A stretch of DNA of 64,000 bases. Source: Candidatus Aenigmatarchaeota archaeon (GTDB taxonomy: Archaea; Aenigmatarchaeota; Aenigmatarchaeia; CG10238-14; SCSR01). The position numbers and the translations under genes were made by a program. Below the pieces are notes generated by a model. The model did not search any database, was not told the origin of the DNA, and saw nothing but the letters and a program-made list of their open reading frames with translations. Positions 1 through 64,000 of this stretch are shown one piece after another; positions within the stretch are counted from its first letter, which is position 1; each line of letters begins with the position of its first letter. The DNA lies in contig JACPAE010000001.1 of NCBI GenBank assembly GCA_016181005.1, forward strand, positions 90,508 through 154,507. The letters are read 5' to 3'.

Positions 1-1903
1 GCAGGGATATGAAATAAACTATAGCGCTGTAGAGCAGTATCTTTGCGACATTCAACCTCTTCAGCAAACTCTCATCACCGTTGGTTATCGTGCTTGACGA
101 CACGGCTATCAGCGTGGCAATCTCTACAAGGTAGACTCCTACAATCAGCTGGAATGCGTGGACAGGAAGTATCGAGCCGATGTTGAAGATGGACTGGAAA
201 ATTCCCGAGCCTATGTCGCTGGCAGGACCCAGCGCCGAGCCTAGGCTCCCATAAATGTTCTTTATCGATTCCCCTAAACTGACAAGCAGCCTTGTCATTA
301 TTGCTGCCAGTGTCACGACAACTCCGGCGCTCAGTGGCGCAAGGACAATGGCCTGCGTGTTCATCGTCGACGTCACGTCCTCCATCATGTTCTTCAAATC
401 CTCATTCACCTCCCGCATGTCCTTCAGGTACTTGGAGATTATCACCATGGACTTGGACGCGCTCTGCATCCCCTTCTGCGACGTCTCGACAACAACATTC
501 ATTATCGCCTCTATGAGCGTTGAAGGGTAGTATCTTATCGCGCCGTACTGCTTGTCGAACACCGCGCCCTCGAAAGTCATGCCGAACGTCTTTATGTTGT
601 AGAGTATCTTGTCGAAAAAGTCAGATATCTTCATGTTCTTCGTCTGCTCCTTGGACCTCTTGAGTGCAGTCTCTAGAGGAATCCCCCTCATCATCAGGCT
701 GCCGAGCTGGAACAATGCCTCTGCGAACTCGCCCTCTATATCTGCGATCTCCTGCCTTATCTTCAGCTTCCTTCTCACGGAAAGATAGGAATAGCTTATG
801 ATGCCGGCGAATATCCCAAGAGTCACAAGCATCGAGTAAACCATCAGCTCAAAGCTGAAAATCTCCTTGGCGCCGATTAACTTCGAGATTCCGAAGCCGA
901 TAAGCGGCAGCGACACCAAAACAGGAATTATGTACGGCTTTTCGTAGAACTTGTCCACCGCGAACTGCGGGTGCTTCCTCAAGTCGGGCTGGTGGAAGCT
1001 GTACGGCCTCCTCTCAAGATAGCTCGACATCAGGAAAAACACTATCAGCGGCAGGAAAACGTCGTAGCCGATCACAAGCAGCACCGGCTTTACAATCTCC
1101 GGGAGGAATATGCTTACCACAGGAAAGAACACCAGGCCTATTATCGGCAGGAGTATCCCCAATGCATTCAGAATCGTCACAGGCTCCTTCATCTCCCTTG
1201 CATATCCTTTCATCCTCTCCTTTGTGCCTTCCAGTATCACAGAAACAGCCTCGTCCAAAAACCTTTCGCGCTTTAGCTGCGATTCAGCGCTGGAGTTCTT
1301 TATCAGATACAGCGCTGTGGCGAACTCCTTGTTCTCCCTCTCCCATTTCTTGATGAAGACTTCAAGCGCGTCCTCTATCCTGTCGTACTTTCTGGTGTAG
1401 ACGCTCCACAAAAGCTCGCGCAGGTCCTTGGCCAGCGCCCCCTTGAGGTTCCTTGACGCAAACTTTACCGAATTCTCCAAGTTGGCCGACAGATGCATGG
1501 AGATGCTCATGTAGATTGCTGCAAGAACCATTTCTGAAGACGCATTTATCCTAAAGCTGGTGGCATAACGGATCGGGTACGATGCTAGGAAGTAGAATGT
1601 CATCGACGCTATTGTCAGGGAGAGAATTGTTGTCGAAAGTGAAAACGAGTCCAGCGATATAAGCAATGTCAATGACGCTGCAAAAATCATCAGTGTTGCA
1701 ACAATTGAAAGAGTGATTGCCCCCTTCGGCGTAATCTTCAGGTGGGAGAATTCTATTGCCTCGCTGTATTTTGACTCCAGACCTTTGGGCAGGAATACAG
1801 GCAGGAACTCTGATATTTCGCAAAGCCTTTCGTAAATGGAAAGCTTCCTTGCCAACTGCTCCTCCTGCAGGAACTTTTCATAGTCTCTTGAAATTGCCGG
1901 CAC
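1..1903 (-). CDS. FlaJ/TadC-like polytopic membrane platform protein (type IV pilus/archaellum assembly); 3' end runs off window start
   Basis: Manual minus-strand translation from a GTG at 1903 is open to coordinate 1 (>630 aa) with no stop, and has many TM helices. It is missing from the ORF table because it has no in-window stop. It lies beside the VirB11/FlaI-type ATPase. Confidence 0.55.
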   Translation of the reverse strand, partial: MPAISRDYEKFLQEEQLARKLSIYERLCEISEFLPVFLPKGLESKYSEAIEFSHLKITPKGAITLSIVATLMIFAASLTLLISLDSFSLSTTILSLTIASMTFYFLASYPIRYATSFRINASSEMVLAAIYMSISMHLSANLENSVKFASRNLKGALAKDLRELLWSVYTRKYDRIEDALEVFIKKWERENKEFATALYLIKNSSAESQLKRERFLDEAVSVILEGTKERMKGYAREMKEPVTILNALGILLPIIGLVFFPVVSIFLPEIVKPVLLVIGYDVFLPLIVFFLMSSYLERRPYSFHQPDLRKHPQFAVDKFYEKPYIIPVLVSLPLIGFGISKLIGAKEIFSFELMVYSMLVTLGIFAGIISYSYLSVRRKLKIRQEIADIEGEFAEALFQLGSLMMRGIPLETALKRSKEQTKNMKISDFFDKILYNIKTFGMTFEGAVFDKQYGAIRYYPSTLIEAIMNVVVETSQKGMQSASKSMVIISKYLKDMREVNEDLKNMMEDVTSTMNTQAIVLAPLSAGVVVTLAAIMTRLLVSLGESIKNIYGSLGSALGPASDIGSGIFQSIFNIGSILPVHAFQLIVGVYLVEIATLIAVSSSTITNGDESLLKRLNVAKILLYSAIVYFISL

Positions 1904-1933
1904 AATTAAAGATTGTCTTTATTCAGGCATAAG

Positions 1934-2239
1934 TTAAGGCGTCGTCGGCTTGCTGCAGCCTGAAAAGCTAGTGCCTTGGATCGGCTCCCAGCCAGGAATT
2001 ATTGAACTGCAGAATTTATAGCACTCGTCGTTCTCGAATTGCTTGCCGCATTTTGTCTTTATCTTGTCCCAATTCTCCTGCGTCTGGAAAGTGCAGAACC
2101 GAATCTTGACTGCGATGCACTCGGCCTCGTTCGTGCCCTGGCGCCCTTGTCCGCCTGCATAAAAGAACCAATAGCCGAGCAGCGCTATTACTGCAACTCC
2201 CAAAACAATTGCTACGATGTAATTAACCGCGCCTTTCAT
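1934..2239 (-). CDS. small Cys-rich membrane-anchored protein, candidate class III signal-peptide (type IV) pilin
   Basis: Internal ATG gives MKG|AVNYIVAIVLGVAVIALLGYWFF: a short basic N-terminus, Gly, then a hydrophobic helix. The C-terminal half carries more than 6 Cys. It sits between the ATPase and the platform gene. Confidence 0.35.
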   Translation of the reverse strand: MKGAVNYIVAIVLGVAVIALLGYWFFYAGGQGRQGTNEAECIAVKIRFCTFQTQENWDKIKTKCGKQFENDECYKFCSSIIPGWEPIQGTSFSGCSKPTTP

Positions 2240-2256
2240 AATATCACTTCTGCCAT

Positions 2257-4116
2257 CTATTTGATTCTTCCCTTGAACCAGTTCAGCCACTTGTCGTAAA
2301 TCATCTTGGAATCCATAGCTCCTATTTCCTCCCTTACCTGCTCTGAAATCAAATGGAACATGGAGTTGGACTCGACAGCATACTCGGCCTCAAGGATGTT
2401 TGGGTTGGTTTGGCCGGCCAGTTCAACCATCGTTTCTTTAATCTTCGCCCTCAGCAGGATGTTGTCCCATACTGCATCCCATCGGCCTCTCCACTCCCTC
2501 ACTCTTTTCGCAATCTCGTTCAAGACTTCAGACTCGCCGTCTATCAAAGTGTCTGTCGGCTTTAGCGTGTCCTCCTTTGCCGAATACTCCATCAAATTAA
2601 CAAACCCTCCTTCGTCCATGGGATCGTTCTTCCAGTTTTTCCTTATCTCGGTCAATTCAGTGACCCTTCTGAACCTGTGAAGGCCGTCGGGGGATTTCAG
2701 CTGGTTGCACACTGTGATTAAATCCAGCGCCTTGAAGCTTGTCGGCGGCACGCCTAAATCATGGACAACCCTGTCATAAACGCCGTAAGCTGATTCCCCG
2801 TGAATTGTGCCGGCGACGACATTCGCCAATGCCCCAATTCTCATGGCCTCGAACAATGCAAGGCTTTCCACGCTCCTAACCTCGCCGATTATAAGAACAG
2901 AATCTCCCAATCTCAACGCAGTCCTCAACGCCTCGTCTGCAGGCAACTCAGTTTCCACTTTTGTAATTACAGAGCGGGATTTCATTCTTTCAATGTTGTA
3001 GCCGAGCCTTCTCATGTCAGCGACTGCGATTTCTAAAGTGTCTTCCGAGGAGACTACTCTGAATTTCGGCAGGATGTCGAGCATTAGTGCATTAAGCAGG
3101 GAAGTTTTTCCCGAGCCTCGACCGCCTGCGACAAGCAGCGCCCTTCCGCCGTCGATGACAAAGCTCATCACTCCTGAATACAACGGGTCTATCATTTTGT
3201 GCTTGATGAAGAGCGGAATAGTCCAAGGCCTTTCCCTGTGCCTTCGGAAAGCGAATGCCAGGCCTTCCGGCGACAGCGTCCTTGTAATTGCAGCAACCCT
3301 TGCCTTTCCTCCAGGAACAACCAGCTCTGTGTCAAGCACCGGGTTTGATTCGTCCAGAGGCCTGCCGGAGAAAAGCCTGAATCTTGTCGCCCATGCGTCT
3401 GCGTCCTCCATCGTCGGCATTAAGTTTGTCTCGCACTCCTCATAATCAGAATGCAAAATGAATATCGGCACGGTGCCTATCGGCGAGTTTACAAACACGT
3501 CCTGGATTTTCTCGTCCGATAGCAGAAGCTCAAGAACTCCATAGCCTGCAGTGTATCGCGAAAGTATGTTCGCCAGCTCGTCTATCTCTGCCGAAGAAAG
3601 GTTGACGTTCATGCTCTGCGCGATGTCGCGCACCAAGTCCCTCCCAAGATTCTTGAAGAGCTCGCGCGATTTTTCCGGCTCTACAGTTTCTGCTTCCGTT
3701 GGTCTGTGGGACGCGAGATACCTTCGCGCAGAATCCAGGATCGAATATTTTTCGTCGCTGAGGACAAACTCCTTCGGCGTTATATGATAAAGATAACGCA
3801 CCTTGCCGAGCAGCTTGTAAATTTCCACCTCGGCCCCCTTTATGCTGTACTTTTCAAGCAGCCTTGCGCCCTTCGGTATCGACAGCATGAACCTTGTGAG
3901 CATAAAGTTCGGCTTGACTGTCGGCGAGAATAATTCGCGGTAGATGTCCCTGCTTCCAAGCTGGTAGTTTTGCAGTACCGGCATGGATTTTTTAATCAGA
4001 GCTGTCCCCTCAAGCATGTTCTTTATCGGCACTAGAGCATTGTTCAAATAATGGACGAACGCCATTCTCTGCTCCAGCGGAGCCGTGTTCTCAAGAACCT
4101 TGTTCGCGTTCACCAT
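2257..4116 (-). CDS. FlaI/ArlI / VirB11-family secretion ATPase (type IV pilus/archaellum assembly ATPase, long form)
   Basis: Walker A is AGGRGSGKTSLLNAL, and DSVLIIGEVR is a Walker-B/Asp-box-like motif typical of T2SS/T4P ATPases. The table ORF starts with GTG at 4122; the ATG at 4116 is the likely start. Confidence 0.85.
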   Translation of the reverse strand: MVNANKVLENTAPLEQRMAFVHYLNNALVPIKNMLEGTALIKKSMPVLQNYQLGSRDIYRELFSPTVKPNFMLTRFMLSIPKGARLLEKYSIKGAEVEIYKLLGKVRYLYHITPKEFVLSDEKYSILDSARRYLASHRPTEAETVEPEKSRELFKNLGRDLVRDIAQSMNVNLSSAEIDELANILSRYTAGYGVLELLLSDEKIQDVFVNSPIGTVPIFILHSDYEECETNLMPTMEDADAWATRFRLFSGRPLDESNPVLDTELVVPGGKARVAAITRTLSPEGLAFAFRRHRERPWTIPLFIKHKMIDPLYSGVMSFVIDGGRALLVAGGRGSGKTSLLNALMLDILPKFRVVSSEDTLEIAVADMRRLGYNIERMKSRSVITKVETELPADEALRTALRLGDSVLIIGEVRSVESLALFEAMRIGALANVVAGTIHGESAYGVYDRVVHDLGVPPTSFKALDLITVCNQLKSPDGLHRFRRVTELTEIRKNWKNDPMDEGGFVNLMEYSAKEDTLKPTDTLIDGESEVLNEIAKRVREWRGRWDAVWDNILLRAKIKETMVELAGQTNPNILEAEYAVESNSMFHLISEQVREEIGAMDSKMIYDKWLNWFKGRIK

Positions 4117-4471
4117 CTTCACGATTCTCTTTCCTCAAAACTTCCAGAACTAGAAATTGCAAGTCACCAAGCCTTTTTGGAACTAATTTTTCGAACTGGG
4201 GCGGCGCCATGTTCTTCATGCTTAGAATCTTGTCGACGTTGACAATCCTGTTGTAGACATCCGCGATTTCCCTCAGCATCCTTGTCTGCTCCTCGTCGTA
4301 CTCGTTCTCGCGCGCCTCAACCAATGCAACCCTAATGGCATCGGGCACCTGCAGGAGCTTGTCAATAACAATCGCCATCGTGGCTTCCGAGTCCTCCACG
4401 CTCGGCGCTATCGCCCAGTTGATGCAGTTGATCCTTATCACATTATTGACGACTTCGTACTCTACAGCCAT
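4091..4471 (-). CDS. hypothetical protein, first gene of the ATPase operon
   Basis: 126-aa ORF directly upstream of the ATPase on the same strand. No recognisable motif. Confidence 0.35.
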   Translation of the reverse strand: MAVEYEVVNNVIRINCINWAIAPSVEDSEATMAIVIDKLLQVPDAIRVALVEARENEYDEEQTRMLREIADVYNRIVNVDKILSMKNMAPPQFEKLVPKRLGDLQFLVLEVLRKENREDGEREQGS

Positions 4472-4515
4472 TATACCCTATTATTTTATCTGTTTTCTAT
4501 AACAAATCTTTTATA

Positions 4516-4944
4516 ATGGCCATCCCAGACCCCACTAGAATACTGCAGTTCGAACAGCACGGCGACATCACAAGGCTTGCCGAAGAGCTTGTAAAAAGAC
4601 TAAATGAAAATACGAGAAGGATAAGGATTGTGGAGCAGAGGATGGACAGGATGGACAATTCTATCAATGCTTTGGAGGACAACACGCTGAACCAGCTTAA
4701 CGACTTGAAGATGTTTTTGGAGAAGATAACCGACAGGCTTGTGTCGCTTTCGGAGAAGCTTGTGGGGATAGAGAGCGAGATTTTGCGGCTGAGCAAGGAG
4801 CTGTCGAAGACTGCGACTAAAAGGGAGTTTAAGGAAATAGAGACCTACATGGAGCTCATCAACCCTGTGACCGCAAAGTACGTGACGAAGGACGAGATGG
4901 AAAGGTACATAAGTTTGAAAATACCCAAGGCGAAGAAGGCTTAG
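4516..4944 (+). CDS. coiled-coil protein
   Basis: 142 aa with heptad-like, charge-rich repeats. Divergent from the ATPase operon. Confidence 0.45.
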   Translation: MAIPDPTRILQFEQHGDITRLAEELVKRLNENTRRIRIVEQRMDRMDNSINALEDNTLNQLNDLKMFLEKITDRLVSLSEKLVGIESEILRLSKELSKTATKREFKEIETYMELINPVTAKYVTKDEMERYISLKIPKAKKA

Positions 4945-4981
4945 CTTTATGTTCAGGTAAAATTAAACTAATTACAGTGAA

Positions 4982-5617
4982 ATGATGGCTTTGCCTTTTC
5001 TTAAATCGAAACCCAAAGTTGCCCCGGTTGATAGGGTAAAGGAATTGAGCGGGAAGGGGTTTTCAGATTCCGAGATTGTCGACATTTTAAGGAAGGATGG
5101 ATATCAGGCATCGGAGGTCGACGCCGCTTTGACGCAGTCCATGAGGTACGAGGCCACCAGGTCGCAGACGACGGAAAGGAGCGAACTTGAGCTGCCAACC
5201 TTGGAGGACATCACGCCGGAGACAAAGCCCCAGATGCCGCAGATACCGGAGACTTCGCTGCCACAGCAGTACTACCAGGAGCAGGCGCAGCAGTTCCCGA
5301 CAGAGGAGTATGTCGATTATATAGTCCAGGCTAGGATGGGGGAGCTTAACGAGAAGATTGTGGAAGTTTCTGTCAAAATCCAGGGTTTTGAAAAGAGGCT
5401 CACCGAACTAGGCGACAGGATAAATGAAATCCTTAGCTTGAGGAATGCGGAGCAGACGCAGATTTTGAGCAGGATAGACACATTCAAGGACAGCGCTGGC
5501 GGCGTGGAGACGAGGATTGGAGCGCTGGAGAAGGCTTTCAGGCAGACATTGCCGGCGTTGATAGAATCTGTAAGGGCGTTAAGCGATTTGGTCCAGAGGA
5601 TGAAATCGGAAGCTTAA
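4982..5617 (+). CDS. coiled-coil protein with small N-terminal helical domain and Pro/Gln-rich linker
   Basis: 211 aa. The N-terminus is GKGFSDSEIVDILRKDGY, followed by a PQ-rich linker and a long coiled-coil C-terminal half. Confidence 0.5.
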   Translation: MMALPFLKSKPKVAPVDRVKELSGKGFSDSEIVDILRKDGYQASEVDAALTQSMRYEATRSQTTERSELELPTLEDITPETKPQMPQIPETSLPQQYYQEQAQQFPTEEYVDYIVQARMGELNEKIVEVSVKIQGFEKRLTELGDRINEILSLRNAEQTQILSRIDTFKDSAGGVETRIGALEKAFRQTLPALIESVRALSDLVQRMKSEA

Positions 5618-5643
5618 GACATTCAAACACCAATTAAGATAAA

Positions 5644-6150
5644 ATGGCAGTTCCTATAGAGACTTTCATAAGCGAGAACTTTAAGATTTACCTGGTAACT
5701 CTCATAATACCGTTCCTGATTTTCTTCACGCTCTTCCTCTGGGCGCTTAAGCAGACGAGGCTGTTCGGCGGGAACAATTTCACATATGTCTTTCTTGCGG
5801 CGTCGTTCACCATTCTGATTTACGCGCTTCAGCCCAACACTTTCGCCTTCCTTGCAAGTTATCTGGCGCAGATAAGCATAGCGAGCAGCATGATAGTTTT
5901 CGTGGGATTGATTGCGCTTATATTCTGGGCTATTATTGTGAGGGGTGTCGGCATGGCTGAGAAGCTCAAGAGCGACGAGAAGAAGCTGGAAGACTTGAGG
6001 AGGCTGGAGTCCAGGCTAATGGAAAAGTTCAGCAGGGAGAGGAATGTTAAAAAGAGGTATGAGTTTAACTCAAAGCTAAACGAGATCGAGAGGGAGATGC
6101 AGATGTTGAACATAAGGATGAAGAAAAGGGCTAGGACTATTTACAGCTAG
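5644..6150 (+). CDS. membrane protein with C-terminal coiled coil
   Basis: Three to four N-terminal TM helices are followed by a charged coiled-coil (EKLKSDEKKLEDLRRLESRL...). Confidence 0.5.
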   Translation: MAVPIETFISENFKIYLVTLIIPFLIFFTLFLWALKQTRLFGGNNFTYVFLAASFTILIYALQPNTFAFLASYLAQISIASSMIVFVGLIALIFWAIIVRGVGMAEKLKSDEKKLEDLRRLESRLMEKFSRERNVKKRYEFNSKLNEIEREMQMLNIRMKKRARTIYS

Positions 6151-6190
6151 TTGCTTTAAATTTTTAGTAAACTAACTTATTTTAGAGAGA

Positions 6191-6733
6191 ATGGCAACCG
6201 ATGTATTCCGCATAGCTGTCGAGCAGCTGCTGGCGCTGGGCTTTTACGAGTTCGTGTTGCCGTTCATCCTGTTCTCCACTGTCCTTTATGCGATGCTAAG
6301 GAAGACGCAGATACTCGGGGATTCGATAGTGATACATGCAATCGTCTCTATGGGTGTCGGCCTGTTCATATTCGCGCTGCCGGTGATAATCGGAGTGGGA
6401 ATCGTGCCTGCGCTGACCAGATTTTTCGCCCAGATGTCAATATTGATGATCGTGCTTGTGTTTTCGTTTCTTGTGGCAAGCTTCTTCTACCCGAATATCG
6501 TGGAGAGGCTGCCGGAAATAGTCAAGACCAGCGGGCCGCTTCAGTTCATAATTTACATGATAATCGGCGTTGCCGGATTCCTGGGACTTTTCAGCGTATC
6601 ATCTGACTATCTGAACTATCTGATAAGAATCTCCGGCGTCAACTTTGAGCTTGTGGCAATGTCGGGAGTTGTGTTAGTTTCCTTGGTTGTGTTCCTGCTT
6701 GTGGCTATGGCAATGTCAAAGGAGGTTTCATAA
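6191..6733 (+). CDS. integral membrane protein (paralogue A)
   Basis: 180 aa and polytopic. The N-terminal motif LALGFYEFVLPFIL is shared with the next gene. Confidence 0.5.
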   Translation: MATDVFRIAVEQLLALGFYEFVLPFILFSTVLYAMLRKTQILGDSIVIHAIVSMGVGLFIFALPVIIGVGIVPALTRFFAQMSILMIVLVFSFLVASFFYPNIVERLPEIVKTSGPLQFIIYMIIGVAGFLGLFSVSSDYLNYLIRISGVNFELVAMSGVVLVSLVVFLLVAMAMSKEVS

Positions 6734-7272
6734 TGCCGACGTTTTTCGAGACAGCGGTATTGAAATTGAACGAGCTTGGATTCTTCAAGTTCCTGCTGCC
6801 GTTCATCCTGACCGCGGCAATCATTTACGGGGGGCTGAGAAGGTCGCAGATTTTCGGCGATCCGGACAGGAACGTTGCTGTGAACGCCGTCATATCGTTT
6901 GTCGTCAGCCTGTTTGTCTGGGCGACTCCCATAATCCTCGGTGTCGACATACAGACAAGGCTTACGGCGTTCTTCGTTCAGGGATTTGTCGTGTCGCTGG
7001 TTGTTCTTTTCGGGTTGCTGATAGCCGGCATGTTCTTCCCGCCTGACCTGGCGAAGAGCTTGGGTGAGAAGATAAAGTCAGGATACTTCTGGGGTGCAAT
7101 CATCATACTCAGCTTCCTTGTGATAGGAGTAGTCGCGGTGTCCAGTGGGTTGGCGACTGTGATGTTTCCGGAAGGAGTCGGTGCAGGAATTCCGTCTGAC
7201 CTATTTATATCTGCGGGAATAATTTTATTATTGGTTGTGAGTGTTGCTTTCATTGTTCAAACGGCAAAGTGA
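6733..7272 (+). CDS. integral membrane protein (paralogue B, tandem duplicate)
   Basis: 179 aa. LNELGFFKFLLPFIL is colinear with paralogue A. Start and stop overlap the neighbours, consistent with an operon. Confidence 0.5.
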   Translation: MPTFFETAVLKLNELGFFKFLLPFILTAAIIYGGLRRSQIFGDPDRNVAVNAVISFVVSLFVWATPIILGVDIQTRLTAFFVQGFVVSLVVLFGLLIAGMFFPPDLAKSLGEKIKSGYFWGAIIILSFLVIGVVAVSSGLATVMFPEGVGAGIPSDLFISAGIILLLVVSVAFIVQTAK

Positions 7273-7276
7273 ACCT

Positions 7277-7369
7277 ATGAACAGAAGAATTTCAAGCGTT
7301 GTGATTGGCGTTGTCAGCCTTTTGATGTTCTCCACTCTTGTTTTTGCGCAGACAGGCTTTGACGACTGA
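7277..7369 (+). CDS. 30-aa micro-ORF, signal-peptide-like / single-TM peptide (MNRRISSVVIGVVSLLMFSTLVFAQTGFDD)
   Basis: ATG sits 5 nt after the upstream stop, and its TGA overlaps the downstream ATG (tgATGa). It is below the ORF-table length cutoff. Confidence 0.3.
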   Translation: MNRRISSVVIGVVSLLMFSTLVFAQTGFDD

Positions 7370-7839
7370 TGAGGTCGAAGATTTTCGGCGAAAAGGGCGG
7401 CATTCCAATCGTCATTGCGCTTGCAGCGGCGGCGTACATAACTGTTTACACGCCAGTAGGCATTTCGTTCAGCCAGTTCCTTGCGAATTTCGTAGGCAAC
7501 ACGATGGTGGTTATTCTTACCTTGCTGGCAGTTTTAATGATGGCTGCAATGCTTAAGACCGGAGGTATAGACTTCGCTGGCATGTTCGCGGGAAATACTT
7601 TATGGGTGGCTTTGATTTTCCTACTTTTGATAGTGTTCGGTGTTTTCATCGCAAGCGGCGGGGCTTCTATATTCCCTGGTTTGAATTTGCTCCCTACCGA
7701 GACATTCAGGACAATAGGTGGAGCTGACACGACCACAGTGGCGCTGATTCTTCTGGTATTTGGAACCGGCTTAATTATCCTTCTGGTCACCAGAGGAAAT
7801 GGTGGTGGGGCTGGTGCTGGCGGACCTCCTCGTCCGTAA
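7369..7839 (+). CDS. membrane protein with Gly-rich C-terminal tail
   Basis: 156 aa with 4 TM helices. The C-terminus is RGNGGGAGAGGPPRP. Confidence 0.45.
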   Translation: MRSKIFGEKGGIPIVIALAAAAYITVYTPVGISFSQFLANFVGNTMVVILTLLAVLMMAAMLKTGGIDFAGMFAGNTLWVALIFLLLIVFGVFIASGGASIFPGLNLLPTETFRTIGGADTTTVALILLVFGTGLIILLVTRGNGGGAGAGGPPRP

Positions 7840-7879
7840 TCCACTGGCTTTATATACCAGTTCTGCATAATAGTTACTT

Positions 7880-8515
7880 ATGAGTGGCAATTTTAGGATG
7901 CTCACATCCAGCCTGTACGGTGGACCTACAATTCTTGTAGAGGATGGCGCGGATGCCACAAGGGTAAACGAGATCAGAAACACTATCGTAAAGCATGAGA
8001 ACGGTCTTGCAAATTTCATGAGCAGATATATACCAGGCGCAAGGAACCTTGTAAATAAGGGGGTTTACTACATACAAAGACTTGGTAGAAGGCTTGGCGG
8101 GCAATACAATCCAGCCACAGATAATTTGCAGATTAATGTCGACCAGAAGAGGGACTTTATGGACGAGTCTACTGCGCACGAGAAGATACACTTTTATCAG
8201 AAGGTTGGCGGTGCATTGGAAACTTACTGGAGCACTCTTGTGAAAAATCTGGGCTATGTTGGAGCGATGCTTTACAGGCCTATAATTGAGGGAGGAGCAT
8301 CCTACATGACGCAGAAATACAGAAATAGAGAAAGCCTAGATGCATATGAACATTATAGAGCTGGCGCTAGAGCTGTTGCAGAGAAACATGGCGAGGGCGT
8401 TTTGGTCAACCCGCCTAGAAATGAGAACAAGGTAATGCAAATAGCTAACACTTTCTTCAATGCAATGATGAGCTACATGAGAGGAAATCCCAGAAGGGCT
8501 TATGCTCTAGCCTAA
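7880..8515 (+). CDS. HExxH zincin-like protein, DUF4157-like
   Basis: GARNLV...GGQYNPAT...STAHEKIHFYQK resembles the DUF4157 signature (GARAFT...GxYxP...LLAHELTHVVQQ). The HExxH motif is seen directly. Confidence 0.45.
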   Translation: MSGNFRMLTSSLYGGPTILVEDGADATRVNEIRNTIVKHENGLANFMSRYIPGARNLVNKGVYYIQRLGRRLGGQYNPATDNLQINVDQKRDFMDESTAHEKIHFYQKVGGALETYWSTLVKNLGYVGAMLYRPIIEGGASYMTQKYRNRESLDAYEHYRAGARAVAEKHGEGVLVNPPRNENKVMQIANTFFNAMMSYMRGNPRRAYALA

Positions 8516-9244
8516 TGACTCCAAGAACTCGTTTTCCGAAAAGTGCAGTTTCCCGGGAATTATTATCACTGAAGGCGTGTCTTGTGACTTGACTTCTTCT
8601 GCAATTGTATATTCTATATGAGGCTTGTCGCTTCCGGCTTTGCCGAAAACAACAGCCTTGTCTTTTGCCGTAACGACTTTCCCTTTCAACAAAATTTCCA
8701 CAGCTTCCTTAGGCGTCATGTATTTATCATTCTCAGCCAAGACATCTAACAAACATAAAGTATGCAATCCGCGCTTCTTGTTTTCTTCGATAGTTTCAAA
8801 GATTGATTTTGATAATTTCCCTTTGGCTCTCTCAGGAAACGAGATTGTAACCGTCGGGCCGAATTTGTAAACATGAAGTCCTGTTTCCCCGATTGCAGAA
8901 AAGATGGAAGCATTGTGGATTATCTTTGTCTCTACTCCTGCTTTTCTTGCCTCAAGGATTAAAGCGGAATGAGTCGTCGCTATCAGAGGATCTCCCTGCA
9001 CAAATATCGAGATTGATTTTGCTTTCGATTCTTGGATTATCTTATTGGAATCGTCTTCCAAGTCTTTCCTTTCAAGCTGGATAATTTTTTTACCGACTAG
9101 ATTTTCCAGATTGGACAAGTTGCCGTGCCACTTTCCCGTATAGTTTTCTATGTAAACTTTGTCGGAATTTTTTGCTTCTTCTACAGCTCTGAGTGACAAA
9201 TCATTTTCGTCGAAAAGACCTAGGCCTATTAACGTGAGTGCCAT
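8507..9244 (-). CDS. dphB: diphthine synthase (diphthamide biosynthesis methyltransferase)
   Basis: MALTLIGLGL start, GDPLIATTH and LHVYKFG motifs of the tetrapyrrole-methylase-fold Dph5 family, about 245 aa. Confidence 0.85.
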   Translation of the reverse strand: MALTLIGLGLFDENDLSLRAVEEAKNSDKVYIENYTGKWHGNLSNLENLVGKKIIQLERKDLEDDSNKIIQESKAKSISIFVQGDPLIATTHSALILEARKAGVETKIIHNASIFSAIGETGLHVYKFGPTVTISFPERAKGKLSKSIFETIEENKKRGLHTLCLLDVLAENDKYMTPKEAVEILLKGKVVTAKDKAVVFGKAGSDKPHIEYTIAEEVKSQDTPSVIIIPGKLHFSENEFLESLG

Positions 9245-9272
9245 AATAAGACTTGGACGATAAAGCTAAAAG

Positions 9273-10073
9273 TTAAACTATCCCGAATAATCTACCAGCT
9301 ACTGCGCTGGTGACACCAAGTGCAATTCCAGCTTCATGCGTAAGAACTACAAAATACACACCGCCCACTCTACCCCAAGGATTCCCATAGCGAGTTCTGA
9401 AGTGAGTTGCACCGTCGTTATAAACTCTCTGAACGGCCGTTGCATAACGATTCCCTAAGGCTCTCGCCCCTCTGCCAACTGCAGAGGCTCCGGATCTCAT
9501 GCCTCTCCCAATTCCATTGGCTGCCCTACCGTACAAACCGGCACTACCTGCGCCTATAAGCAATGAAGGTACCAAACCGATTGCTGCTCCTTCAATAGCG
9601 CCGTCTCCTAATCTCTGAACATAATTTGGCAGATTCTGATAACTGTCTACGACACCGCCCACCAAAGGCCAATTATTCAAGGCACCTAGAAGTGACTGGT
9701 ATCTATCAGGCTCGAAATAATGGCCTATTCCATTCAAGACAGCACCCAAGTAGGCAGACCTAGGAGTCATCCCTAGAAATGCATTTGCGTATCTTTCGCC
9801 GGCTGGTGTACCAGGAACGCTTGCGTTTTCTCGGAAATTATTAACCGCACCTTCAATGACAAGCGGTGCTGCAAAAAGTCCCATTGTCTCTATGCTGCTA
9901 GGTACCCCGTATCTTACAAAAGCGTCTTCTATATTTGTAGGGTTTAATTCTCCTAGAGTAGGAGCAGCATGCCTAACCGTATCTGCAATACCTGAAATCG
10001 TTGCTCCAATAATCAGTTTTAATGGACTTGCTGAAATATGCCCTATTGATTGTCGCGGTTGTACTATTGCCAT
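9273..10073 (-). CDS. glycine/alanine-rich hypothetical protein with hydrophobic C-terminus
   Basis: 266 aa with strong Gly/Ala/Arg bias and GxxxG-type repeats. It lies 4 nt downstream of the next gene. Confidence 0.4.
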   Translation of the reverse strand: MAIVQPRQSIGHISASPLKLIIGATISGIADTVRHAAPTLGELNPTNIEDAFVRYGVPSSIETMGLFAAPLVIEGAVNNFRENASVPGTPAGERYANAFLGMTPRSAYLGAVLNGIGHYFEPDRYQSLLGALNNWPLVGGVVDSYQNLPNYVQRLGDGAIEGAAIGLVPSLLIGAGSAGLYGRAANGIGRGMRSGASAVGRGARALGNRYATAVQRVYNDGATHFRTRYGNPWGRVGGVYFVVLTHEAGIALGVTSAVAGRLFGIV

Positions 10074-10077
10074 AAAA

Positions 10078-10434
10078 TCACTTAGCTGCAGCCGAAGGCT
10101 TCATCCCGCTTCTTATTCCTGCATATGCCCTATCTGCGCCATAGCCGATGCTTCTTGTCACTCCCCATGCCACTGCGCCTGTGAAAAGTGCCGGAGCCAA
10201 TAAGCCTGCTGTAAGAAAAGTGCCTATTCCTGCCAATGCTCCGAAAATATTGCTCCATCCTTTGTAGGGCTTTTCTATTACCTGATGCCTTAATTGATTC
10301 TTTACTCCGTTGTACACGCTTCTGGCCCTGTCTGTCATGCTGTACAAACTTTCGCTGCCTGTTTCCATGCCAGCGTCCTGGTAAGGCCCCAAGCTTCCTG
10401 CGCTTTCGTAACCATAATTTGCTCTCATGTTCAC
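10078..10434 (-). CDS. small glycine-zipper-like membrane protein
   Basis: 118 aa with GALAGIGTFLTAGLLAPALFTGAVAWG. A TATA-like ctttatata lies about 25 nt upstream on the minus strand. Confidence 0.4.
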   Translation of the reverse strand: MNMRANYGYESAGSLGPYQDAGMETGSESLYSMTDRARSVYNGVKNQLRHQVIEKPYKGWSNIFGALAGIGTFLTAGLLAPALFTGAVAWGVTRSIGYGADRAYAGIRSGMKPSAAAK

Positions 10435-10525
10435 TACTTGAAAGTGACAGTATATAAAGATTTCTATCCTCCACTATACACTTCAGAAACCAGCTTTCTT
10501 AACCTTCGACCGGCTAATTCTATGA

Positions 10526-10870
10526 ATGGAAGAAGTGGCACTCCAGTATCTCGTATGGTTCGGATTTGCAATTGTCGGAGCTGTCGTAACATTCTACGTC
10601 TTCGGCGCCGAGCTGCCTATATACCTGCTTATATCAGTCATCGGGCTTTTCCTTTACACCACTGCCAGCAACCCGCTGGTAAAGTTCTCTGGAGGATGGG
10701 TCGGAAGGCTTGCGGTAATACTGTTCCTCGTCAGCCTTGTTTACTATATGGTCACGAGCAACTTTTTCCCAGAGAACATATTCGAGTTCAAGTTTTTCAT
10801 GGCAGGGACTAGCTTTGTGGGCGAGCAGTCGAAGAACCTGGGCGAACTTGTTTTAAACTTTATCAGGTAA
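10526..10870 (+). CDS. small integral membrane protein
   Basis: 114 aa with three hydrophobic helices. Confidence 0.4.
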   Translation: MEEVALQYLVWFGFAIVGAVVTFYVFGAELPIYLLISVIGLFLYTTASNPLVKFSGGWVGRLAVILFLVSLVYYMVTSNFFPENIFEFKFFMAGTSFVGEQSKNLGELVLNFIR

Positions 10871-10879
10871 AGTAGTTGC

Positions 10880-11743
10880 ATGAGGCCGCTTGCCAAGTTT
10901 CTTGAGAACCAGCTGACGAAGGACGAGCTGGAGATGGTTCCGAAGAGCTATGATGTCATGGGTTCGGAGGGGAAGGGTGTCGCCATTATAGAGATTCCCA
11001 AGAAGCTGGAAGACAAGAAGCATTTGATTGCAGAGGCTGTCATGGACGTGAACAAGAATGTCAAGTCTGTTTTGAATAAAGTTTCTGGCCGCAAGGGGAC
11101 TTTTAGATTGGATGAACTGGAGTTGGTTGCCGGAGATGAGGATACCGAAGTTTTGCACAAGGAATATGGATATATGCTCAAGCTTGACCCGCAGAAGGTA
11201 TTCTTTTCGCCGAGGGAGGCTACCGACAGGGACAGGATTGCATCTTTAGTGAAACCTGGTGAGACTGTATTGGTGTTATTCTCTGGAGTCGCGCCTTATC
11301 CGATAGCTATTGCAAAGAAGTCTGATGCTAAAGTTTATGGTGTGGATATCAATCCGGCTGCGCATGAATACGCCAAGGAGAATATCCGAATCAACAAGCT
11401 GGCGCACAGGATTGTCGTTATTAATGATGACGTGAGGAATGCTGGCAGGATTTTTGATTTCAAGTTTGACAGAATCGTGATGCCAATTGCTGTCGGAGGG
11501 GAGGATTATCTGGATGAGGCGTTTTCAATGGTGAAGGATGGTGGCGTTATTCACTTTTATTCGTTTGGTGATGAAAAGGATTTGTTTTCGAAGGCGGAAG
11601 GTTTTGTCAAGGAAGCTGCAAATAGAAACAACATAAAGTTTGTTGTGGAACAGAAGAATAAGGTATTGCCGTTTGGCATTAGAAGCCATAAGATTTGCTT
11701 GGACATTAAAGCAGGGGTACCCAAGCCTGGTCTAAGGGACTAG
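10880..11743 (+). CDS. trm5: tRNA (guanine37-N1)-methyltransferase Trm5/Taw22-like (Met-10+ family)
   Basis: SAM fold ETVLVLFSGVAPYPIAIAKK...VYGVDINPAA...RIVMP. The last 33 nt overlap the tRNA-Leu 5' end. Confidence 0.75.
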   Translation: MRPLAKFLENQLTKDELEMVPKSYDVMGSEGKGVAIIEIPKKLEDKKHLIAEAVMDVNKNVKSVLNKVSGRKGTFRLDELELVAGDEDTEVLHKEYGYMLKLDPQKVFFSPREATDRDRIASLVKPGETVLVLFSGVAPYPIAIAKKSDAKVYGVDINPAAHEYAKENIRINKLAHRIVVINDDVRNAGRIFDFKFDRIVMPIAVGGEDYLDEAFSMVKDGGVIHFYSFGDEKDLFSKAEGFVKEAANRNNIKFVVEQKNKVLPFGIRSHKICLDIKAGVPKPGLRD

Positions 11744-11796
11744 CTTCAGGAGCTGGCGGCTTAGTGCCTTCGAGAGTTCGAATCTCTCCCCCTGCA
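11711..11796 (+). tRNA. tRNA-Leu (anticodon CAG), class II with long variable arm
   Basis: Hand-folded cloverleaf. Acceptor GCAGGGG/CCCCTGC forms 7 perfect base pairs. D-stem is CCC/GGG. Anticodon stem is CTAGC/GCTGG with loop TTCAGGA. Variable arm is 15 nt. T-arm is GAGAG-TTCGAAT-CTCTC with discriminator A. No encoded CCA. Confidence 0.85.
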
Positions 11797-12007
11797 CTTT
11801 GGATTTAGAGGAATTCTAGAAGATACTATTGTCTAAAGGTTTAGGACTAATTCCATTTGAAATAAGTATGATTATCTATTAAGTATAAATTTAATTATAG
11901 ATGGAAAAACTTTATACTTCTAGATAAAATCTCCTAAATGTTAATTCTGATGTGTTGCTCTTTAGGAACAACTTTAAGCATATAACTTCGTGTGATGATA
12001 TGTTCTT

Positions 12008-12490
12008 TCATTTTATGCCTATATCACCAAAAAATTCCAATAAGTTCAAACACCTGATTCCAAAATTTTGAGCTATTACAGGAATTCTATTTGCTTTTGT
12101 TTTGCTTTCATTTGTAACAATTATGGCGTTCATACAAATACTCAATGAAATTATCCATGGATCGGCCCATGCAGTAAGACCGTTGGTTTGAGTATTCCAA
12201 TAGTCTAGATTGTATTTCGTTTTTACTTTCTGCAAATTACTTACTTGTGCATTATCGACATTTATGAATATTTTTCTATTCTGTTGACACCATACAATCA
12301 ATTTGTTGTTACCATTTTGAATTTCTCTTTGGACCTCAATCGGTGCAATAATTTTATCACTAGCTACAAATTTTTCAATTTGTTTCCAAATAGGTAAAAA
12401 AATTACTTTATTCTTTGGGTACCATCTATCAAGATCAATCAGGGAGCTGGAATCAATACAATATGGAGGAATTAATCTCTTCTGCAACAA
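12008..12490 (-). CDS. DUF4411-family PIN-like putative nuclease (partner of ImmA/IrrE peptidase)
   Basis: 160 aa, 4 nt downstream of the COG2856-type gene. This conserved pair is known from defence islands. Confidence 0.55.
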   Translation of the reverse strand: MLQKRLIPPYCIDSSSLIDLDRWYPKNKVIFLPIWKQIEKFVASDKIIAPIEVQREIQNGNNKLIVWCQQNRKIFINVDNAQVSNLQKVKTKYNLDYWNTQTNGLTAWADPWIISLSICMNAIIVTNESKTKANRIPVIAQNFGIRCLNLLEFFGDIGIK

Positions 12491-12494
12491 GTCA

Positions 12495-13583
12495 TCACCC
12501 TATAAGTTTTTCTGCATATTTTGTTTTGACATTCAGGATTCCTGTAGCTTCAGAAAATGCTATGTCACCTTTCTTATAGGCTCCACTAACTTCTTTAATC
12601 GCTAGATTACCGACACGGTTAAAGAAAACCTTTTCCCATTTTCTACGAGCAAATTCATTTTTTTCCATTTTTTCTTTATAAAAAGTTTCTTTGAACATGT
12701 TGTAAATTCTACCGTCGATTTTTCGAATAAAAAGAAGTCTAAGCATCACGACTTGCTTGCTAACACCGTAGTGCTGAGAAATGTCTGAAATATTACTCCA
12801 ATTAATTTTTTCTAGTCCTTTTACCGCTATTTCTAAATTATTTCTAGGAACAAGAAATTCGGCAGAAAATGAATCACAATAATTCTCAATTGATTGCTTA
12901 TTTTCTTGTTCGATTTCAATAGAACAAATTGCGGATGTTCTTTTAAGCAAATGACAGACTTCATGAAAAAGCGAGAATAACTTTACAGTAGATTTATCAC
13001 TTTCATTTAGAACAATTATTGACATTTTTGAAAATATGCTAAATGCTCTAATATCATCTGCTCTAAAAGGATACTCTATGATTAGTATAGAAAGTTTTTC
13101 TTCTAAAATTTTCTTGTAATAAGGAAGTATCTCATCATATTTGCGAAACTCATGATTATCTATTTTCAAAAGTTTCTTGAATGATTCTACCAATTGCGTG
13201 GCAGTTAAATCTTCTGGAAAAATAGGAATCTGGCTTTGTTTTTCACTCAATTCTGCAATTTTACTAGCTAAATATTGTGCTCTTCTTTCGGCCAAGAATA
13301 TTTCTGGAGTAAGTTTTTTTTCACGGTTTATTCTATAATCTGGTATAGTCTCCAGTTTCGATATTCTCTCTGTAAAAAAGGCTATTAAAGGACGTTGATA
13401 AATATCAGATAGTCTCCTAATTTCTGTCATGGTTAAAAAATCTCGTCCAGATTCTATATTTTCAAGTTTTTCTTGGGAACGACCAAGCTTTTTTGCGATA
13501 TCTTTTAGTGTATATCCAGAACTTTCGCGAAGATAGAGTAAACTAGCAATCGGGACTTTTATTGTCTTATTTTTCTTCGTCAT
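12495..13583 (-). CDS. XRE-type HTH + ImmA/IrrE-family Zn-metallopeptidase (COG2856)
   Basis: N-terminal HTH (YTLKDIAKKLGRSQEKLENIESG) and HExxH in LFHEVCHLL. Confidence 0.8.
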   Translation of the reverse strand: MTKKNKTIKVPIASLLYLRESSGYTLKDIAKKLGRSQEKLENIESGRDFLTMTEIRRLSDIYQRPLIAFFTERISKLETIPDYRINREKKLTPEIFLAERRAQYLASKIAELSEKQSQIPIFPEDLTATQLVESFKKLLKIDNHEFRKYDEILPYYKKILEEKLSILIIEYPFRADDIRAFSIFSKMSIIVLNESDKSTVKLFSLFHEVCHLLKRTSAICSIEIEQENKQSIENYCDSFSAEFLVPRNNLEIAVKGLEKINWSNISDISQHYGVSKQVVMLRLLFIRKIDGRIYNMFKETFYKEKMEKNEFARRKWEKVFFNRVGNLAIKEVSGAYKKGDIAFSEATGILNVKTKYAEKLIG

Positions 13584-13635
13584 CTAAAACACATTATAAT
13601 TCTGCCATAATTGAAATAAGTTCAATTAATTTATA

Positions 13636-13776
13636 TTATTTTTCTTTTATTTTCTTCTTAATCAATTCTTCCAATAAGCTGGATGCTGAAGTTTCTTCTT
13701 CTATAGCTTTGATTTTGAATTTTTTCCATACCTCTCGATCTATAAGTATAGTCGTCCTAGAAAGATTCTTATCCAT
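13636..13776 (-). CDS. 46-aa ribbon-helix-helix (CopG/Arc-like) DNA-binding micro-protein
   Basis: MDKNLSRTTILIDREVWKKFKIKAIEEETSASSLLEELIKKKIKEK follows the beta-strand/two-helix RHH pattern. It lies upstream of and on the same strand as the ImmA operon, and is below the ORF-table cutoff. Confidence 0.45.
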   Translation of the reverse strand: MDKNLSRTTILIDREVWKKFKIKAIEEETSASSLLEELIKKKIKEK

Positions 13777-13884
13777 GTAATAATTGTGCAAAAGTAATAC
13801 TTATATACTTGAGTAATAATGTAATAATTATGCATCTGGAAAGATATTTAAATAGAGTCTGCGAAATAAAGAAAGAGGTTTTCC

Positions 13885-14955
13885 ATGTCTAAATCACTGA
13901 CTGTGTTGGATTTCTTTTGCGGTGCGGGTGGTTTTTCTGAAGGGTTCAAACAGTTAGGTTTTGATGTCGTTTATGGTGCAGATAATTGGAATCCTGCTAT
14001 CCAAACATTCAAAGCCAACAATTCCGATGCAGAAGTAGTCAAAGTTGATGTTCTAGAACTCAGTGCAACAGATGTACCTAAAGCTGATGTAATTATTGGA
14101 GGACCACCTTGTACAGAGTTCTCAGGATCGAATAGAGGAGGAAGTGGAAATGTAAAAGAAGGTATGGAACTTGTAAAAAGATTTTTGTATTATGTGCACG
14201 AGTTGAAACCTAGATGGTGGATTATGGAGAATGTACCTAGACTGTTGCAGACCCTGCCACCAAAATTTAGATTGAAAGATTTGGGTATTGATAAAGAAGG
14301 TATTTTCGAAATACCTAAAATGCAGGTATTCAATGCTGCGGATTTCGGCGCACCGCAAAAAAGAACAAGATTGTTATCAGGTAAATACCCGAACCCTCTA
14401 CAGACGCATTCTGAAAATCCTGTAGTTACATTGAACGGACAGAAACTATCGCATTGGTTCACAATGAGAAAAGTAATAGAATCATTTCCTAACCCGTTGA
14501 ACGAACCACGAAAGGGAAAGCACGTCAAAGATCCAAATTATAACTTCAATGTTACTGAGATGAAATTAGAGGATCATTTCGGCGACCATTCCATTATGAA
14601 AGATGAAGAGGCCGAAAGAAACAAGAGACAGAAAACGGAACATCCGTATTATGGGAAGATGAAATTTCCCGACGACTTGGACAGACCATCGAGAACTGTG
14701 ATGGCGACTCAGTTCAATGCATCACGAGAGACCATGGTCATCGCGATGAGTAATAACGGTCGCAAGATTATTTATAGGAAACCCACGATAAGAGAATGTG
14801 CATCATTGCAATGCTATCCTATAAACTACAAATTCATCGGCACAAACCCCACCACAAAGTACAAGCTGGTGGGAAATTCCGTTCCCGTGAAGTTGTCTAT
14901 GGCTGTCGCGAAAGCCATACTGAGAGAAGCTGGAATGAGAACTCGGAAAAACTAA
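13885..14955 (+). CDS. dcm: DNA (cytosine-5)-methyltransferase
   Basis: Motif I FCGAGGFSEGF, motif IV GGPPCTEFS, ENV, and the C-terminal target-recognition region. Confidence 0.9.
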   Translation: MSKSLTVLDFFCGAGGFSEGFKQLGFDVVYGADNWNPAIQTFKANNSDAEVVKVDVLELSATDVPKADVIIGGPPCTEFSGSNRGGSGNVKEGMELVKRFLYYVHELKPRWWIMENVPRLLQTLPPKFRLKDLGIDKEGIFEIPKMQVFNAADFGAPQKRTRLLSGKYPNPLQTHSENPVVTLNGQKLSHWFTMRKVIESFPNPLNEPRKGKHVKDPNYNFNVTEMKLEDHFGDHSIMKDEEAERNKRQKTEHPYYGKMKFPDDLDRPSRTVMATQFNASRETMVIAMSNNGRKIIYRKPTIRECASLQCYPINYKFIGTNPTTKYKLVGNSVPVKLSMAVAKAILREAGMRTRKN

Positions 14956-15740
14956 GCTCTTAGTGACATCCTTGCCTGTTTTTCAGAGGCGTTTGTGTAT
15001 CGTCTAAGCAGATAATATACGACGGACATGTATACGCTCGCACGCCTTGATTGATTCAAATTCAGACTGTGAAAACTGTAGAACCATGCATCGCCTCTAT
15101 TGGCCTCTTCGCATGCAAAAGCCAAGACAAGGGAAGCAACCATAATCCTCAACGGGACATCTTTCAAGCTCCTTATCTCGCCGTTCTTCATGTAAGTGTC
15201 GCCATCCAACCTGATGTTACCATATCCGTCCTTCGGGAAATGTTTCTCGACGAGCTGTTTGGTGAGTTCTACTATGTCGTCTGAAGAAATTATTCCTTTG
15301 CTCCTATAGACGCCATCAATGTTACTCTGCAATGTCGTCGCGTCTGGAATTTTCATAGCTATGCTCTCTAGGACGTCGTCTATGAAACCGTCCATGATTT
15401 TGGACCTGGTGGGGAAGTCTTCTCTCATCCATTTGACAAGAGTCTCGGTTATTTTGAAATGTGGCAGAGCATCAGTCGAACATTGCTCACGACTTAACCC
15501 TGGTGGTATTATCCTCCCTATCCAATCACACACGTGAGATATTTTGATGGTACTATGAATTGGACAGAGGCCGAACATGGACCTTGTAGTACGCTCACAT
15601 TCCGGATGTCTGCATTTTATGACGATGCCTGAGTGGTTCACTGGTGTCGGGTTCTCCTTCGGCAAACCACCCCCATTGGAAAATTCGACGATGTATCCTC
15701 CTTCTTCAAGGACTATACTGTCGTACATCTTTAGTGACAT
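14952..15740 (-). CDS. hypothetical Cys-cluster protein; candidate cognate restriction endonuclease (positional inference only)
   Basis: 262 aa, convergent with dcm (4-nt overlap) and translationally overlapping vsr upstream. Carries CRHPECERTTRSMFGLCPIHS. No family recognised. Confidence 0.3.
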   Translation of the reverse strand: MSLKMYDSIVLEEGGYIVEFSNGGGLPKENPTPVNHSGIVIKCRHPECERTTRSMFGLCPIHSTIKISHVCDWIGRIIPPGLSREQCSTDALPHFKITETLVKWMREDFPTRSKIMDGFIDDVLESIAMKIPDATTLQSNIDGVYRSKGIISSDDIVELTKQLVEKHFPKDGYGNIRLDGDTYMKNGEIRSLKDVPLRIMVASLVLAFACEEANRGDAWFYSFHSLNLNQSRRASVYMSVVYYLLRRYTNASEKQARMSLRA

Positions 15741-16155
15741 ATCTCTTAATCCTACCTAAAACCTTATCTGGATTACTCCTTATATCATGCTCCCAAAATT
15801 CAAATACTTTCCATCCTAGATTATCAAGTTCTTTTTTATTGATTTTATCTCGTTCGATGTTACGTTCGAACTTCCTTTTCCAGAATTCTGTATTTGTTTT
15901 AGGTATAGGCAGATTGCATTTTTTACACTTATGCCAAAAACAACCATTAACAAATACGGCAATCTTTTTCTTAGGGAAAATAAAATCCGGATTTCCTGGC
16001 AATGTGTTTCTTTCAATCTTTTTCTTCAATAACATGGATAGAATTTTTTCAGGTTTTGTACCACGGGGTTTATTGGATTTCATTGACTTGGAGACAGTTT
16101 TTGAGTTTGATTTAGGTGATTTTCCTACAGGTTGAGTTGTATACGCACGTTTCAT
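15706..16155 (-). CDS. vsr: very-short-patch-repair endonuclease
   Basis: GNPDFIFPKKKIAVFVNGCFWHKC...NTEFWKRKFERNIERDK...GWKVFEFWEHD is the canonical Vsr/DUF559 signature. Confidence 0.85.
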   Translation of the reverse strand: MKRAYTTQPVGKSPKSNSKTVSKSMKSNKPRGTKPEKILSMLLKKKIERNTLPGNPDFIFPKKKIAVFVNGCFWHKCKKCNLPIPKTNTEFWKRKFERNIERDKINKKELDNLGWKVFEFWEHDIRSNPDKVLGRIKRYVTKDVRQYSP

Positions 16156-16372
16156 GAAGAATATGTTGTAACCGAAAAGCTTATTTATTTCAAATACAAC
16201 TGTTATTCAATACAATACAGCCGACGCATGTTCGGTTTGTCCTGTAAAGGGGCACTTGAATGGAGTAGTATTGAAATCTATTCCTGATAATTTACTGGAT
16301 ATGTGACGTTTGTTGAGTATGGTTTGCGTATAGCGAACCTTTAAAAGGTCGTAAAGACCGGAGGAAAATAAA

Positions 16373-17407
16373 ATGCAAAATTTGAAAACGAAAGAATCTT
16401 CAGGTTGGGTTCGATTCAAGGCTTTAGAAGCCAAACAACCTGGTGGTACCCTTTACACTATAGTCATGAAAGGGAAAGATTTGGTTTCCAAATCTCGAGT
16501 TCTTACTAGAGACAAAGACGATGAAGGTGTGCAGAGAATCTTGAGTAAGGCGAGATGCAGAAGGATAGCTAGATTTTATGCTATGGATGACACACTCTTG
16601 CCTGGAAATATCGTAAGCACAATAGATAATAACGATGTCCGCATAGAAGATGGACATGTTCAAATAAGTAAAGACTTCATAAACGAAGTAATAGATGGTC
16701 AGCATAGATTGTGGGGATTTGATCCTGAGTATAATGAACAAGGGACGGATTTCGATGTGATACTCACATTCTTAATCGGTGCTGACGTGCAAACTAAAGC
16801 AAAACTCTTCTACAAAATCAATAAAGAACAAAAGAAAATAAATCCAAGTCTAGCATATGATTTGCTAATCGTAATGGGTAGCGATGAACTGAAAGCAGAG
16901 ATTGCTAAAGTTGTACAGGATTTGAACGAAGACAAAGAATCTGCATTCTACGGAACAATAAAAATCAGAGAAACCAGCGAAGGTACGATTTCGATGGCTA
17001 CAATGGCCCATAAAATCGAACAGTTTCTTAAGGGACCCATGGGAAAACGTTTCCTCGATAGAGAAGAACTAAACAAACAAGTTCTCTATGACGTATTAAG
17101 AAACTATTTCACAGCAGTGAAAAACTTGTTACCAGACGCATGGTCCGATTCGAATTGCATACTAGTCAAATCATTGGGTTGTGGCGCTCTGATAGAACTA
17201 CTTCCAGATGTGATATCTGAACACACGTCTAGAAATGGCCGTACAGTACCGACAGTAAAACAGTTTGTAGAGATAATGAAACCCGTATCATCATTCGACT
17301 TCTATGATCAAGAAGTAACTAACTTGGGTGGTGAAAAGGGTCAGAGATATCTAGCTAATCTATTAGTGGAAGAAATTGGAATCGGGGGATTCGAGGTGGG
17401 AAAATAA
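16373..17407 (+). CDS. DGQHR-domain protein (DndB-like, ParB-nuclease superfamily)
   Basis: Literal DGQHR motif (EVIDGQHRLWGF) in a DndB-like N-terminal context (GVQRIL...RIARFY). 344 aa. Confidence 0.8.
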   Translation: MQNLKTKESSGWVRFKALEAKQPGGTLYTIVMKGKDLVSKSRVLTRDKDDEGVQRILSKARCRRIARFYAMDDTLLPGNIVSTIDNNDVRIEDGHVQISKDFINEVIDGQHRLWGFDPEYNEQGTDFDVILTFLIGADVQTKAKLFYKINKEQKKINPSLAYDLLIVMGSDELKAEIAKVVQDLNEDKESAFYGTIKIRETSEGTISMATMAHKIEQFLKGPMGKRFLDREELNKQVLYDVLRNYFTAVKNLLPDAWSDSNCILVKSLGCGALIELLPDVISEHTSRNGRTVPTVKQFVEIMKPVSSFDFYDQEVTNLGGEKGQRYLANLLVEEIGIGGFEVGK

Positions 17408-17433
17408 CCCACCCTTAATTTTAAGTGATGTGA

Positions 17434-18306
17434 ATGGACGAAGAAACGTTAAGAAAACTCCAAAGTGAATATACAAACTCTAAAGGGTCAGAGAAACAAA
17501 GATTGTGGAGAGAAGAAAATCTACGAAAAGAATTTGTTGAAAATTTTCCCATAGAAGAAATACCTAAGATGAAACTTGAAGATTATGTTGTGGGATTACC
17601 TAAAGAAGATGGCACAAGAAATATTCATAGTTTTTGCAATTGGATTGAAAATGTTACGCAGGAATCTGGACAGATATGGATTGGTGGTTCTGGCGCATAT
17701 GTTATTTTCTTTGAAGTTGAGCGTGATGGTGAGATGATAAACTCATTTATGATTAGAGAAGGTAACGAAAGCACCCCAATAAGAGAAGATGTAGCTGGAG
17801 AAGAATTTGAAAAAGTCAAAAGAATGTTGTATCGAATGTTGAAATTCGGAGAAGATGATAACATAGACGCAGTAAAATCAATTTATAACGAATTTAAGAT
17901 GCACAGTCATGTTAAAGCTAAGATTTTGCATTTGTATTTCCCTGAAATGTTTTTGAACGTTTTTTCAAGTTATTGGGTGAATAGTTATTTGAATTCTTTG
18001 GATTTACAAATAGAATCCGATGCGTTCGATGGTAGAATGTCTTTGATGAAGTTTAAACAAAATGATTCTATAATGTCTAAATGGACTACACAACAATTTG
18101 CAGATTTTCTATTGTACACGTTCCCACCTAACATTAAAGCTATTAAAGAGTTGGATAAAAAGAAAAAGGAATTAATCATCAGGATGAAAGAACTAGAATC
18201 GATGTTTATCAATGGTGAAAAGGGTTTAGAAGATGACGCACTTGAATATAATAAAAATCTACAGAAGAAAATAGACGAAATAAATAAACAACTAGAAGAA
18301 CTTTAA
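17434..18306 (+). CDS. hypothetical protein with C-terminal coiled coil, operonic partner of DGQHR protein
   Basis: 290 aa, 26 nt downstream on the same strand with the same AT-rich composition. No recognisable motif. Confidence 0.45.
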   Translation: MDEETLRKLQSEYTNSKGSEKQRLWREENLRKEFVENFPIEEIPKMKLEDYVVGLPKEDGTRNIHSFCNWIENVTQESGQIWIGGSGAYVIFFEVERDGEMINSFMIREGNESTPIREDVAGEEFEKVKRMLYRMLKFGEDDNIDAVKSIYNEFKMHSHVKAKILHLYFPEMFLNVFSSYWVNSYLNSLDLQIESDAFDGRMSLMKFKQNDSIMSKWTTQQFADFLLYTFPPNIKAIKELDKKKKELIIRMKELESMFINGEKGLEDDALEYNKNLQKKIDEINKQLEEL

Positions 18307-18356
18307 TTCAGAGATAACATACATTATCAATGAGCTAACGATACTTTCTTTACCCG

Positions 18357-18393
18357 CTCTAACACCATTTAAACCCAAAAAGCTGAATATTCT
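18357..18393 (+). promoter_or_regulatory. promoter-like motif copy 1 (aacaccatttaaa + downstream cc.aaa..c.gaatatt)
   Basis: Shares a 13/13 identical core plus a similar downstream half with the copy at 19068-19106. Confidence 0.3.
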
Positions 18394-18522
18394 CGTTATA
18401 GAACGAAAAGGACAAGATACTTGATGATCCAGCCGTACATAAAGAACTGCTAAGGAATTTCTATTAATTGCCGGGTAGTCCTAGGCTTATTTCTTTAAAA
18501 ATCCAACCAATATTCTATATAA

Positions 18523-18756
18523 GTGCTGGTAGGCATGGGAAAAAGAAAGCTTGGCCTCATACCCCCGATGTATGTAGAGCCAAACAGAAAAATGAAAAAC
18601 TTTATGAAAGTGGCCAAATATCCGAAAACCATTAGAGAGTACAAAGACCTTATGAAAAGTTTGAAAGCCAGTCCAAGAAACTTCAGTAAAAAGCTTCGAG
18701 AGTATACTTGGAAGGGTAAAACTGTGGCCGATATTGAGAAGGAACTAGCTGGATAA
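18523..18756 (+). CDS. small basic hypothetical protein
   Basis: 77-aa Lys-rich ORF. Confidence 0.3.
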   Translation: MLVGMGKRKLGLIPPMYVEPNRKMKNFMKVAKYPKTIREYKDLMKSLKASPRNFSKKLREYTWKGKTVADIEKELAG

Positions 18757-18774
18757 GTCCTAATAGGTGATGGT

Positions 18775-19035
18775 ATGAAATTGAAGATGAAACTCCCAAA
18801 AGAATTGGAGGTAAGGGTGCTTACGGCTTTATACAAGTACTATACAAAGGACGTGACCTTTGAGAGGGCCGCAGAGGACGAAAACATACCAATAGTATTA
18901 TTTGTAAACTATGTCAACGATAATGACCTGCCCATAGTACACACAGATAAAGACATGAGCGTTGGAATACAAAGGGTGCTGGTCCTTATGAAGGAAAGGG
19001 GTATGAAGGTTGACAAGTTAAGACTTTCTGCCTAA
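18775..19035 (+). CDS. small hypothetical protein
   Basis: 86-aa ORF 18 nt after the previous one. Confidence 0.3.
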   Translation: MKLKMKLPKELEVRVLTALYKYYTKDVTFERAAEDENIPIVLFVNYVNDNDLPIVHTDKDMSVGIQRVLVLMKERGMKVDKLRLSA

Positions 19036-19067
19036 GATATCCTAGATAATCACACTTTCATTACTCC

Positions 19068-19106
19068 CATAACACCATTTAAAAACCACAAATCAGAATA
19101 TTGATG
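19068..19106 (+). promoter_or_regulatory. promoter-like motif copy 2; TATA-like tttaaaa about 30 nt upstream of S2P ATG (leaderless)
   Basis: The motif ends 3 nt before the ATG at 19109. Confidence 0.35.
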
Positions 19107-19108
19107 TT

Positions 19109-20266
19109 ATGGTATCCTTCGAGATCGTCTCGCTTGTCGCATTCGCCACGGTCATAGGATTGTGGCTGTTGTCTGACAGGAAAAACAAGGAGATGACGTT
19201 CAAGTACGGCTTTATTATCAGGAGATGGACGAAGGGCTTGGAGCTTATCGACAAGGTGGTTTCCAGCCATCCAAGACTAATTACAATTGTCGGCAACATA
19301 GGGATCGGTATAGGTGTGTTGGCAGGACTGGGGGGTCTGGCCGTCCTGATATATCTCACAATTAACCTGCAGCAGGCGTTCCAGCTAGTTCTTCCAACAG
19401 CAGGCGGCTACCAGATACCTGGCCCTGTAATCTCGATACCTTTCTGGTACTGGCTGACAGCGATTTTCATCATCGTCGTCACGCATGAATCAATGCACGC
19501 AGTCTTCGCCAGACTGGAGAACGTCAAGGTGAAGAATTACGGAATCTTAATGCTTCTTCTTCTGCCGATAGGCGCGTTTGTCGACCCCGACGAGAAAAGA
19601 ATCAAGAAGCTAGGCACTATAAAGAAATTAAGAATATTTGCCGCCGGCAGCCTTGCCAACTTCATCACAGCAATAATCGGAGTCATTGTCCTGATATCAT
19701 CGGTGTTTCTCTTCACGTCCGCAACAAAGAACATGGGCGTCGCGATAGAGTCTGTGGAGCCCGGCTCGCCTGCGGACAAGGCAGGTTTGGAAGGGACTAT
19801 AACGGAGATCAATGCCATCAAAATCAACAACAGCCTTGACTTCGCCAAAGCCTTGAACAGCACGAAGGCCGGGGATACCCTGGACATAACAACAGACAGA
19901 GGCGTCTACAAGCTCGCGCTGGAGATCCATCCGAAAAATGAAAATAGGACCTACATGGGCGTAAGCATCAGGAACGCGTTCTCCTTCGACGTCTTCGGAC
20001 TGCAGGGAATAGTTTCCAGTGTGTTTTACAGCGTCTTCTTCACCGTAATCTCCTTCCTCAACTGGCTGATAGTGATCAGCGCTGGAGTGGGAACAGTTAA
20101 CATGCTCCCGATGAAGCCGTTGGACGGCGGCCTGTTCTTCGAGGAGATATTCACAAAAGTGTTTGGCGACAACGGAAAGAAACTGATTCTTGTCTCAAGC
20201 TACCTGATACTGGGATTGCTATTGCTGAACCTCTTCGGCCTTCCGCTGCTAAAGTCTATTCTTTGA
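19109..20266 (+). CDS. site-2 protease (M50 family intramembrane metalloprotease) with PDZ domain
   Basis: HESMHAVFA (HExxH) in a TM helix, PDZ-like middle region, NMLPMKPLDGG (LDG motif). Confidence 0.85.
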   Translation: MVSFEIVSLVAFATVIGLWLLSDRKNKEMTFKYGFIIRRWTKGLELIDKVVSSHPRLITIVGNIGIGIGVLAGLGGLAVLIYLTINLQQAFQLVLPTAGGYQIPGPVISIPFWYWLTAIFIIVVTHESMHAVFARLENVKVKNYGILMLLLLPIGAFVDPDEKRIKKLGTIKKLRIFAAGSLANFITAIIGVIVLISSVFLFTSATKNMGVAIESVEPGSPADKAGLEGTITEINAIKINNSLDFAKALNSTKAGDTLDITTDRGVYKLALEIHPKNENRTYMGVSIRNAFSFDVFGLQGIVSSVFYSVFFTVISFLNWLIVISAGVGTVNMLPMKPLDGGLFFEEIFTKVFGDNGKKLILVSSYLILGLLLLNLFGLPLLKSIL

Positions 20267-20816
20267 GAACTTCAGTCTTCCTGATCTCGAAATTCCTTAC
20301 GGGATAAATAATCCTGCCCTGCCGAATAATCCTGTTCTTGATCTCGTTGTTCATGACCTTGCTGATGAACTCCTCTAATGTGGAATTCTCAACCTCTTCC
20401 TTGACGATGCTCACGACATATTTCCTTATCTTCGCCTCGACATTTGTCCTTACTTTCTTCGACATGACTGTCAGTCCCTTTACGCGTAGCTTGACATTGT
20501 CCTGCGTCTTGAGGTCCTGCACAGAATCTATCCTCTTTATTCTCCTTAGAACCATCCTTGAGATGTAATCCTGCATGCATTCGAAACCGTCGAAAACTGT
20601 AGATGCCCTGGTCCCGTTTACAGCATCAATCTTGAACTTGAATTTGACATAGTACTTGTTCATGTCGTCCATAAGCTCTATGGCGTTAAGTATCAACCTC
20701 TTGCCTACGAGCGATTGCGGCTCCGCTGTCCGCGCCTTTCCTATGTCCTTCTCTCCGAAAACCTTCGGCGCCACAATCGTGCACCACTGCTTCCCCTTTA
20801 TCTTAACTGCCAACAA
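20256..20816 (-). CDS. rps3ae: 30S ribosomal protein S3Ae (eS1)
   Basis: 186 aa with the characteristic KxKGKQWxxIxAP...F N-terminus. Confidence 0.85.
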   Translation of the reverse strand: MLAVKIKGKQWCTIVAPKVFGEKDIGKARTAEPQSLVGKRLILNAIELMDDMNKYYVKFKFKIDAVNGTRASTVFDGFECMQDYISRMVLRRIKRIDSVQDLKTQDNVKLRVKGLTVMSKKVRTNVEAKIRKYVVSIVKEEVENSTLEEFISKVMNNEIKNRIIRQGRIIYPVRNFEIRKTEVLKE

Positions 20817-20817
20817 A

Positions 20818-21279
20818 TCAACCTTTCTGGATTATGAGCCTTGCCTTCTCTGGGTCGTACCTCCAGTCTGAAGGAAGCTTTTTTGTCCTGACATAGTACT
20901 TGACCAGCCTTCTTATCTTAGACTCGAGGTTCTGCAGGCCTCTCTTAGAATGCTTGTCCTGCTTGTTTGAAGACATGTGCTTCCTCAAGTTAACAGCTTT
21001 TCTTAATAAGAATAATAAATCTTCAGGTATCTCAGGATAATTCCCGCTCTCCTTCATTATCCCGCTCACAGGCTTTCCGGCGATAACCTGCACGTCCGGT
21101 ATTCCATGCGTGTCCCGGAGTATCGTGCCTATCATGGAAGACGAATATTTCTGCTTTGCAAGGCCTGCAACCATACCTTCGACATCCGCCTTGCTGTACT
21201 TGACCCATTTGGGGATAGACTTGTGCGGAGGCCTGTGGCTACCGCTCCTGCCTTTCTTGCCTGAGTAGATTCTTGCCAT
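20818..21279 (-). CDS. rps15: 30S ribosomal protein S15 (uS15, S13e type)
   Basis: MARIYSGKKGRSGSHRP...SKADVEGMV...LRDTHGIP; 153 aa. Confidence 0.9.
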   Translation of the reverse strand: MARIYSGKKGRSGSHRPPHKSIPKWVKYSKADVEGMVAGLAKQKYSSSMIGTILRDTHGIPDVQVIAGKPVSGIMKESGNYPEIPEDLLFLLRKAVNLRKHMSSNKQDKHSKRGLQNLESKIRRLVKYYVRTKKLPSDWRYDPEKARLIIQKG

Positions 21280-21339
21280 AATTTCACGGTAAATGTTTTA
21301 GAAATCTATATTTATCTATCTTTATAAAGTACGCCAAGG

Positions 21340-21966
21340 TCATTCCCTGTTCGCATATCTTGCCCGCTTTTCAATCTCCGTCAACTGCTGCAGGACTGCG
21401 CCTGTGTTTTTGTACTCCGACTTGTAGCCGGCAAGTATTCCGCTCCAAATGGTGTTGAAATTCTGGAAGTGGGTTGACTTGACCGCCTCTTTCAGCAACT
21501 TCAAGTCCACCCCCTTGTCTTCAATCCTTTGCGTGAAATCGCCGAGGCTAAAGTCTATCATGTAAATCTTGCCGTTGCTGAGAATCATGTTCGATGTCGT
21601 CAAGTCCCCGTGAACTATGTCACTTGCGTGCAGCTTTCCTATTATCCTGCCCAATTCCCTGCACAGTGGTTCCAAATCTTCCTTTGAAGCTGCGTTCAAA
21701 TAGTCCCTTAATTTTTCGCCTTTGACAAACTCCATAACGATTTTGCAGCTCTTTTCATCAACTGAAAATATCTTCGGCGTGGATATTCCAAGCTTCCTTG
21801 CTTCTGTCAGCAGCTTCACTTCTTTCCTCGTCCTGAGCTTCCTCAGCTCCTCGTCCAGCTCCTTTACCCTGTATTTTTTCGGAGTCCTTTCCTTGACGAG
21901 AACGTCCTCGCCATCGAAGGAGTCGATGTACACAACAGCTTCAGCCCCGCGGTACAGAATTTCCAT
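21340..21966 (-). CDS. bud32: Bud32/PRPK-type small kinase (KEOPS subunit)
   Basis: 208 aa. LYRGAEA... resembles the Bud32 glycine-loop region (inexact), with HGDLTTSNMIL catalytic loop and DFSLGDF. Confidence 0.8.
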   Translation of the reverse strand: MEILYRGAEAVVYIDSFDGEDVLVKERTPKKYRVKELDEELRKLRTRKEVKLLTEARKLGISTPKIFSVDEKSCKIVMEFVKGEKLRDYLNAASKEDLEPLCRELGRIIGKLHASDIVHGDLTTSNMILSNGKIYMIDFSLGDFTQRIEDKGVDLKLLKEAVKSTHFQNFNTIWSGILAGYKSEYKNTGAVLQQLTEIEKRARYANRE

Positions 21967-21978
21967 AAATTAAAAGCT

Positions 21979-22518
21979 GTGGCAAACTATTTAATACTGA
22001 TGAAGATAGACTGGAAAGTTTACGCGGCTGTGATGGGACTGGCGTTGATAGCGGCTATTGCACTATTCATAGCTAAAATTTTCTATCTTGTGGGCGCGAT
22101 TCTAGCCACACTGCTTTTGGCGTTATTGCTGGGGGTCATGAAGCCGGTGAAATACTTGGGAATCGAATTGGTCACATTGTCCACAATACTTATCGGGATA
22201 ATGTTCGGGTCTTTAATCGGAGCTGTATACGGGGCTGTGGTTCTGATAGCCCATTTGATTCTTGGGAGATACTATATAGGCCCTTATTTACTGTGGCTGT
22301 TGCCAGAATATGCACTGATTGGAGTTGTATCCGGCGTCATGGGCAATGGCATTATAAGCTTGGTGGGTGTGTCGGTAATAGCGGGCATGAATTTTGTCAA
22401 TCTATTTTTGACTTTCCTTGTGGACCGAGAACGCGTTGGCCCCTACGTGCCGTATGTCTTGGGGAATGTTGTAATAAATTCCTTGCTGCTGATGCAGGTC
22501 ATGCCGCTGCTTCTCTAA
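21979..22518 (+). CDS. polytopic membrane protein
   Basis: 179 aa with 5-6 TM helices. Confidence 0.45.
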   Translation: MANYLILMKIDWKVYAAVMGLALIAAIALFIAKIFYLVGAILATLLLALLLGVMKPVKYLGIELVTLSTILIGIMFGSLIGAVYGAVVLIAHLILGRYYIGPYLLWLLPEYALIGVVSGVMGNGIISLVGVSVIAGMNFVNLFLTFLVDRERVGPYVPYVLGNVVINSLLLMQVMPLLL

Positions 22519-23481
22519 TCAGAGGTCTACAAGGCCGCCTTCAGCGATCTTGAACACTGCCTCTCCCTCGCTCAAGTTCGGGGCGTCAACCATGCGTGCA
22601 ATCCTTGTTCCTTCCTTCCCTCTTCTCAGATACATTCTGTATGTTGCAGCGTGGGCCAGGACATTTCCCCCGACGAAAGTTGTAGGATCTCCAAAGAGTA
22701 TATCAGGTCTTGACATTACTTGATTTGTGATATAAACAGTTATGTTGTATGCGTCAGCCAAGCGCTGCAGCTGGTGCAGGTGCTTATTCAACTTCTGTTG
22801 CCTTCCTGCAAGTTCGCCCCTTCCGACAAAATCTGCACGGAAATGGGATGTTACCGAGTCGACAACAATTAATTTAATTTTTTTTTCTTCGATTATTTCC
22901 GGGGCCTTGTCTATCAATAGTATTTGATGTGCTGTATTGAATGCGCGCGCGACATAAATCTTTTTCAGGACTCTCTCTGGTTCCAACTTCAATGCTCTTG
23001 CTATCTGGACTATTCTCTCAGGCCGGAAGGTGTTCTCAGTGTCAATAAAGAGGCATGCCCCGTCTAATCCTCCTTTGTCTTTTGGCAACTGCACCGCCAC
23101 TGCCAATTGAAACCCCAACTGACTCTTGCCTGACCCGTACATGCCGTAAGCCTCTGTTATTGCCTGCGTCTCCACGCCTCCTCCAAGAAGCTCGTTCAAA
23201 GTCTTGCTTCCGGTAGTTATCTTCGCCACCGTCATCCTTTTCTCCAGAATCTTGTCAGCGGTCTCGTAGCCGATGTTGAGCATTTCCCTTACAGAGCTTA
23301 TTATCTTTGCTGCCTGCCCTTCGCCTATCTCTGCTATGTTCGCTAGCTCGGTGGGCGACGTGACAGCAATAACCATCGGGTCCGTATAGCCAATATTCTT
23401 CAGCTTTTCGGCAATCTTCACGCCCACTCCAGGCAAGTCCTCAAGTGAAAAATCCTTTTTTGCCAAATTATCCACCGACAA
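22519..23481 (-). CDS. radA: DNA repair and recombination protein RadA
   Basis: N-terminal HhH ([15 protein letters not shown]), Walker [11 protein letters not shown], and the RecA/Rad51 core. Confidence 0.95.
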
Positions 23482-24472
23482 TAATTTCTATCTCGTTGAC
23501 TAATCTTTTACTCTCTTCCAAAGCATTTATATCTTCAAAATCTGTGACGCTGAATTCCAGCCTGTCGAACATCTTGTTTCTCTTCACTCTTCCCCTGAAA
23601 AGCATCTCCCTGCCAAGCAGCTTTTCCTTCATCATGTCTAACCTTTGGTCAGTGCCGAGGTCGATTAAATCAGCCGGAGTAATCTCGCACAATTTTTCCG
23701 CAACTTCCCTGAATAAGACGCATCTTATGTCGCCGGTGCCGTCGTCGACAATAAATGAGACTATTAATGCGTGGTTCGGGGGGACTTCGCCGTGCTCGTT
23801 GCACTTGCCTGCATCCAGCTTGCCTTCGCAGATGGAGCAAGTGCTGAACATGAAATTCCCCTTGAACAACTGGACTATGGTTCCCCTGATTTCAAAGGCT
23901 CCGCTTGATGCAAGACTTGCTATGCTGGCTCTTTCTGGCAAAGGATTGTAAAGTATGCTTTCCAGTTCCTCGATAGTGGGCAGATCTAGGTCATGAACAT
24001 GGTTTATCGAGCCGAATTTTCCCAGCGCAATCTCCTTCTCCCCATAAATATTTTCCTTCACCAAGCCATTGCCGATTTTCACCACATCTCCTATAGTAAC
24101 AAGCCCGTCCTCCACAATTCTCACCTGATCGTCCCAAAGCGGAATCCTGACGACACCGGTGCTGTCGCCGATGTGGATGTTCGACACCCTCCCCTTCCTT
24201 CCGTCTCTCTGGAACTCGTTGATCTTGGATATCTTGAATATCCTTCCTGATATGCTGACGTTTTTCATTCCCAGACTTATTTCCCTTATTTTCATCCTGT
24301 ATTCACCGGCAAGGTTTATGCCAAGCTCCTTCGCGATTAGACGCACTGCGCCTTCCTTCGTAATTAACGATTCCATCTCGTCGTATTTATTGTTGACCTT
24401 CCTAAGCAATTCGTCCCTGGCGACATCGGACTTGGCTGCCAGCTCCTTAAACAGATGGTCAAATTGGTCCAT
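23468..24472 (-). CDS. rpa: replication protein A (ssDNA-binding, OB folds + Zn ribbon)
   Basis: OB-fold pattern plus [17 protein letters not shown] zinc ribbon. The start is set at the internal ATG 24472 because the table ORF would overlap the histone gene. Confidence 0.75.
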
Positions 24473-24500
24473 GTCTAATTCTTGTAAGTTGAAGAATAAA

Positions 24501-24710
24501 TTAAGGCTTCTTTCGGCTGAGCCTGATATCTTCCGCGATGAGAGTCTTCCTTCCTGCGTGCTTGGCAAGTTCGGACGCTTCCTTTGCCACTGTTATCAGC
24601 CTGTCCTCCATCACAGTCGCCAGTTCTTCCAGCGCCTCTTGAGAGACCCTCTTTGCTCCTACCTTTTTCAGGATTCTCTCGAACGGAAGTTTAGGCAGAA
24701 TGTTTGCCAT
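24501..24710 (-). CDS. archaeal histone (HMf-like histone fold)
   Basis: 69 aa: PxAPxERIxK...AEELATxMEDR...A.E.A.HAGRKTIxAEDIxLA is a classic histone-fold signature. Confidence 0.85.
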
Positions 24711-24740
24711 AATTAAAATTAAGGATTGTTAAATTAAAGC

Positions 24741-24983
24741 TTAAGCTTCCTTGAATTCCCTGGCAACCCACACGGCAATCAAGCCGATTGTGGAAAGAAA
24801 GCTTACAACAGCCCCCATCATCGCAAGGATCACGGTGAATCCTCTTGCACTAAATATAGTCAGACCTATGCCGATCGAAAGCATTGCGACTCCTGCTATG
24901 ATAGCCAAGATGAAATAGTTCTCGTAGCTTTCCATCCTGTCCTTCCCTTTCAGCCTTTCAAGATACTTCTTCATAAATTTCAC
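24741..24983 (-). CDS. small two-TM membrane protein
   Basis: 80-aa ORF upstream of histone/RPA. Confidence 0.35.
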   Translation of the reverse strand: MKFMKKYLERLKGKDRMESYENYFILAIIAGVAMLSIGIGLTIFSARGFTVILAMMGAVVSFLSTIGLIAVWVAREFKEA

Positions 24984-27094
24984 TGCAGTTTCGCCTTAAA
25001 TATCTTTACCTCGGAGTTCGAATACATGAGCTCGAAATTCTTCAAGTCCCTGCCTTGGAAGAAGAACATGTTAGTGTAAACAGAATCCCTTATAGAAGCA
25101 TCCATGAAAATCACTGACCTGAAACTTGGGTCGACCCAAACCATTGCGTCTAATGTGTTGTTGTCGGTTTTGCTTATCCTAATCTCCTGCCCGGCTTGGA
25201 AGTATACAATATCTCTTACTAGTGCATTCCTCACGCCGTATCTTGGAGCGTTCAAAACAGCCAATATCTGGGTGTCGTTCTGAAGAAGCGATATGGTCAC
25301 TTCACTATTTTGATAGACAGACCTGTCGAGCGCAGACAATGGAATTATCTGATAGTTCTTGCCGTCGCATTCCCACTGTTTCCCGCCTGTCGATTTCCAT
25401 AGGTTCATGTCAAATGTCCCGAAGCAGCTCATCCAGTAGTATTTCCCTATCAAATCATTCGTTGCCATTATGTAAACTTCGGAAACGTCTTTACATGCGT
25501 CCTCAGGCATCTTGTTCCCGTTCGTCTGCCTAGCCAAATCACACTGATCGTCGGTAAGGTGCGTATATTTCTTTATAATTTCCAATGATTCAGTTTCGTT
25601 GTCTGTAGACATCATTCTCCCCATGTCGCGGATTCTTATGTTGTGGTCGTAAGGTATGCAATCGCCGTACCAGCAGTGCGCGCCGTCTGCATGAACCTTC
25701 AGTCCCGTGTAGCCTGCTATAATGTGGCCGGGATCCCACCAAGTAGCAACTAGCGCGTTATTATCGGCGTTGCTCTTCAGCCACTCGAGCGCGTTGTACC
25801 AGTTCTGGCTTATGACAAGGTCGCTGGAAGACTGGCCAATCTGCATCGCGGTTGATATAGAAACGAAAACCATCGCACCTATTACTGCAAACGTAGTTGC
25901 AAAGAGTAAAGCGTTCCTGCTTTTCAGATAATTGAAAAGATTGCCTATGACATAACCTCCGGAGAGTGCGGCTGCAGTGCTGAACAAAAGCTGGAACCTT
26001 GTTCCCTTAAGGATTAAGTAGAATGACATCACTGCCCACATGAAAAGGAAAACTTCCATGAAGTTTATCCTTTCCCTTCTGAAAATCTTGTAGACGACGA
26101 GCAGAGGCAAACCTAGAAGAGTCATTATTGTCGGCAACATTCCAACCCTGTTTGCAACAGAAAGGAATCCCTCCTTGGTGAAAATGTTCACTGCCTGCAA
26201 CTCTGCGACCGAGATGTTCACTATCAAAGGTTCGCCTCCTAGTCCTGTGAATGTAAGACCTCCTATGAAAGACTGTATCATCGTCCTCTGAAGGAGAATG
26301 AATCCGAGAACGTTGGTTATCAAAAGTATTATGAAAATAGGTGCGACAATCGATTTTATGTCGGGTAAAAGATTTTTCCAGTGTACCTTGAACCTCTGCT
26401 GATGGATGATGTCCTCGATTATTCTGAAGATTATGAATGCGGGTATGAAAGCGGTGAATAGTATCAGCGGTAGCCATCCTGCGCTCCAGTTGAACGCGAA
26501 CAAAAGCACGGAAATAACGCTGAGGGTATAAAGGGGGATTGAGAGAAAGAGATTTTTAGAGAACTTGATTGTTGTGACTATGGCCAACAAGGAGAGAAAC
26601 AGATAAAAGTTGACTACCACATCGGTGTCGACATAACCTCCCATTGAAACCACAATGAAGCTCGGCGAGACTACGGCGAAAAGTGCAGTCAATAACCCGC
26701 CAATATTGTTGGAAAGCATTCTCCCCAGCAGGAAGGCGGGGATAGTCGTCAGCGCAACCATAATAATCGGCGATATCTTGGCTACATTCATCAGGTCTAT
26801 GCTCATAAAACTGTTCAGTGCCTTGTAGAGGTACGCAATTGTAAACGGCCAGCCCTGATATATTGAATAAGGCCTGCCTGGCGGATAGTAGCTTAGAGTG
26901 TCCCAGCTTGGGATATTGTATCCGTTGTCTACAATCTCTTTTGCATGCCTGTAAAACCACCATGGGTCGTAGTCAAGCACAGTAGGGGATGAAAGAGTGG
27001 ACGTCCTGATGTAAATGCTTAAAATTATTATGAAACCAAGAGCTGCCAGTGTGGCCAAACCACCAAAAATTGATTTGTTTAAATTAATCTTCAT
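24980..27094 (-). CDS. aglB: archaeal oligosaccharyltransferase AglB (STT3 homologue)
   Basis: Polytopic N-terminal half plus a soluble C-terminal half with WWDPGH (WWDYG-type motif). Start is set at internal ATG 27094; the table start 27148 would overlap the next gene. Confidence 0.8.
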   Translation of the reverse strand: MKINLNKSIFGGLATLAALGFIIILSIYIRTSTLSSPTVLDYDPWWFYRHAKEIVDNGYNIPSWDTLSYYPPGRPYSIYQGWPFTIAYLYKALNSFMSIDLMNVAKISPIIMVALTTIPAFLLGRMLSNNIGGLLTALFAVVSPSFIVVSMGGYVDTDVVVNFYLFLSLLAIVTTIKFSKNLFLSIPLYTLSVISVLLFAFNWSAGWLPLILFTAFIPAFIIFRIIEDIIHQQRFKVHWKNLLPDIKSIVAPIFIILLITNVLGFILLQRTMIQSFIGGLTFTGLGGEPLIVNISVAELQAVNIFTKEGFLSVANRVGMLPTIMTLLGLPLLVVYKIFRRERINFMEVFLFMWAVMSFYLILKGTRFQLLFSTAAALSGGYVIGNLFNYLKSRNALLFATTFAVIGAMVFVSISTAMQIGQSSSDLVISQNWYNALEWLKSNADNNALVATWWDPGHIIAGYTGLKVHADGAHCWYGDCIPYDHNIRIRDMGRMMSTDNETESLEIIKKYTHLTDDQCDLARQTNGNKMPEDACKDVSEVYIMATNDLIGKYYWMSCFGTFDMNLWKSTGGKQWECDGKNYQIIPLSALDRSVYQNSEVTISLLQNDTQILAVLNAPRYGVRNALVRDIVYFQAGQEIRISKTDNNTLDAMVWVDPSFRSVIFMDASIRDSVYTNMFFFQGRDLKNFELMYSNSEVKIFKAKLQ

Positions 27095-27113
27095 GCAATC
27101 GCTCGACTTTTTT

Positions 27114-28310
27114 TTAAATATCAACCTTATGGTTAATAACGTTTTCATACATATCCAAATGCATCTTGGCAGACTTTTCCCATGTCATGTTTTTATATTT
27201 TTCCGTTCCCATATGTCCCATTTTAATCCTTCTGTCATCATCTTCCAGCAGTGTGACGATTTTGTCAGCAATATCTTCTGGTGACGCTATTGACAACAGA
27301 CCTGTCTTTCCATCGTCTACTCTCTCAAGATGAGAGCCCATGCTAGTGGCCACTGTTGCAACGCTGAAATAGCTGGCGTCCGCGAGAAGAAAGCAGAATC
27401 CGTCACTGAGTGCAGGGCAAACAACTAGGTCGCATGTCCTGAAAAATCTTGACACATCCTCCTGCGGTATTCTTCCTATGTAAGCTACATTGTTTTCAAG
27501 CCCCATTTCATGAACAAAAGGTTTCAGCTCATCGTACCCAGAGCCTGCAACTAGAAGACGTGCGCTTGGAATCTTTTCCAGAACAATTTTCATAGCCTTG
27601 AGCAGTGTGATGAGGTTCTTCGACTGCCCTGTCTTTTTGACGAGAAGCCTTCCTATGTATCCTATGACAAAATTGTCATTAAGTTTCAGCTCGTCCCTGT
27701 AATCGCCAGATTTGACATCGGGTTTGTCGTCGACTCCGTGTGGTATGACTGTTATCCTGCTTGGAGCAACGCCGTTTGCCTCCAATGTAGTCTTCGAATA
27801 TTCGGAAGGACATGCAAACCAGTCGTATGGAGATTTAGACATCAATCTCTCGGCAAGCGGATAAATGTTCTTTTCTAGGGAATTCTGGCCTATTTTATGC
27901 CAGAGCTCATTGAAAAATTCGTGGCAATAAAGGACTGAGGGCTTTTTGGCATATTTTGAAATCATCCAACCTGTCAACCCCGGCACCAGCGTGTTTATCT
28001 GCACTATGTCGACCTGCCTAGCCAGCTTTATGCCGGTTATAAGAGAGGTAAGAGCGAACGACTGCCTCCCTGGAAAAAGGTATTTAGAACTGTAGAATAT
28101 CGGCACCCTGTGGATTTTTATGCCGTCCAGAAACTCTTCCGACATCGTGTTTGGAATTTTCGAAGTAATCCAATGTACTTCATGGCCAATTTTCACCAGA
28201 GCCTTGCCTATGTTGAGTGTATATGTCTCCCCCCCGCCGAAATAAGGCGGTGCCAAGTCAGATGAGATTAGTACTTTCATCAAATCAAGCACTCGATAAA
28301 GTTTACTCAA
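27114..28310 (-). CDS. glycosyltransferase family 4
   Basis: GT-B/GT4 C-terminal EX7E-type region and N-terminal GGxE. Confidence 0.8.
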   Translation of the reverse strand: MSKLYRVLDLMKVLISSDLAPPYFGGGETYTLNIGKALVKIGHEVHWITSKIPNTMSEEFLDGIKIHRVPIFYSSKYLFPGRQSFALTSLITGIKLARQVDIVQINTLVPGLTGWMISKYAKKPSVLYCHEFFNELWHKIGQNSLEKNIYPLAERLMSKSPYDWFACPSEYSKTTLEANGVAPSRITVIPHGVDDKPDVKSGDYRDELKLNDNFVIGYIGRLLVKKTGQSKNLITLLKAMKIVLEKIPSARLLVAGSGYDELKPFVHEMGLENNVAYIGRIPQEDVSRFFRTCDLVVCPALSDGFCFLLADASYFSVATVATSMGSHLERVDDGKTGLLSIASPEDIADKIVTLLEDDDRRIKMGHMGTEKYKNMTWEKSAKMHLDMYENVINHKVDI

Positions 28311-28358
28311 ATGTTAAGTATTTTAACTTTTGGTTGAATTAGATATAAGGGATCGAAA

Positions 28359-29333
28359 TTGTACTATAATATTCACGATATCTTAGGTATAGAATCGAAC
28401 ATAAAGATTTTGCCGGAATTCTTCGAGGGAAAGCCGAAAAATGTTGACATTGTCATAAGGCAGGGTGACTTTGAGTTTGACACATCAAAATATGGCAAGC
28501 TTGGACTGAAATTTTTCGGCGGCAACGACAGGCTTTATCTGGAATATCCGTTCTACGGAAAGCCGATACAAAAGCTTCTAATAAAGGATCTTTTGGGAAA
28601 GAAGACTGAGTTTCTGTTCACCAAATTCACGCATAGCATGTTTGGCGTTGATGCGATTATAGACTTTATCATACAGGCCAAGTTGCTGGAAAAGGGATAC
28701 ACGTTTATCCATTCTGGCGGCCTTACAAAGGGCAACAAAGCATTCATAATAGCTGCATGGTCTGAGATGGGAAAATCGTCTACAATATTCGGTTTGGCTA
28801 GGCAGAATTTCGGCGTCCTTGGAGACGACACCGTTATATTGGGGAAGAATGGAAAAGTATACTCATTCCCAGAGAAAGCTGGAATTTATTTCCACTCGAA
28901 AAATGTTCACAACGTGAGATTGTCGCCGTTCAACAAGATGAAACTTTTCTTCAAATACATGATATCAAAAATGCCACCTTTGTATTTGTACATTGACCCG
29001 AATCTCAGGGTTGATTTGTCCAAACTCCTTCCAATAGAGAAGGGTGGCAAGTTGGAGAAAGTGTATTTCTTGGAATGGGGTGAAGGCAGAGGTAAGATAG
29101 ACAAAGAATCGGCCATAAACAAGACGATTTCGTCCACAATACACTCGTTGTTCAGCAATTTCTTCGCAAAAGAAACATTTTTGGCATACTCGTACCTAAA
29201 CGGCTTGGATACGCAGTTTGTTGAAAAAGGTATGGAGGATGTCTTGAGTTCAGCGCTCAATAAATGTGAAATTTTGCGAAGCACGAAGAAGGATTTTTAC
29301 AAATACTTGCTTGAAGATTATGGCGACAAATAA
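28359..29333 (+). CDS. hypothetical P-loop protein (AWSEMGKSST), possibly HPr-kinase-C-terminal-domain-like
   Basis: 324 aa embedded between GT4 genes. Family assignment is tentative. Confidence 0.35.
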   Translation: MYYNIHDILGIESNIKILPEFFEGKPKNVDIVIRQGDFEFDTSKYGKLGLKFFGGNDRLYLEYPFYGKPIQKLLIKDLLGKKTEFLFTKFTHSMFGVDAIIDFIIQAKLLEKGYTFIHSGGLTKGNKAFIIAAWSEMGKSSTIFGLARQNFGVLGDDTVILGKNGKVYSFPEKAGIYFHSKNVHNVRLSPFNKMKLFFKYMISKMPPLYLYIDPNLRVDLSKLLPIEKGGKLEKVYFLEWGEGRGKIDKESAINKTISSTIHSLFSNFFAKETFLAYSYLNGLDTQFVEKGMEDVLSSALNKCEILRSTKKDFYKYLLEDYGDK

Positions 29334-30408
29334 AATTAGGGTTGGTTTAGTTGCAACGTTTCCGCCGGAGAAAGGTGGAGTCGCTATAATTTCGAAGAAC
29401 CTTTATGGCAATCTTAAAAAAATTTGCCATGTTGTTACAATAGGTCTGAACGACTCGAAGGCAGATTACAAGATATCAGTTACTAGGAACTTCGATAAAG
29501 ATTTGAACAGAATAATTGAAAAGGAGAGACTGGATATTCTTCATGTGCAGTACATAACAAGCGGTAGGTACTTGGGTGTCAGCGGGACTTCCATAACTTC
29601 GCCGTTAAAGACTATCATGGCTAACTTTATGTTTCTAAAATTCCTCAAATTGAGAATACCTAAAGTCGTGACGTTGAGCGAGGTTCACACAAACGTGAGG
29701 AACAACAAGGATCGCATATCAAAATTCTTCGAGAAAATAATTGCGGAAAAATCAGACGGGATAATAGTTTATGAGGAAAGCTTGGAAGAGTCCTTGAAAA
29801 GGAATTGGGGGATTGATGCAGAATACATCCCTCATGGGATAAGGGAGATAAAAACACCTAGAAAAAGCGGGAAAACTATCTTGTTCCAAGGTCTGATAAA
29901 TCCGGAAAAGGGTCTGGAGTATCTCATAGATGCGATGAGATTTCTTCCAGATTTCTCATTGATAATAAAGGGTCAGATCGTGAATCAAAAGTATGCTGAA
30001 ACCCTAAAATCAAGGATAGAATCGAACAAGCTAGACAATGTCAGAATCGAATTCGGGTGGGTGGGAGACAAGGAAAAGGACAGGCTGTATAAAAGTGCAA
30101 GCATTGTAGTTGTGCCTTATGTCTGGGCCCCGTATCCCTCCGGGATTTTGCATGAGGCTATATCTTACAGAATACCGCTAGTAGTCACTGACATACCTTC
30201 ATTAAGCCACATAGTTAACAGGTTCCAATGCGGTGTTGTAGTTAAGACCAGGGATCCTGAGGATATAGCAAATGGTGTGAGAAGAGTTTTTAATAACTAT
30301 GAAAATTACTTGAAAGGATTAGACAGCTATAGAAAGGTTGCAAACTGGAAATCGGTGGCCGAAATGCACATAAAGTTTTACAATAGTCTTCTCGACGCAT
30401 CTAACTGA
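29320..30408 (+). CDS. glycosyltransferase family 4
   Basis: RVGLVATFPPEKGG N-terminus and GT4 C-terminal domain. Internal ATG chosen as start. Confidence 0.75.
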   Translation: MATNKIRVGLVATFPPEKGGVAIISKNLYGNLKKICHVVTIGLNDSKADYKISVTRNFDKDLNRIIEKERLDILHVQYITSGRYLGVSGTSITSPLKTIMANFMFLKFLKLRIPKVVTLSEVHTNVRNNKDRISKFFEKIIAEKSDGIIVYEESLEESLKRNWGIDAEYIPHGIREIKTPRKSGKTILFQGLINPEKGLEYLIDAMRFLPDFSLIIKGQIVNQKYAETLKSRIESNKLDNVRIEFGWVGDKEKDRLYKSASIVVVPYVWAPYPSGILHEAISYRIPLVVTDIPSLSHIVNRFQCGVVVKTRDPEDIANGVRRVFNNYENYLKGLDSYRKVANWKSVAEMHIKFYNSLLDASN

Positions 30409-31351
30409 ATCTATCCATGTTATTGGAATACCACTTATAAGTCAATTTAAGGCCTTCTTCGAAAGGTGTCTCTGGAGACCATTCCAAAAATTTCTTCGCC
30501 TTTTGATTATCGCAGTGTATGAGCATAGGGGATGATAGTTGCTTATTTAACGATGTGTATTCTGCGCCAGAGTGGACTGCTATCTGCATTCCTATGTCGC
30601 CAACTTTTATCTTGCTTCCTGAGGTTATGTTTATCGGGCCTCCTATGAACTCGCTTTCTGCGGCCTTCAAAAATGCGAATACTGTGTCGGCTATATAAGT
30701 GAAATCTCTGATAAATTCGCCGTTCCAAACTTCGATCTTCTTGCTTTTTATCGCCTGTATTATTATGGTCGGTATTATGTAGTCCGAAGCCTGTTTTGGA
30801 CCGAACATGTTCGAAAGACGTAGATAAACAGTGGGTACATTTCTGATTTTACTATATTGTTCGCATAATTCTTCCCCGATTTTTTTGGTTAGGCAGTAAA
30901 CATTTGTTGAGATATCTATAGGATGGTTCTCGTCTATTGGCAGATATTTTGGATTACCATATAGAAGGGTTGATGAAGAAAATACAAGCTTTTTCAAATT
31001 GCTATTTTTTTGTGCGAAATTAAGGACGTTCAAAGTTCCCATGACATTAATTCTGAATGCCAGCTCTGGATTGTCTTGGCACACGCGTGGCTGTCCTATT
31101 GCACCTAAATGAAAAATATGCTCATAGTCTGTTTTCAAGCTATCAAAATCTTCCTTTTTTGATATATCAATATCAACAATTCCTATATTGTCCTTGAACT
31201 CGTCGAGATTTATTGTAGAAGTCTTTCTTATTACATCAAGAGCTGTGACATCAGCCTTTAACGCAACCAATTTCTGGATTATGTGAGATCCGATGAATCC
31301 AGCCCCACCAGTCACCAGAACTTTCTTTCCTTCCCAGTCCATTTTTGTCAC
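30401..31351 (-). CDS. NAD-dependent sugar epimerase/dehydratase (extended SDR)
   Basis: VLVTGGAGFIGSH Rossmann, YxxxK. Confidence 0.85.
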   Translation of the reverse strand: MTKMDWEGKKVLVTGGAGFIGSHIIQKLVALKADVTALDVIRKTSTINLDEFKDNIGIVDIDISKKEDFDSLKTDYEHIFHLGAIGQPRVCQDNPELAFRINVMGTLNVLNFAQKNSNLKKLVFSSSTLLYGNPKYLPIDENHPIDISTNVYCLTKKIGEELCEQYSKIRNVPTVYLRLSNMFGPKQASDYIIPTIIIQAIKSKKIEVWNGEFIRDFTYIADTVFAFLKAAESEFIGGPINITSGSKIKVGDIGMQIAVHSGAEYTSLNKQLSSPMLIHCDNQKAKKFLEWSPETPFEEGLKLTYKWYSNNMDRFS

Positions 31352-31372
31352 ATAATAATTCGCTAAAAATGG

Positions 31373-31762
31373 TTATATTGGTTGCTCCAAATCAATTTCC
31401 GTCCTGAAAGTGTCTTCCTCATACTTTCCACTGTCTCTTGTCTCTGTACTGAACGTGAGGAAAACAGTATCTTCCAATGCCTTGTGAGCATGTATAATCA
31501 TTTGGGGAACTATTTCCAAATCACCAGGAACTAGTATGTGGCTCTTCACAACTGCACCACCATCCAATTCTTTGGTGAATGACTGCATCTTCCCGCTAAC
31601 AATATAGATATATTGCGCAGATTTTTTGTGATAATGTTTGCCTCTTACCGCCCCTGCTTTGGATGCTATTATACCGATATGACTCACTGGTTCCTCAAGT
31701 ATGTCGCTTATTGTTCCCCTCTCGTCGATAAATGCAGGTTTTATCTTTACAATTCTGTACAT
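31373..31762 (-). CDS. cupin-fold protein, FdtA/WxcM-like putative dTDP-4-keto-6-deoxyhexose 3,4-ketoisomerase
   Basis: 129 aa with HYHK and a His pair in a cupin context. Confidence 0.5.
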   Translation of the reverse strand: MYRIVKIKPAFIDERGTISDILEEPVSHIGIIASKAGAVRGKHYHKKSAQYIYIVSGKMQSFTKELDGGAVVKSHILVPGDLEIVPQMIIHAHKALEDTVFLTFSTETRDSGKYEEDTFRTEIDLEQPI

Positions 31763-31822
31763 GAAGCATCTATTGTTAATAGAATCAATTAACTTTATAT
31801 CTTATAGGGAAAACTGTTTATA

Positions 31823-32593
31823 ATGGTTAAAGCGCTTTCAGAAGAACTTGTTGCAGTCATTACAGGAGGTGGCAAAGGGATAGGTAAATCCATTGCTCAG
31901 GAGCTGGCGAAAACTGGGGCACATATCGTAATTTGTGCAAGAAATGAGGATGACTTGAAGAAAGTATGTGAAGATATTAGAAGGTCCAATGGAAAGTGTG
32001 ATTATAATGTGGTTGATGTAACCAGCAAGCAAGATGTTGAGAAGTTTGTTGAAAGCGTGATTATGAAATATGGGAGGATAGATGTTTTGGTTAATAATGC
32101 TGGATTTGCAAACGGTAAGAAATACATAGAATCTGTCACCGATGATGAGTATGAGAATTATTTCGAAACCAATGTTCACTCTGTATTTTATTTCCTAAGA
32201 AAGGTTATACCTGAGATGAAAAGTCAAAATAGTGGTTTGATAATAAATGTATCTTCACAATCTGGGCTACATGCAAGCCCAATAATGCCGATTTATTCAG
32301 CCAATAAATTTGCAATTGAAGCCTTTACCGAAGCAGTTGCGAAAGAGTTTGAAGAGTCTGGCTGCAATGCTAAGTGTATTGCTATATGCCCTTCTGGCGT
32401 GAATACGGAAATGCGAGTCAAGTTGTTCGGTTTGGAGGATGCTAAATTACAGCAGTCACCAGATGTAGTGGGAAAAGTTGTAAGTGATATTGTTTTAACG
32501 AAAATAGACGTACCTAATGGTGCCAATGTGCATATCAGAAACGGTTCTGTCGCTAAAATAGATGATGTCCTATATGACTGGAGATCTAAATGA
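31823..32593 (+). CDS. short-chain dehydrogenase/reductase (SDR)
   Basis: TGGGKGIGKSIA glycine motif, NNAG, and YSANK catalytic dyad. Confidence 0.85.
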   Translation: MVKALSEELVAVITGGGKGIGKSIAQELAKTGAHIVICARNEDDLKKVCEDIRRSNGKCDYNVVDVTSKQDVEKFVESVIMKYGRIDVLVNNAGFANGKKYIESVTDDEYENYFETNVHSVFYFLRKVIPEMKSQNSGLIINVSSQSGLHASPIMPIYSANKFAIEAFTEAVAKEFEESGCNAKCIAICPSGVNTEMRVKLFGLEDAKLQQSPDVVGKVVSDIVLTKIDVPNGANVHIRNGSVAKIDDVLYDWRSK

Positions 32594-33405
32594 TTCTTAA
32601 CAAATTATTTGTCTTTATTACGAGATTCAAAGACGGTTATACCTTCTTTGATAAGATAAAAATCTTTTTCCATAATGTTTTGTACATAATTCTGTATCCG
32701 ATAAACACGATTTCATTTCTTCTTTCGAGAAGGCACCTTTTACATCCTCGAGTGTTCTTTTCAGGTTTCGTAATTAAAAACTCCGATGGTACATTTTACT
32801 GCCGTGACAATGTTGATATGGATATAGTTTCAGAAAGGTTTGAGAGCGATTTAAGAAGATATTTCAAAGGCTTTAAAAGAGGGACATTTATAGATGTAGG
32901 TTCCAACATCGGGAAATACACTGTAATGATAGGGAGAGGAGGCAAGGTAAAAGTAGTCTCGATAGAACCTGAGAAAGATAATTTTCGTGCGTTAAAGAAA
33001 AACTTGGATTTGAACAACTGTAGAAATGTATTGGCTGTCAACATGGCTGCATGGAAAGAAAGAGGTGAGATAAAGTTATTCGAACATGAGGGTCAAGGTG
33101 TCTTGGCTTCTGCCACAAAACCATCTGAGACTTATACCACCGTACGTGCAGATTCAATTGATAACATCATTAATGATAACAACATCAGTGATGTAGATTT
33201 TGTAAAAATAGATGTAGAAGGCGCAGAACCTGAAGTATTGAAAGGGATGAAAAACATCCTTAGTGCTGGTAACACCAAGATAATTTTTGAAGCTTGGGAC
33301 GAAGAACATTTTAGAAAATGTATGAAGATATTGGACAAATATCGTTATGTTGCTAAAAGAATAGGCAAAATCTATTGGTTTGCGACCAAACCTAGGACTC
33401 GATAA
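32590..33405 (+). CDS. FkbM-family SAM-dependent methyltransferase
   Basis: DVGSNIGKYT and FVKIDVEGAEPEVL. Confidence 0.75.
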   Translation: MILNKLFVFITRFKDGYTFFDKIKIFFHNVLYIILYPINTISFLLSRRHLLHPRVFFSGFVIKNSDGTFYCRDNVDMDIVSERFESDLRRYFKGFKRGTFIDVGSNIGKYTVMIGRGGKVKVVSIEPEKDNFRALKKNLDLNNCRNVLAVNMAAWKERGEIKLFEHEGQGVLASATKPSETYTTVRADSIDNIINDNNISDVDFVKIDVEGAEPEVLKGMKNILSAGNTKIIFEAWDEEHFRKCMKILDKYRYVAKRIGKIYWFATKPRTR

Positions 33406-34606
33406 CACTAGGCTCTGGTATTGGTATTATAATCTTACCTTTGTATCCCTTGTTCCTTATTTTCGGTATTATGTCATCCTTTATATTCCATGGTAACATT
33501 ACTGCATATTCCGGTTGATCTTTTACCATTTCTGATTCATCAAAAATTTTTATATGCATACCGGGAGAATACTTATTGGCTTTAGACATATTTGTTTCTA
33601 CAAGATAGTCGAGTAAGTTAGAGTCGATTTTGCAAAAGTTCAGCAACGTTGTGCTTTTCGCAGGGGCTCCAATGCCGATTATTCGGTGTCCTTTTGATTT
33701 CAAGTCATGCAGTAGGTTCCTCAATTTTATCCTGGTTTCGTTCACACGTTTCCTAAAGTTTTCAAATGACTCTTTTGTATTTAAGCCCTTTTCCTGTTCA
33801 AGAATAGTTGCGACAGAATCCTTTATTGTATGTACACCTCTCTTACATGCAAAAACTAATATTGAACCTCCTTGGTTTTGAGTCCTTTCAGCATGAAAGA
33901 CATCCATGCCAAATCTCTTGAACAAATTAATCAAGGCTTCCAACGAATAGTACCTCAGATGCTCGTGGTATATTTCGTCGTATTGTAGTTTTTCAACCAT
34001 GTCTAGAAGATAGTGCGACTCTGTGATGAACACTCCAGAATCTTCAAGGAGCATTTTCACGCCATTGATTAATGATGCCAGCTCTTTTACATGAGCAAAC
34101 ACGTTCAAGCCTGTTATGATTTTTGCCTTTCCATGATTTTTAAGAATATCTTTTGCCAAATTCTCATCGAAAAACTCATTTATGGTAGGTATTCCCTTTT
34201 CTATTGAAACCTTTGCTACACTGGATGGATCTACGCCCAGAATCTTGACATTGTGGGGTATGTAGTTTTCTAACAATGTCCCATCATTTGAGCCTACGTC
34301 TATAACAAAGTCGTTTTCTTTCAGGTTATATTCCTTTATCAGCCTGTCTACAAGCATATTGGCGTGCTTGACGAAAACCTTGTTTGATGACGACATGTAA
34401 ACATAATGATCTGTGAACAGTGCCTTTGGGTCGACTGTATTGCTCAATTGTACAAGCTTGCAGTCTTCACAGTATACGGCCTTCAAGGGATAGAAAATTT
34501 CCTCTTTGTTCAATCTTTCATCAGACAAGAAATCGTCGCTGGGTGGATGATGTCCTAAATCCAAAACAGTGTAAAGCCTATTGCCAGAACATACTTGGCA
34601 TTTCAT
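33392..34606 (-). CDS. TylC3/TcaB9-like NDP-sugar C-methyltransferase (Zn-binding N-domain + class I MTase + C-methyltransferase C-domain)
   Basis: CQVCSGNRLYTVLDLGHHPPSDDF...YCEDCKLVQL...YVYMSSSN and VIDVGSNDGTLL. Confidence 0.7.
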   Translation of the reverse strand: MKCQVCSGNRLYTVLDLGHHPPSDDFLSDERLNKEEIFYPLKAVYCEDCKLVQLSNTVDPKALFTDHYVYMSSSNKVFVKHANMLVDRLIKEYNLKENDFVIDVGSNDGTLLENYIPHNVKILGVDPSSVAKVSIEKGIPTINEFFDENLAKDILKNHGKAKIITGLNVFAHVKELASLINGVKMLLEDSGVFITESHYLLDMVEKLQYDEIYHEHLRYYSLEALINLFKRFGMDVFHAERTQNQGGSILVFACKRGVHTIKDSVATILEQEKGLNTKESFENFRKRVNETRIKLRNLLHDLKSKGHRIIGIGAPAKSTTLLNFCKIDSNLLDYLVETNMSKANKYSPGMHIKIFDESEMVKDQPEYAVMLPWNIKDDIIPKIRNKGYKGKIIIPIPEPSVIES

Positions 34607-34700
34607 AGTATAATCTATACTGGAAAAGGCTTTAAATCTCTTGATGCCGTTAAAATATTAAACCTTGTTCTAGAAAGGTAATATTCAGGGAAAGGTAAAA

Positions 34701-36293
34701 ATGAGGTTTGATCTGACGTCAAAGGACTTTATAGCAGTCCTATTGATCCTAATAGTCTTTGTGTTCGTCCTTGAAACTACGAGCATGATTAAATCGAACG
34801 TAATTTTTGGCGACGAGGGCTTTCACGCCGGTCTGGCCAAGTGGATTTCAGAAAATAAGGAGTATCCTAAATGGAACCCTCTAGGATATACAAACGTTTT
34901 CAAGACTGGATATTCAAGACCGCCTCTATTCAACATTTTGGAGGCAGGATTTCTTTTTGTACTTGGAAATCATGAAATAGTTCTTAAGATATTATCTCCG
35001 ATTATAGCTGCACTTATAGGCATCTCATTCTATATTCTAATCAAAAACTTGTACAATAAGGAAATAGGTTTTATTGCCACTCTGATTTTCATAGGATTTC
35101 CTTCATTTGTAACTTATAGCCTGTTGGTGTTTGATGAAATTCTCTTTGTGTTTTACATGGTGCTGTTTATGCTGACGCTTTCTATGGGTGTGAAGACTGG
35201 CAACAACAAGTATTGGCTACTGTCCGGCATCTTTGGTGGATTGGGTATGCTAACTAAGAATGCAGGTATAATGGTCCCATTATTTCTATCGCTTGCTTTC
35301 CTGTATCTGGTGATAAAAGAAAAGGATTTGAAACTTTATGTAAAGAAGTTTTTGTTTCTTTTAATCATAATTGCTTTGGTTTTCGGACCTTTCGTATTAA
35401 GGAACTTGGAACTTTATAACACTATTGCATGCTACGAAATACCGTTCGCCCCAATAGACCAAAGCGGATGTGATCTCAAAACCTTTGAGGAAGTGAGAGC
35501 ATTTGATGTTAGGAATCTGTCTGGAAGCACAGAGTCTGATATATTGAAGGTTGGGTTAGTTAGTTTTGTTGACTTTGCTTACGGGAACTATTGGTTTGTT
35601 TTAGTTGGTTTGTTCGGGGGGTTTGCACTCTTTCTAACCCAGCAGAATAAGGTTAATTCTCTGTTTCTAATCATGCTTTTTCTAGTTATATTCATTATTT
35701 ATGGTTCTTACAGCAGAGCAGAAGATGTTGCAAGGCAGATACTTTTCTGGTCTGGCATACTTGCCTTGATAAGTGCCGTGTACTGGGGTGAAATATACAA
35801 ACTGTTGGAAAAATATAACAAATATCTTGGTATTGTAATACTTGTTGCTATTGTTTTCCTTTCTTACCAAAACATAACTGAAAAGGTTAAGACCATGGAG
35901 AACGCCAAGCGATTTTCTCCTGAATTTTTCCAAGCATGTGATTGGGTTAAATCCAATTTATCAAAAGATATTATACTGATGACGTTTTGGGGATACAGAG
36001 CATCTTACAGCTGTGAGAGAATTATAAGTCCGGGATGGGCTGATATAAGACTGAACGATGATCCGGCAGACATTGTAAGAGTTGCTGAAATGCATGGAAT
36101 AACGCATTTCTTCATACAAAAATTCAGCATAACACAAGAGCCATCTAGAGAAAGTTATTCTGTCGCTTTCGTGAAATTGCTTGAGGACAATCCGGACAAA
36201 TTCGAGAAATTATATGAAAACGGACCACCATTTGACCAGTGTCTGCAGCAGGGGCTCTGCAACGGTAATATCATTTATAAAGTAGTCTATTGA
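34701..36293 (+). CDS. GT39/ArnT-like membrane glycosyltransferase (PMT_2 family)
   Basis: 530 aa with about 11 TM helices and an N-terminal DE-containing loop. Confidence 0.6.
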   Translation: MRFDLTSKDFIAVLLILIVFVFVLETTSMIKSNVIFGDEGFHAGLAKWISENKEYPKWNPLGYTNVFKTGYSRPPLFNILEAGFLFVLGNHEIVLKILSPIIAALIGISFYILIKNLYNKEIGFIATLIFIGFPSFVTYSLLVFDEILFVFYMVLFMLTLSMGVKTGNNKYWLLSGIFGGLGMLTKNAGIMVPLFLSLAFLYLVIKEKDLKLYVKKFLFLLIIIALVFGPFVLRNLELYNTIACYEIPFAPIDQSGCDLKTFEEVRAFDVRNLSGSTESDILKVGLVSFVDFAYGNYWFVLVGLFGGFALFLTQQNKVNSLFLIMLFLVIFIIYGSYSRAEDVARQILFWSGILALISAVYWGEIYKLLEKYNKYLGIVILVAIVFLSYQNITEKVKTMENAKRFSPEFFQACDWVKSNLSKDIILMTFWGYRASYSCERIISPGWADIRLNDDPADIVRVAEMHGITHFFIQKFSITQEPSRESYSVAFVKLLEDNPDKFEKLYENGPPFDQCLQQGLCNGNIIYKVVY

Positions 36294-37318
36294 TTACTGA
36301 TAATATGATAACTATAATTGCTGGGGTTCTTGTTTCCTTTTTTGTAACTTGGTTTCTTACACCATTTCTAATCAATTACTTTAAGAATGTGGGTATTGTA
36401 GGCATAGACCAACATAAAAAGGACAAGCCTATTTTACCTTCTTCAGGAGGAATTTCTGTCGCAATTGGCATACTATGTGGACTGTTGACATTTGTCGGCT
36501 TGGAGACATTTCTTTTCGGCATATCCGGTGACATCCTAAGCCTGCTTGCGATAACATCATCTATACTAATAGTTACTTTGGTCGGACTATTTGACGATTT
36601 GAATGTAGCCTCGAAAAGGGTTATTGTAAAGGACATGAAAGAAATAAGGATTGGTCTGCCTCAATGGGCAAAGCCTTTGTTGACATTACCAGCTGCAATA
36701 CCTCTTATGGTTATAAGTGCTGGGAACTCCCATATCAACTTGCCATTGATAGGATTGATTGATGTGGGCATCCTATATCCACTTGTCCTGATACCTATTG
36801 GCATCGTAGGTGCCAGCAACGCGGTGAATATGTTGGGCGGTTTCAACGGTGTAGAGGCCGGTATGGGTATTTTTTACATGCTGGGTTTGGGTATGTTTGC
36901 CCTTCTTACACACAATGATATTGCTGTGCTGTTTTTCATAGCAACTGCCGCCCTTTTGGCATTTATAAGATTCAATTGGTACCCAGCCAGAATACTTCCA
37001 GGCGATTCTATGACATATCTTCTTGGATCTGTTTTAGCGGCTGGTGTAATAGTCGGCAACATGGAAAGGTTTGGTATTATACTGATGCTGCCGTTTTTGG
37101 TCGAGTTTGTTTTAAAGCTAAGATCCGGATTCAAGGCAACCAGTCTTGGGAAGCTAAGAAAGGATGGCGCTATAGAGAATATATATGGCAGTAAAATCTA
37201 CAGCCTGACGCACATTGTTATGAATATTGGGAGATTTGGGGAACGTAGCATAACTGTAATACTTGTTTCGCTCGAAATTTTACTTGTTCTCATTGTTCTT
37301 GGTGTTTATCTTCTTTAG
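36290..37318 (+). CDS. polyprenyl/dolichyl-phosphate hexose-1-phosphate transferase (MraY/WecA/GPT family, AglH-like)
   Basis: DDLNVAS and NAVNMLGGFNGVEAG motifs in a polytopic protein. Confidence 0.75.
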   Translation: MITDNMITIIAGVLVSFFVTWFLTPFLINYFKNVGIVGIDQHKKDKPILPSSGGISVAIGILCGLLTFVGLETFLFGISGDILSLLAITSSILIVTLVGLFDDLNVASKRVIVKDMKEIRIGLPQWAKPLLTLPAAIPLMVISAGNSHINLPLIGLIDVGILYPLVLIPIGIVGASNAVNMLGGFNGVEAGMGIFYMLGLGMFALLTHNDIAVLFFIATAALLAFIRFNWYPARILPGDSMTYLLGSVLAAGVIVGNMERFGIILMLPFLVEFVLKLRSGFKATSLGKLRKDGAIENIYGSKIYSLTHIVMNIGRFGERSITVILVSLEILLVLIVLGVYLL

Positions 37319-38812
37319 AAGAAGCTTCTTAACCTCTTTCAGATATTTTGAAGATTTGGGGAATTTTTCCGATAGAACGTCTATTGTTTTTATGTCGTTT
37401 TCATTATAGAATTTCAGAAAGTATAAAATTACAAAATGGGACAAGGTGAATATAACTGACAATATGCCGCCTATTATAAGGTTTGGAATGAAAAATGATG
37501 TTAAATAAAGTATCCCATACACTATGAACGCACTCAGCAATATTTTTACAACATATGGAAAGTCTATTTTGAAATTGATGTACTTTTTCAGATAGTAAAG
37601 GCTTATTCCAACCATTAGAAGAGTTGACATGAGATAAGCCAAGGCTGTTCCAAGTATTGAAAAGTAGTGTGTTAGTGTTACTGAAGTTATTATATAGAAT
37701 GCTGTAGACACCACAGCTATATTTTGGAATGTTTTCATCCTGCCTATAGCATATAGAGTTCTTGACAAAAGTGTGCCTATGCCGAAAAACAAAGCTGCCG
37801 TGATTAGTATCGGCACTATATTTGAGGCTGGGAAAAATTCCGCTCGTCCTATAAGGTAAATCAATTTTCTAGGAAATATTGAAACGAAAAACAAAATTGG
37901 GAGAGCTATTAGTAGAGAGTATCTGAGTGCAATGTTGAGTAGAAAGCTTTGTTGCTTTACAAGCTCCTTTTTCGCAGAAAGTCTCGAGGAGATAGGAAAC
38001 AATGCATCAGACAATATTCTTGGTATGAAGTATATTTGTGTTGATAATATCATACCAACCGCGAAAAGACCTGTAGCATACGGCGATTGTAAGATTGATA
38101 CTATAAGATACTGTCCATTAAACAGCATCATCCAAAACAGCTGAGTTATAAAAGACGGTACCGCATGCTCCCTTAGACTTTTCAAATCTGGAATTTTGAA
38201 TTTTGTGACGAAAAGTTTCAACGTGCCCATCCTCAACAAGAATATGCTGATAGAACCAACAAGATACCCTATAAGGAAGCCGAATATTTTGAATCCAAAA
38301 AATGCAAGTACTCCCGCAGTTAGAAACTTTATAGAATCTCCTAGCATGGCGGAAATGGCCAAGTATTTGATTTTTTGATAACCTCTTAAAATGCCCGCTA
38401 AGAAAAATGACATTGAAATGGGTAAGAGCATTGCAATGCTAAAGAATAAAACATTTTGAGGTATCTTTATGAAAGCGGCTATCTCATTTGAAAAAAGAAA
38501 TATTCCAAGTATGGAGACTATGTTGAAAATAGTTGTCAAAATCAGCGTGAAGAATAGTACCGACTTTAGATACTCGAGTTGATTCTTTCCAAGATAGTAT
38601 GCTGTCAACCTTTGTATTGTGTTCTCCATACCGAAAATAAGAAGGGCTGATACCATTGAAGCGAAGTTGAATGCAATAGCCAATATCCCAAGCTGATCAG
38701 GAAGCAAAGTTTTTGCCGCAAGAAGTTGGAAGAGAAAATTTAATATTATTGAACTTATCCAAGAAATGAAAAGCCAGACTGTATGTGAAACTAGACTCCT
38801 TTTCACTTCCAT
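37280..38812 (-). CDS. oligosaccharide flippase (MOP/Wzx family)
   Basis: 510 aa with about 14 TM helices. Confidence 0.75.
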   Translation of the reverse strand: MEVKRSLVSHTVWLFISWISSIILNFLFQLLAAKTLLPDQLGILAIAFNFASMVSALLIFGMENTIQRLTAYYLGKNQLEYLKSVLFFTLILTTIFNIVSILGIFLFSNEIAAFIKIPQNVLFFSIAMLLPISMSFFLAGILRGYQKIKYLAISAMLGDSIKFLTAGVLAFFGFKIFGFLIGYLVGSISIFLLRMGTLKLFVTKFKIPDLKSLREHAVPSFITQLFWMMLFNGQYLIVSILQSPYATGLFAVGMILSTQIYFIPRILSDALFPISSRLSAKKELVKQQSFLLNIALRYSLLIALPILFFVSIFPRKLIYLIGRAEFFPASNIVPILITAALFFGIGTLLSRTLYAIGRMKTFQNIAVVSTAFYIITSVTLTHYFSILGTALAYLMSTLLMVGISLYYLKKYINFKIDFPYVVKILLSAFIVYGILYLTSFFIPNLIIGGILSVIFTLSHFVILYFLKFYNENDIKTIDVLSEKFPKSSKYLKEVKKLLLKKINTKNNENK

Positions 38813-38834
38813 TATAGAACCGCCGTATTGGAAT

Positions 38835-39935
38835 TTATAAAGCTATAAATGAATGTTCACCTACGATGAGCCTGGAAGATTTGGTTTTATCTGAAGGTAC
38901 TATATTCACTTTTCTTCCTATAACACTGTCCGTTATCTTGGTTTCACAGTCTATTTTTGCCTCGCCTATAACTATGCTACGCTCTATCCAAGCATTTTCC
39001 ACAACAGTCTGGTCACCAATCGATGCATAAGGACCTATTACAGAATTTCCGCCTATTATGCAGTTGCTTCCGATGATAGTAGGCCCTTTGATTGTTGCTC
39101 CTTTCTTGACTATAGTACCGTCACCTATGCTAACTTTACCCTGTATGTCGGCTCCTTCCTCAATTTTCCCTTTGTTGGAGGATATTATTTCATCTAGCAG
39201 AAGCGTATTCGCTTCCAGTATTCCTTCTGCATCCCCAGGATCCTTCCACCATTCTGCGTCTATTATCCGATAGTCGACCTTGCTTCCATCATCCAGCAAC
39301 CCCTGTATGGCTTCTGTTATTTCATACTCGTTTCTCCAAGACGGCTTTAGTTTGTCTATCTCGTTGAAAATTGCTTCATTGAAAAAGTATATGCCAACTA
39401 ATGCAAGATTGTTCGGTGAGGTTATTGGCTTTTCTATAAGCCTGATTATCTTCCCGTCTTTGATCTCTGCGACACCAAATCTTTGTGGGTTTGGAACATC
39501 TTTTAACAAAATCATTGCGTCCAAGTCCCCATTTTTGAAGGTGTCGACGTATTTTTTAATTCCTCCCTTTAGTATGTTGTCTCCAAGATGGACAATGAAT
39601 TTTTTATCTGCATTATCATTAACCAGAAATCCTCTGGCTACTTTAACTGCATGTGCCAGTCCTCTAGGCGCGTCCTGCTCTATGTAAGTAATCTTGATTC
39701 CGAACTTTGACCCATCGCCTATGGCATCTTTTACCTCCCTTATCTTTTCTTCTGTGTGACCTACAATAATTCCAATGTCAGTTATACCAGCATTCTTTAA
39801 AGTTTCTATCGGATAGTATATCATCGGCTTGTTCGCAAGAGGTATCAAGTGTTTGTTGCTTGTGTGGGTTATAGGCCGCAATCGAGTCCCAAGACCACCA
39901 GATAAAATCAACCCCTTCATTTTCTTCACGGTCAA
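38835..39935 (-). CDS. sugar-1-phosphate nucleotidyltransferase (RmlA/GlmU-like, NTP-transferase + C-terminal left-handed beta-helix)
   Basis: GLILSGGLGTRLRPIT signature and C-terminal hexapeptide repeats. Confidence 0.85.
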   Translation of the reverse strand: MTVKKMKGLILSGGLGTRLRPITHTSNKHLIPLANKPMIYYPIETLKNAGITDIGIIVGHTEEKIREVKDAIGDGSKFGIKITYIEQDAPRGLAHAVKVARGFLVNDNADKKFIVHLGDNILKGGIKKYVDTFKNGDLDAMILLKDVPNPQRFGVAEIKDGKIIRLIEKPITSPNNLALVGIYFFNEAIFNEIDKLKPSWRNEYEITEAIQGLLDDGSKVDYRIIDAEWWKDPGDAEGILEANTLLLDEIISSNKGKIEEGADIQGKVSIGDGTIVKKGATIKGPTIIGSNCIIGGNSVIGPYASIGDQTVVENAWIERSIVIGEAKIDCETKITDSVIGRKVNIVPSDKTKSSRLIVGEHSFIAL

Positions 39936-39985
39936 AACATATTAAGTGTTAATCTATTAAAGATATCGAATATATGCCACATAAA

Positions 39986-40795
39986 CTAGAGGTGTGCTAT
40001 TACACTCCTAACATGCGGATTTACAAGGTTGTCCTGCTTTAAAAGCTCTTTAATCTGGTACAATGTCACCCAAATAAATCCGTTGGGAACTTCAATTTCC
40101 TTATCCTCATCCGCCTCTACAAGCATGTTGTATGTACGTTTCATATAAAACCTTCCACCGTCCTCAGGTAGCCACTGTGCATAAAGCACCTTATGCTTAT
40201 CTGGATTTTCAAAGAACTCAGAAAACAAGGGCTTCCTTCCCTTGTGTAACTGTTTCAGGTTGCTAAACGTCACTTGCAAAGTTGCAGACAACTGGACTTT
40301 GCCATAGTTCCCAGGCTCGGCCTTGGCCTCGAGTAAATAGTGCGGTATGCCGTTGAATCTTTTCATTAAGATGCCTGCTATACCACTCTCATTACCTTGA
40401 TCTATCATAGGCTGGTCCCATCCTTGTCCGGCTTCACGGAACTCTGAATTTGATATCCTTACACCAATAACTGAAAAGAAACCTCCGGACTCGTGGACAA
40501 GATTCCCTGTCTTTTCGTCGAAACTCCAACCTTTAGCATCTTTAAGATTAATCTTTTCAACTCTCATCTTACATTCTTTGGCTCTATCTTCCAACCATTT
40601 CCTGACTTGCTCCAGATTGTTAAACTGGTTTTGATCGAAAATGCTTTCTGAAAAATGCTCGGCCATTGCCACTAAATTTGGATTCTCGTCCAATTTTTGT
40701 ATTGCCTCAAGCAAGGATTTTTTAACGCCTTCGTTTCTTCTAGGCATGAAATCACCTATTAAACTCGAAAATCTTTTCAAACAGCATCTGAGCAT
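39986..40795 (-). CDS. NDP-hexose 2,3-dehydratase-like protein (single EvaA-type domain), tentative
   Basis: EDGGRF motif and context with RmlB, a 3-ketoreductase and a C-methyltransferase. At 269 aa it is about half the length of two-domain EvaA. Confidence 0.35.
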   Translation of the reverse strand: MLRCCLKRFSSLIGDFMPRRNEGVKKSLLEAIQKLDENPNLVAMAEHFSESIFDQNQFNNLEQVRKWLEDRAKECKMRVEKINLKDAKGWSFDEKTGNLVHESGGFFSVIGVRISNSEFREAGQGWDQPMIDQGNESGIAGILMKRFNGIPHYLLEAKAEPGNYGKVQLSATLQVTFSNLKQLHKGRKPLFSEFFENPDKHKVLYAQWLPEDGGRFYMKRTYNMLVEADEDKEIEVPNGFIWVTLYQIKELLKQDNLVNPHVRSVIAHL

Positions 40796-41720
40796 TTAGC
40801 GCATCCTTTAAATTCGGTGAGGACTCTAGCAACTTGCCTTCAACCAAGTCTCCGAATTTGGAGATCTGGGCATCATAACCGAATGGGTCCGGCTTCCAAA
40901 ATACTGAATTTGATTCGCTGAAGAGCATTATTTGAGTTTCTGACTGGTTGAATTTTGTTAGAATAAGCTTATCCGCATTTTCAATGTATGCATGATTATT
41001 TTTGTCATCGATAGCTTCTATCCTTTCATGCACAGGAAGTCTCCAGTTTGCGGATGATGTGTAAAATAAATTAACCGTGCATCCATTTTCAGTTAGAATC
41101 GATGTTGAAATGGTTTTTCCTCTTTTGTTGTCGTTTAAGATAGAAGAAAACTTTGCATTTACTTCTTTAGGTTTTCCCAGTAACCAGCATAACAAATCGC
41201 AATAATGAATAAGGTTTTGCAATACACCTGCCTCTCCTTCCTTGCGTCCATGTTGTGTGAAGAAAGACATTGTGCAGCCTACCAGATTCCCCAACTCACC
41301 TGACTTTCTCAGCTCGTCAAACTTTATGATGCCAGGATAAAATCTTTTGTTGAATGCAACCATTAACCTGTTTGATCGATCTCCATTGGTTTCTATGAAT
41401 TCCTTGATGCTTTTCGATGAGGACGATACAGGCTTTTCCAAAAGGACGAAAAGATTGTTGTTCAGAGCCACCTGAGCTATCGAAAGATGCGAATCGACAT
41501 CGGTAGCTACAAGCACACAGTCGACTTCACCTGATTCCATGAGTTTGTTGGCGTCAGAGTATATTTTTGCATGAGGAAATTGTGATTTGATAGGCTCCAA
41601 CTTGTCCACTTTCCTTCTGCACAATGCTGTTATCCTGAATCTTTGGTCCTTAATTATTGCTGGTATGTGAGCCTTCTGCGTTACTACACCGCAACCAATT
41701 AAGCCTATTCTTATTACCAT
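40752..41720 (-). CDS. Gfo/Idh/MocA-family NAD(P)-dependent oxidoreductase (candidate NDP-sugar 3-ketoreductase)
   Basis: IRIGLIGCGVVTQKAHIPAI N-terminal Rossmann; EKP motif. Confidence 0.8.
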   Translation of the reverse strand: MVIRIGLIGCGVVTQKAHIPAIIKDQRFRITALCRRKVDKLEPIKSQFPHAKIYSDANKLMESGEVDCVLVATDVDSHLSIAQVALNNNLFVLLEKPVSSSSKSIKEFIETNGDRSNRLMVAFNKRFYPGIIKFDELRKSGELGNLVGCTMSFFTQHGRKEGEAGVLQNLIHYCDLLCWLLGKPKEVNAKFSSILNDNKRGKTISTSILTENGCTVNLFYTSSANWRLPVHERIEAIDDKNNHAYIENADKLILTKFNQSETQIMLFSESNSVFWKPDPFGYDAQISKFGDLVEGKLLESSPNLKDALNAQMLFEKIFEFNR

Positions 41721-41824
41721 TATACACCATGCCAGCTAAAGCAGCATGTGACTTCGTTGTTTAATAAAGTATTAAAAGGTAACATTTAAGTAATTAGTTT
41801 CGATGCACGCGTAAAATTTTCGGT

Positions 41825-42832
41825 GTGACGATGCAATTGCCTTCAGTCTCTATAATAATAGTAGGTTATAACAGCAAACCACATTTTGATAGTTGTTTTT
41901 CCTCAATTTCAAGGATCGGTTATTCCAAAACCAAATACGAGGTTATACTTGCCGACAATAATTCGAAAGACGGTTCTGTCGAATATGTGAAGGAAAAATT
42001 CAAATGGGTCAGAATACTGCCTTTAAAGGAGAACTACGGAGTCGCAATAGCAGTTAACAGAGCTGCAAAAATAGCGAAAGGAAAATATATAGTCATCTTG
42101 AACCCTGACACGGAAGTTGAGAAAAAATGGCTTGTCGAACTTGTAAAAGTAATGGAATCCGATAGAACTATTGGTGCGTGTGGGTCTAAGCTTTTGTACT
42201 ATGATGAGAGGGACAAGATAAATACTATAGGAGGATTTTGGAGCGTGCTCGGCTTCTCTGGCTCTTTGGGTGAAGGGGATAATAAAATTAAACATACTAA
42301 GATGAAGGAGGTCTTTTTCCCTACAGGCTCTTCGCTCATGGTAAGAAAAGATTTGTTTCTGTCTGTTGGGGGATACGATGATGACTATTTCATGTATGTT
42401 GAGGAACCTGACCTATCTTGGAGATTGTGGAATATGGGATATAGGATTGTTTCAGTGCCGTCCTCGATAGCTTACCACAAGGTTGGCGCAAGTGTGAAGA
42501 GAGGTGATGGGGGATTCAGGTCAATGGTCTACTACCATACAACAAAAAATCGTCTGGCTACAATAGTAAAGAACGCGACTTTTCTTAACGTGGCATGGAT
42601 GCTGCCTACAAGCATACTTGCACACATTTTCCAATCCCTAGTATTCTTGGCTAGAGGCAGGTTGGATGCTTCGTGGGCTGTTTTGAAAGGTATATTGTGG
42701 ATTGCACCCAACTTCGGTAAGCTGGTCGAAAAAAGAAGCCGCTTAGTTCACAACGGCAACACTTCTAAATTGATGATAGGTGTTGCCGACAGCATCAAGA
42801 TTTTCTTCTGGAAATTTAAAAAACACTTCTAG
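41825..42832 (+). CDS. glycosyltransferase family 2
   Basis: VSIIIVGYNS...ADNNSKDGS, DxD-type, GT-A fold. Confidence 0.8.
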   Translation: MTMQLPSVSIIIVGYNSKPHFDSCFSSISRIGYSKTKYEVILADNNSKDGSVEYVKEKFKWVRILPLKENYGVAIAVNRAAKIAKGKYIVILNPDTEVEKKWLVELVKVMESDRTIGACGSKLLYYDERDKINTIGGFWSVLGFSGSLGEGDNKIKHTKMKEVFFPTGSSLMVRKDLFLSVGGYDDDYFMYVEEPDLSWRLWNMGYRIVSVPSSIAYHKVGASVKRGDGGFRSMVYYHTTKNRLATIVKNATFLNVAWMLPTSILAHIFQSLVFLARGRLDASWAVLKGILWIAPNFGKLVEKRSRLVHNGNTSKLMIGVADSIKIFFWKFKKHF

Positions 42833-43786
42833 TCAAGCGTTTGACCACCATGACTCATTGTCGATATACCATTGGACAGTCTTCTTTATGGCATCGCCGA
42901 ATGTTGTACTAGGTTTCCATCCCAACCCATTCCTTATTTTCGTGTCGTCCAATGAATACCGTTCGTCATGCCCTAGTCGATCGGTTATAAAGGATATCAG
43001 ACTTTCTGGCTTGCCCAAGATTTTTAGTATTTGTTTCACTAATTCGAGATTTGTCTTCTCATTGCCGCCCTTTATGTTGTAAGTCTCGCCTAGTTTTCCT
43101 TTATGGAGGACTATGTCAACCGCCTCGCAGTTATCTAACACATATATCCAATCCCTAACTTGCTGGCCATTCCCATATATAGGTACCGGCTTGTTTCTCA
43201 AGGCATTTATCACTATTTTTGGTATGAATTTTTCAGCATTTTGAAATGGTCCGTGGTTGTTCGTTGTTCTTGTTATTAGAATCGGTGTATTGAATGTTTC
43301 AAAATAACTTTTTGTTAGCAACTCTGCTGCTGCCTTGCATGCTGCATATGGATTTCTTGGATTTAACGAATCTGTTTCCTTAAATGATCCGTTTTTTATG
43401 CTTCCATAAACCTCGTCTGTCGATATCTGTACAAATCTTTCCACATTGGTTTCCTTTGCAGCTTCTAGGAGCCTTCCAACACCCAATACTTCTGTGAGTA
43501 TGAATGACTCGGAATCTACTATACTTCTATCCACATGGGTTTCTGCGGCAAAATTCACAACAAAGTCACAATCTTTAACTGCTTTTTCCACGTCTCCCTT
43601 ATTGCATATATCGCCGTGAATGAATTCTATTTTGTCCATCACGCTTGCCAGATTCTCTTTTTTTCCAGCATAGGTCAGCTTGTCCAGGACTACAATTCCA
43701 TAGTCTGGATGCTTTTCGAGCATATAGTGCACAAAATTACTGCCTATGAAGCCACAACCACCCGTAACTAGCACTTTCTTACTCAT
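42833..43786 (-). CDS. rmlB: dTDP-glucose 4,6-dehydratase
   Basis: VLVTGGCGFIGSNFV, YAACKAA (YxxxK), 317 aa. Confidence 0.9.
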   Translation of the reverse strand: MSKKVLVTGGCGFIGSNFVHYMLEKHPDYGIVVLDKLTYAGKKENLASVMDKIEFIHGDICNKGDVEKAVKDCDFVVNFAAETHVDRSIVDSESFILTEVLGVGRLLEAAKETNVERFVQISTDEVYGSIKNGSFKETDSLNPRNPYAACKAAAELLTKSYFETFNTPILITRTTNNHGPFQNAEKFIPKIVINALRNKPVPIYGNGQQVRDWIYVLDNCEAVDIVLHKGKLGETYNIKGGNEKTNLELVKQILKILGKPESLISFITDRLGHDERYSLDDTKIRNGLGWKPSTTFGDAIKKTVQWYIDNESWWSNA

Positions 43787-44319
43787 TAAATCACTATTCC
43801 ATATTCTTCCAATTTTTCTTTTATCTTCGGTATTGTTTTAAAATCTATTTTCTCATAGTCTTCCTTGTCATAAGGATGTGATGACATTGCTAAAACTGCT
43901 ACTGGCTCATCTGTCAGCGGCAAGAAAACATGGTAAACACCTGTAGGCACATACACGTGCGCCATTTTTGAATCCTCTATTGTTATGGCTGGATCTCTGG
44001 CATTGCTAGGCGGTTCCGATCCTAGAATTATGGAGAACACTTTGTTGAACGTAGATGAATTCTTTCTCGTGTCCCAAAAAAACCAAAGTGCAGTGCCTGA
44101 TAACGTGTAAAAATTCTCTATCGTTTTCTTGTGCAGGCAACCTGCACGTGGAATATGCTTCTTATTTGCGACTGATATGTAAACATTTTTCACTCCAGCA
44201 CTAAAAAAGGGATCCTGCATTCCTAATGGGGCCAATTCAGCCAGAAATCCTCTGTTGTCCTTCAATACTTTGTTCAGCCTTATCATTAGGCCTTCTATAT
44301 CAGTCTTTATTATTTCCAT
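43786..44319 (-). CDS. rmlC: dTDP-4-dehydrorhamnose 3,5-epimerase-like (cupin)
   Basis: 177 aa, RmlC-like N-terminus (DNRGFLAEL), directly downstream of rmlB. Confidence 0.75.
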   Translation of the reverse strand: MEIIKTDIEGLMIRLNKVLKDNRGFLAELAPLGMQDPFFSAGVKNVYISVANKKHIPRAGCLHKKTIENFYTLSGTALWFFWDTRKNSSTFNKVFSIILGSEPPSNARDPAITIEDSKMAHVYVPTGVYHVFLPLTDEPVAVLAMSSHPYDKEDYEKIDFKTIPKIKEKLEEYGIVI

Positions 44320-44400
44320 AAATCTTACTTTTGAGCTATAGATTTAAGTTTATCAGTCTACATCTAAAAATGAACATTTGGGTCTATTGTTGCTGGTAAT

Positions 44401-46275
44401 ATGTGTGGAATAGCAGGCATTGTTGGGGAGGAAAACAAGGACTTGATCAAGTCTATGTGTGATGTCATAGAACATAGGGGTCCTAATGATTCTGGGTATT
44501 TATTAGACAAGGATTTGTCGCTAGGAATGAGAAGACTAAGCATTATAGACTTGGCTGGTGGAAAGCAGCCTATACATAACGAAGACGAAACAGTGTGGGT
44601 GGTCTATAATGGCGAAATATACAATTATCTGGAAATAAGGTCCGAGCTGGAAAGCTTCGGGCATAGATTTTATACCAAGTCAGACACCGAGGTATTCGTT
44701 CATGCTTATGAACAGTATGGGGATATGTTTGTGGAAAGACTGAGGGGGATGTTCGGTTTTGCTTTGTGGGATATGAAAACCAGAAAACTGATCCTTGGCA
44801 GAGACAGGTTAGGGAAGAAGCCTTTATACTATACACTGCAAAACGGGAAGCTTATATTTGGGTCTGAGATTAAATCCATACTGCAGACAGGCGTAACTCG
44901 GAGAGTTAATTGGCGAGCCGCTGATGACTTTATGTCTCTTGGCTATGTGCCTGGACCAATTACTATGTTCGAGGGCATATACAAACTTCTGCCTGGCAGC
45001 ATACTTGTTTACCAGAATGGTGAGGTAAAGATTTCTAAATACTGGGAAGTGAGCATATCCAATGATCCTGTATCTGAAGCTGAGGCTGCGGAAAAGGTAA
45101 TCGAACTTTTGAAGGAATCTGTGAGAATAAGGCTTATGAGCGAGGTCCCTCTTGGAGTTTACTTGTCTGGGGGGATTGACTCAAGTTCTGTTGTGGCTTT
45201 GATGAGCTCCATCGTCGAAGAGCCTATAAAAACATTTACAGTAGGCTTTGGAGAAGACGATATTGAACTGAAGTATGCGAGACTTGTATCCAACAAGTTC
45301 AAAACTGACCATAGAGAATTGATTGTGCATTCCGATGTAATTAAAATATTACCCGATGTTATTTGGCATTTCGACGAGCCTTTGGCTGATGCCGCAGCTT
45401 TACCTACATATCAGATGTCGGAAGTTACAAAAAAATTTGCCACAGTTACTCTATTGGGGGAAGGTGGGGACGAAGCCTTTGCTGGATACGATAAATACAG
45501 GCAGATGCTATCACTGTCGAAATATTCGAAACTTGTGCCTTATCCGATTAGAAAGAACTTGATTCCACCAATAACTAATATGTTGTTGAAGATTGTGCCT
45601 GGAGTTAAGAACAGGAAATATCTTGAATTCTTGACTAGAATTCTTCCGGCGACTAACAACGAGAGTGAAATGTATTATAACTTCATAATAGCTGGATTTG
45701 ACAAAACGGACAAGGTTGAATTGAATGGTGGAGGCGTCCAAACAGGCTATTTAGACGGGCTTCTACAAGAGAACTTTTCGAACAGAGATTTGTTCACAAA
45801 CATGATAGGATTTGATTTTAAGGTATGCCTTCCTGACAGGTTGTTAATGAAAGTCGATAAGATGACAATGGCCAATTCTATCGAAGCTAGAGTCCCTTTC
45901 TTGGACCACAAGTTTGTGGAATATGTGAATACTCTACCAAGAGATTTGAGATTGAATAAGTATATTCTAAGAAAATCTATGAAAGATTTGTTGCCTAAAG
46001 AGATTGTTAAGAGGAGGAAGAGGCCGTTCATAGTTCCGATTACAAAATGGTTGAATTCTGAATTGAAGGAAATATCAACACAGATAATTTCCGGCTATGA
46101 AAATGCTAATAAATTCAACTATAGCTATATCAAGAATCATATTATGAAGAACCCGAACAATCTGATGCATAATTATCAGATATGGAACTTGATGATTTTC
46201 AGACTGTGGCATAAGATGTTTATAGAAACTGATTCTGTTAAGCGGCCTGGCTCATTAGACGCTCTTCTAGGTTAG
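44401..46275 (+). CDS. asnB: asparagine synthase (glutamine-hydrolysing)
   Basis: MCGIAG Ntn start and SGGIDSS PP-loop. Confidence 0.9.
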   Translation: MCGIAGIVGEENKDLIKSMCDVIEHRGPNDSGYLLDKDLSLGMRRLSIIDLAGGKQPIHNEDETVWVVYNGEIYNYLEIRSELESFGHRFYTKSDTEVFVHAYEQYGDMFVERLRGMFGFALWDMKTRKLILGRDRLGKKPLYYTLQNGKLIFGSEIKSILQTGVTRRVNWRAADDFMSLGYVPGPITMFEGIYKLLPGSILVYQNGEVKISKYWEVSISNDPVSEAEAAEKVIELLKESVRIRLMSEVPLGVYLSGGIDSSSVVALMSSIVEEPIKTFTVGFGEDDIELKYARLVSNKFKTDHRELIVHSDVIKILPDVIWHFDEPLADAAALPTYQMSEVTKKFATVTLLGEGGDEAFAGYDKYRQMLSLSKYSKLVPYPIRKNLIPPITNMLLKIVPGVKNRKYLEFLTRILPATNNESEMYYNFIIAGFDKTDKVELNGGGVQTGYLDGLLQENFSNRDLFTNMIGFDFKVCLPDRLLMKVDKMTMANSIEARVPFLDHKFVEYVNTLPRDLRLNKYILRKSMKDLLPKEIVKRRKRPFIVPITKWLNSELKEISTQIISGYENANKFNYSYIKNHIMKNPNNLMHNYQIWNLMIFRLWHKMFIETDSVKRPGSLDALLG

Positions 46276-46279
46276 ATTT

Positions 46280-47425
46280 ATGAAAATCTTATTCGTACAT
46301 CCAAAAGGAGAGATTGGTGGCGGTGACCACAGTCTATTAACAATTATCAAAGCTATGGACAAAAGCAGGTTCAGGTCATACGTCATCGTGCCTAAAAAGG
46401 GACATTTGTTTACAGAGTATGAAACCCATGCTGAAAAAGCCCGGCAAGTAGATTTTACTGTACTTAAAACACCTGACAGTTTTGTCGAATTGGTTAGAAT
46501 GCTAGCTGGATTTGTTCCTTCCATCTTCAGAATATGGAAACTAATTAAAAAATGGGATATAGATCTGGTTCATGTCAATAGTATTGTAGTGCCATCAGCC
46601 GTTATAGCGGCTAAACTGGCTGGAAGAAAATGCGTTGTACACAAAAGAGAGATAATTGTTTCTAGAAAACTTGTTGGGAATATTTTGGACTTTGTTACAA
46701 ACCTTTTTGCCGACAAGGTTATAGCAGTCAGTAATGCAACTAGAAACTATTCCAAGTTTATTGGTGGGAAGACTGTTGTCATTTATAATGGTGTAGACAT
46801 TTCTTCTTTCAGCTCAAGGAAAGGAGAGAGTAGCCTAACTTATTTGCATAAACTCCATGGAAAAAGAAAACTTGTTGGTGTTTTCAGCAGAATAGAACCT
46901 TGGAAGGGGCAGAAAATCGTAGTTAACGCTCTCAAACAAGTAGTTGGTGAGATAAGGGACATCAAAGTCTTTATCTTCGGCGTGCCTTACACAGCGCGTG
47001 GGAAAGCTTATTTCAGGGGACTTAAAAACAGTGTTAGTGAATATGGTTTGGGTGATTTCATAGAGTTTCCTGGTGTGGTCATATCATTGAAGAAAATTTA
47101 CAGCGAATTTGACATTATACTATTGCCGTCTATTGACCCAGAGCCATTTAGCAGAGTATTAATTGAGAGTATGGCTGCCGGAGTTCCTGTTATCGCTACT
47201 AACATCGGTGGAAATGTTGAAGGTGTTATAGATGGTAAAACTGGTATTTTGGTTAAGCCTAACAATCCGGACGACTTGGCAGATGCTATGATAAAATTGC
47301 TTAAAGATGGTGAACTTAGGGGGAAAATGAGAAAGTTCTCCTTAGAGTATGTAAAGAAGAATTTTGATATCAAAGACAGCATACTATTAGTGGAAAAGGT
47401 GTATGATGAAATGGTGAAGAAATGA
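46280..47425 (+). CDS. glycosyltransferase family 4
   Basis: EPFSRVLIESMAAGVPVIATNIGG. Confidence 0.85.
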   Translation: MKILFVHPKGEIGGGDHSLLTIIKAMDKSRFRSYVIVPKKGHLFTEYETHAEKARQVDFTVLKTPDSFVELVRMLAGFVPSIFRIWKLIKKWDIDLVHVNSIVVPSAVIAAKLAGRKCVVHKREIIVSRKLVGNILDFVTNLFADKVIAVSNATRNYSKFIGGKTVVIYNGVDISSFSSRKGESSLTYLHKLHGKRKLVGVFSRIEPWKGQKIVVNALKQVVGEIRDIKVFIFGVPYTARGKAYFRGLKNSVSEYGLGDFIEFPGVVISLKKIYSEFDIILLPSIDPEPFSRVLIESMAAGVPVIATNIGGNVEGVIDGKTGILVKPNNPDDLADAMIKLLKDGELRGKMRKFSLEYVKKNFDIKDSILLVEKVYDEMVKK

Positions 47426-48369
47426 TTGGTGTTACTGGTTGTGCGGGGTTTATAGGATCGTCACTGACTGAGCAACTGCTTAAAAACGGCGAGCAAGTTG
47501 TAGGTATAGACAACTTCGCTGATTTCTACCCAAAACCTATGAAGCTTTCAAACCTTGAGAATCTTCAAAAATTCAGTACATTTACCTTTATAGATGGGGA
47601 TATTTGCAATCAGGATGTCGTGAAGAACTTTTTGCAGGATGTAGACATTGTTTATCACATGGCTGGAACAGGCGGAGTCAAACTATCTGTTTCTAATCCT
47701 TCTTTGTATTTTAAATCTAATGTTTTGTCTACATTCACATTGCTGAATTGTGTAAGAGGCTCTGATGTTGATAAAGTTGTTTATGCTTCTAGCTCATCTG
47801 TGTATGGTAATGCGTCTTTAGAAGACTTGCCTGTGAGTGAAACTTTCACCTGCAATCCAATATCGCCATATGGTTGGAGTAAATTTGCTGCAGAAACTTG
47901 TTGTGCAACGTTCAGTAAAACATACTCTATTCCAACTATTTCGCTAAGGTACTTCACTGTTTACGGCCCCAGACAAAGGCCTGATGAAGCTGTTCACACA
48001 TTTGTCAGAAATATGCTTAATGGTGAATATGTGGAGATTTATGATGACGGCAATCAAATAAGAAACCTCACTTACATAGACGATGTAGTTGTGGCTACGA
48101 TTTCGGCCGGCAAATCTAACTTATCTGGTGCTGTGTTTAACATAGCGTCCAAAGATACTATAAGTGTTAAGGCACTTGTTGATGTTATAAGTAGTGTTGT
48201 TGGAGTAAGGCCTAAAATCAAGTTTGTCGAGTCACCAGCTGGGGTAGCTTACAATACACATGGTGATATATCAAAGGCCAGATCCATTTTGGGTTTCGAA
48301 CCGAAAATACCGCTAAAAGTCGGTGTTGAAAGGTTTGTTGAATGGTACAAGCTACATAACAAGGGGTGA
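47422..48369 (+). CDS. NAD-dependent epimerase/dehydratase (UDP-sugar 4-epimerase / UDP-GlcA decarboxylase-like)
   Basis: IGVTGCAGFIGSSL, YGWSKFAAE (YxxxK). Confidence 0.85.
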   Translation: MIGVTGCAGFIGSSLTEQLLKNGEQVVGIDNFADFYPKPMKLSNLENLQKFSTFTFIDGDICNQDVVKNFLQDVDIVYHMAGTGGVKLSVSNPSLYFKSNVLSTFTLLNCVRGSDVDKVVYASSSSVYGNASLEDLPVSETFTCNPISPYGWSKFAAETCCATFSKTYSIPTISLRYFTVYGPRQRPDEAVHTFVRNMLNGEYVEIYDDGNQIRNLTYIDDVVVATISAGKSNLSGAVFNIASKDTISVKALVDVISSVVGVRPKIKFVESPAGVAYNTHGDISKARSILGFEPKIPLKVGVERFVEWYKLHNKG

Positions 48370-48371
48370 CT

Positions 48372-49274
48372 CTACTCTCTTACTCCATATTTTTTTGACA
48401 TGAAGTTATTGATATCCAAAACTGCTTCTAAACCTTTGGTTTCCACATTCCTTTCTTTGAGGAAAGATACAAAAGCTTCCAAATCCTTAGGCAGGCAATT
48501 GCCACCGAATGCTTTCCCATGAACGGTTCCGTATTTGCCTATTCTATTGTCTGTGCTTACAATTTCAGCCACCTTTTTTGAGTCTATACCAAAAGCTTGG
48601 CATATTAGAAACAGTTCGTTCCAATAAGATATCTTGCTGGCAAGATTAAGATTGTGTGCGTATTTAATCATTTCTGCTGTTTTGGCATCTGTCCTGAAAA
48701 TAGGCACGTTAAGTGGCTTGAAAAGCTCTTCTAATACTTCGCCGGATTTATGATCATATTCGCCTATAACAATTTTGTCTTCGAATTTTTTGATACTAAA
48801 TGGATTAGCTTCATACCATCTTTTCAGTTCCGGATCCGTGGTGGTTTTGTTCACCTGCGTCAAGAATTCTGGGCTGGCGCACAAACCAAAGTCTTTTCCA
48901 CATACTTTGCCTGAGTAATTCTCCAAAATTTCCTTTACAATAGTCTCTGTTGTAGTTGGTATGACTGTACTTTTAACAACAACCAAATGATATGTGTCCT
49001 TCTGTTTCAATTGTTTGCCTACGGCTTCGGTTGCAGACTTTATGTAACTCAAGTCTATTTTGCCGTCCTTTGTCGGAGTCGGCACGCATATGAAAGATAC
49101 ATCGCTTTTTCCCATGGCTTCCGTTATGTCATCTGTGGCTTTGTATCCATCATTTTTAAGTCTCTCTATAAGCTCCTTGTTAATATCGTAGAAAATTACA
49201 TCATTCTTTCCTAGAAGGAGCTGACCTATTGAGGCCCCTACATAACCCGAACCGATTATACTTACCTTTGCCAA
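48372..49274 (-). CDS. UDP-glucose/GDP-mannose dehydrogenase family protein lacking the C-terminal UDP-sugar-binding domain
   Basis: NAD-binding N-domain and a central domain with catalytic GGNCLPKD. It ends about 45 aa later at a convergent gene boundary (300 aa versus about 400-440 typical). Confidence 0.65.
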   Translation of the reverse strand: MAKVSIIGSGYVGASIGQLLLGKNDVIFYDINKELIERLKNDGYKATDDITEAMGKSDVSFICVPTPTKDGKIDLSYIKSATEAVGKQLKQKDTYHLVVVKSTVIPTTTETIVKEILENYSGKVCGKDFGLCASPEFLTQVNKTTTDPELKRWYEANPFSIKKFEDKIVIGEYDHKSGEVLEELFKPLNVPIFRTDAKTAEMIKYAHNLNLASKISYWNELFLICQAFGIDSKKVAEIVSTDNRIGKYGTVHGKAFGGNCLPKDLEAFVSFLKERNVETKGLEAVLDINNFMSKKYGVRE

Positions 49275-49326
49275 ACAATCACGCTAATATTTTCACATTG
49301 TTTTAGGTATAAAAAGATTTGATAGA

Positions 49327-50463
49327 CTATGAAAAGAATTCTTTTATCTTAGTAGACACGTAGGTTATCTGCTCATCTGTCAACTCAGGGTACATTGGGA
49401 TGCTAAGTATCTCCTTTGAAACCTTCTCTGTAACTGGCAAGTCTCCTTCCTTATAACCCAAAGCTTTATAGGCCTGTTGAAGATGTAATGGAATAGGATA
49501 GTATATCTGAGTAGATATACCATTCTGTTTCAAAAAGTCTGCCAACTGATCCCGTTTACTTGTTCTTATTGTATAAACATAAAAAACATGCTTACAATCG
49601 TCCGCTTGGACAGGTAGTATGAGATTTTTTACACCTGACAAGAGCTCGTTATATAGCTTTGCATTCTTTCTCCTCTGTTCATTAAACTTTTCCAAAAATT
49701 TTAGTTTGACATTCAGAATTGCAGCCTGTATGTTAGCCATCCTATAATTAAATCCGATTATGTCGTGCTCGTATTTCTTTCCTTTGGCCCTTCCATGGTC
49801 TAGCAACATTGAAACCTTTTCGGCTATAGCTTCGTCATTAGTCACGACACATCCTGCATCGCCGAATGCACCCAGATTCTTAGCCGGAAAAAAACTGAAA
49901 CAGCCTATATCGCTCACGGGTACTCTCTTCTCTTTATACTCTGCACCGTGTGCTTGTGCACAATCTTCTATCACAGCAAGGCTGTACTTATCTGCCAACT
50001 CTTTTATCGCGTCCATGTCGCACGACTGTCCATAGAGATGGACAGGTATAATTGCCTTTGTTTTATCGTTTATTTTCTGCTCGATATGTTCAGTGTTAAT
50101 GTTGTAGGTGTTTTCGTCTATATCCACAAACTTTGGTAAAGCTCCCGCATGCACGATTGAAGCCGCCGTCGCTGTAAAGGTGTTTGCAACTGTTATAACC
50201 TCGTCTCCCTTTTGTATACCTGTGGCTCTAAGTGCCAGTTCCAAAGCAGTTGTGCATGAACTGCAACCGATAGCAAATTTTGAGCCGCAGAATTTTGCAA
50301 AATCTTGCTCAAATTCTTCTTTTGCTTTTCCTTTTATGAATTGTGTACTATCTATTACATCCTGAATAGCAGTGTCTATGTCATTTTTTAATTTCAAATA
50401 TTGTGTTTTGAGATCTACCAATGGAATTTTCATTTTAGCCATTAGATTATCTATTACCTTCAT
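49327..50463 (-). CDS. DegT/DnrJ/EryC1/StrS-family PLP-dependent sugar aminotransferase
   Basis: 378 aa, typical fold-type I family pattern. Confidence 0.9.
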   Translation of the reverse strand: MKVIDNLMAKMKIPLVDLKTQYLKLKNDIDTAIQDVIDSTQFIKGKAKEEFEQDFAKFCGSKFAIGCSSCTTALELALRATGIQKGDEVITVANTFTATAASIVHAGALPKFVDIDENTYNINTEHIEQKINDKTKAIIPVHLYGQSCDMDAIKELADKYSLAVIEDCAQAHGAEYKEKRVPVSDIGCFSFFPAKNLGAFGDAGCVVTNDEAIAEKVSMLLDHGRAKGKKYEHDIIGFNYRMANIQAAILNVKLKFLEKFNEQRRKNAKLYNELLSGVKNLILPVQADDCKHVFYVYTIRTSKRDQLADFLKQNGISTQIYYPIPLHLQQAYKALGYKEGDLPVTEKVSKEILSIPMYPELTDEQITYVSTKIKEFFS

Positions 50464-51187
50464 CGTTTATGAATCGAACGATTTGTGCAGGTATTCCCAT
50501 TACCAGTGCACGAGACGGTACATCTTTTGTGACTACTGCAGACGATGCTACTATTGCGTTATCCCCAATGACCACACCCGGAAGAAGGCTAGCATTTGCA
50601 CCAATTGCTGCCCCATTGCCTATTTTTGGACCTTTTATATGTTCCTTCCCATGTCCTCCCTTACCGAATGTGTTATCGTTGGTAGTTGCTACCAGTGTAC
50701 TGATAAAGACGTCTTCACCAATTTCGCAATTGCCTGTTATATGCGTGAGATCCATTATCTTCGTTCTGTTACCGATATGGGAATTGTAGCTTATGGTCAC
50801 ACCCCTCCCAATTACACAGAACTCTCCAATAGTCACTCTTTCTCTTATCGATACGTTATCACCGATGAGAGTGTTTTTTCCAATAAAAACATCGTAATAA
50901 ATGATTGCATTTGGGCCGATTGAACAATTTTCTCCGATAATTATTCTTTCTTTTTCGTACTCTGGTTCTCTGGTCAGTGCACCTGAGTTTTTTGGACGCT
51001 TTCCCAAGTATGCTCCTGGAAAGATTTCCACATTATTGCCTATAGTTACACCTGTCTCTATTATTACATTTGGGTGGATGGTAACATTATTTCCCAGAAT
51101 AACACCGGATTTGATAATGGCGAAATTTCCTATTGAAACGTTTTCTCCAATTTGGGTCGTCTCTACTATAGCAGTTTTTTCTATCAT
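50447..51187 (-). CDS. left-handed beta-helix (hexapeptide-repeat) sugar N-acyltransferase
   Basis: Continuous [LIV]G-x4 hexapeptide repeats. Overlaps both neighbours, so translationally coupled. Confidence 0.8.
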   Translation of the reverse strand: MIEKTAIVETTQIGENVSIGNFAIIKSGVILGNNVTIHPNVIIETGVTIGNNVEIFPGAYLGKRPKNSGALTREPEYEKERIIIGENCSIGPNAIIYYDVFIGKNTLIGDNVSIRERVTIGEFCVIGRGVTISYNSHIGNRTKIMDLTHITGNCEIGEDVFISTLVATTNDNTFGKGGHGKEHIKGPKIGNGAAIGANASLLPGVVIGDNAIVASSAVVTKDVPSRALVMGIPAQIVRFINDEGNR

Positions 51188-52176
51188 TCTTCCAACCTCT
51201 GTGTATCGAGGGTTTCGAGTATATCTTTCACTACATCCTCACCGATAAGCGAGATTATCTGGAAGGGTCCCATTACATGGTTTAATCCTAGTTTTATAGC
51301 TTCATCAATCTCTTCTTTGCTAGCAATCCCTTCTTCTACCATTTTTATGGCTTCTTTCAACTGAACCATAAGCAAGCGGTTTACGATGAAACCTGGTGAA
51401 TCGTGTACAACGATAGGTTTCTTGCCTAATCTCTCACAAAAATATAGTGCATCTTTTATTAATCTATCCGGTGTACTGTCAGTCTTCACTACTTCCACTA
51501 GCTTCATTTTGTTGACAGGATTAAAGAAATGGAGCCCTATCGTTCTGTTTTCTGCTCCTTTCGGAGAAAGGTAGGAAATTGGAATTGATGAGGTGTTTGA
51601 AGCTATAGTGCATTGCGTTGTTTGGCTGACTTTCTCAAGTACTTTTCTTTTTATTTCCTTGTCCTCACTCACGCATTCTATAACAAGACCGCATGGGGCA
51701 AGATCATTAAAATCTGTCGTTATTTTTAATAGTTGAATTTTTTTTCCAGTGTTATCGTGATCATTTGATTTTGATAGAATAGAATACAAAGATTCACGGA
51801 TTGTGTCTTTCTTATTGTTGTCTCGTGTCTTGACTATCGTCTTGAACCAATTATCTATAAGCAACGCTGCAATTCCAATTCCCATTTTCCCGCTACCTAT
51901 AACACCAACTATAATATTTTCGTTGTGGTGGTAATCCTGTATTATATGCGTTCCTCTAGCTACATCAGACCCTCTTTTAATTAATTTTTTCTCGTTACCA
52001 TTATCTGCTAGAAGCAGGAAATAAGGCGCGTTGTGTTTCTTAGAACCTGACAATACCTCACTCGAGTAAAGTACCTTAAAATCAGATAGTTTATTTTCTA
52101 CAATATTTCCATCGCAATAAATACATTCTTTTATTTCGTGGTTCCATTTACGATGGCAGTTAGAACACTCAAACAT
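51184..52176 (-). CDS. DUF35 (Zn-ribbon + OB fold) fused to 3-hydroxyacyl-CoA dehydrogenase
   Basis: N-terminal CSNCHRKW...CIYCDG plus KVLYSSEVLSG...APYFLLLADNGNEKKLIKRG (DUF35 pattern). Then GVIGSGKMGIGIA, SNTSSI, HFFNPV, PGFIVNRLL (HBD signatures). Confidence 0.8.
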   Translation of the reverse strand: MFECSNCHRKWNHEIKECIYCDGNIVENKLSDFKVLYSSEVLSGSKKHNAPYFLLLADNGNEKKLIKRGSDVARGTHIIQDYHHNENIIVGVIGSGKMGIGIAALLIDNWFKTIVKTRDNNKKDTIRESLYSILSKSNDHDNTGKKIQLLKITTDFNDLAPCGLVIECVSEDKEIKRKVLEKVSQTTQCTIASNTSSIPISYLSPKGAENRTIGLHFFNPVNKMKLVEVVKTDSTPDRLIKDALYFCERLGKKPIVVHDSPGFIVNRLLMVQLKEAIKMVEEGIASKEEIDEAIKLGLNHVMGPFQIISLIGEDVVKDILETLDTQRLEE

Positions 52177-53299
52177 ATATATTTCCTTTTAATATTGTTA
52201 CAACAGCACTTCCACCAGAACCTCCTATATTATGAGCTAGTCCGTACGCACGTTTTTTTACCTGTCTATCTCCAGCCTCTCCACGAAGTTGAGTGACTAA
52301 CTCGGTAATTTGAGCCACTCCAGTGGCTCCTATTGGATGACCGTCTGCTTTGAGACCGCCGTCTGTGTTAACTGGGAATTCGCCTGTAATACTGGTATTC
52401 AAGTCGGACGCTTTGCCGAATTTGCAAAACCCAATTGATTCGAGAGAAACGAGTTCATTTATCGTGAAACAGTCATGAATTTCGGCTAGTGAAATGTCAT
52501 TTGGTTTTATAGAGGCTTTGTTAAATGCCATTTTTGACGCTTTTTCAGTAGCTTTCATTTTAATGATGTCTTCCCGTTGGGTGATTGATAATGTATCAAC
52601 AGCCATTTCACTAGATAATATTTCGACATCTCTTTCGCTGGATTTTGTTGCCGATAGTATTACTGCAGCAGCTCCGTCTGAGATTGGACTGCAATCGAAT
52701 AGGCGCAACGGACTGCAAACAACAGGTGATTCTTTTATTTCATTCAATGTGACTTTCTTGTGGTAAAAATGAGCGAGTGGATTCTTGTTTGCATTCTCGT
52801 GGTTTTTTAGAGATATTCTATCCAACGCTTCGTGAGTAACACCATATTTATCGAAATATTCTGAAGCAATTAGAGCGTATGCTGCTGGATATGTCAATCC
52901 ATTATCTTGTTCCAGCCGTAAGTCGGCAGCAGACGCGAGTGCATCAGTAACTGTTGACACGTCACGATTGGTCATTTTCTCAACACCTACAACCAACACG
53001 TTTTCATAATTGTTTAAAAGTTTTGTAGCTAGATTGAATGCCGCACCACCGCTTGCACAAGCACTTTCTACTCTGATGCTCTGTTTATCAAACCCTGGAA
53101 GAAGGCTGGCTATTAATGAGTTTAAATGAGATTGGTTGTCTATCGTTCCTCCAAAAAAATTTGAGACAATGCATGCATCTATATCTTCTACACTAATTTT
53201 AGCGTCTTTTTTTGCATTTAATATCGCTTCGTACATCAATTGTGGTATCTGTTCTCTAAGCACACCAAATTTCGTGCGACCTACGCCACGTATGAACAT
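52169..53299 (-). CDS. archaeal-type thiolase (acetyl-CoA C-acetyltransferase / SCP-x-like)
   Basis: ESACASGGAA catalytic Cys, NTDGGL, GHPIGATG. Confidence 0.85.
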   Translation of the reverse strand: MFIRGVGRTKFGVLREQIPQLMYEAILNAKKDAKISVEDIDACIVSNFFGGTIDNQSHLNSLIASLLPGFDKQSIRVESACASGGAAFNLATKLLNNYENVLVVGVEKMTNRDVSTVTDALASAADLRLEQDNGLTYPAAYALIASEYFDKYGVTHEALDRISLKNHENANKNPLAHFYHKKVTLNEIKESPVVCSPLRLFDCSPISDGAAAVILSATKSSERDVEILSSEMAVDTLSITQREDIIKMKATEKASKMAFNKASIKPNDISLAEIHDCFTINELVSLESIGFCKFGKASDLNTSITGEFPVNTDGGLKADGHPIGATGVAQITELVTQLRGEAGDRQVKKRAYGLAHNIGGSGGSAVVTILKGNIYV

Positions 53300-53337
53300 A
53301 TCTAGAATATAAATGAAAGTGTTTATATACTTGTTTG

Positions 53338-54337
53338 CTATAATGCATTTTCTAGATTAACCGGCACTCCGTTTTGTGCAGATTTCATAGCAGCTTCGAG
53401 TATTTTGACTATTTCCAAGCCAACTTTTCCATCGGATATTGGCCTCTTTCTGGTTTGAATACACTCAATAAAATGTTTCAACTCCTCTTTAAGAGGTTCT
53501 ATATTTTCTAGGCTAAGTGCTGATTTACCGCCTTCGCGCGTTATTATCTTATAATCACCGAATGAATTGGATATTGGGTAAGATCCTGAATCATAAACAA
53601 CAAGTTCGTTCTTCATCGAATCAACAAAAGCACTTTTCTTTTCACCGACTATCCAAAAATCACGGAGCTTTACAGGGGATAACCAACCAACTTGAGAATA
53701 CCCTAGAACACCGCTTTTGAATTTTGCAACTATAAGAGCAAAATCTTCAAACTCTCTTTTTAAAGTATTGGTTGTTATTGCAGTTATTTCTGTCGGTCGT
53801 TCATCTAAAATATTTGTTATTATATCGAAATCATGAACTGCGAAATTAAAAATTACACCACAGTCTTCACGTGGCTTTCTGAGACCCATTCGCATTAATG
53901 AAAGGTAGTGTATATTACCGAACTCTCCAGAAACTTTTAATTCTTTAGCCTTTTTGACAGCTGGATCAAAGCGGAATGTATGACCTACCATTAGTATTAC
54001 GTTGTTTTTTTCAGCTGTTTCCACCATATTTTCAGCGTCAGTTCTATTAAGCGCCAATGGCTTCTCAACTAACACATGTTTTCCAGCGTTCATACATTCT
54101 ATGGCTATTGAGGCATGTGTTGAAGCCGGTGTACATATACTTATTGCTTCTATATCGCTGTTTATGATATCTTTATAGTTTTTTGTAACACTGGTACCCA
54201 ATTTTTGGGCATCTTTTAAAGCGTTGTCATTCAAGTCAGAAACCATTTTTAACTCAATGTTTTCAAGTGAACGATATATTCGTATATGATTACGCCCCCA
54301 TTGACCTGCACCTATTACACCTACTTTCGTGTATCAT
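53338..54337 (-). pseudogene. Gfo/Idh/MocA-family oxidoreductase with +1 frameshift at codon 4 (or sequencing indel)
   Basis: The table ORF (53338-54246) begins after the Rossmann motif. In frame upstream, directly after a TGA, lies YTKVGVIGAGQWGRNHIRIY. An ATG at 54337 in the +1 frame reads MIHE and then joins with a 1-nt slip next to an AAA run. Confidence 0.65.
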
Positions 54338-54382
54338 CACCTTTTCAGATTTATTTATAAATCTTAAAGTTTAAAAAGGAAC

Positions 54383-54841
54383 ATGAAAATTTTGATGCCG
54401 ACAAGCCCTGGTGGACATTTGAAACAGAGCCTATTGCTGGCCAATCGTCTTAAAATGAAGTTTGATTTAGTTTTCGTAACTTACAAGACGCCTCTAACAA
54501 AAGAAATTTTAAAAAACTACAATACAGAGTTCGTTATAGATCCGTATAGGGGAATAAAATCACTGTTTAGATATCCTGTCCTAGTACTTCAAGCTTTAGG
54601 TATACTACTAAAAGAGAGACCCAATGCAATTGTTACTCCCGGTTCAAATATACCTATACCATTCTGCTACTTGGGCAAACTGTTAGGTATAAAGGTTATT
54701 TTCATAGAAAGCTGGTCTAGGGTCAAGACTCGTTCCACATCTGGTAAATTTGCATATAAGATAGCAGATCTATTTTTTATTCAATGGAAACCCTTAAAAA
54801 AACTCTATCCTAAAGCTGTATATGCCGGTAGGTTTATGTGA
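54383..54841 (+). CDS. Alg14-like membrane-anchor subunit of split GT28 glycosyltransferase
   Basis: 152 aa with PF08660-like pattern (SPGGHL...IESWSRV). Confidence 0.65.
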   Translation: MKILMPTSPGGHLKQSLLLANRLKMKFDLVFVTYKTPLTKEILKNYNTEFVIDPYRGIKSLFRYPVLVLQALGILLKERPNAIVTPGSNIPIPFCYLGKLLGIKVIFIESWSRVKTRSTSGKFAYKIADLFFIQWKPLKKLYPKAVYAGRFM

Positions 54842-55281
54842 TATTCGTAATTGCTGGGGAACCAAGTTTTGAAGAATTGATAAAAGAAATCGATAGAATA
54901 GTACCGGAATTAAAAGAACCTGTAATAGCGCAGATAGGAAACGGTAAATATATCCCAAAAAATTGCAAATGGTTCAGAGTTCATTTTCCTCTATATCCAT
55001 ATTATAAGAAAGCAGATATTATTGTGTCGCATCATGGCGCAGGCACTATATTTGAGGTGCTGAAATTTCACAAAAAGCTTATTTGTGTGGAAAATGCTTT
55101 CAAAGGACGCAATCCGGATCTCATGAGTGAGTTAAGTAAAGGAGGGTATTTGATTGATTGTAAAAAAATTAGTGACTTGAAGAAATGTATTAGTTTGGCT
55201 AGAAAAACAAAGATAAAAAAATACAAGTCCCCTAAATGTGAAATTGGCGAAACAATTATAAAATTTTTGAACCGGGATTAA
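54838..55281 (+). CDS. Alg13-like catalytic subunit (GT28 C-terminal domain)
   Basis: SHHGAGTIFE glycosyltransferase-28 C-domain. Overlaps the Alg14-like stop. Confidence 0.65.
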   Translation: MIFVIAGEPSFEELIKEIDRIVPELKEPVIAQIGNGKYIPKNCKWFRVHFPLYPYYKKADIIVSHHGAGTIFEVLKFHKKLICVENAFKGRNPDLMSELSKGGYLIDCKKISDLKKCISLARKTKIKKYKSPKCEIGETIIKFLNRD

Positions 55282-57974
55282 GTTAATCGTGTTGGCGACA
55301 AGTACCGAGACTTTACACCATTAAACTCAAACAACAGTTCGCCGTGACATTGCAGGCATTTTCCTGCTAACGGCACTGCCTTGTACAGTGTGTCGCAATT
55401 TAGGCAAGAAAACGAGTCGTACGCTGGTAGGGGCTGCTGCAGGGTTTCTCCGTTTGTCGGCTTTATCCTGTTGCCCCTGAACAATTCTTTCAGTAACATC
55501 TGCCTTCCCAGTCCTGTCAATTCGTTTTTACTAATCCCGATGACTTCAAAGACCCTTTCCAAAGGAGGCAATATCTGATTCTCAATATAGTATCTTGAAT
55601 CGACTGCTATCTTATTTTCCTTCACGTAATCAGGATCCTCCGCGCGTTCGGACAGCAGCTGCATTCCTTTGACTATAACAAACCCCACGCGGTCACCAAC
55701 GCCTGGCGACGAACCGTTTCTCTTCTTCAATTTCTTAACAAGCTCGACGTGAGGTTGTATCCCTTTATATGAACTTATTGCCTTGGATATGCTTTTCGTA
55801 ATCACTAGGTCTTCAATGGGAACCTCGTTTCTTTCAAGCCTTTGCGTGATATCCTTAACGTACCTAAATGCCTTTTTTGTATCCTGCTCTTTCAACAAAA
55901 TATTTAATACTTCAAACAACGTCTTGGTTGTAGCGTCGCACCAGTCGCGTCTGACTGTCTCAATGCCTTTCATCACTATTTCTTCTTTCCATTCACCGTC
56001 AATTTTTTCATAGCTTAAACCTGCATATCTTTTTTTCGAAAGAATTAAAAGCGACTTGTAAACACTTTCAATTTTTAACTGGACTATGCCGTCGAGTTCT
56101 GTATTCACCAATTTTTCGACTTCATGACCGATTCTAACCGCCTCGTCTAAATCTCTCGTATTAGTCTTGACCATTATTGAATCTGTGTCCCCGTAGACTA
56201 CCTGGTAGCTGGTGCCTTTTTCCACTATCTCCTTAGTCCTGTTTATCAGAAACCTACCGCATCCAGTGATCGTATTCGCGATTTCCATGATGTACAATCT
56301 CGCCCTTAGGTATCCTGTGTATCCGTAGAATGCGTTCGTCATTATTTTAAGGGCAAGCTGTTTTGCCTCCAGGATTCTCTTAATCTCCCCACTAGATTTC
56401 CTTACACTGTCTCTAACCTTGTCCCTTTCAAATATCAACCGTTTTAAAATTGCAGGTATGACACCTTCCCTAACTTTTGGCGAGACGAACTTTGTCTCAT
56501 AGGGTGTCGTTATGGTGTCCGCTCCATTGTTTTCATCCTTGATAAGCGTTGTTGGACAGATATTGTAAGCTATGAAAATAGACGGGTACATCGACTTGAA
56601 ATCAAGATAAACCACAGATTCTGTATGCAGCCCAAGCGTCGGTTCTAGCACCAGCGCGCCTTTTAGTGTTTGTATCTCGGTTTCTTCGGAGTGCGTTCCA
56701 TCGACTGGTTTGTCTGGCAGTATGAAGCTATGAAGGTTGAACTCTCGCAGCAGAAGGTTCTCAACCCTTTGCGCCTCCCCACCGTCAAGGCAGTCCTGTA
56801 GTAGAAGTCCAGACACCTTACTCAACTCAAGAAACTTGTCTATAAACGACTTTTCTAAGAGAAGTCTTAGTGGGAGCACGGAATCTTTTTCCGCATAGTC
56901 TATCAGCTTTGACAGCTGTTCTTCCGTTCCGTGCCAGTATGAATATATTTCGCTGTGCGGGATGTTTATTTTTTCATCGTTCAGAAGTGCGCGGGACACG
57001 TCACCCAATCCCAAACGCTTCAATCTTAGATTTCCTTTTTGTATTGACTCTTTAATCAAGGCATACGTGTCTACAATCACCCTGCCTGTAACAGTGTTCC
57101 TGAATTGTTGTCCGAATTTTCTTGAAGAAGCCGGTTTTTGATTGCACCTTCCTATTGTTTGATGGAGCTTGTTTTCTCTAAGCCTATCGAGGATGTATGG
57201 AAAATCGAAGCCGTTTATATTATATCCTACCAACAGGTCTGGGTCGTAGGCTTCGATCACTCTTAAGAATTCTTGGAGCATTTCCTTCTCTGAAGAGAAG
57301 ACTTTTACGTTGCTTCTTACTCTAGTCCTTTTTGCGACCAGGGACAGGCTCTTGTGGTTATTGTAGTCGGGATTAAATGTAAGGCTTATTATTCCGATTT
57401 CATCTTTTCTAGAATCTGGTATGACATCTTTAGATATCGTCTCTATGTCTATGGAGAGATACTTGAAACTGCCATTCTCAGGGTTCTCAACTTCGGCAAA
57501 ATCCTCGACGTCCATCGAAATGTCGCACTTTACCGTGTTAGTCTTGGACGGCCTGCCTTTTACGTTAAGCCATTTAAAGCCGGATATTCCCATGTCTGCC
57601 ATAAACCTGTACTTGAAAAGTATGTCAGACTCGAACACCGATTGTACAAAACTCTCCTTCTTTAGCGATTCCCTTACTTCCGGTACCTTTGACGGATCTG
57701 TCAAGGTTACTTTCAGCATCTTCGTTTTTTCCTTTTGGTAATTAATCGACTTGAATCTCTCAACTTCTTCAATGTTTTTTATTATTTGGAAGTTTTTTTT
57801 CAGAAATTCCACCACCTTGTCCTTCTGTTTCGGCAGTACGTAGAAATAGGGATAGAACCCCCTATAAAAACCGCAGACAGCTTTACCTTCCTTGGTTTTG
57901 CCGAAAAGTCTGACTATTGGAGCATTGTCAAGAACTATATAATCGCAGTCTAGAAGCTGAAATTGAATTTCCAT
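55278..57974 (-). CDS. polB: family-B DNA polymerase with C-terminal Cys4 zinc-finger extension
   Basis: Exo I YLSIDIET, KxxxNSxYG-like KIMTNAFYGYTGY, YGDTDS, and KKRYAG. An extra ~70 aa after YYIENQILPPLERVF contains CLNCDT...(12 aa)...CLQCH. Confidence 0.95.
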   Translation of the reverse strand: MEIQFQLLDCDYIVLDNAPIVRLFGKTKEGKAVCGFYRGFYPYFYVLPKQKDKVVEFLKKNFQIIKNIEEVERFKSINYQKEKTKMLKVTLTDPSKVPEVRESLKKESFVQSVFESDILFKYRFMADMGISGFKWLNVKGRPSKTNTVKCDISMDVEDFAEVENPENGSFKYLSIDIETISKDVIPDSRKDEIGIISLTFNPDYNNHKSLSLVAKRTRVRSNVKVFSSEKEMLQEFLRVIEAYDPDLLVGYNINGFDFPYILDRLRENKLHQTIGRCNQKPASSRKFGQQFRNTVTGRVIVDTYALIKESIQKGNLRLKRLGLGDVSRALLNDEKINIPHSEIYSYWHGTEEQLSKLIDYAEKDSVLPLRLLLEKSFIDKFLELSKVSGLLLQDCLDGGEAQRVENLLLREFNLHSFILPDKPVDGTHSEETEIQTLKGALVLEPTLGLHTESVVYLDFKSMYPSIFIAYNICPTTLIKDENNGADTITTPYETKFVSPKVREGVIPAILKRLIFERDKVRDSVRKSSGEIKRILEAKQLALKIMTNAFYGYTGYLRARLYIMEIANTITGCGRFLINRTKEIVEKGTSYQVVYGDTDSIMVKTNTRDLDEAVRIGHEVEKLVNTELDGIVQLKIESVYKSLLILSKKRYAGLSYEKIDGEWKEEIVMKGIETVRRDWCDATTKTLFEVLNILLKEQDTKKAFRYVKDITQRLERNEVPIEDLVITKSISKAISSYKGIQPHVELVKKLKKRNGSSPGVGDRVGFVIVKGMQLLSERAEDPDYVKENKIAVDSRYYIENQILPPLERVFEVIGISKNELTGLGRQMLLKELFRGNRIKPTNGETLQQPLPAYDSFSCLNCDTLYKAVPLAGKCLQCHGELLFEFNGVKSRYLSPTRLT

Positions 57975-57981
57975 ACTCTAG

Positions 57982-59067
57982 TTATAAGAAGCTAGTTTTA
58001 AATATTTCCCGCGTCTGCAAATCGACATGCCATAAAATAGGAACTGCGCTATCTCCGCCTAACAAGACTGTTGTTCCCTTGTAATTGTAAACTGCTGGGT
58101 CCCCTTTAGTCATGATGATAATGTCCGGCACTATGTCAAGGAAATATATGTTGCCTTCATGAAGACTGCTGGAAGGATTTAGATTCCGCCTTTTAAGCAG
58201 CAGCGTCATTGTTTTTTCCATGTCAATATCCCACTTTTCCGCATAATGGGACAAGAGATTGCTACTTGTCAGGAAAATTTTAACGTTGTTGAATTCAATT
58301 AGGGCTGGGTTGGGATACAACATTTCTTCCTTGTTATTCGCTTCCCCTCCGAAAAAAAATATTTCATGTTCGCTTAAATCGGCTTTCAGCCTTCCTATAT
58401 CAATATCGGTTTCCAACAAAAAAATCTTTGTGGAAGGTTGTTTTCGTACCAACTCCAATAACTTGCCATAATTTTTTATGTCGAGTTTTGTTGGAAGGAT
58501 TGTGATATGACTGGGTTGTTCGCTTTTTACAACAGCCCTTTTAATTTCTATGTCAGGAAATATCACCTCTGTTACTTTAATGAATCCTTCTTCCTTTTCA
58601 CAGACTAGCGCGACAATATCATTTTCAAGCAGGTGTTCTAAAATCTCTGGGGACGCTTCAAGAGTTAAACTGCCTGTATTGTCCTCTATTTTAATTTCCC
58701 TTTCACCAACTTGTGTGACCAATGCGATTAACGTGAACTTTGGCAGTTTGTCGGAGATTCTGTTTGCCGATATTAGATTTTCGAGATTTTTTTTAGCTAA
58801 AAGAGTTTTTATAAAACTGTACCGGTAGTTGATGAGTTCCGTTGCATCTTCTACAGAATACCTTTTCTTAAGCTCAAGTTGTTTGAGGATTTTGACAGAC
58901 CTTCCCTTTAATATAAAATCTTCGCTTAGAACAAGTGGCAGCTCTTTTAGCGACATGCTCGTTATTTCTTCTAGCCTCTCAGGATGATTATAAAGTGTGT
59001 CCAATGCTTCGCTATTGACTTGAATGCCCTTATTTAGGAAGTGCTTTAGAATTTCGGACTTGTCCAT
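57982..59067 (-). CDS. DP1-like (PolD small subunit / eukaryotic B-subunit-like) protein with degenerate phosphoesterase motifs
   Basis: DP1-type N-terminal helical domain (LKHFLNKGIQVNSEALDTL), OB-fold segment (IKIEDNTGSLTLEASPE...IVALVCEKEEGFIKVTEVIFPD), then a PDE-like region. Motifs I-III read LDIKNYG, ETDIDIG, GGEANN instead of DxHxG, GDxxD, GNHD. Confidence 0.55.
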   Translation of the reverse strand: MDKSEILKHFLNKGIQVNSEALDTLYNHPERLEEITSMSLKELPLVLSEDFILKGRSVKILKQLELKKRYSVEDATELINYRYSFIKTLLAKKNLENLISANRISDKLPKFTLIALVTQVGEREIKIEDNTGSLTLEASPEILEHLLENDIVALVCEKEEGFIKVTEVIFPDIEIKRAVVKSEQPSHITILPTKLDIKNYGKLLELVRKQPSTKIFLLETDIDIGRLKADLSEHEIFFFGGEANNKEEMLYPNPALIEFNNVKIFLTSSNLLSHYAEKWDIDMEKTMTLLLKRRNLNPSSSLHEGNIYFLDIVPDIIIMTKGDPAVYNYKGTTVLLGGDSAVPILWHVDLQTREIFKTSFL

Positions 59068-59084
59068 ACCCTCGTTCTAGTTTT

Positions 59085-59351
59085 TTACTTTTTTAAGGTA
59101 TATACTATGAGGCCGTCCTTGGCGCTGATTTTTGAGTGGGGTAATGGAAGAGGTTGTATCTTCCCGGCTTCGACAAGCTCCTGAATGTACTTGTTGACCG
59201 TATTCCAGCTGACGTCGTGGTCGGTCAGCTTTGATATCTCTTTTGAGATTGTGGATGTTGTAACTGGTGTGCTGAACGTAGTTAGTATTTGTACAATTCG
59301 GTTTTGCACTTCCCTGCGAATGTTGGGTCGCCCACGCTTCATAAAGAACAT
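59085..59351 (-). CDS. small winged-helix transcriptional regulator
   Basis: 88 aa, TISKEISKLTDHDVSWNTVNKYIQELVEAGKI wHTH pattern. The alternative overlapping frame 59077-59406 is judged spurious. Confidence 0.45.
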   Translation of the reverse strand: MFFMKRGRPNIRREVQNRIVQILTTFSTPVTTSTISKEISKLTDHDVSWNTVNKYIQELVEAGKIQPLPLPHSKISAKDGLIVYTLKK

Positions 59352-59673
59352 CTAAATATTGGCGTTGATTTTTATAAACTTTTAAACTGTTTTTCCATAT
59401 GTTCAAACTTTTCTTTATGTAGGTGTATTATGGTCAATTTAGTTTAAAAAGATAAAAGTAGGTTCAATTAATAATAACGATGTTATAATATAATTATATT
59501 ATTTATTTATTATTTATATTAAGTGCCGGCCGTTGTGATCTGGTTAAACGAACTTTTAGCTGAAGGCTTGCCTAAATGGGATGAAAAAATGCAGGTATTG
59601 GACGAAAGGCCATGGATTTTATATGAACTTCCATAATTAAGGTTAGAATGTTTCAACTTATTCTTAGGAAACC

Positions 59674-60090
59674 TCATAAAAATTTAGTCAAACCACTAAT
59701 TAGGAAAAACTTTGTGATAACAGCTCTCACAAAATTATCTTTATTTCTAACTGGAGAATAGCTTACAGGGTTCGAGTGTTTTATCTTTAATAACAGTTCA
59801 GTTTTCACCAGTCTCTCAAGACGTTTTCTAAAACCTTCCACACCTATCCTCATCTTATGAACAGTCTTCATCTCATGGTATAGTATTGGAAAGCAGTGCG
59901 GTTGGCAGTCAAATGGGTAGTCCTTTCCAGTCATGTAGAATTTACGCAGTATCTGAACATCAACGAAATCCAACCTCTCGGCAAGTTCGATTGCCAAGTT
60001 GGCGGCAGAGTTATTCTCCTCTAAGAGGGAATCTTCACGAAGCGGTGAAATAAAACTTTGTTCCATAAACAACAGCTCAGGAAATACCAT
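59674..60090 (-). CDS. hypothetical protein
   Basis: 138-aa ORF, no motif recognised. Confidence 0.3.
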   Translation of the reverse strand: MVFPELLFMEQSFISPLREDSLLEENNSAANLAIELAERLDFVDVQILRKFYMTGKDYPFDCQPHCFPILYHEMKTVHKMRIGVEGFRKRLERLVKTELLLKIKHSNPVSYSPVRNKDNFVRAVITKFFLISGLTKFL

Positions 60091-60130
60091 TTCAAGCTTG
60101 CCTTTAAAATGAATTTATATTCTGCAGAGG

Positions 60131-60814
60131 TTATATCAAGTTACTTAGTTTAACATCAACTTTGCCATCATCAACGCTCACCAAGCCGAAATATCCTTCA
60201 GGGAACCGTCCACTATTGATGACTTTTGTCCCCTTTATAATGTCAACACCACTACTTTCATGTATGTGAGCGCACACAGCAGCATCCGGCTGGTTGGCTT
60301 CTATAAATTCCCTTACAGCCAGAGAGCCGACATGGGCCCCGGTTGGAATCAGGTCTATTTTTGTGTTGAATGGAGGGACATGCGTAACCTGGATTTTAAT
60401 ATCAGCACGTTTCACTTCACCAAAAGCATTTTCCAGACCCAGCATGATTTCACCTTCAGCAGGCTCGAAGGGGGTTTTGAATGGAGTTCTCGCACCTCCA
60501 TAGCCGTAAAACCCAACACCATCAATCACCTTTCCCTCACCATGCACACTTATACTCTCCTTCTTCAGGAATTCTATCACATCTTTATCCCAGCTCCCCG
60601 GTACTGTGATAATAGGAGCGTGCAACGATTTCAGCTCCTCCAAGATTATCCTAACAATGTCAGTTCTGCTAAACCCTTTCGGTACAGCATAGTCTGTAAA
60701 ATCACCCGGGCAGACGATGGCATCAATGCTGAGCACAGACATCTTATCCAGAAACTTCATTATGGCCTCTATGTCTCCGTGGATGCATCCAAGAACTGCT
60801 ATGTTCATTGACAT
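60131..60814 (-). CDS. calcineurin-like metallophosphoesterase (MJ0936/YfcE-type)
   Basis: VLGCIHGD (motif I) and CPGDFTDY (motif II). Start placed at internal ATG 60814 (table start 60856). Confidence 0.7.
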   Translation of the reverse strand: MSMNIAVLGCIHGDIEAIMKFLDKMSVLSIDAIVCPGDFTDYAVPKGFSRTDIVRIILEELKSLHAPIITVPGSWDKDVIEFLKKESISVHGEGKVIDGVGFYGYGGARTPFKTPFEPAEGEIMLGLENAFGEVKRADIKIQVTHVPPFNTKIDLIPTGAHVGSLAVREFIEANQPDAAVCAHIHESSGVDIIKGTKVINSGRFPEGYFGLVSVDDGKVDVKLSNLI

Positions 60815-60845
60815 TAATTTTATCTTGAAAGTGAAATATTTAATC

Positions 60846-61166
60846 ATGCTGAACAAGCGGAAAGGCTACAGGGTAGAAAGGAAGATAAAGCTTCTTTTGG
60901 AGAAGCATGGATGGACAGTTGTACGTGCAGGAGCTAGCCTGGGTGTTGCCGACTTGATTTCCATCAAGAACAAAAAGTGCATCCTATTGCAGATCAAATC
61001 GACAAACAAGAACACGCTGTATTATTACGGTTATGACAGAGCCAGCTTCGAGGGGTTCCCATTCTACCTTGTGGTGGACTTTGGATACGGTAAAATAAGG
61101 GTGATGCACCCAAAGAAGGTTGTTGGTGTGACAGACGGCGTAGATTTTAACAAGTTTCTGCGCTGA
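60846..61166 (+). CDS. Hjc-like Holliday-junction resolvase (PD-(D/E)xK) with Gln at the ExK position
   Basis: KRKGYRVERK...VVRAGAS...VADLISIKNKKCILLQIKS aligns to Hjc E-D-ExK as E-D-QxK. Start is at the internal ATG of table ORF 60717-61166. Confidence 0.5.
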   Translation: MLNKRKGYRVERKIKLLLEKHGWTVVRAGASLGVADLISIKNKKCILLQIKSTNKNTLYYYGYDRASFEGFPFYLVVDFGYGKIRVMHPKKVVGVTDGVDFNKFLR

Positions 61167-61203
61167 TTAATACAACGAAAAAACAAATTTTATTCAGAGC
61201 AAA

Positions 61204-61983
61204 ATGTCAACCCGGTATTTAATCAACCCGGAGAACAGGATAGCGCTGATTACAAACTCAAATGTAATGTACGGACTGGAGAATACTACAATGCACAGCA
61301 TAGTGCAAGCGATTCCAGGTGCGCAGCGAAGGCTTCCAGTTCTCACAGAAAAGGGAAATTTGGCAGGGATACTGACGTACACGGATTTGATCAAGGCATT
61401 ATTAGGCGGCAGAGCGCCGCACTCAAGGCTCGAGTCTTTTATGACAAGGGAAGTTGTCAGTTGCGGACATGACAGTTCCGTATATGCTGTGATGAATATC
61501 CTTAGGAACTCAGGCGTTGGAGGAGTTCCTGTGCTGCGGGGCAGAAAACTTTTCGGGCTAGTGAATGAGCGCGACTTTCTAAATGTACTGGCATTAAAAC
61601 CGAACACATCAACTGTGGAGGAGATTATGACTAGAAAGCCATTTTACATAAACAGCAGTTTGCCAATCCTAGACTGCATTAAAAGCATGGCTGGAACGAA
61701 ATACAGGAGGTTTCCTGTAGTGGAGAACAAAAAGCTTGTCGGGATCGTCACCAGCTACGACGTACTTACCCATCTTAGGAAAGTGAACTTTAACATCGCG
61801 GAACTGAGCGACCCTGTGAGGGCGGTGGCAAAGCCGGCGATTACTCTTTCTAAAGGCGATGATGCCGCGGAAGCTATCAGGATCATGAAAGAAAATTCAA
61901 TAGGCGGCATTCCGGTTGTCGAAGATGGAAGGCTGGAAGGAATCGTCACGGAATACGATTTTATCAGAAAAGTTAGTGTCTAG
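61204..61983 (+). CDS. CBS-domain protein (two CBS pairs)
   Basis: Four CBS repeats (e.g. VSCGHDSSVYAVMNILRNSGVGGVPVL). Confidence 0.85.
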   Translation: MSTRYLINPENRIALITNSNVMYGLENTTMHSIVQAIPGAQRRLPVLTEKGNLAGILTYTDLIKALLGGRAPHSRLESFMTREVVSCGHDSSVYAVMNILRNSGVGGVPVLRGRKLFGLVNERDFLNVLALKPNTSTVEEIMTRKPFYINSSLPILDCIKSMAGTKYRRFPVVENKKLVGIVTSYDVLTHLRKVNFNIAELSDPVRAVAKPAITLSKGDDAAEAIRIMKENSIGGIPVVEDGRLEGIVTEYDFIRKVSV

Positions 61984-62510
61984 CGAAGGTATGAAATATG
62001 GAGTTTGGAGTAAGATGGTGCACCGCTTCCGAGAATGCTCTTAAAAAGGCACACTTCATCCACAGGCATCGACATGCCGCTACTTTCTATCTTTTCCAAG
62101 CCATCTTTAAACACTGCCTTGTCTATAACCTTTCTCACACGGCATATCGTCAAATGCGGCGGTTTGCTATCGCCGTCGATGGCCGACGCCAAATCCAGGC
62201 GTAATTTCTCCAGATCGTGGCTGTCGAGCGACAGGGCTATGACCTTTACATAATCATCGCTTGGTATGGCAACGATTTTCTCAATAGCGACCTCAAACTT
62301 TTCACGGGTTCCCACAACATCGTCCATAACTTTAGATATCTCTGGAATCTTCATCTCCGGAATCTCTCCGAGGAAGGACAATGTTATGTGGAGGTTTTCT
62401 GGTTCGACGAACTTTGCTTCAATCGGCAGTTGTTCAATCGCTCTCTTAAGTGTGTTAACATGTCGCACCACATTTTCAGGCAGAGAAATCCCGATAAAAC
62501 ACCTGACCAT
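61980..62510 (-). CDS. thpR: RNA 2',3'-cyclic phosphodiesterase / 2'-5' RNA ligase (2H family, LigT/ThpR)
   Basis: Two HxT/SxT motifs: LHITLSFLGE and PHLTICRV. Confidence 0.85.
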   Translation of the reverse strand: MVRCFIGISLPENVVRHVNTLKRAIEQLPIEAKFVEPENLHITLSFLGEIPEMKIPEISKVMDDVVGTREKFEVAIEKIVAIPSDDYVKVIALSLDSHDLEKLRLDLASAIDGDSKPPHLTICRVRKVIDKAVFKDGLEKIESSGMSMPVDEVCLFKSILGSGAPSYSKLHISYLR

Positions 62511-62552
62511 AATCTTTATTAAATTATTCTACGAATAATATAGTAGAGTTAT

Positions 62553-62816
62553 ATGGGAGAAGTCAAGATAAGAGCTGGGGATATTGTAGGAAAGACAATA
62601 ATAAGCGAAGAGACTGGAAGGAAGTTCGGAATTGTCACCAACATCGATTTTATAACTGACAGCGGGGAGCTGTTGAACATTGTCGTAGACCAGCCTACAA
62701 GGCACCTGTCAGAGATGAACCTGAAATCGGACGACGCTGGAAAGCTCTTGATTCCGTTCACTGCAGTCAAGTCAGTCGGAGACTTTATAATCATAAGCGA
62801 AAGCGAGCTCATTTAA
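62553..62816 (+). CDS. PRC-barrel domain protein
   Basis: 87 aa with GKTIISEETGRKFGIVTNIDFITDSGELLNIVV pattern. Confidence 0.55.
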   Translation: MGEVKIRAGDIVGKTIISEETGRKFGIVTNIDFITDSGELLNIVVDQPTRHLSEMNLKSDDAGKLLIPFTAVKSVGDFIIISESELI

Positions 62817-63786
62817 GCCAGGGAATTTCAACCTCGTCTGTTCTCCAATTTTGAAGCACACCACTATTCTCTATAGCAACCTTTTGTCCAGAGCCATATG
62901 CTAGAATACCGTTCCATGCTATCATTAACCCATTATCGCCTGCGTACTCTTTAGGGACTACATGCATCTCGGCATTTCTTTCATCGCACATAATTTTCAT
63001 TATTTCCTGCAGCCTTTTGTTTGCAGCTACCCCACCGACAAGAAGAACCTCTTTTTTATTCGTATGAGCTAAAGCTCTTTCCGTAACTTCTGTTAACATA
63101 GAAAAACAAGTTTCTTGCATAGAATACGCAATTGCCTCTTTACTAACACCTTCTTTAAACTTTTCTATCGCGTCAGTCATTATTCCAGTGAATGATATAT
63201 CCATCCCTTTCACCACATAAGGCAATTGTACAAAGTCGCCATTCCTTGCAAGTATTTCTATTTCCGGTCCACCAGGCATTTGCAAACCCATTTCACGTGC
63301 AAGAACGTCTAAAGCGTTGCCTATTGGGATGTCGAGCGTCTCGCCAAAGACCCTGTATTTTCCATTAGCATAAGCCAAAATCTGCGAGTTCCCGCCAGAA
63401 AGATAAACCACCACTGGATCAGTCGCACCGGTCTTTACCTTTCCTATCTCTATGTGCGCCACGCCATGATTGACTCCAATTAATGGTTTGCCCCACTTTA
63501 ATGATAAATATCTTGCCAGTGTAGCCCCTACTTTTAATGCATTCGGTATTCCCATACCTTGTGAAAATGCTATGACGTCGACACTGTTTAAATCAACCTT
63601 TTCTTTAACAAAGCCAAGTAGCTGTGGTGCAATTGCTATGTGATGGTCAGCAAGATCGCTTGGAATAAAGCCTTTGCCTATCGTGGGTGTGAACATGTCT
63701 TTAACGTTCACTAGCACTTCACACTTGCCGTCAACTACACCTATGCCAATTGTGTGTGCAGTTGCCTCCAAACCAAAGGATATCAT
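62809..63786 (-). CDS. kae1: tRNA N6-threonylcarbamoyladenosine synthase Kae1 (KEOPS catalytic subunit)
   Basis: GLEATAHTIGIGVV and GVNHGVAHIE (His metal site), ASKH-fold, 325 aa. Confidence 0.95.
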   Translation of the reverse strand: MISFGLEATAHTIGIGVVDGKCEVLVNVKDMFTPTIGKGFIPSDLADHHIAIAPQLLGFVKEKVDLNSVDVIAFSQGMGIPNALKVGATLARYLSLKWGKPLIGVNHGVAHIEIGKVKTGATDPVVVYLSGGNSQILAYANGKYRVFGETLDIPIGNALDVLAREMGLQMPGGPEIEILARNGDFVQLPYVVKGMDISFTGIMTDAIEKFKEGVSKEAIAYSMQETCFSMLTEVTERALAHTNKKEVLLVGGVAANKRLQEIMKIMCDERNAEMHVVPKEYAGDNGLMIAWNGILAYGSGQKVAIENSGVLQNWRTDEVEIPWLK

Positions 63787-63829
63787 ACAACCACTATAAA
63801 ACAGAAATATTATAAATAGCTATTCTATT

Positions 63830-64000
63830 CATGCTCGTCGAAGATCTGGCAAGGTACGGGATTCCCGAAAAGTACATAGAGAAGATGAAGGAGGAGAAGG
63901 TCAGGACATTGTATCCTCCTCAGGCACAGATAGTTGAGAAGGGGCTGTTCAAAGGAAAGAACCTTATATTGTCCTTACCGACGGCGAGCGGCAAGACTCT
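63830..64000 (+). CDS. Hel308/Ski2-like helicase, N-terminal fragment (runs off window end)
   Basis: MLVEDLARYGIPEKYIEKMKEEKVRTLYPPQAQIVEKGLFKGKNLILSLPTASGKT, i.e. a Q-motif plus Walker A. Confidence 0.6.

Follow-up and report, generated by a model that had tools for sequence, protein, structure and literature searches.

The adjacent polB and DP1-like genes in the 64,000-nt stretch of genomic DNA analysed here (the window) very probably specify the two subunits of a replicative DNA polymerase of Aenigmatarchaeota (DPANN), in which a family-B polymerase takes the place of the DP2 subunit of PolD. PolB would perform DNA synthesis and proofreading, the latter through its own exonuclease domain. 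Its C-terminus would present, in order, a PIP-like box, a short linker and a single DP2-derived zinc ribbon (Zn-III). The parallel with PolD and the eukaryotic Pol alpha, delta and epsilon suggests that this ribbon docks on the DP1-like protein, in the groove formed by its OB and phosphoesterase domains. The DP1-like protein, which has lost all its nuclease residues, would act as a structural B-subunit, and its retained N-terminal domain probably tethers the polymerase to the replisome.

Both genes, like all other features given below with coordinates, lie on the minus strand. The polB gene (55278..57974) codes for an 898-aa polymerase of the B6-aenigma1 type, a PolB-DP2CTD fusion. It follows the DP1-like gene (57982..59067), which codes for the 361-aa, predicted nuclease-dead B-subunit, with a 7-nt spacer (57975..57981, TAActagagtATG) between the stop codon of one and the start codon of the other. 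The coordinates, strand and gap given for these ORFs in an earlier note on this DNA match the sequence, and the locus was recovered independently in assemblies from three sequencing runs. A phyletic survey of the adjacency proposed in that note showed that it is conserved phylum-wide: among the genomes of 80 Aenigmatarchaeota species, at least 77 have the DP1-like gene directly before polB (74 of the 75 loci with a same-strand upstream ORF, plus L057, L077 and L083), with a gap of 1-9 nt at most orthologous loci. Over the 80 species, the pair is found once per genome.

This system has already been published. Kazlauskas et al. (2020) described the B6-aenigma1 PolB group, a clade of inactive DP1 and the lack of DP2, and suggested that B6 PolB may have originated from a mobile element (PMC7544198). 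In 2025, binding of DP1 to PolB-DP2CTD in Aenigmatarchaeota was reported on the basis of AlphaFold3 and yeast two-hybrid analyses; it depends on the CTD, which was termed degenerate in this phylum (PMC12680538). The interpretation of the earlier note agrees with both studies. Their main texts describe neither a tight DP1-like/polB gene order, nor an upstream winged-helix or orc1 gene, nor a PIP-like box. Our small additions are the operon-like arrangement, the upstream slot occupied by a winged-helix or orc1/cdc6 gene, the PIP-like box and the graded decay of the nuclease site. Homology, motif loss, the origin of the zinc ribbon and conserved synteny come from the present analysis; the physical interaction in the phylum and the absence of DP2 are taken from the literature, the two-hybrid assay having used another Aenigmatarchaeota representative. 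Within the 64-kb window, neither canonical DP1 nor canonical DP2 is encoded.

PolB matches Pfam DNA_pol_B (5.2e-117) and DNA_pol_B_exo1 (7.2e-37), and more than 120 orthologues of about 895 aa share 54-75% identity with it. Its nearest solved chain is the catalytic subunit of human Pol delta (3.3e-108). In the 3'-5' exonuclease domain (residues 112-318 by the Pfam exo1 match; 57021..57641), the catalytic residues D176-I-E178 and N252/F256/D257 are invariant among 25 orthologues, as are the Exo III residues Y360 and D364 just downstream of the Pfam range. The same holds for D458, K543/N547/Y550-G551 and Y594-GDTDS-599 of the Pfam DNA_pol_B polymerase domain (residues 393-812; 55539..56798), whose motifs A, B and C are intact. 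PolB is therefore predicted to keep its own proofreading and polymerase activities. One orthologue, P0041, contains an intein.

Past the Pfam polymerase domain, PolB has a C-terminal extension of 86 aa (residues 813-898), somewhat longer than the ~70 aa of the earlier note, which had correctly seen its CxxC...CxxC finger. The extension harbours a C4 zinc ribbon (C857-x2-C860-x12-C873-x2-C876; 55347..55406), the four Cys of which are invariant in 25 and, separately, 69 PolB orthologues, so that the extension is no assembly artefact. In profile searches, the CTD matched residues 1127-1163 of the DP2 chain 6knb_B at 1.2e-10 and Pyrococcus abyssi DP2 at 4.3e-9, whereas the next unrelated zinc finger came at 1.4e-3, seven orders of magnitude worse. 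All 69 PolB CTDs matched NCBIfam models of DP2. The ribbon is thus specifically the Zn-III module of DP2. With a single zinc motif and no space for a helical bundle, the CTD is of a reduced DP2 type rather than the eukaryotic CysA+CysB type; the eukaryote-like architecture proposed in the earlier note is supported with this amendment.

In PolD, Zn-III docks at the OB/PDE groove of DP1; the affinity of a 20-aa Zn-III peptide for DP1 is in the nanomolar range (PMC6355029). The family consensus of the PolB CTDs retains the KxYRRxP DP1-docking loop, but the PolB of the window has K-A in place of the arginine pair with which the KxRRxP loop of Zn-III contacts DP1 in PolD. This RR pair is gone in 23 of the 69 PolBs, the window's included. 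As the DP1-like copy is highly degenerate, this lineage may have a weaker or a different interface. The PIP-like box QMLLKELF (residues 825-832; 55479..55502) lies between the PolB thumb and the ribbon. Its motif, Q-x-x-[LIMV]-x-x-hydrophobic-hydrophobic, recurs at one and the same position in 61 of 75 orthologues, compared with 5% of shuffled linkers, and might mediate PCNA binding.

The 361-aa protein is a true homologue of DP1 and the B-subunits. Its family profile gave three-part matches with solved DP1 chains, of Thermococcus kodakarensis (6knb_A, E = 5.8e-40) and P. abyssi (6t8h_A, 8.7e-33), in agreement with the blueprint put forward in the earlier note (N-terminal helical, OB and calcineurin-like domains), as well as matches with Pol delta p50 (7e-5) and the Pol epsilon B-subunit (5e-4). 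The signal of the single sequence is weak, so that firm evidence of homology depends on the family profile: NCBIfam DP1 matched residues 1-190 (3.3e-11), but Pfam DNA_pol_E_B, one of the profiles suggested in the note, remained below threshold (E = 0.059, 13.2 bits versus 29.1). In Foldseek searches with an AF2 model of the protein (pLDDT 83.9), the best 38 PDB matches were all DP1 or B-subunits of eukaryotic Pol α, δ, ε or ζ.

The N-terminal helical domain (residues 1-55; 58903..59067), with AF2 helices 3-12, 19-27, 29-36 and 49-53, is the equivalent of DP1N, which in Thermococcus is described as the domain that binds GINS, through Gins51 (PMC9023282). The NCBIfam DP1 alignment begins at residue 1, the family profile matches the DP1 N-terminal domain 2kxe_A weakly (0.016), and 3 of 72 relatives match Pfam PolB_N, at best with E = 8.1e-7. 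The OB-fold domain (residues ~100-170; 58558..58770; beta strands 110-169 in the model) falls in the stretch most similar to DP1 (profile positions 61-220) and contains the top-conserved residues of the family, E128, D129, T131 and G132. Other conserved positions, at the surface or in the core, are P171, R294, P314, D315, Y329 and K330.

The calcineurin-like phosphoesterase domain (residues 185-361; 57985..58515) keeps its fold in the AF2 model. Alignment with motif-retaining relatives and the canonical DP1s P0126, P0127, P0129, P0132 and P0133 showed that all five metal/catalytic motifs are lost, rather than the three named in the earlier note: SDxHxG is replaced by ILPT or a gap, GDLVDG by ETDID-IG, GNHD by GEAN, YHG by TSS and GHIH by TK-G. 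The note had thus read motifs II and III correctly (ETDIDIG and GGEANN), but the true DxH position is a few residues upstream of its LDIKNYG. Several inserts of the domain are also deleted. The decay is graded over the family, with ~100 aa of the PDE domain gone in some lineages, and the window's copy is among the most degenerate; the motif III His is present in none of the 72 members. The nuclease is predicted to be dead, as the note had proposed.

Such losses might indicate that the DP1-like gene is left over from a lost PolD and is decaying, with neither PolB binding nor a role in replication, and its fast evolution (mean column identity of 30% versus 68% for PolB) and the missing RR pair go in the same direction. 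Nevertheless, the ORF is intact and closely spaced before polB in nearly all species surveyed, the ten positions listed above are conserved, the fold is confidently predicted and the ribbon cysteines are invariant. Together with the two-hybrid interaction reported for the phylum (PMC12680538), these features make a relic very unlikely.

An 85-aa winged-helix gene (59085..59342; the longest ORF reaches 59351) precedes the DP1-like gene at a distance of 17 nt. Its conserved start is MKRGRP, and at about 58 of 69 loci a homologue is the immediate upstream neighbour, in the same orientation. Similarity searches with the protein returned generic wHTH matches only, and its synteny suggests a link with the polymerase. 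It is likely the first gene of the cluster, for which the most likely order of co-transcription would be winged-helix gene, DP1-like gene, polB. Upstream lies an AT-rich intergenic region (59343..59673), probably the promoter to judge from its sequence, with a TATA-like tttataaaaa ~30 nt ahead of the ATG at 59342 and no significant repeats. In divergent lineages, orc1/cdc6 takes the slot before the DP1-like gene.

An adjacency of cdc6 and DP1 has been interpreted as an origin-related role of DP1 (PMC2643942). The DP1-like protein might accordingly work separately from PolB, for instance at the origin, as a partner of GINS or Orc1, while the zinc ribbon mainly contacts DNA or PCNA; the PIP-like box just upstream of the ribbon and the location of PolD Zn-III beside the nascent duplex, within clamp-1 (PMC6355029), are in line with this idea. 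We consider it very improbable nonetheless, as the ribbon sits on a ~25-aa linker distant from the PolB active site, the consensus docking loop is retained and two-hybrid binding of DP1 requires the CTD (PMC12680538). Moreover, DNA or PCNA contact and DP1 docking can coexist.

The chromosomal neighbours of the pair include Kae1, LigT, CBS, Hjc and sugar-nucleotide/glycosylation genes, a housekeeping set shared by related genomes. Mobile elements of archaea commonly carry PolBs. Despite this, the mobile origin suggested for B6 PolB and the P0041 intein, it is highly unlikely that the two genes are those of an integrated virus or mobile element with its own PolB and accessory subunit and do not encode the host replicase, given its housekeeping flanks, its position after orc1/cdc6 in divergent lineages, its single occurrence per genome and the lack of integrase, capsid or terminal repeat signals among the annotated ORFs of the window.

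The two-subunit polymerase that we propose shows no essential difference from the published B6-aenigma1 PolB-DP2CTD-DP1 system of the same phylum, a eukaryote-like complex with one DP2 Zn-III-like C4 motif and an inactivated phosphoesterase; the window's copy, with five motifs gone and KA in place of RR, stands at the degenerate end. With archaeal PolD (P. abyssi 6HMS/6T8H, T. kodakarensis 6KNB), it shares the N-domain/OB/PDE organization of the small subunit and the Zn-III module. Its gene order, small before catalytic subunit and with orc1/cdc6 ahead of both in some lineages, agrees with that of the Thermococcales operon. Unlike in PolD, the catalytic core is of family B and not the two-barrel DP2, proofreading has moved to PolB with the predicted death of the DP1-like nuclease, the CTD has no helical bundle, and the DP1-like protein falls short of DP1 by about 120-250 aa.

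Eukaryotic Pol delta, alpha and epsilon (6TNY, 4Y97 and 5VBN) likewise have a PolB catalytic subunit that is tethered, by a Cys-rich element at its C-terminus, to a DP1-derived, nuclease-dead OB+PDE subunit. Pol delta is the nearest solved structure to the PolB core, and the eukaryotic B-subunit fold matches the DP1-like model. In contrast with those pairs, the genes form a prokaryotic cluster with no further accessory subunits known, and the CTD harbours one metal motif, the CysB/Zn-2 equivalent, without CysA, Fe-S cluster or three-helix bundle. The missing helical bundle contributes to both the DP2-DP1 and the eukaryotic interfaces. The PolB3-DP2CTD of Baldrarchaeia (formerly ‘B6-aenigma2’) is likewise an archaeal PolB with a DP2-derived CTD and a DP1 partner in a lineage without DP2. 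Its CTD is full-length, with two metal motifs, and nearer to the eukaryotic CTD, whereas that of the window's PolB is shortened to a single ribbon.

The 361-residue DP1-like protein (57982..59067, minus strand) and the 898-residue family-B DNA polymerase PolB (55278..57974, minus strand) are encoded by neighbouring genes, with polB starting 7 nt 3' of the DP1-like gene on the same strand. The two products are 100% matches to HYT70_00940 and HYT70_00935, respectively, both annotated as hypothetical proteins of a Candidatus Aenigmarchaeota MAG, and three independently assembled sequencing runs give the same arrangement. We gathered the family via polB synteny, by scanning species-representative genomes with a PolB alignment, which yielded 80 Aenigmatarchaeota loci. 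In 75 of these, a same-strand ORF of 255-442 aa ends 1-80 nt ahead of polB. Of the 75 upstream ORFs, 74 are homologous to the window DP1-like protein (plain phmmer sufficed for 70), and the DP1-like gene is also present at three further loci. The order of the two genes is kept across essentially the whole phylum, and the gaps between them are mostly of 1-9 nt. Most of the 80 loci are labelled Aenigmatarchaeota, others are recorded as 'uncultured archaeon' only, and four carry other names, namely 'uncultured bacterium' (L008), 'Bathyarchaeota' (L039), 'bacterium' (L051) and 'Nanoarchaeota' (L082). All four harbour an Aenigmatarchaeota-type PolB, and their odd labels are probably binning or labelling errors.

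On its own, the 361-residue sequence scores below the gathering cut-off of the Pfam DNA_pol_E_B family (PF04042; 13.2 bits against 29.1, E = 0.059), and a direct word-index search for homologues returned three relatives. PF04042 is matched at E <= 0.01 by 14 of 72 family members; the sub-threshold score reflects divergence, not missing homology. The NCBIfam model of the PolD small subunit (DP1) matches the N-terminal part of the single sequence (E = 3.3e-11), with an alignment that begins at residue 1. A profile of the 72 DP1-like members, searched against the PDB, spans all three domains of the solved DP1 structures (T. kodakarensis 6knb_A, 5.8e-40; P. abyssi 6t8h_A, 8.7e-33) and also reaches the eukaryotic B-subunits (human Pol delta p50, 7e-5; Pol epsilon B-subunit, 5e-4; yeast Pol31, about 0.01). 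An AlphaFold2 model built from a 14-row alignment (pLDDT 83.9, pTM 0.76) has a helical bundle at its N-terminal end, an OB barrel and an alpha/beta sandwich. In Foldseek, every one of the 38 best PDB matches of this model is a DP1 or a Pol alpha/delta/epsilon/zeta B-subunit, with generic metallophosphatases ranking below them. Residues 1-55 were modelled as the helical bundle with pLDDT values of 83-92, and DP1N structures match weakly (2kxe_A, 0.016; 7e15_C, 0.57). The 361-residue protein is a DP1/B-subunit homologue, whose OB fold and calcineurin-like phosphoesterase (PDE) fold are detectable by both profile and structure.

The alignment of the window protein with motif-retaining relatives and with canonical DP1s of other DPANN archaea revealed the loss of all five Mre11-type motifs (DxH, GDxxD, GNHD, H and GHxH). 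SDxHxG of motif I is replaced by ILPT or a gap, GDLVDG of motif II by ETDID-IG, GNHD of motif III by GEAN, YHG of motif IV by TSS and GHIH of motif V by TK-G. Two inserts are also deleted, one lying between motifs II and III and the other C-terminal. On these sequence features, the window protein is predicted to be nuclease-dead. Decay is graded across the alignment of the 72 DP1-like proteins. Motifs I, II, IV and V are still present in eleven to fifteen members, in which GExD or worse replaces GNHD, and the histidine of motif III is missing from all 72. This histidine is equivalent to H451 of P. abyssi, mutation of which yields a proofreading-deficient enzyme. In seven lineages (L049, L056, L058, L059, L063, L064 and L072), approximately 100 residues of the PDE domain are deleted. 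The earlier note had described the protein as DP1-like with a degenerate phosphoesterase site. The assignment to the DP1 type holds, through the 72-member profile and the Foldseek matches, although the HMMER comparison of the single sequence with Pfam fell short of the DNA_pol_E_B cut-off. The conclusion on the nuclease also stands, and it is stronger than was stated there; only the string proposed for motif I lay slightly downstream of its true position.

PolB is a family-B polymerase by its Pfam matches (5.2e-117 and 7.2e-37). Its exonuclease residues D176/E178, N252/F256/D257 and Y360/D364, as well as its polymerase residues D458, K543/N547/YG and YGDTDS (594-599), are invariant in 25 orthologues. 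The closest solved polymerase is the catalytic subunit of human Pol delta (3.3e-108), with Thermococcales PolB narrowly behind, which would be consistent with a placement of PolB in group B6, sister to the Delta-like clade. The Pfam polymerase domain ends at residue 812, and 86 residues follow. These are made up of a PIP-like box (QMLLKELF, residues 825-832; 55479..55502, minus strand), a linker of approximately 25 residues, a C4 zinc ribbon and a 22-residue tail. Of 75 orthologues, 61 have the PIP-like box at this position, as compared with 5% of shuffled linkers, and the box might mediate a contact with PCNA. It lies between the thumb and the ribbon, and the arrangement suggests that the DP2 finger was added later, beyond a C-terminal PCNA-binding motif that PolB already had. 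An intein-containing orthologue of 1335 residues (P0041) harbours intein and LAGLIDADG Pfam domains.

The C-terminal extension (CTD) of PolB contains a single C4 motif, C857-x2-C860-x12-C873-x2-C876, whose four cysteines are conserved without exception in 69 orthologues. A profile built on the final 62 residues of PolB matches Zn-III, a zinc module of the PolD large subunit DP2 (6knb_B residues 1127-1163, 1.2e-10; P. abyssi DP2, 4.3e-9), the next-best zinc finger being an unrelated one at 1.4e-3. All 69 CTDs are matched by NCBIfam models of DP2. By contrast, the CTDs of the eukaryotic Pol alpha/delta/epsilon/zeta have two Cys4 motifs, CysA and CysB, around a helical bundle; with the short segments that flank its ribbon, the CTD of the window PolB is not of this two-motif type. 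In PolD, a Zn-III loop with a KxRRxP sequence enters an acidic groove at the interface of the OB and PDE domains of DP1, and a Zn-III peptide of 20 residues has nanomolar affinity for DP1 (PMC6355029). The consensus of the PolB family retains CxKCNKxYRRxPLxGKC. The loop of the window ribbon reads YKAVP, and thus one basic residue has been lost. Loss of the two loop arginines, compared with retention of the PDE motifs in the partner protein, gave a Spearman rho of 0.26 (p = 0.03, no phylogenetic correction). We consider this co-variation between the loop and nuclease decay too weak to be used as evidence of contact.

The PolB/inactive-DP1 system is already known, as both the B6-aenigma1 PolB group and the inactive DP1 clade have been published (PMC7544198, PMC12680538). 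B6-aenigma1 was described as having one metal motif that is most similar to DP2 Zn-III, and a clade of inactivated DP1 from Aenigmarchaeota was defined in the same study, in which most Aenigmarchaeota were without DP2 and the phylum was proposed as a model for the origin of the eukaryotic catalytic/B-subunit pairs (Kazlauskas et al. 2020, PMC7544198). According to a 2025 study, DP1 without DP2 occurs among archaea only in Aenigmatarchaeota and Baldrarchaeia, and in both of them DP1 binds a PolB-DP2CTD fusion, as shown by AlphaFold3 and yeast two-hybrid analyses (PMC12680538). In that work, the CTD of Aenigmatarchaeota was described as shorter and degenerate, and the sequences with two motifs known as 'B6-aenigma2' were moved to Baldrarchaeia (PMC12680538). 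The main texts of PMC7544198 and PMC12680538 do not mention the gene order. The window PolB has the B6-aenigma1 features that we tested, i.e. intact motifs, a single Zn-III-like C4 motif and an Aenigmarchaeota origin. Similarly, the DP1-like protein has those defining features of the inactive DP1 clade that were tested, and of this clade it is another, unusually degenerate, member. It differs from active DP1, the proofreading 3'-5' exonuclease of PolD, in that motifs I to V are not intact. Within the 64-kb window, we found no DP2-like ORF, no ORF of more than 722 residues other than PolB, and no second DP1, second PolB or Orc1.

The best-supported reading of the pair is a heterodimeric replicase. 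PolB would polymerise DNA and proofread, and its DP2-type zinc ribbon would tether it to the nuclease-dead DP1-like protein acting as a scaffold. The retained N-terminal domain of the scaffold would probably provide a connection to the replisome. In Thermococcus, DP1N is reported to bind Gins51 (PMC9023282); for the present pair, we infer both the GINS contacts and the docking geometry. The physical interaction between PolB and DP1 and the absence of DP2 are taken from the literature rather than from this sequence. The earlier note had proposed that PolB, with its Cys finger, and its degenerate DP1-like neighbour form a eukaryote-like catalytic/B-subunit pair. The observation is confirmed, the finger being one C4 ribbon of the DP2 Zn-III type, and the phyletic survey of the gene beside polB agrees with the pairing. 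Homology, motif states and synteny, together with the published work, support the interpretation.

A gene coding for a stand-alone winged-helix protein of 85 residues (59085..59342, minus strand) precedes the DP1-like gene, with a spacing of 17 nt in the window and of -8 to +60 nt elsewhere. About 58 of 69 Aenigmatarchaeota loci have this gene directly ahead of the DP1-like one (e.g. L005:178-432 and L009:2635-2889). Its product, with conserved MKRGRP, SWNTVQKY..ELVE and LPHSK segments, is more conserved than the DP1-like protein. In searches by fold and by profile, its matches were confined to generic wHTH proteins, among them Fur, MarR, Hop2 and Z-alpha. At the twelve loci that diverge most (L045, L055, L060, L061, L065, L066, L069, L070, L077, L081, L083 and L084), an orc1/cdc6 gene fills the upstream slot on the same strand, giving the order orc1 - DP1-like - polB. 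We did not find the winged-helix gene within +/-4 kb in these twelve loci, and the two types of upstream genes are mutually exclusive. That the winged-helix protein is a remnant of the C-terminal winged helix of Orc1/Cdc6 was rejected, with no hmmsearch match and an hhalign probability of 0.4%.

The order orc1 - DP1-like - polB mirrors the cdc6-DP1-DP2 arrangement of Thermococcales. In Pyrococcus, Orc1/Cdc6, DP1 and DP2 form an operon beside oriC (PMC10989965), and the cdc6-DP1 linkage is widespread (PMC2643942). This order would fit an in-place replacement of the body of the DP2 gene by polB. If so, these loci would record the arrival of polB, and of the DP2 gene only the end that codes for Zn-III would have been kept. 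As for the winged-helix protein, it might be a third, undescribed polymerase component, either an accessory subunit on the DP1-like protein or a dedicated regulator, but we regard this as rather unlikely. The proposed docking would resemble that of the winged-helix N-domain of Pol32/p66, which docks on the B-subunit of Pol delta. The three genes may be co-transcribed. Promoter and terminator scans, run with models of bacterial signals only, covered 55000-60200 and the intergenic region upstream; their counts equalled shuffle expectation, and a repeat scan of the same regions detected no origin-like repeats.

With its PolB core, DP2-derived docking finger and nuclease-dead DP1 as a B-subunit, the pair exemplifies, in extant archaea, the stage that has been proposed to lie between PolD and the replicative polymerases of eukaryotes, and thus bears on the origin of the eukaryotic replisome. 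Earlier work has already noted this significance and tested part of it (PMC7544198, PMC12680538), and therefore the window adds another member rather than a discovery. What is added here is the phylum-wide, operon-like gene order, the mutually exclusive presence of the winged-helix and orc1/cdc6 genes, the PIP-like box and the stepwise decay of the nuclease. These points could aid the design of experiments on a minimal PolB/B-subunit holoenzyme.

Elsewhere, the window holds unremarkable chromosomal genes, among them a glycosylation cluster and genes for Kae1, LigT, Hjc and a thiolase, and no integrase or virion genes were found among its annotated ORFs. A split glycosyltransferase pair, Alg14-like and Alg13-like (Glyco_tran_28_C; 54383..55281, plus strand), converges on polB, and its stop codon shares 4 nt with that of polB. 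Upstream of the polymerase cluster, a block at 59674..61166 and 61204..63786 is conserved with the related loci L001, L004 and L086. It codes for a 138-residue protein with no Pfam match (59674..60090), an apparently intact calcineurin-like metallophosphoesterase of 241 residues (60131..60856), the Hjc resolvase (within 60717..61166) and, as the remaining members, a CBS protein, LigT and Kae1/TsaD. The GC content is about 44-50% in the first 12 kb of the window, falls to a trough of 31% at 12-14 kb and is 36-42% for most of the remainder, with 44.5% at 60-62 kb. A tRNA-Leu(CAG) gene is located at 11711..11797, close to the GC boundary.
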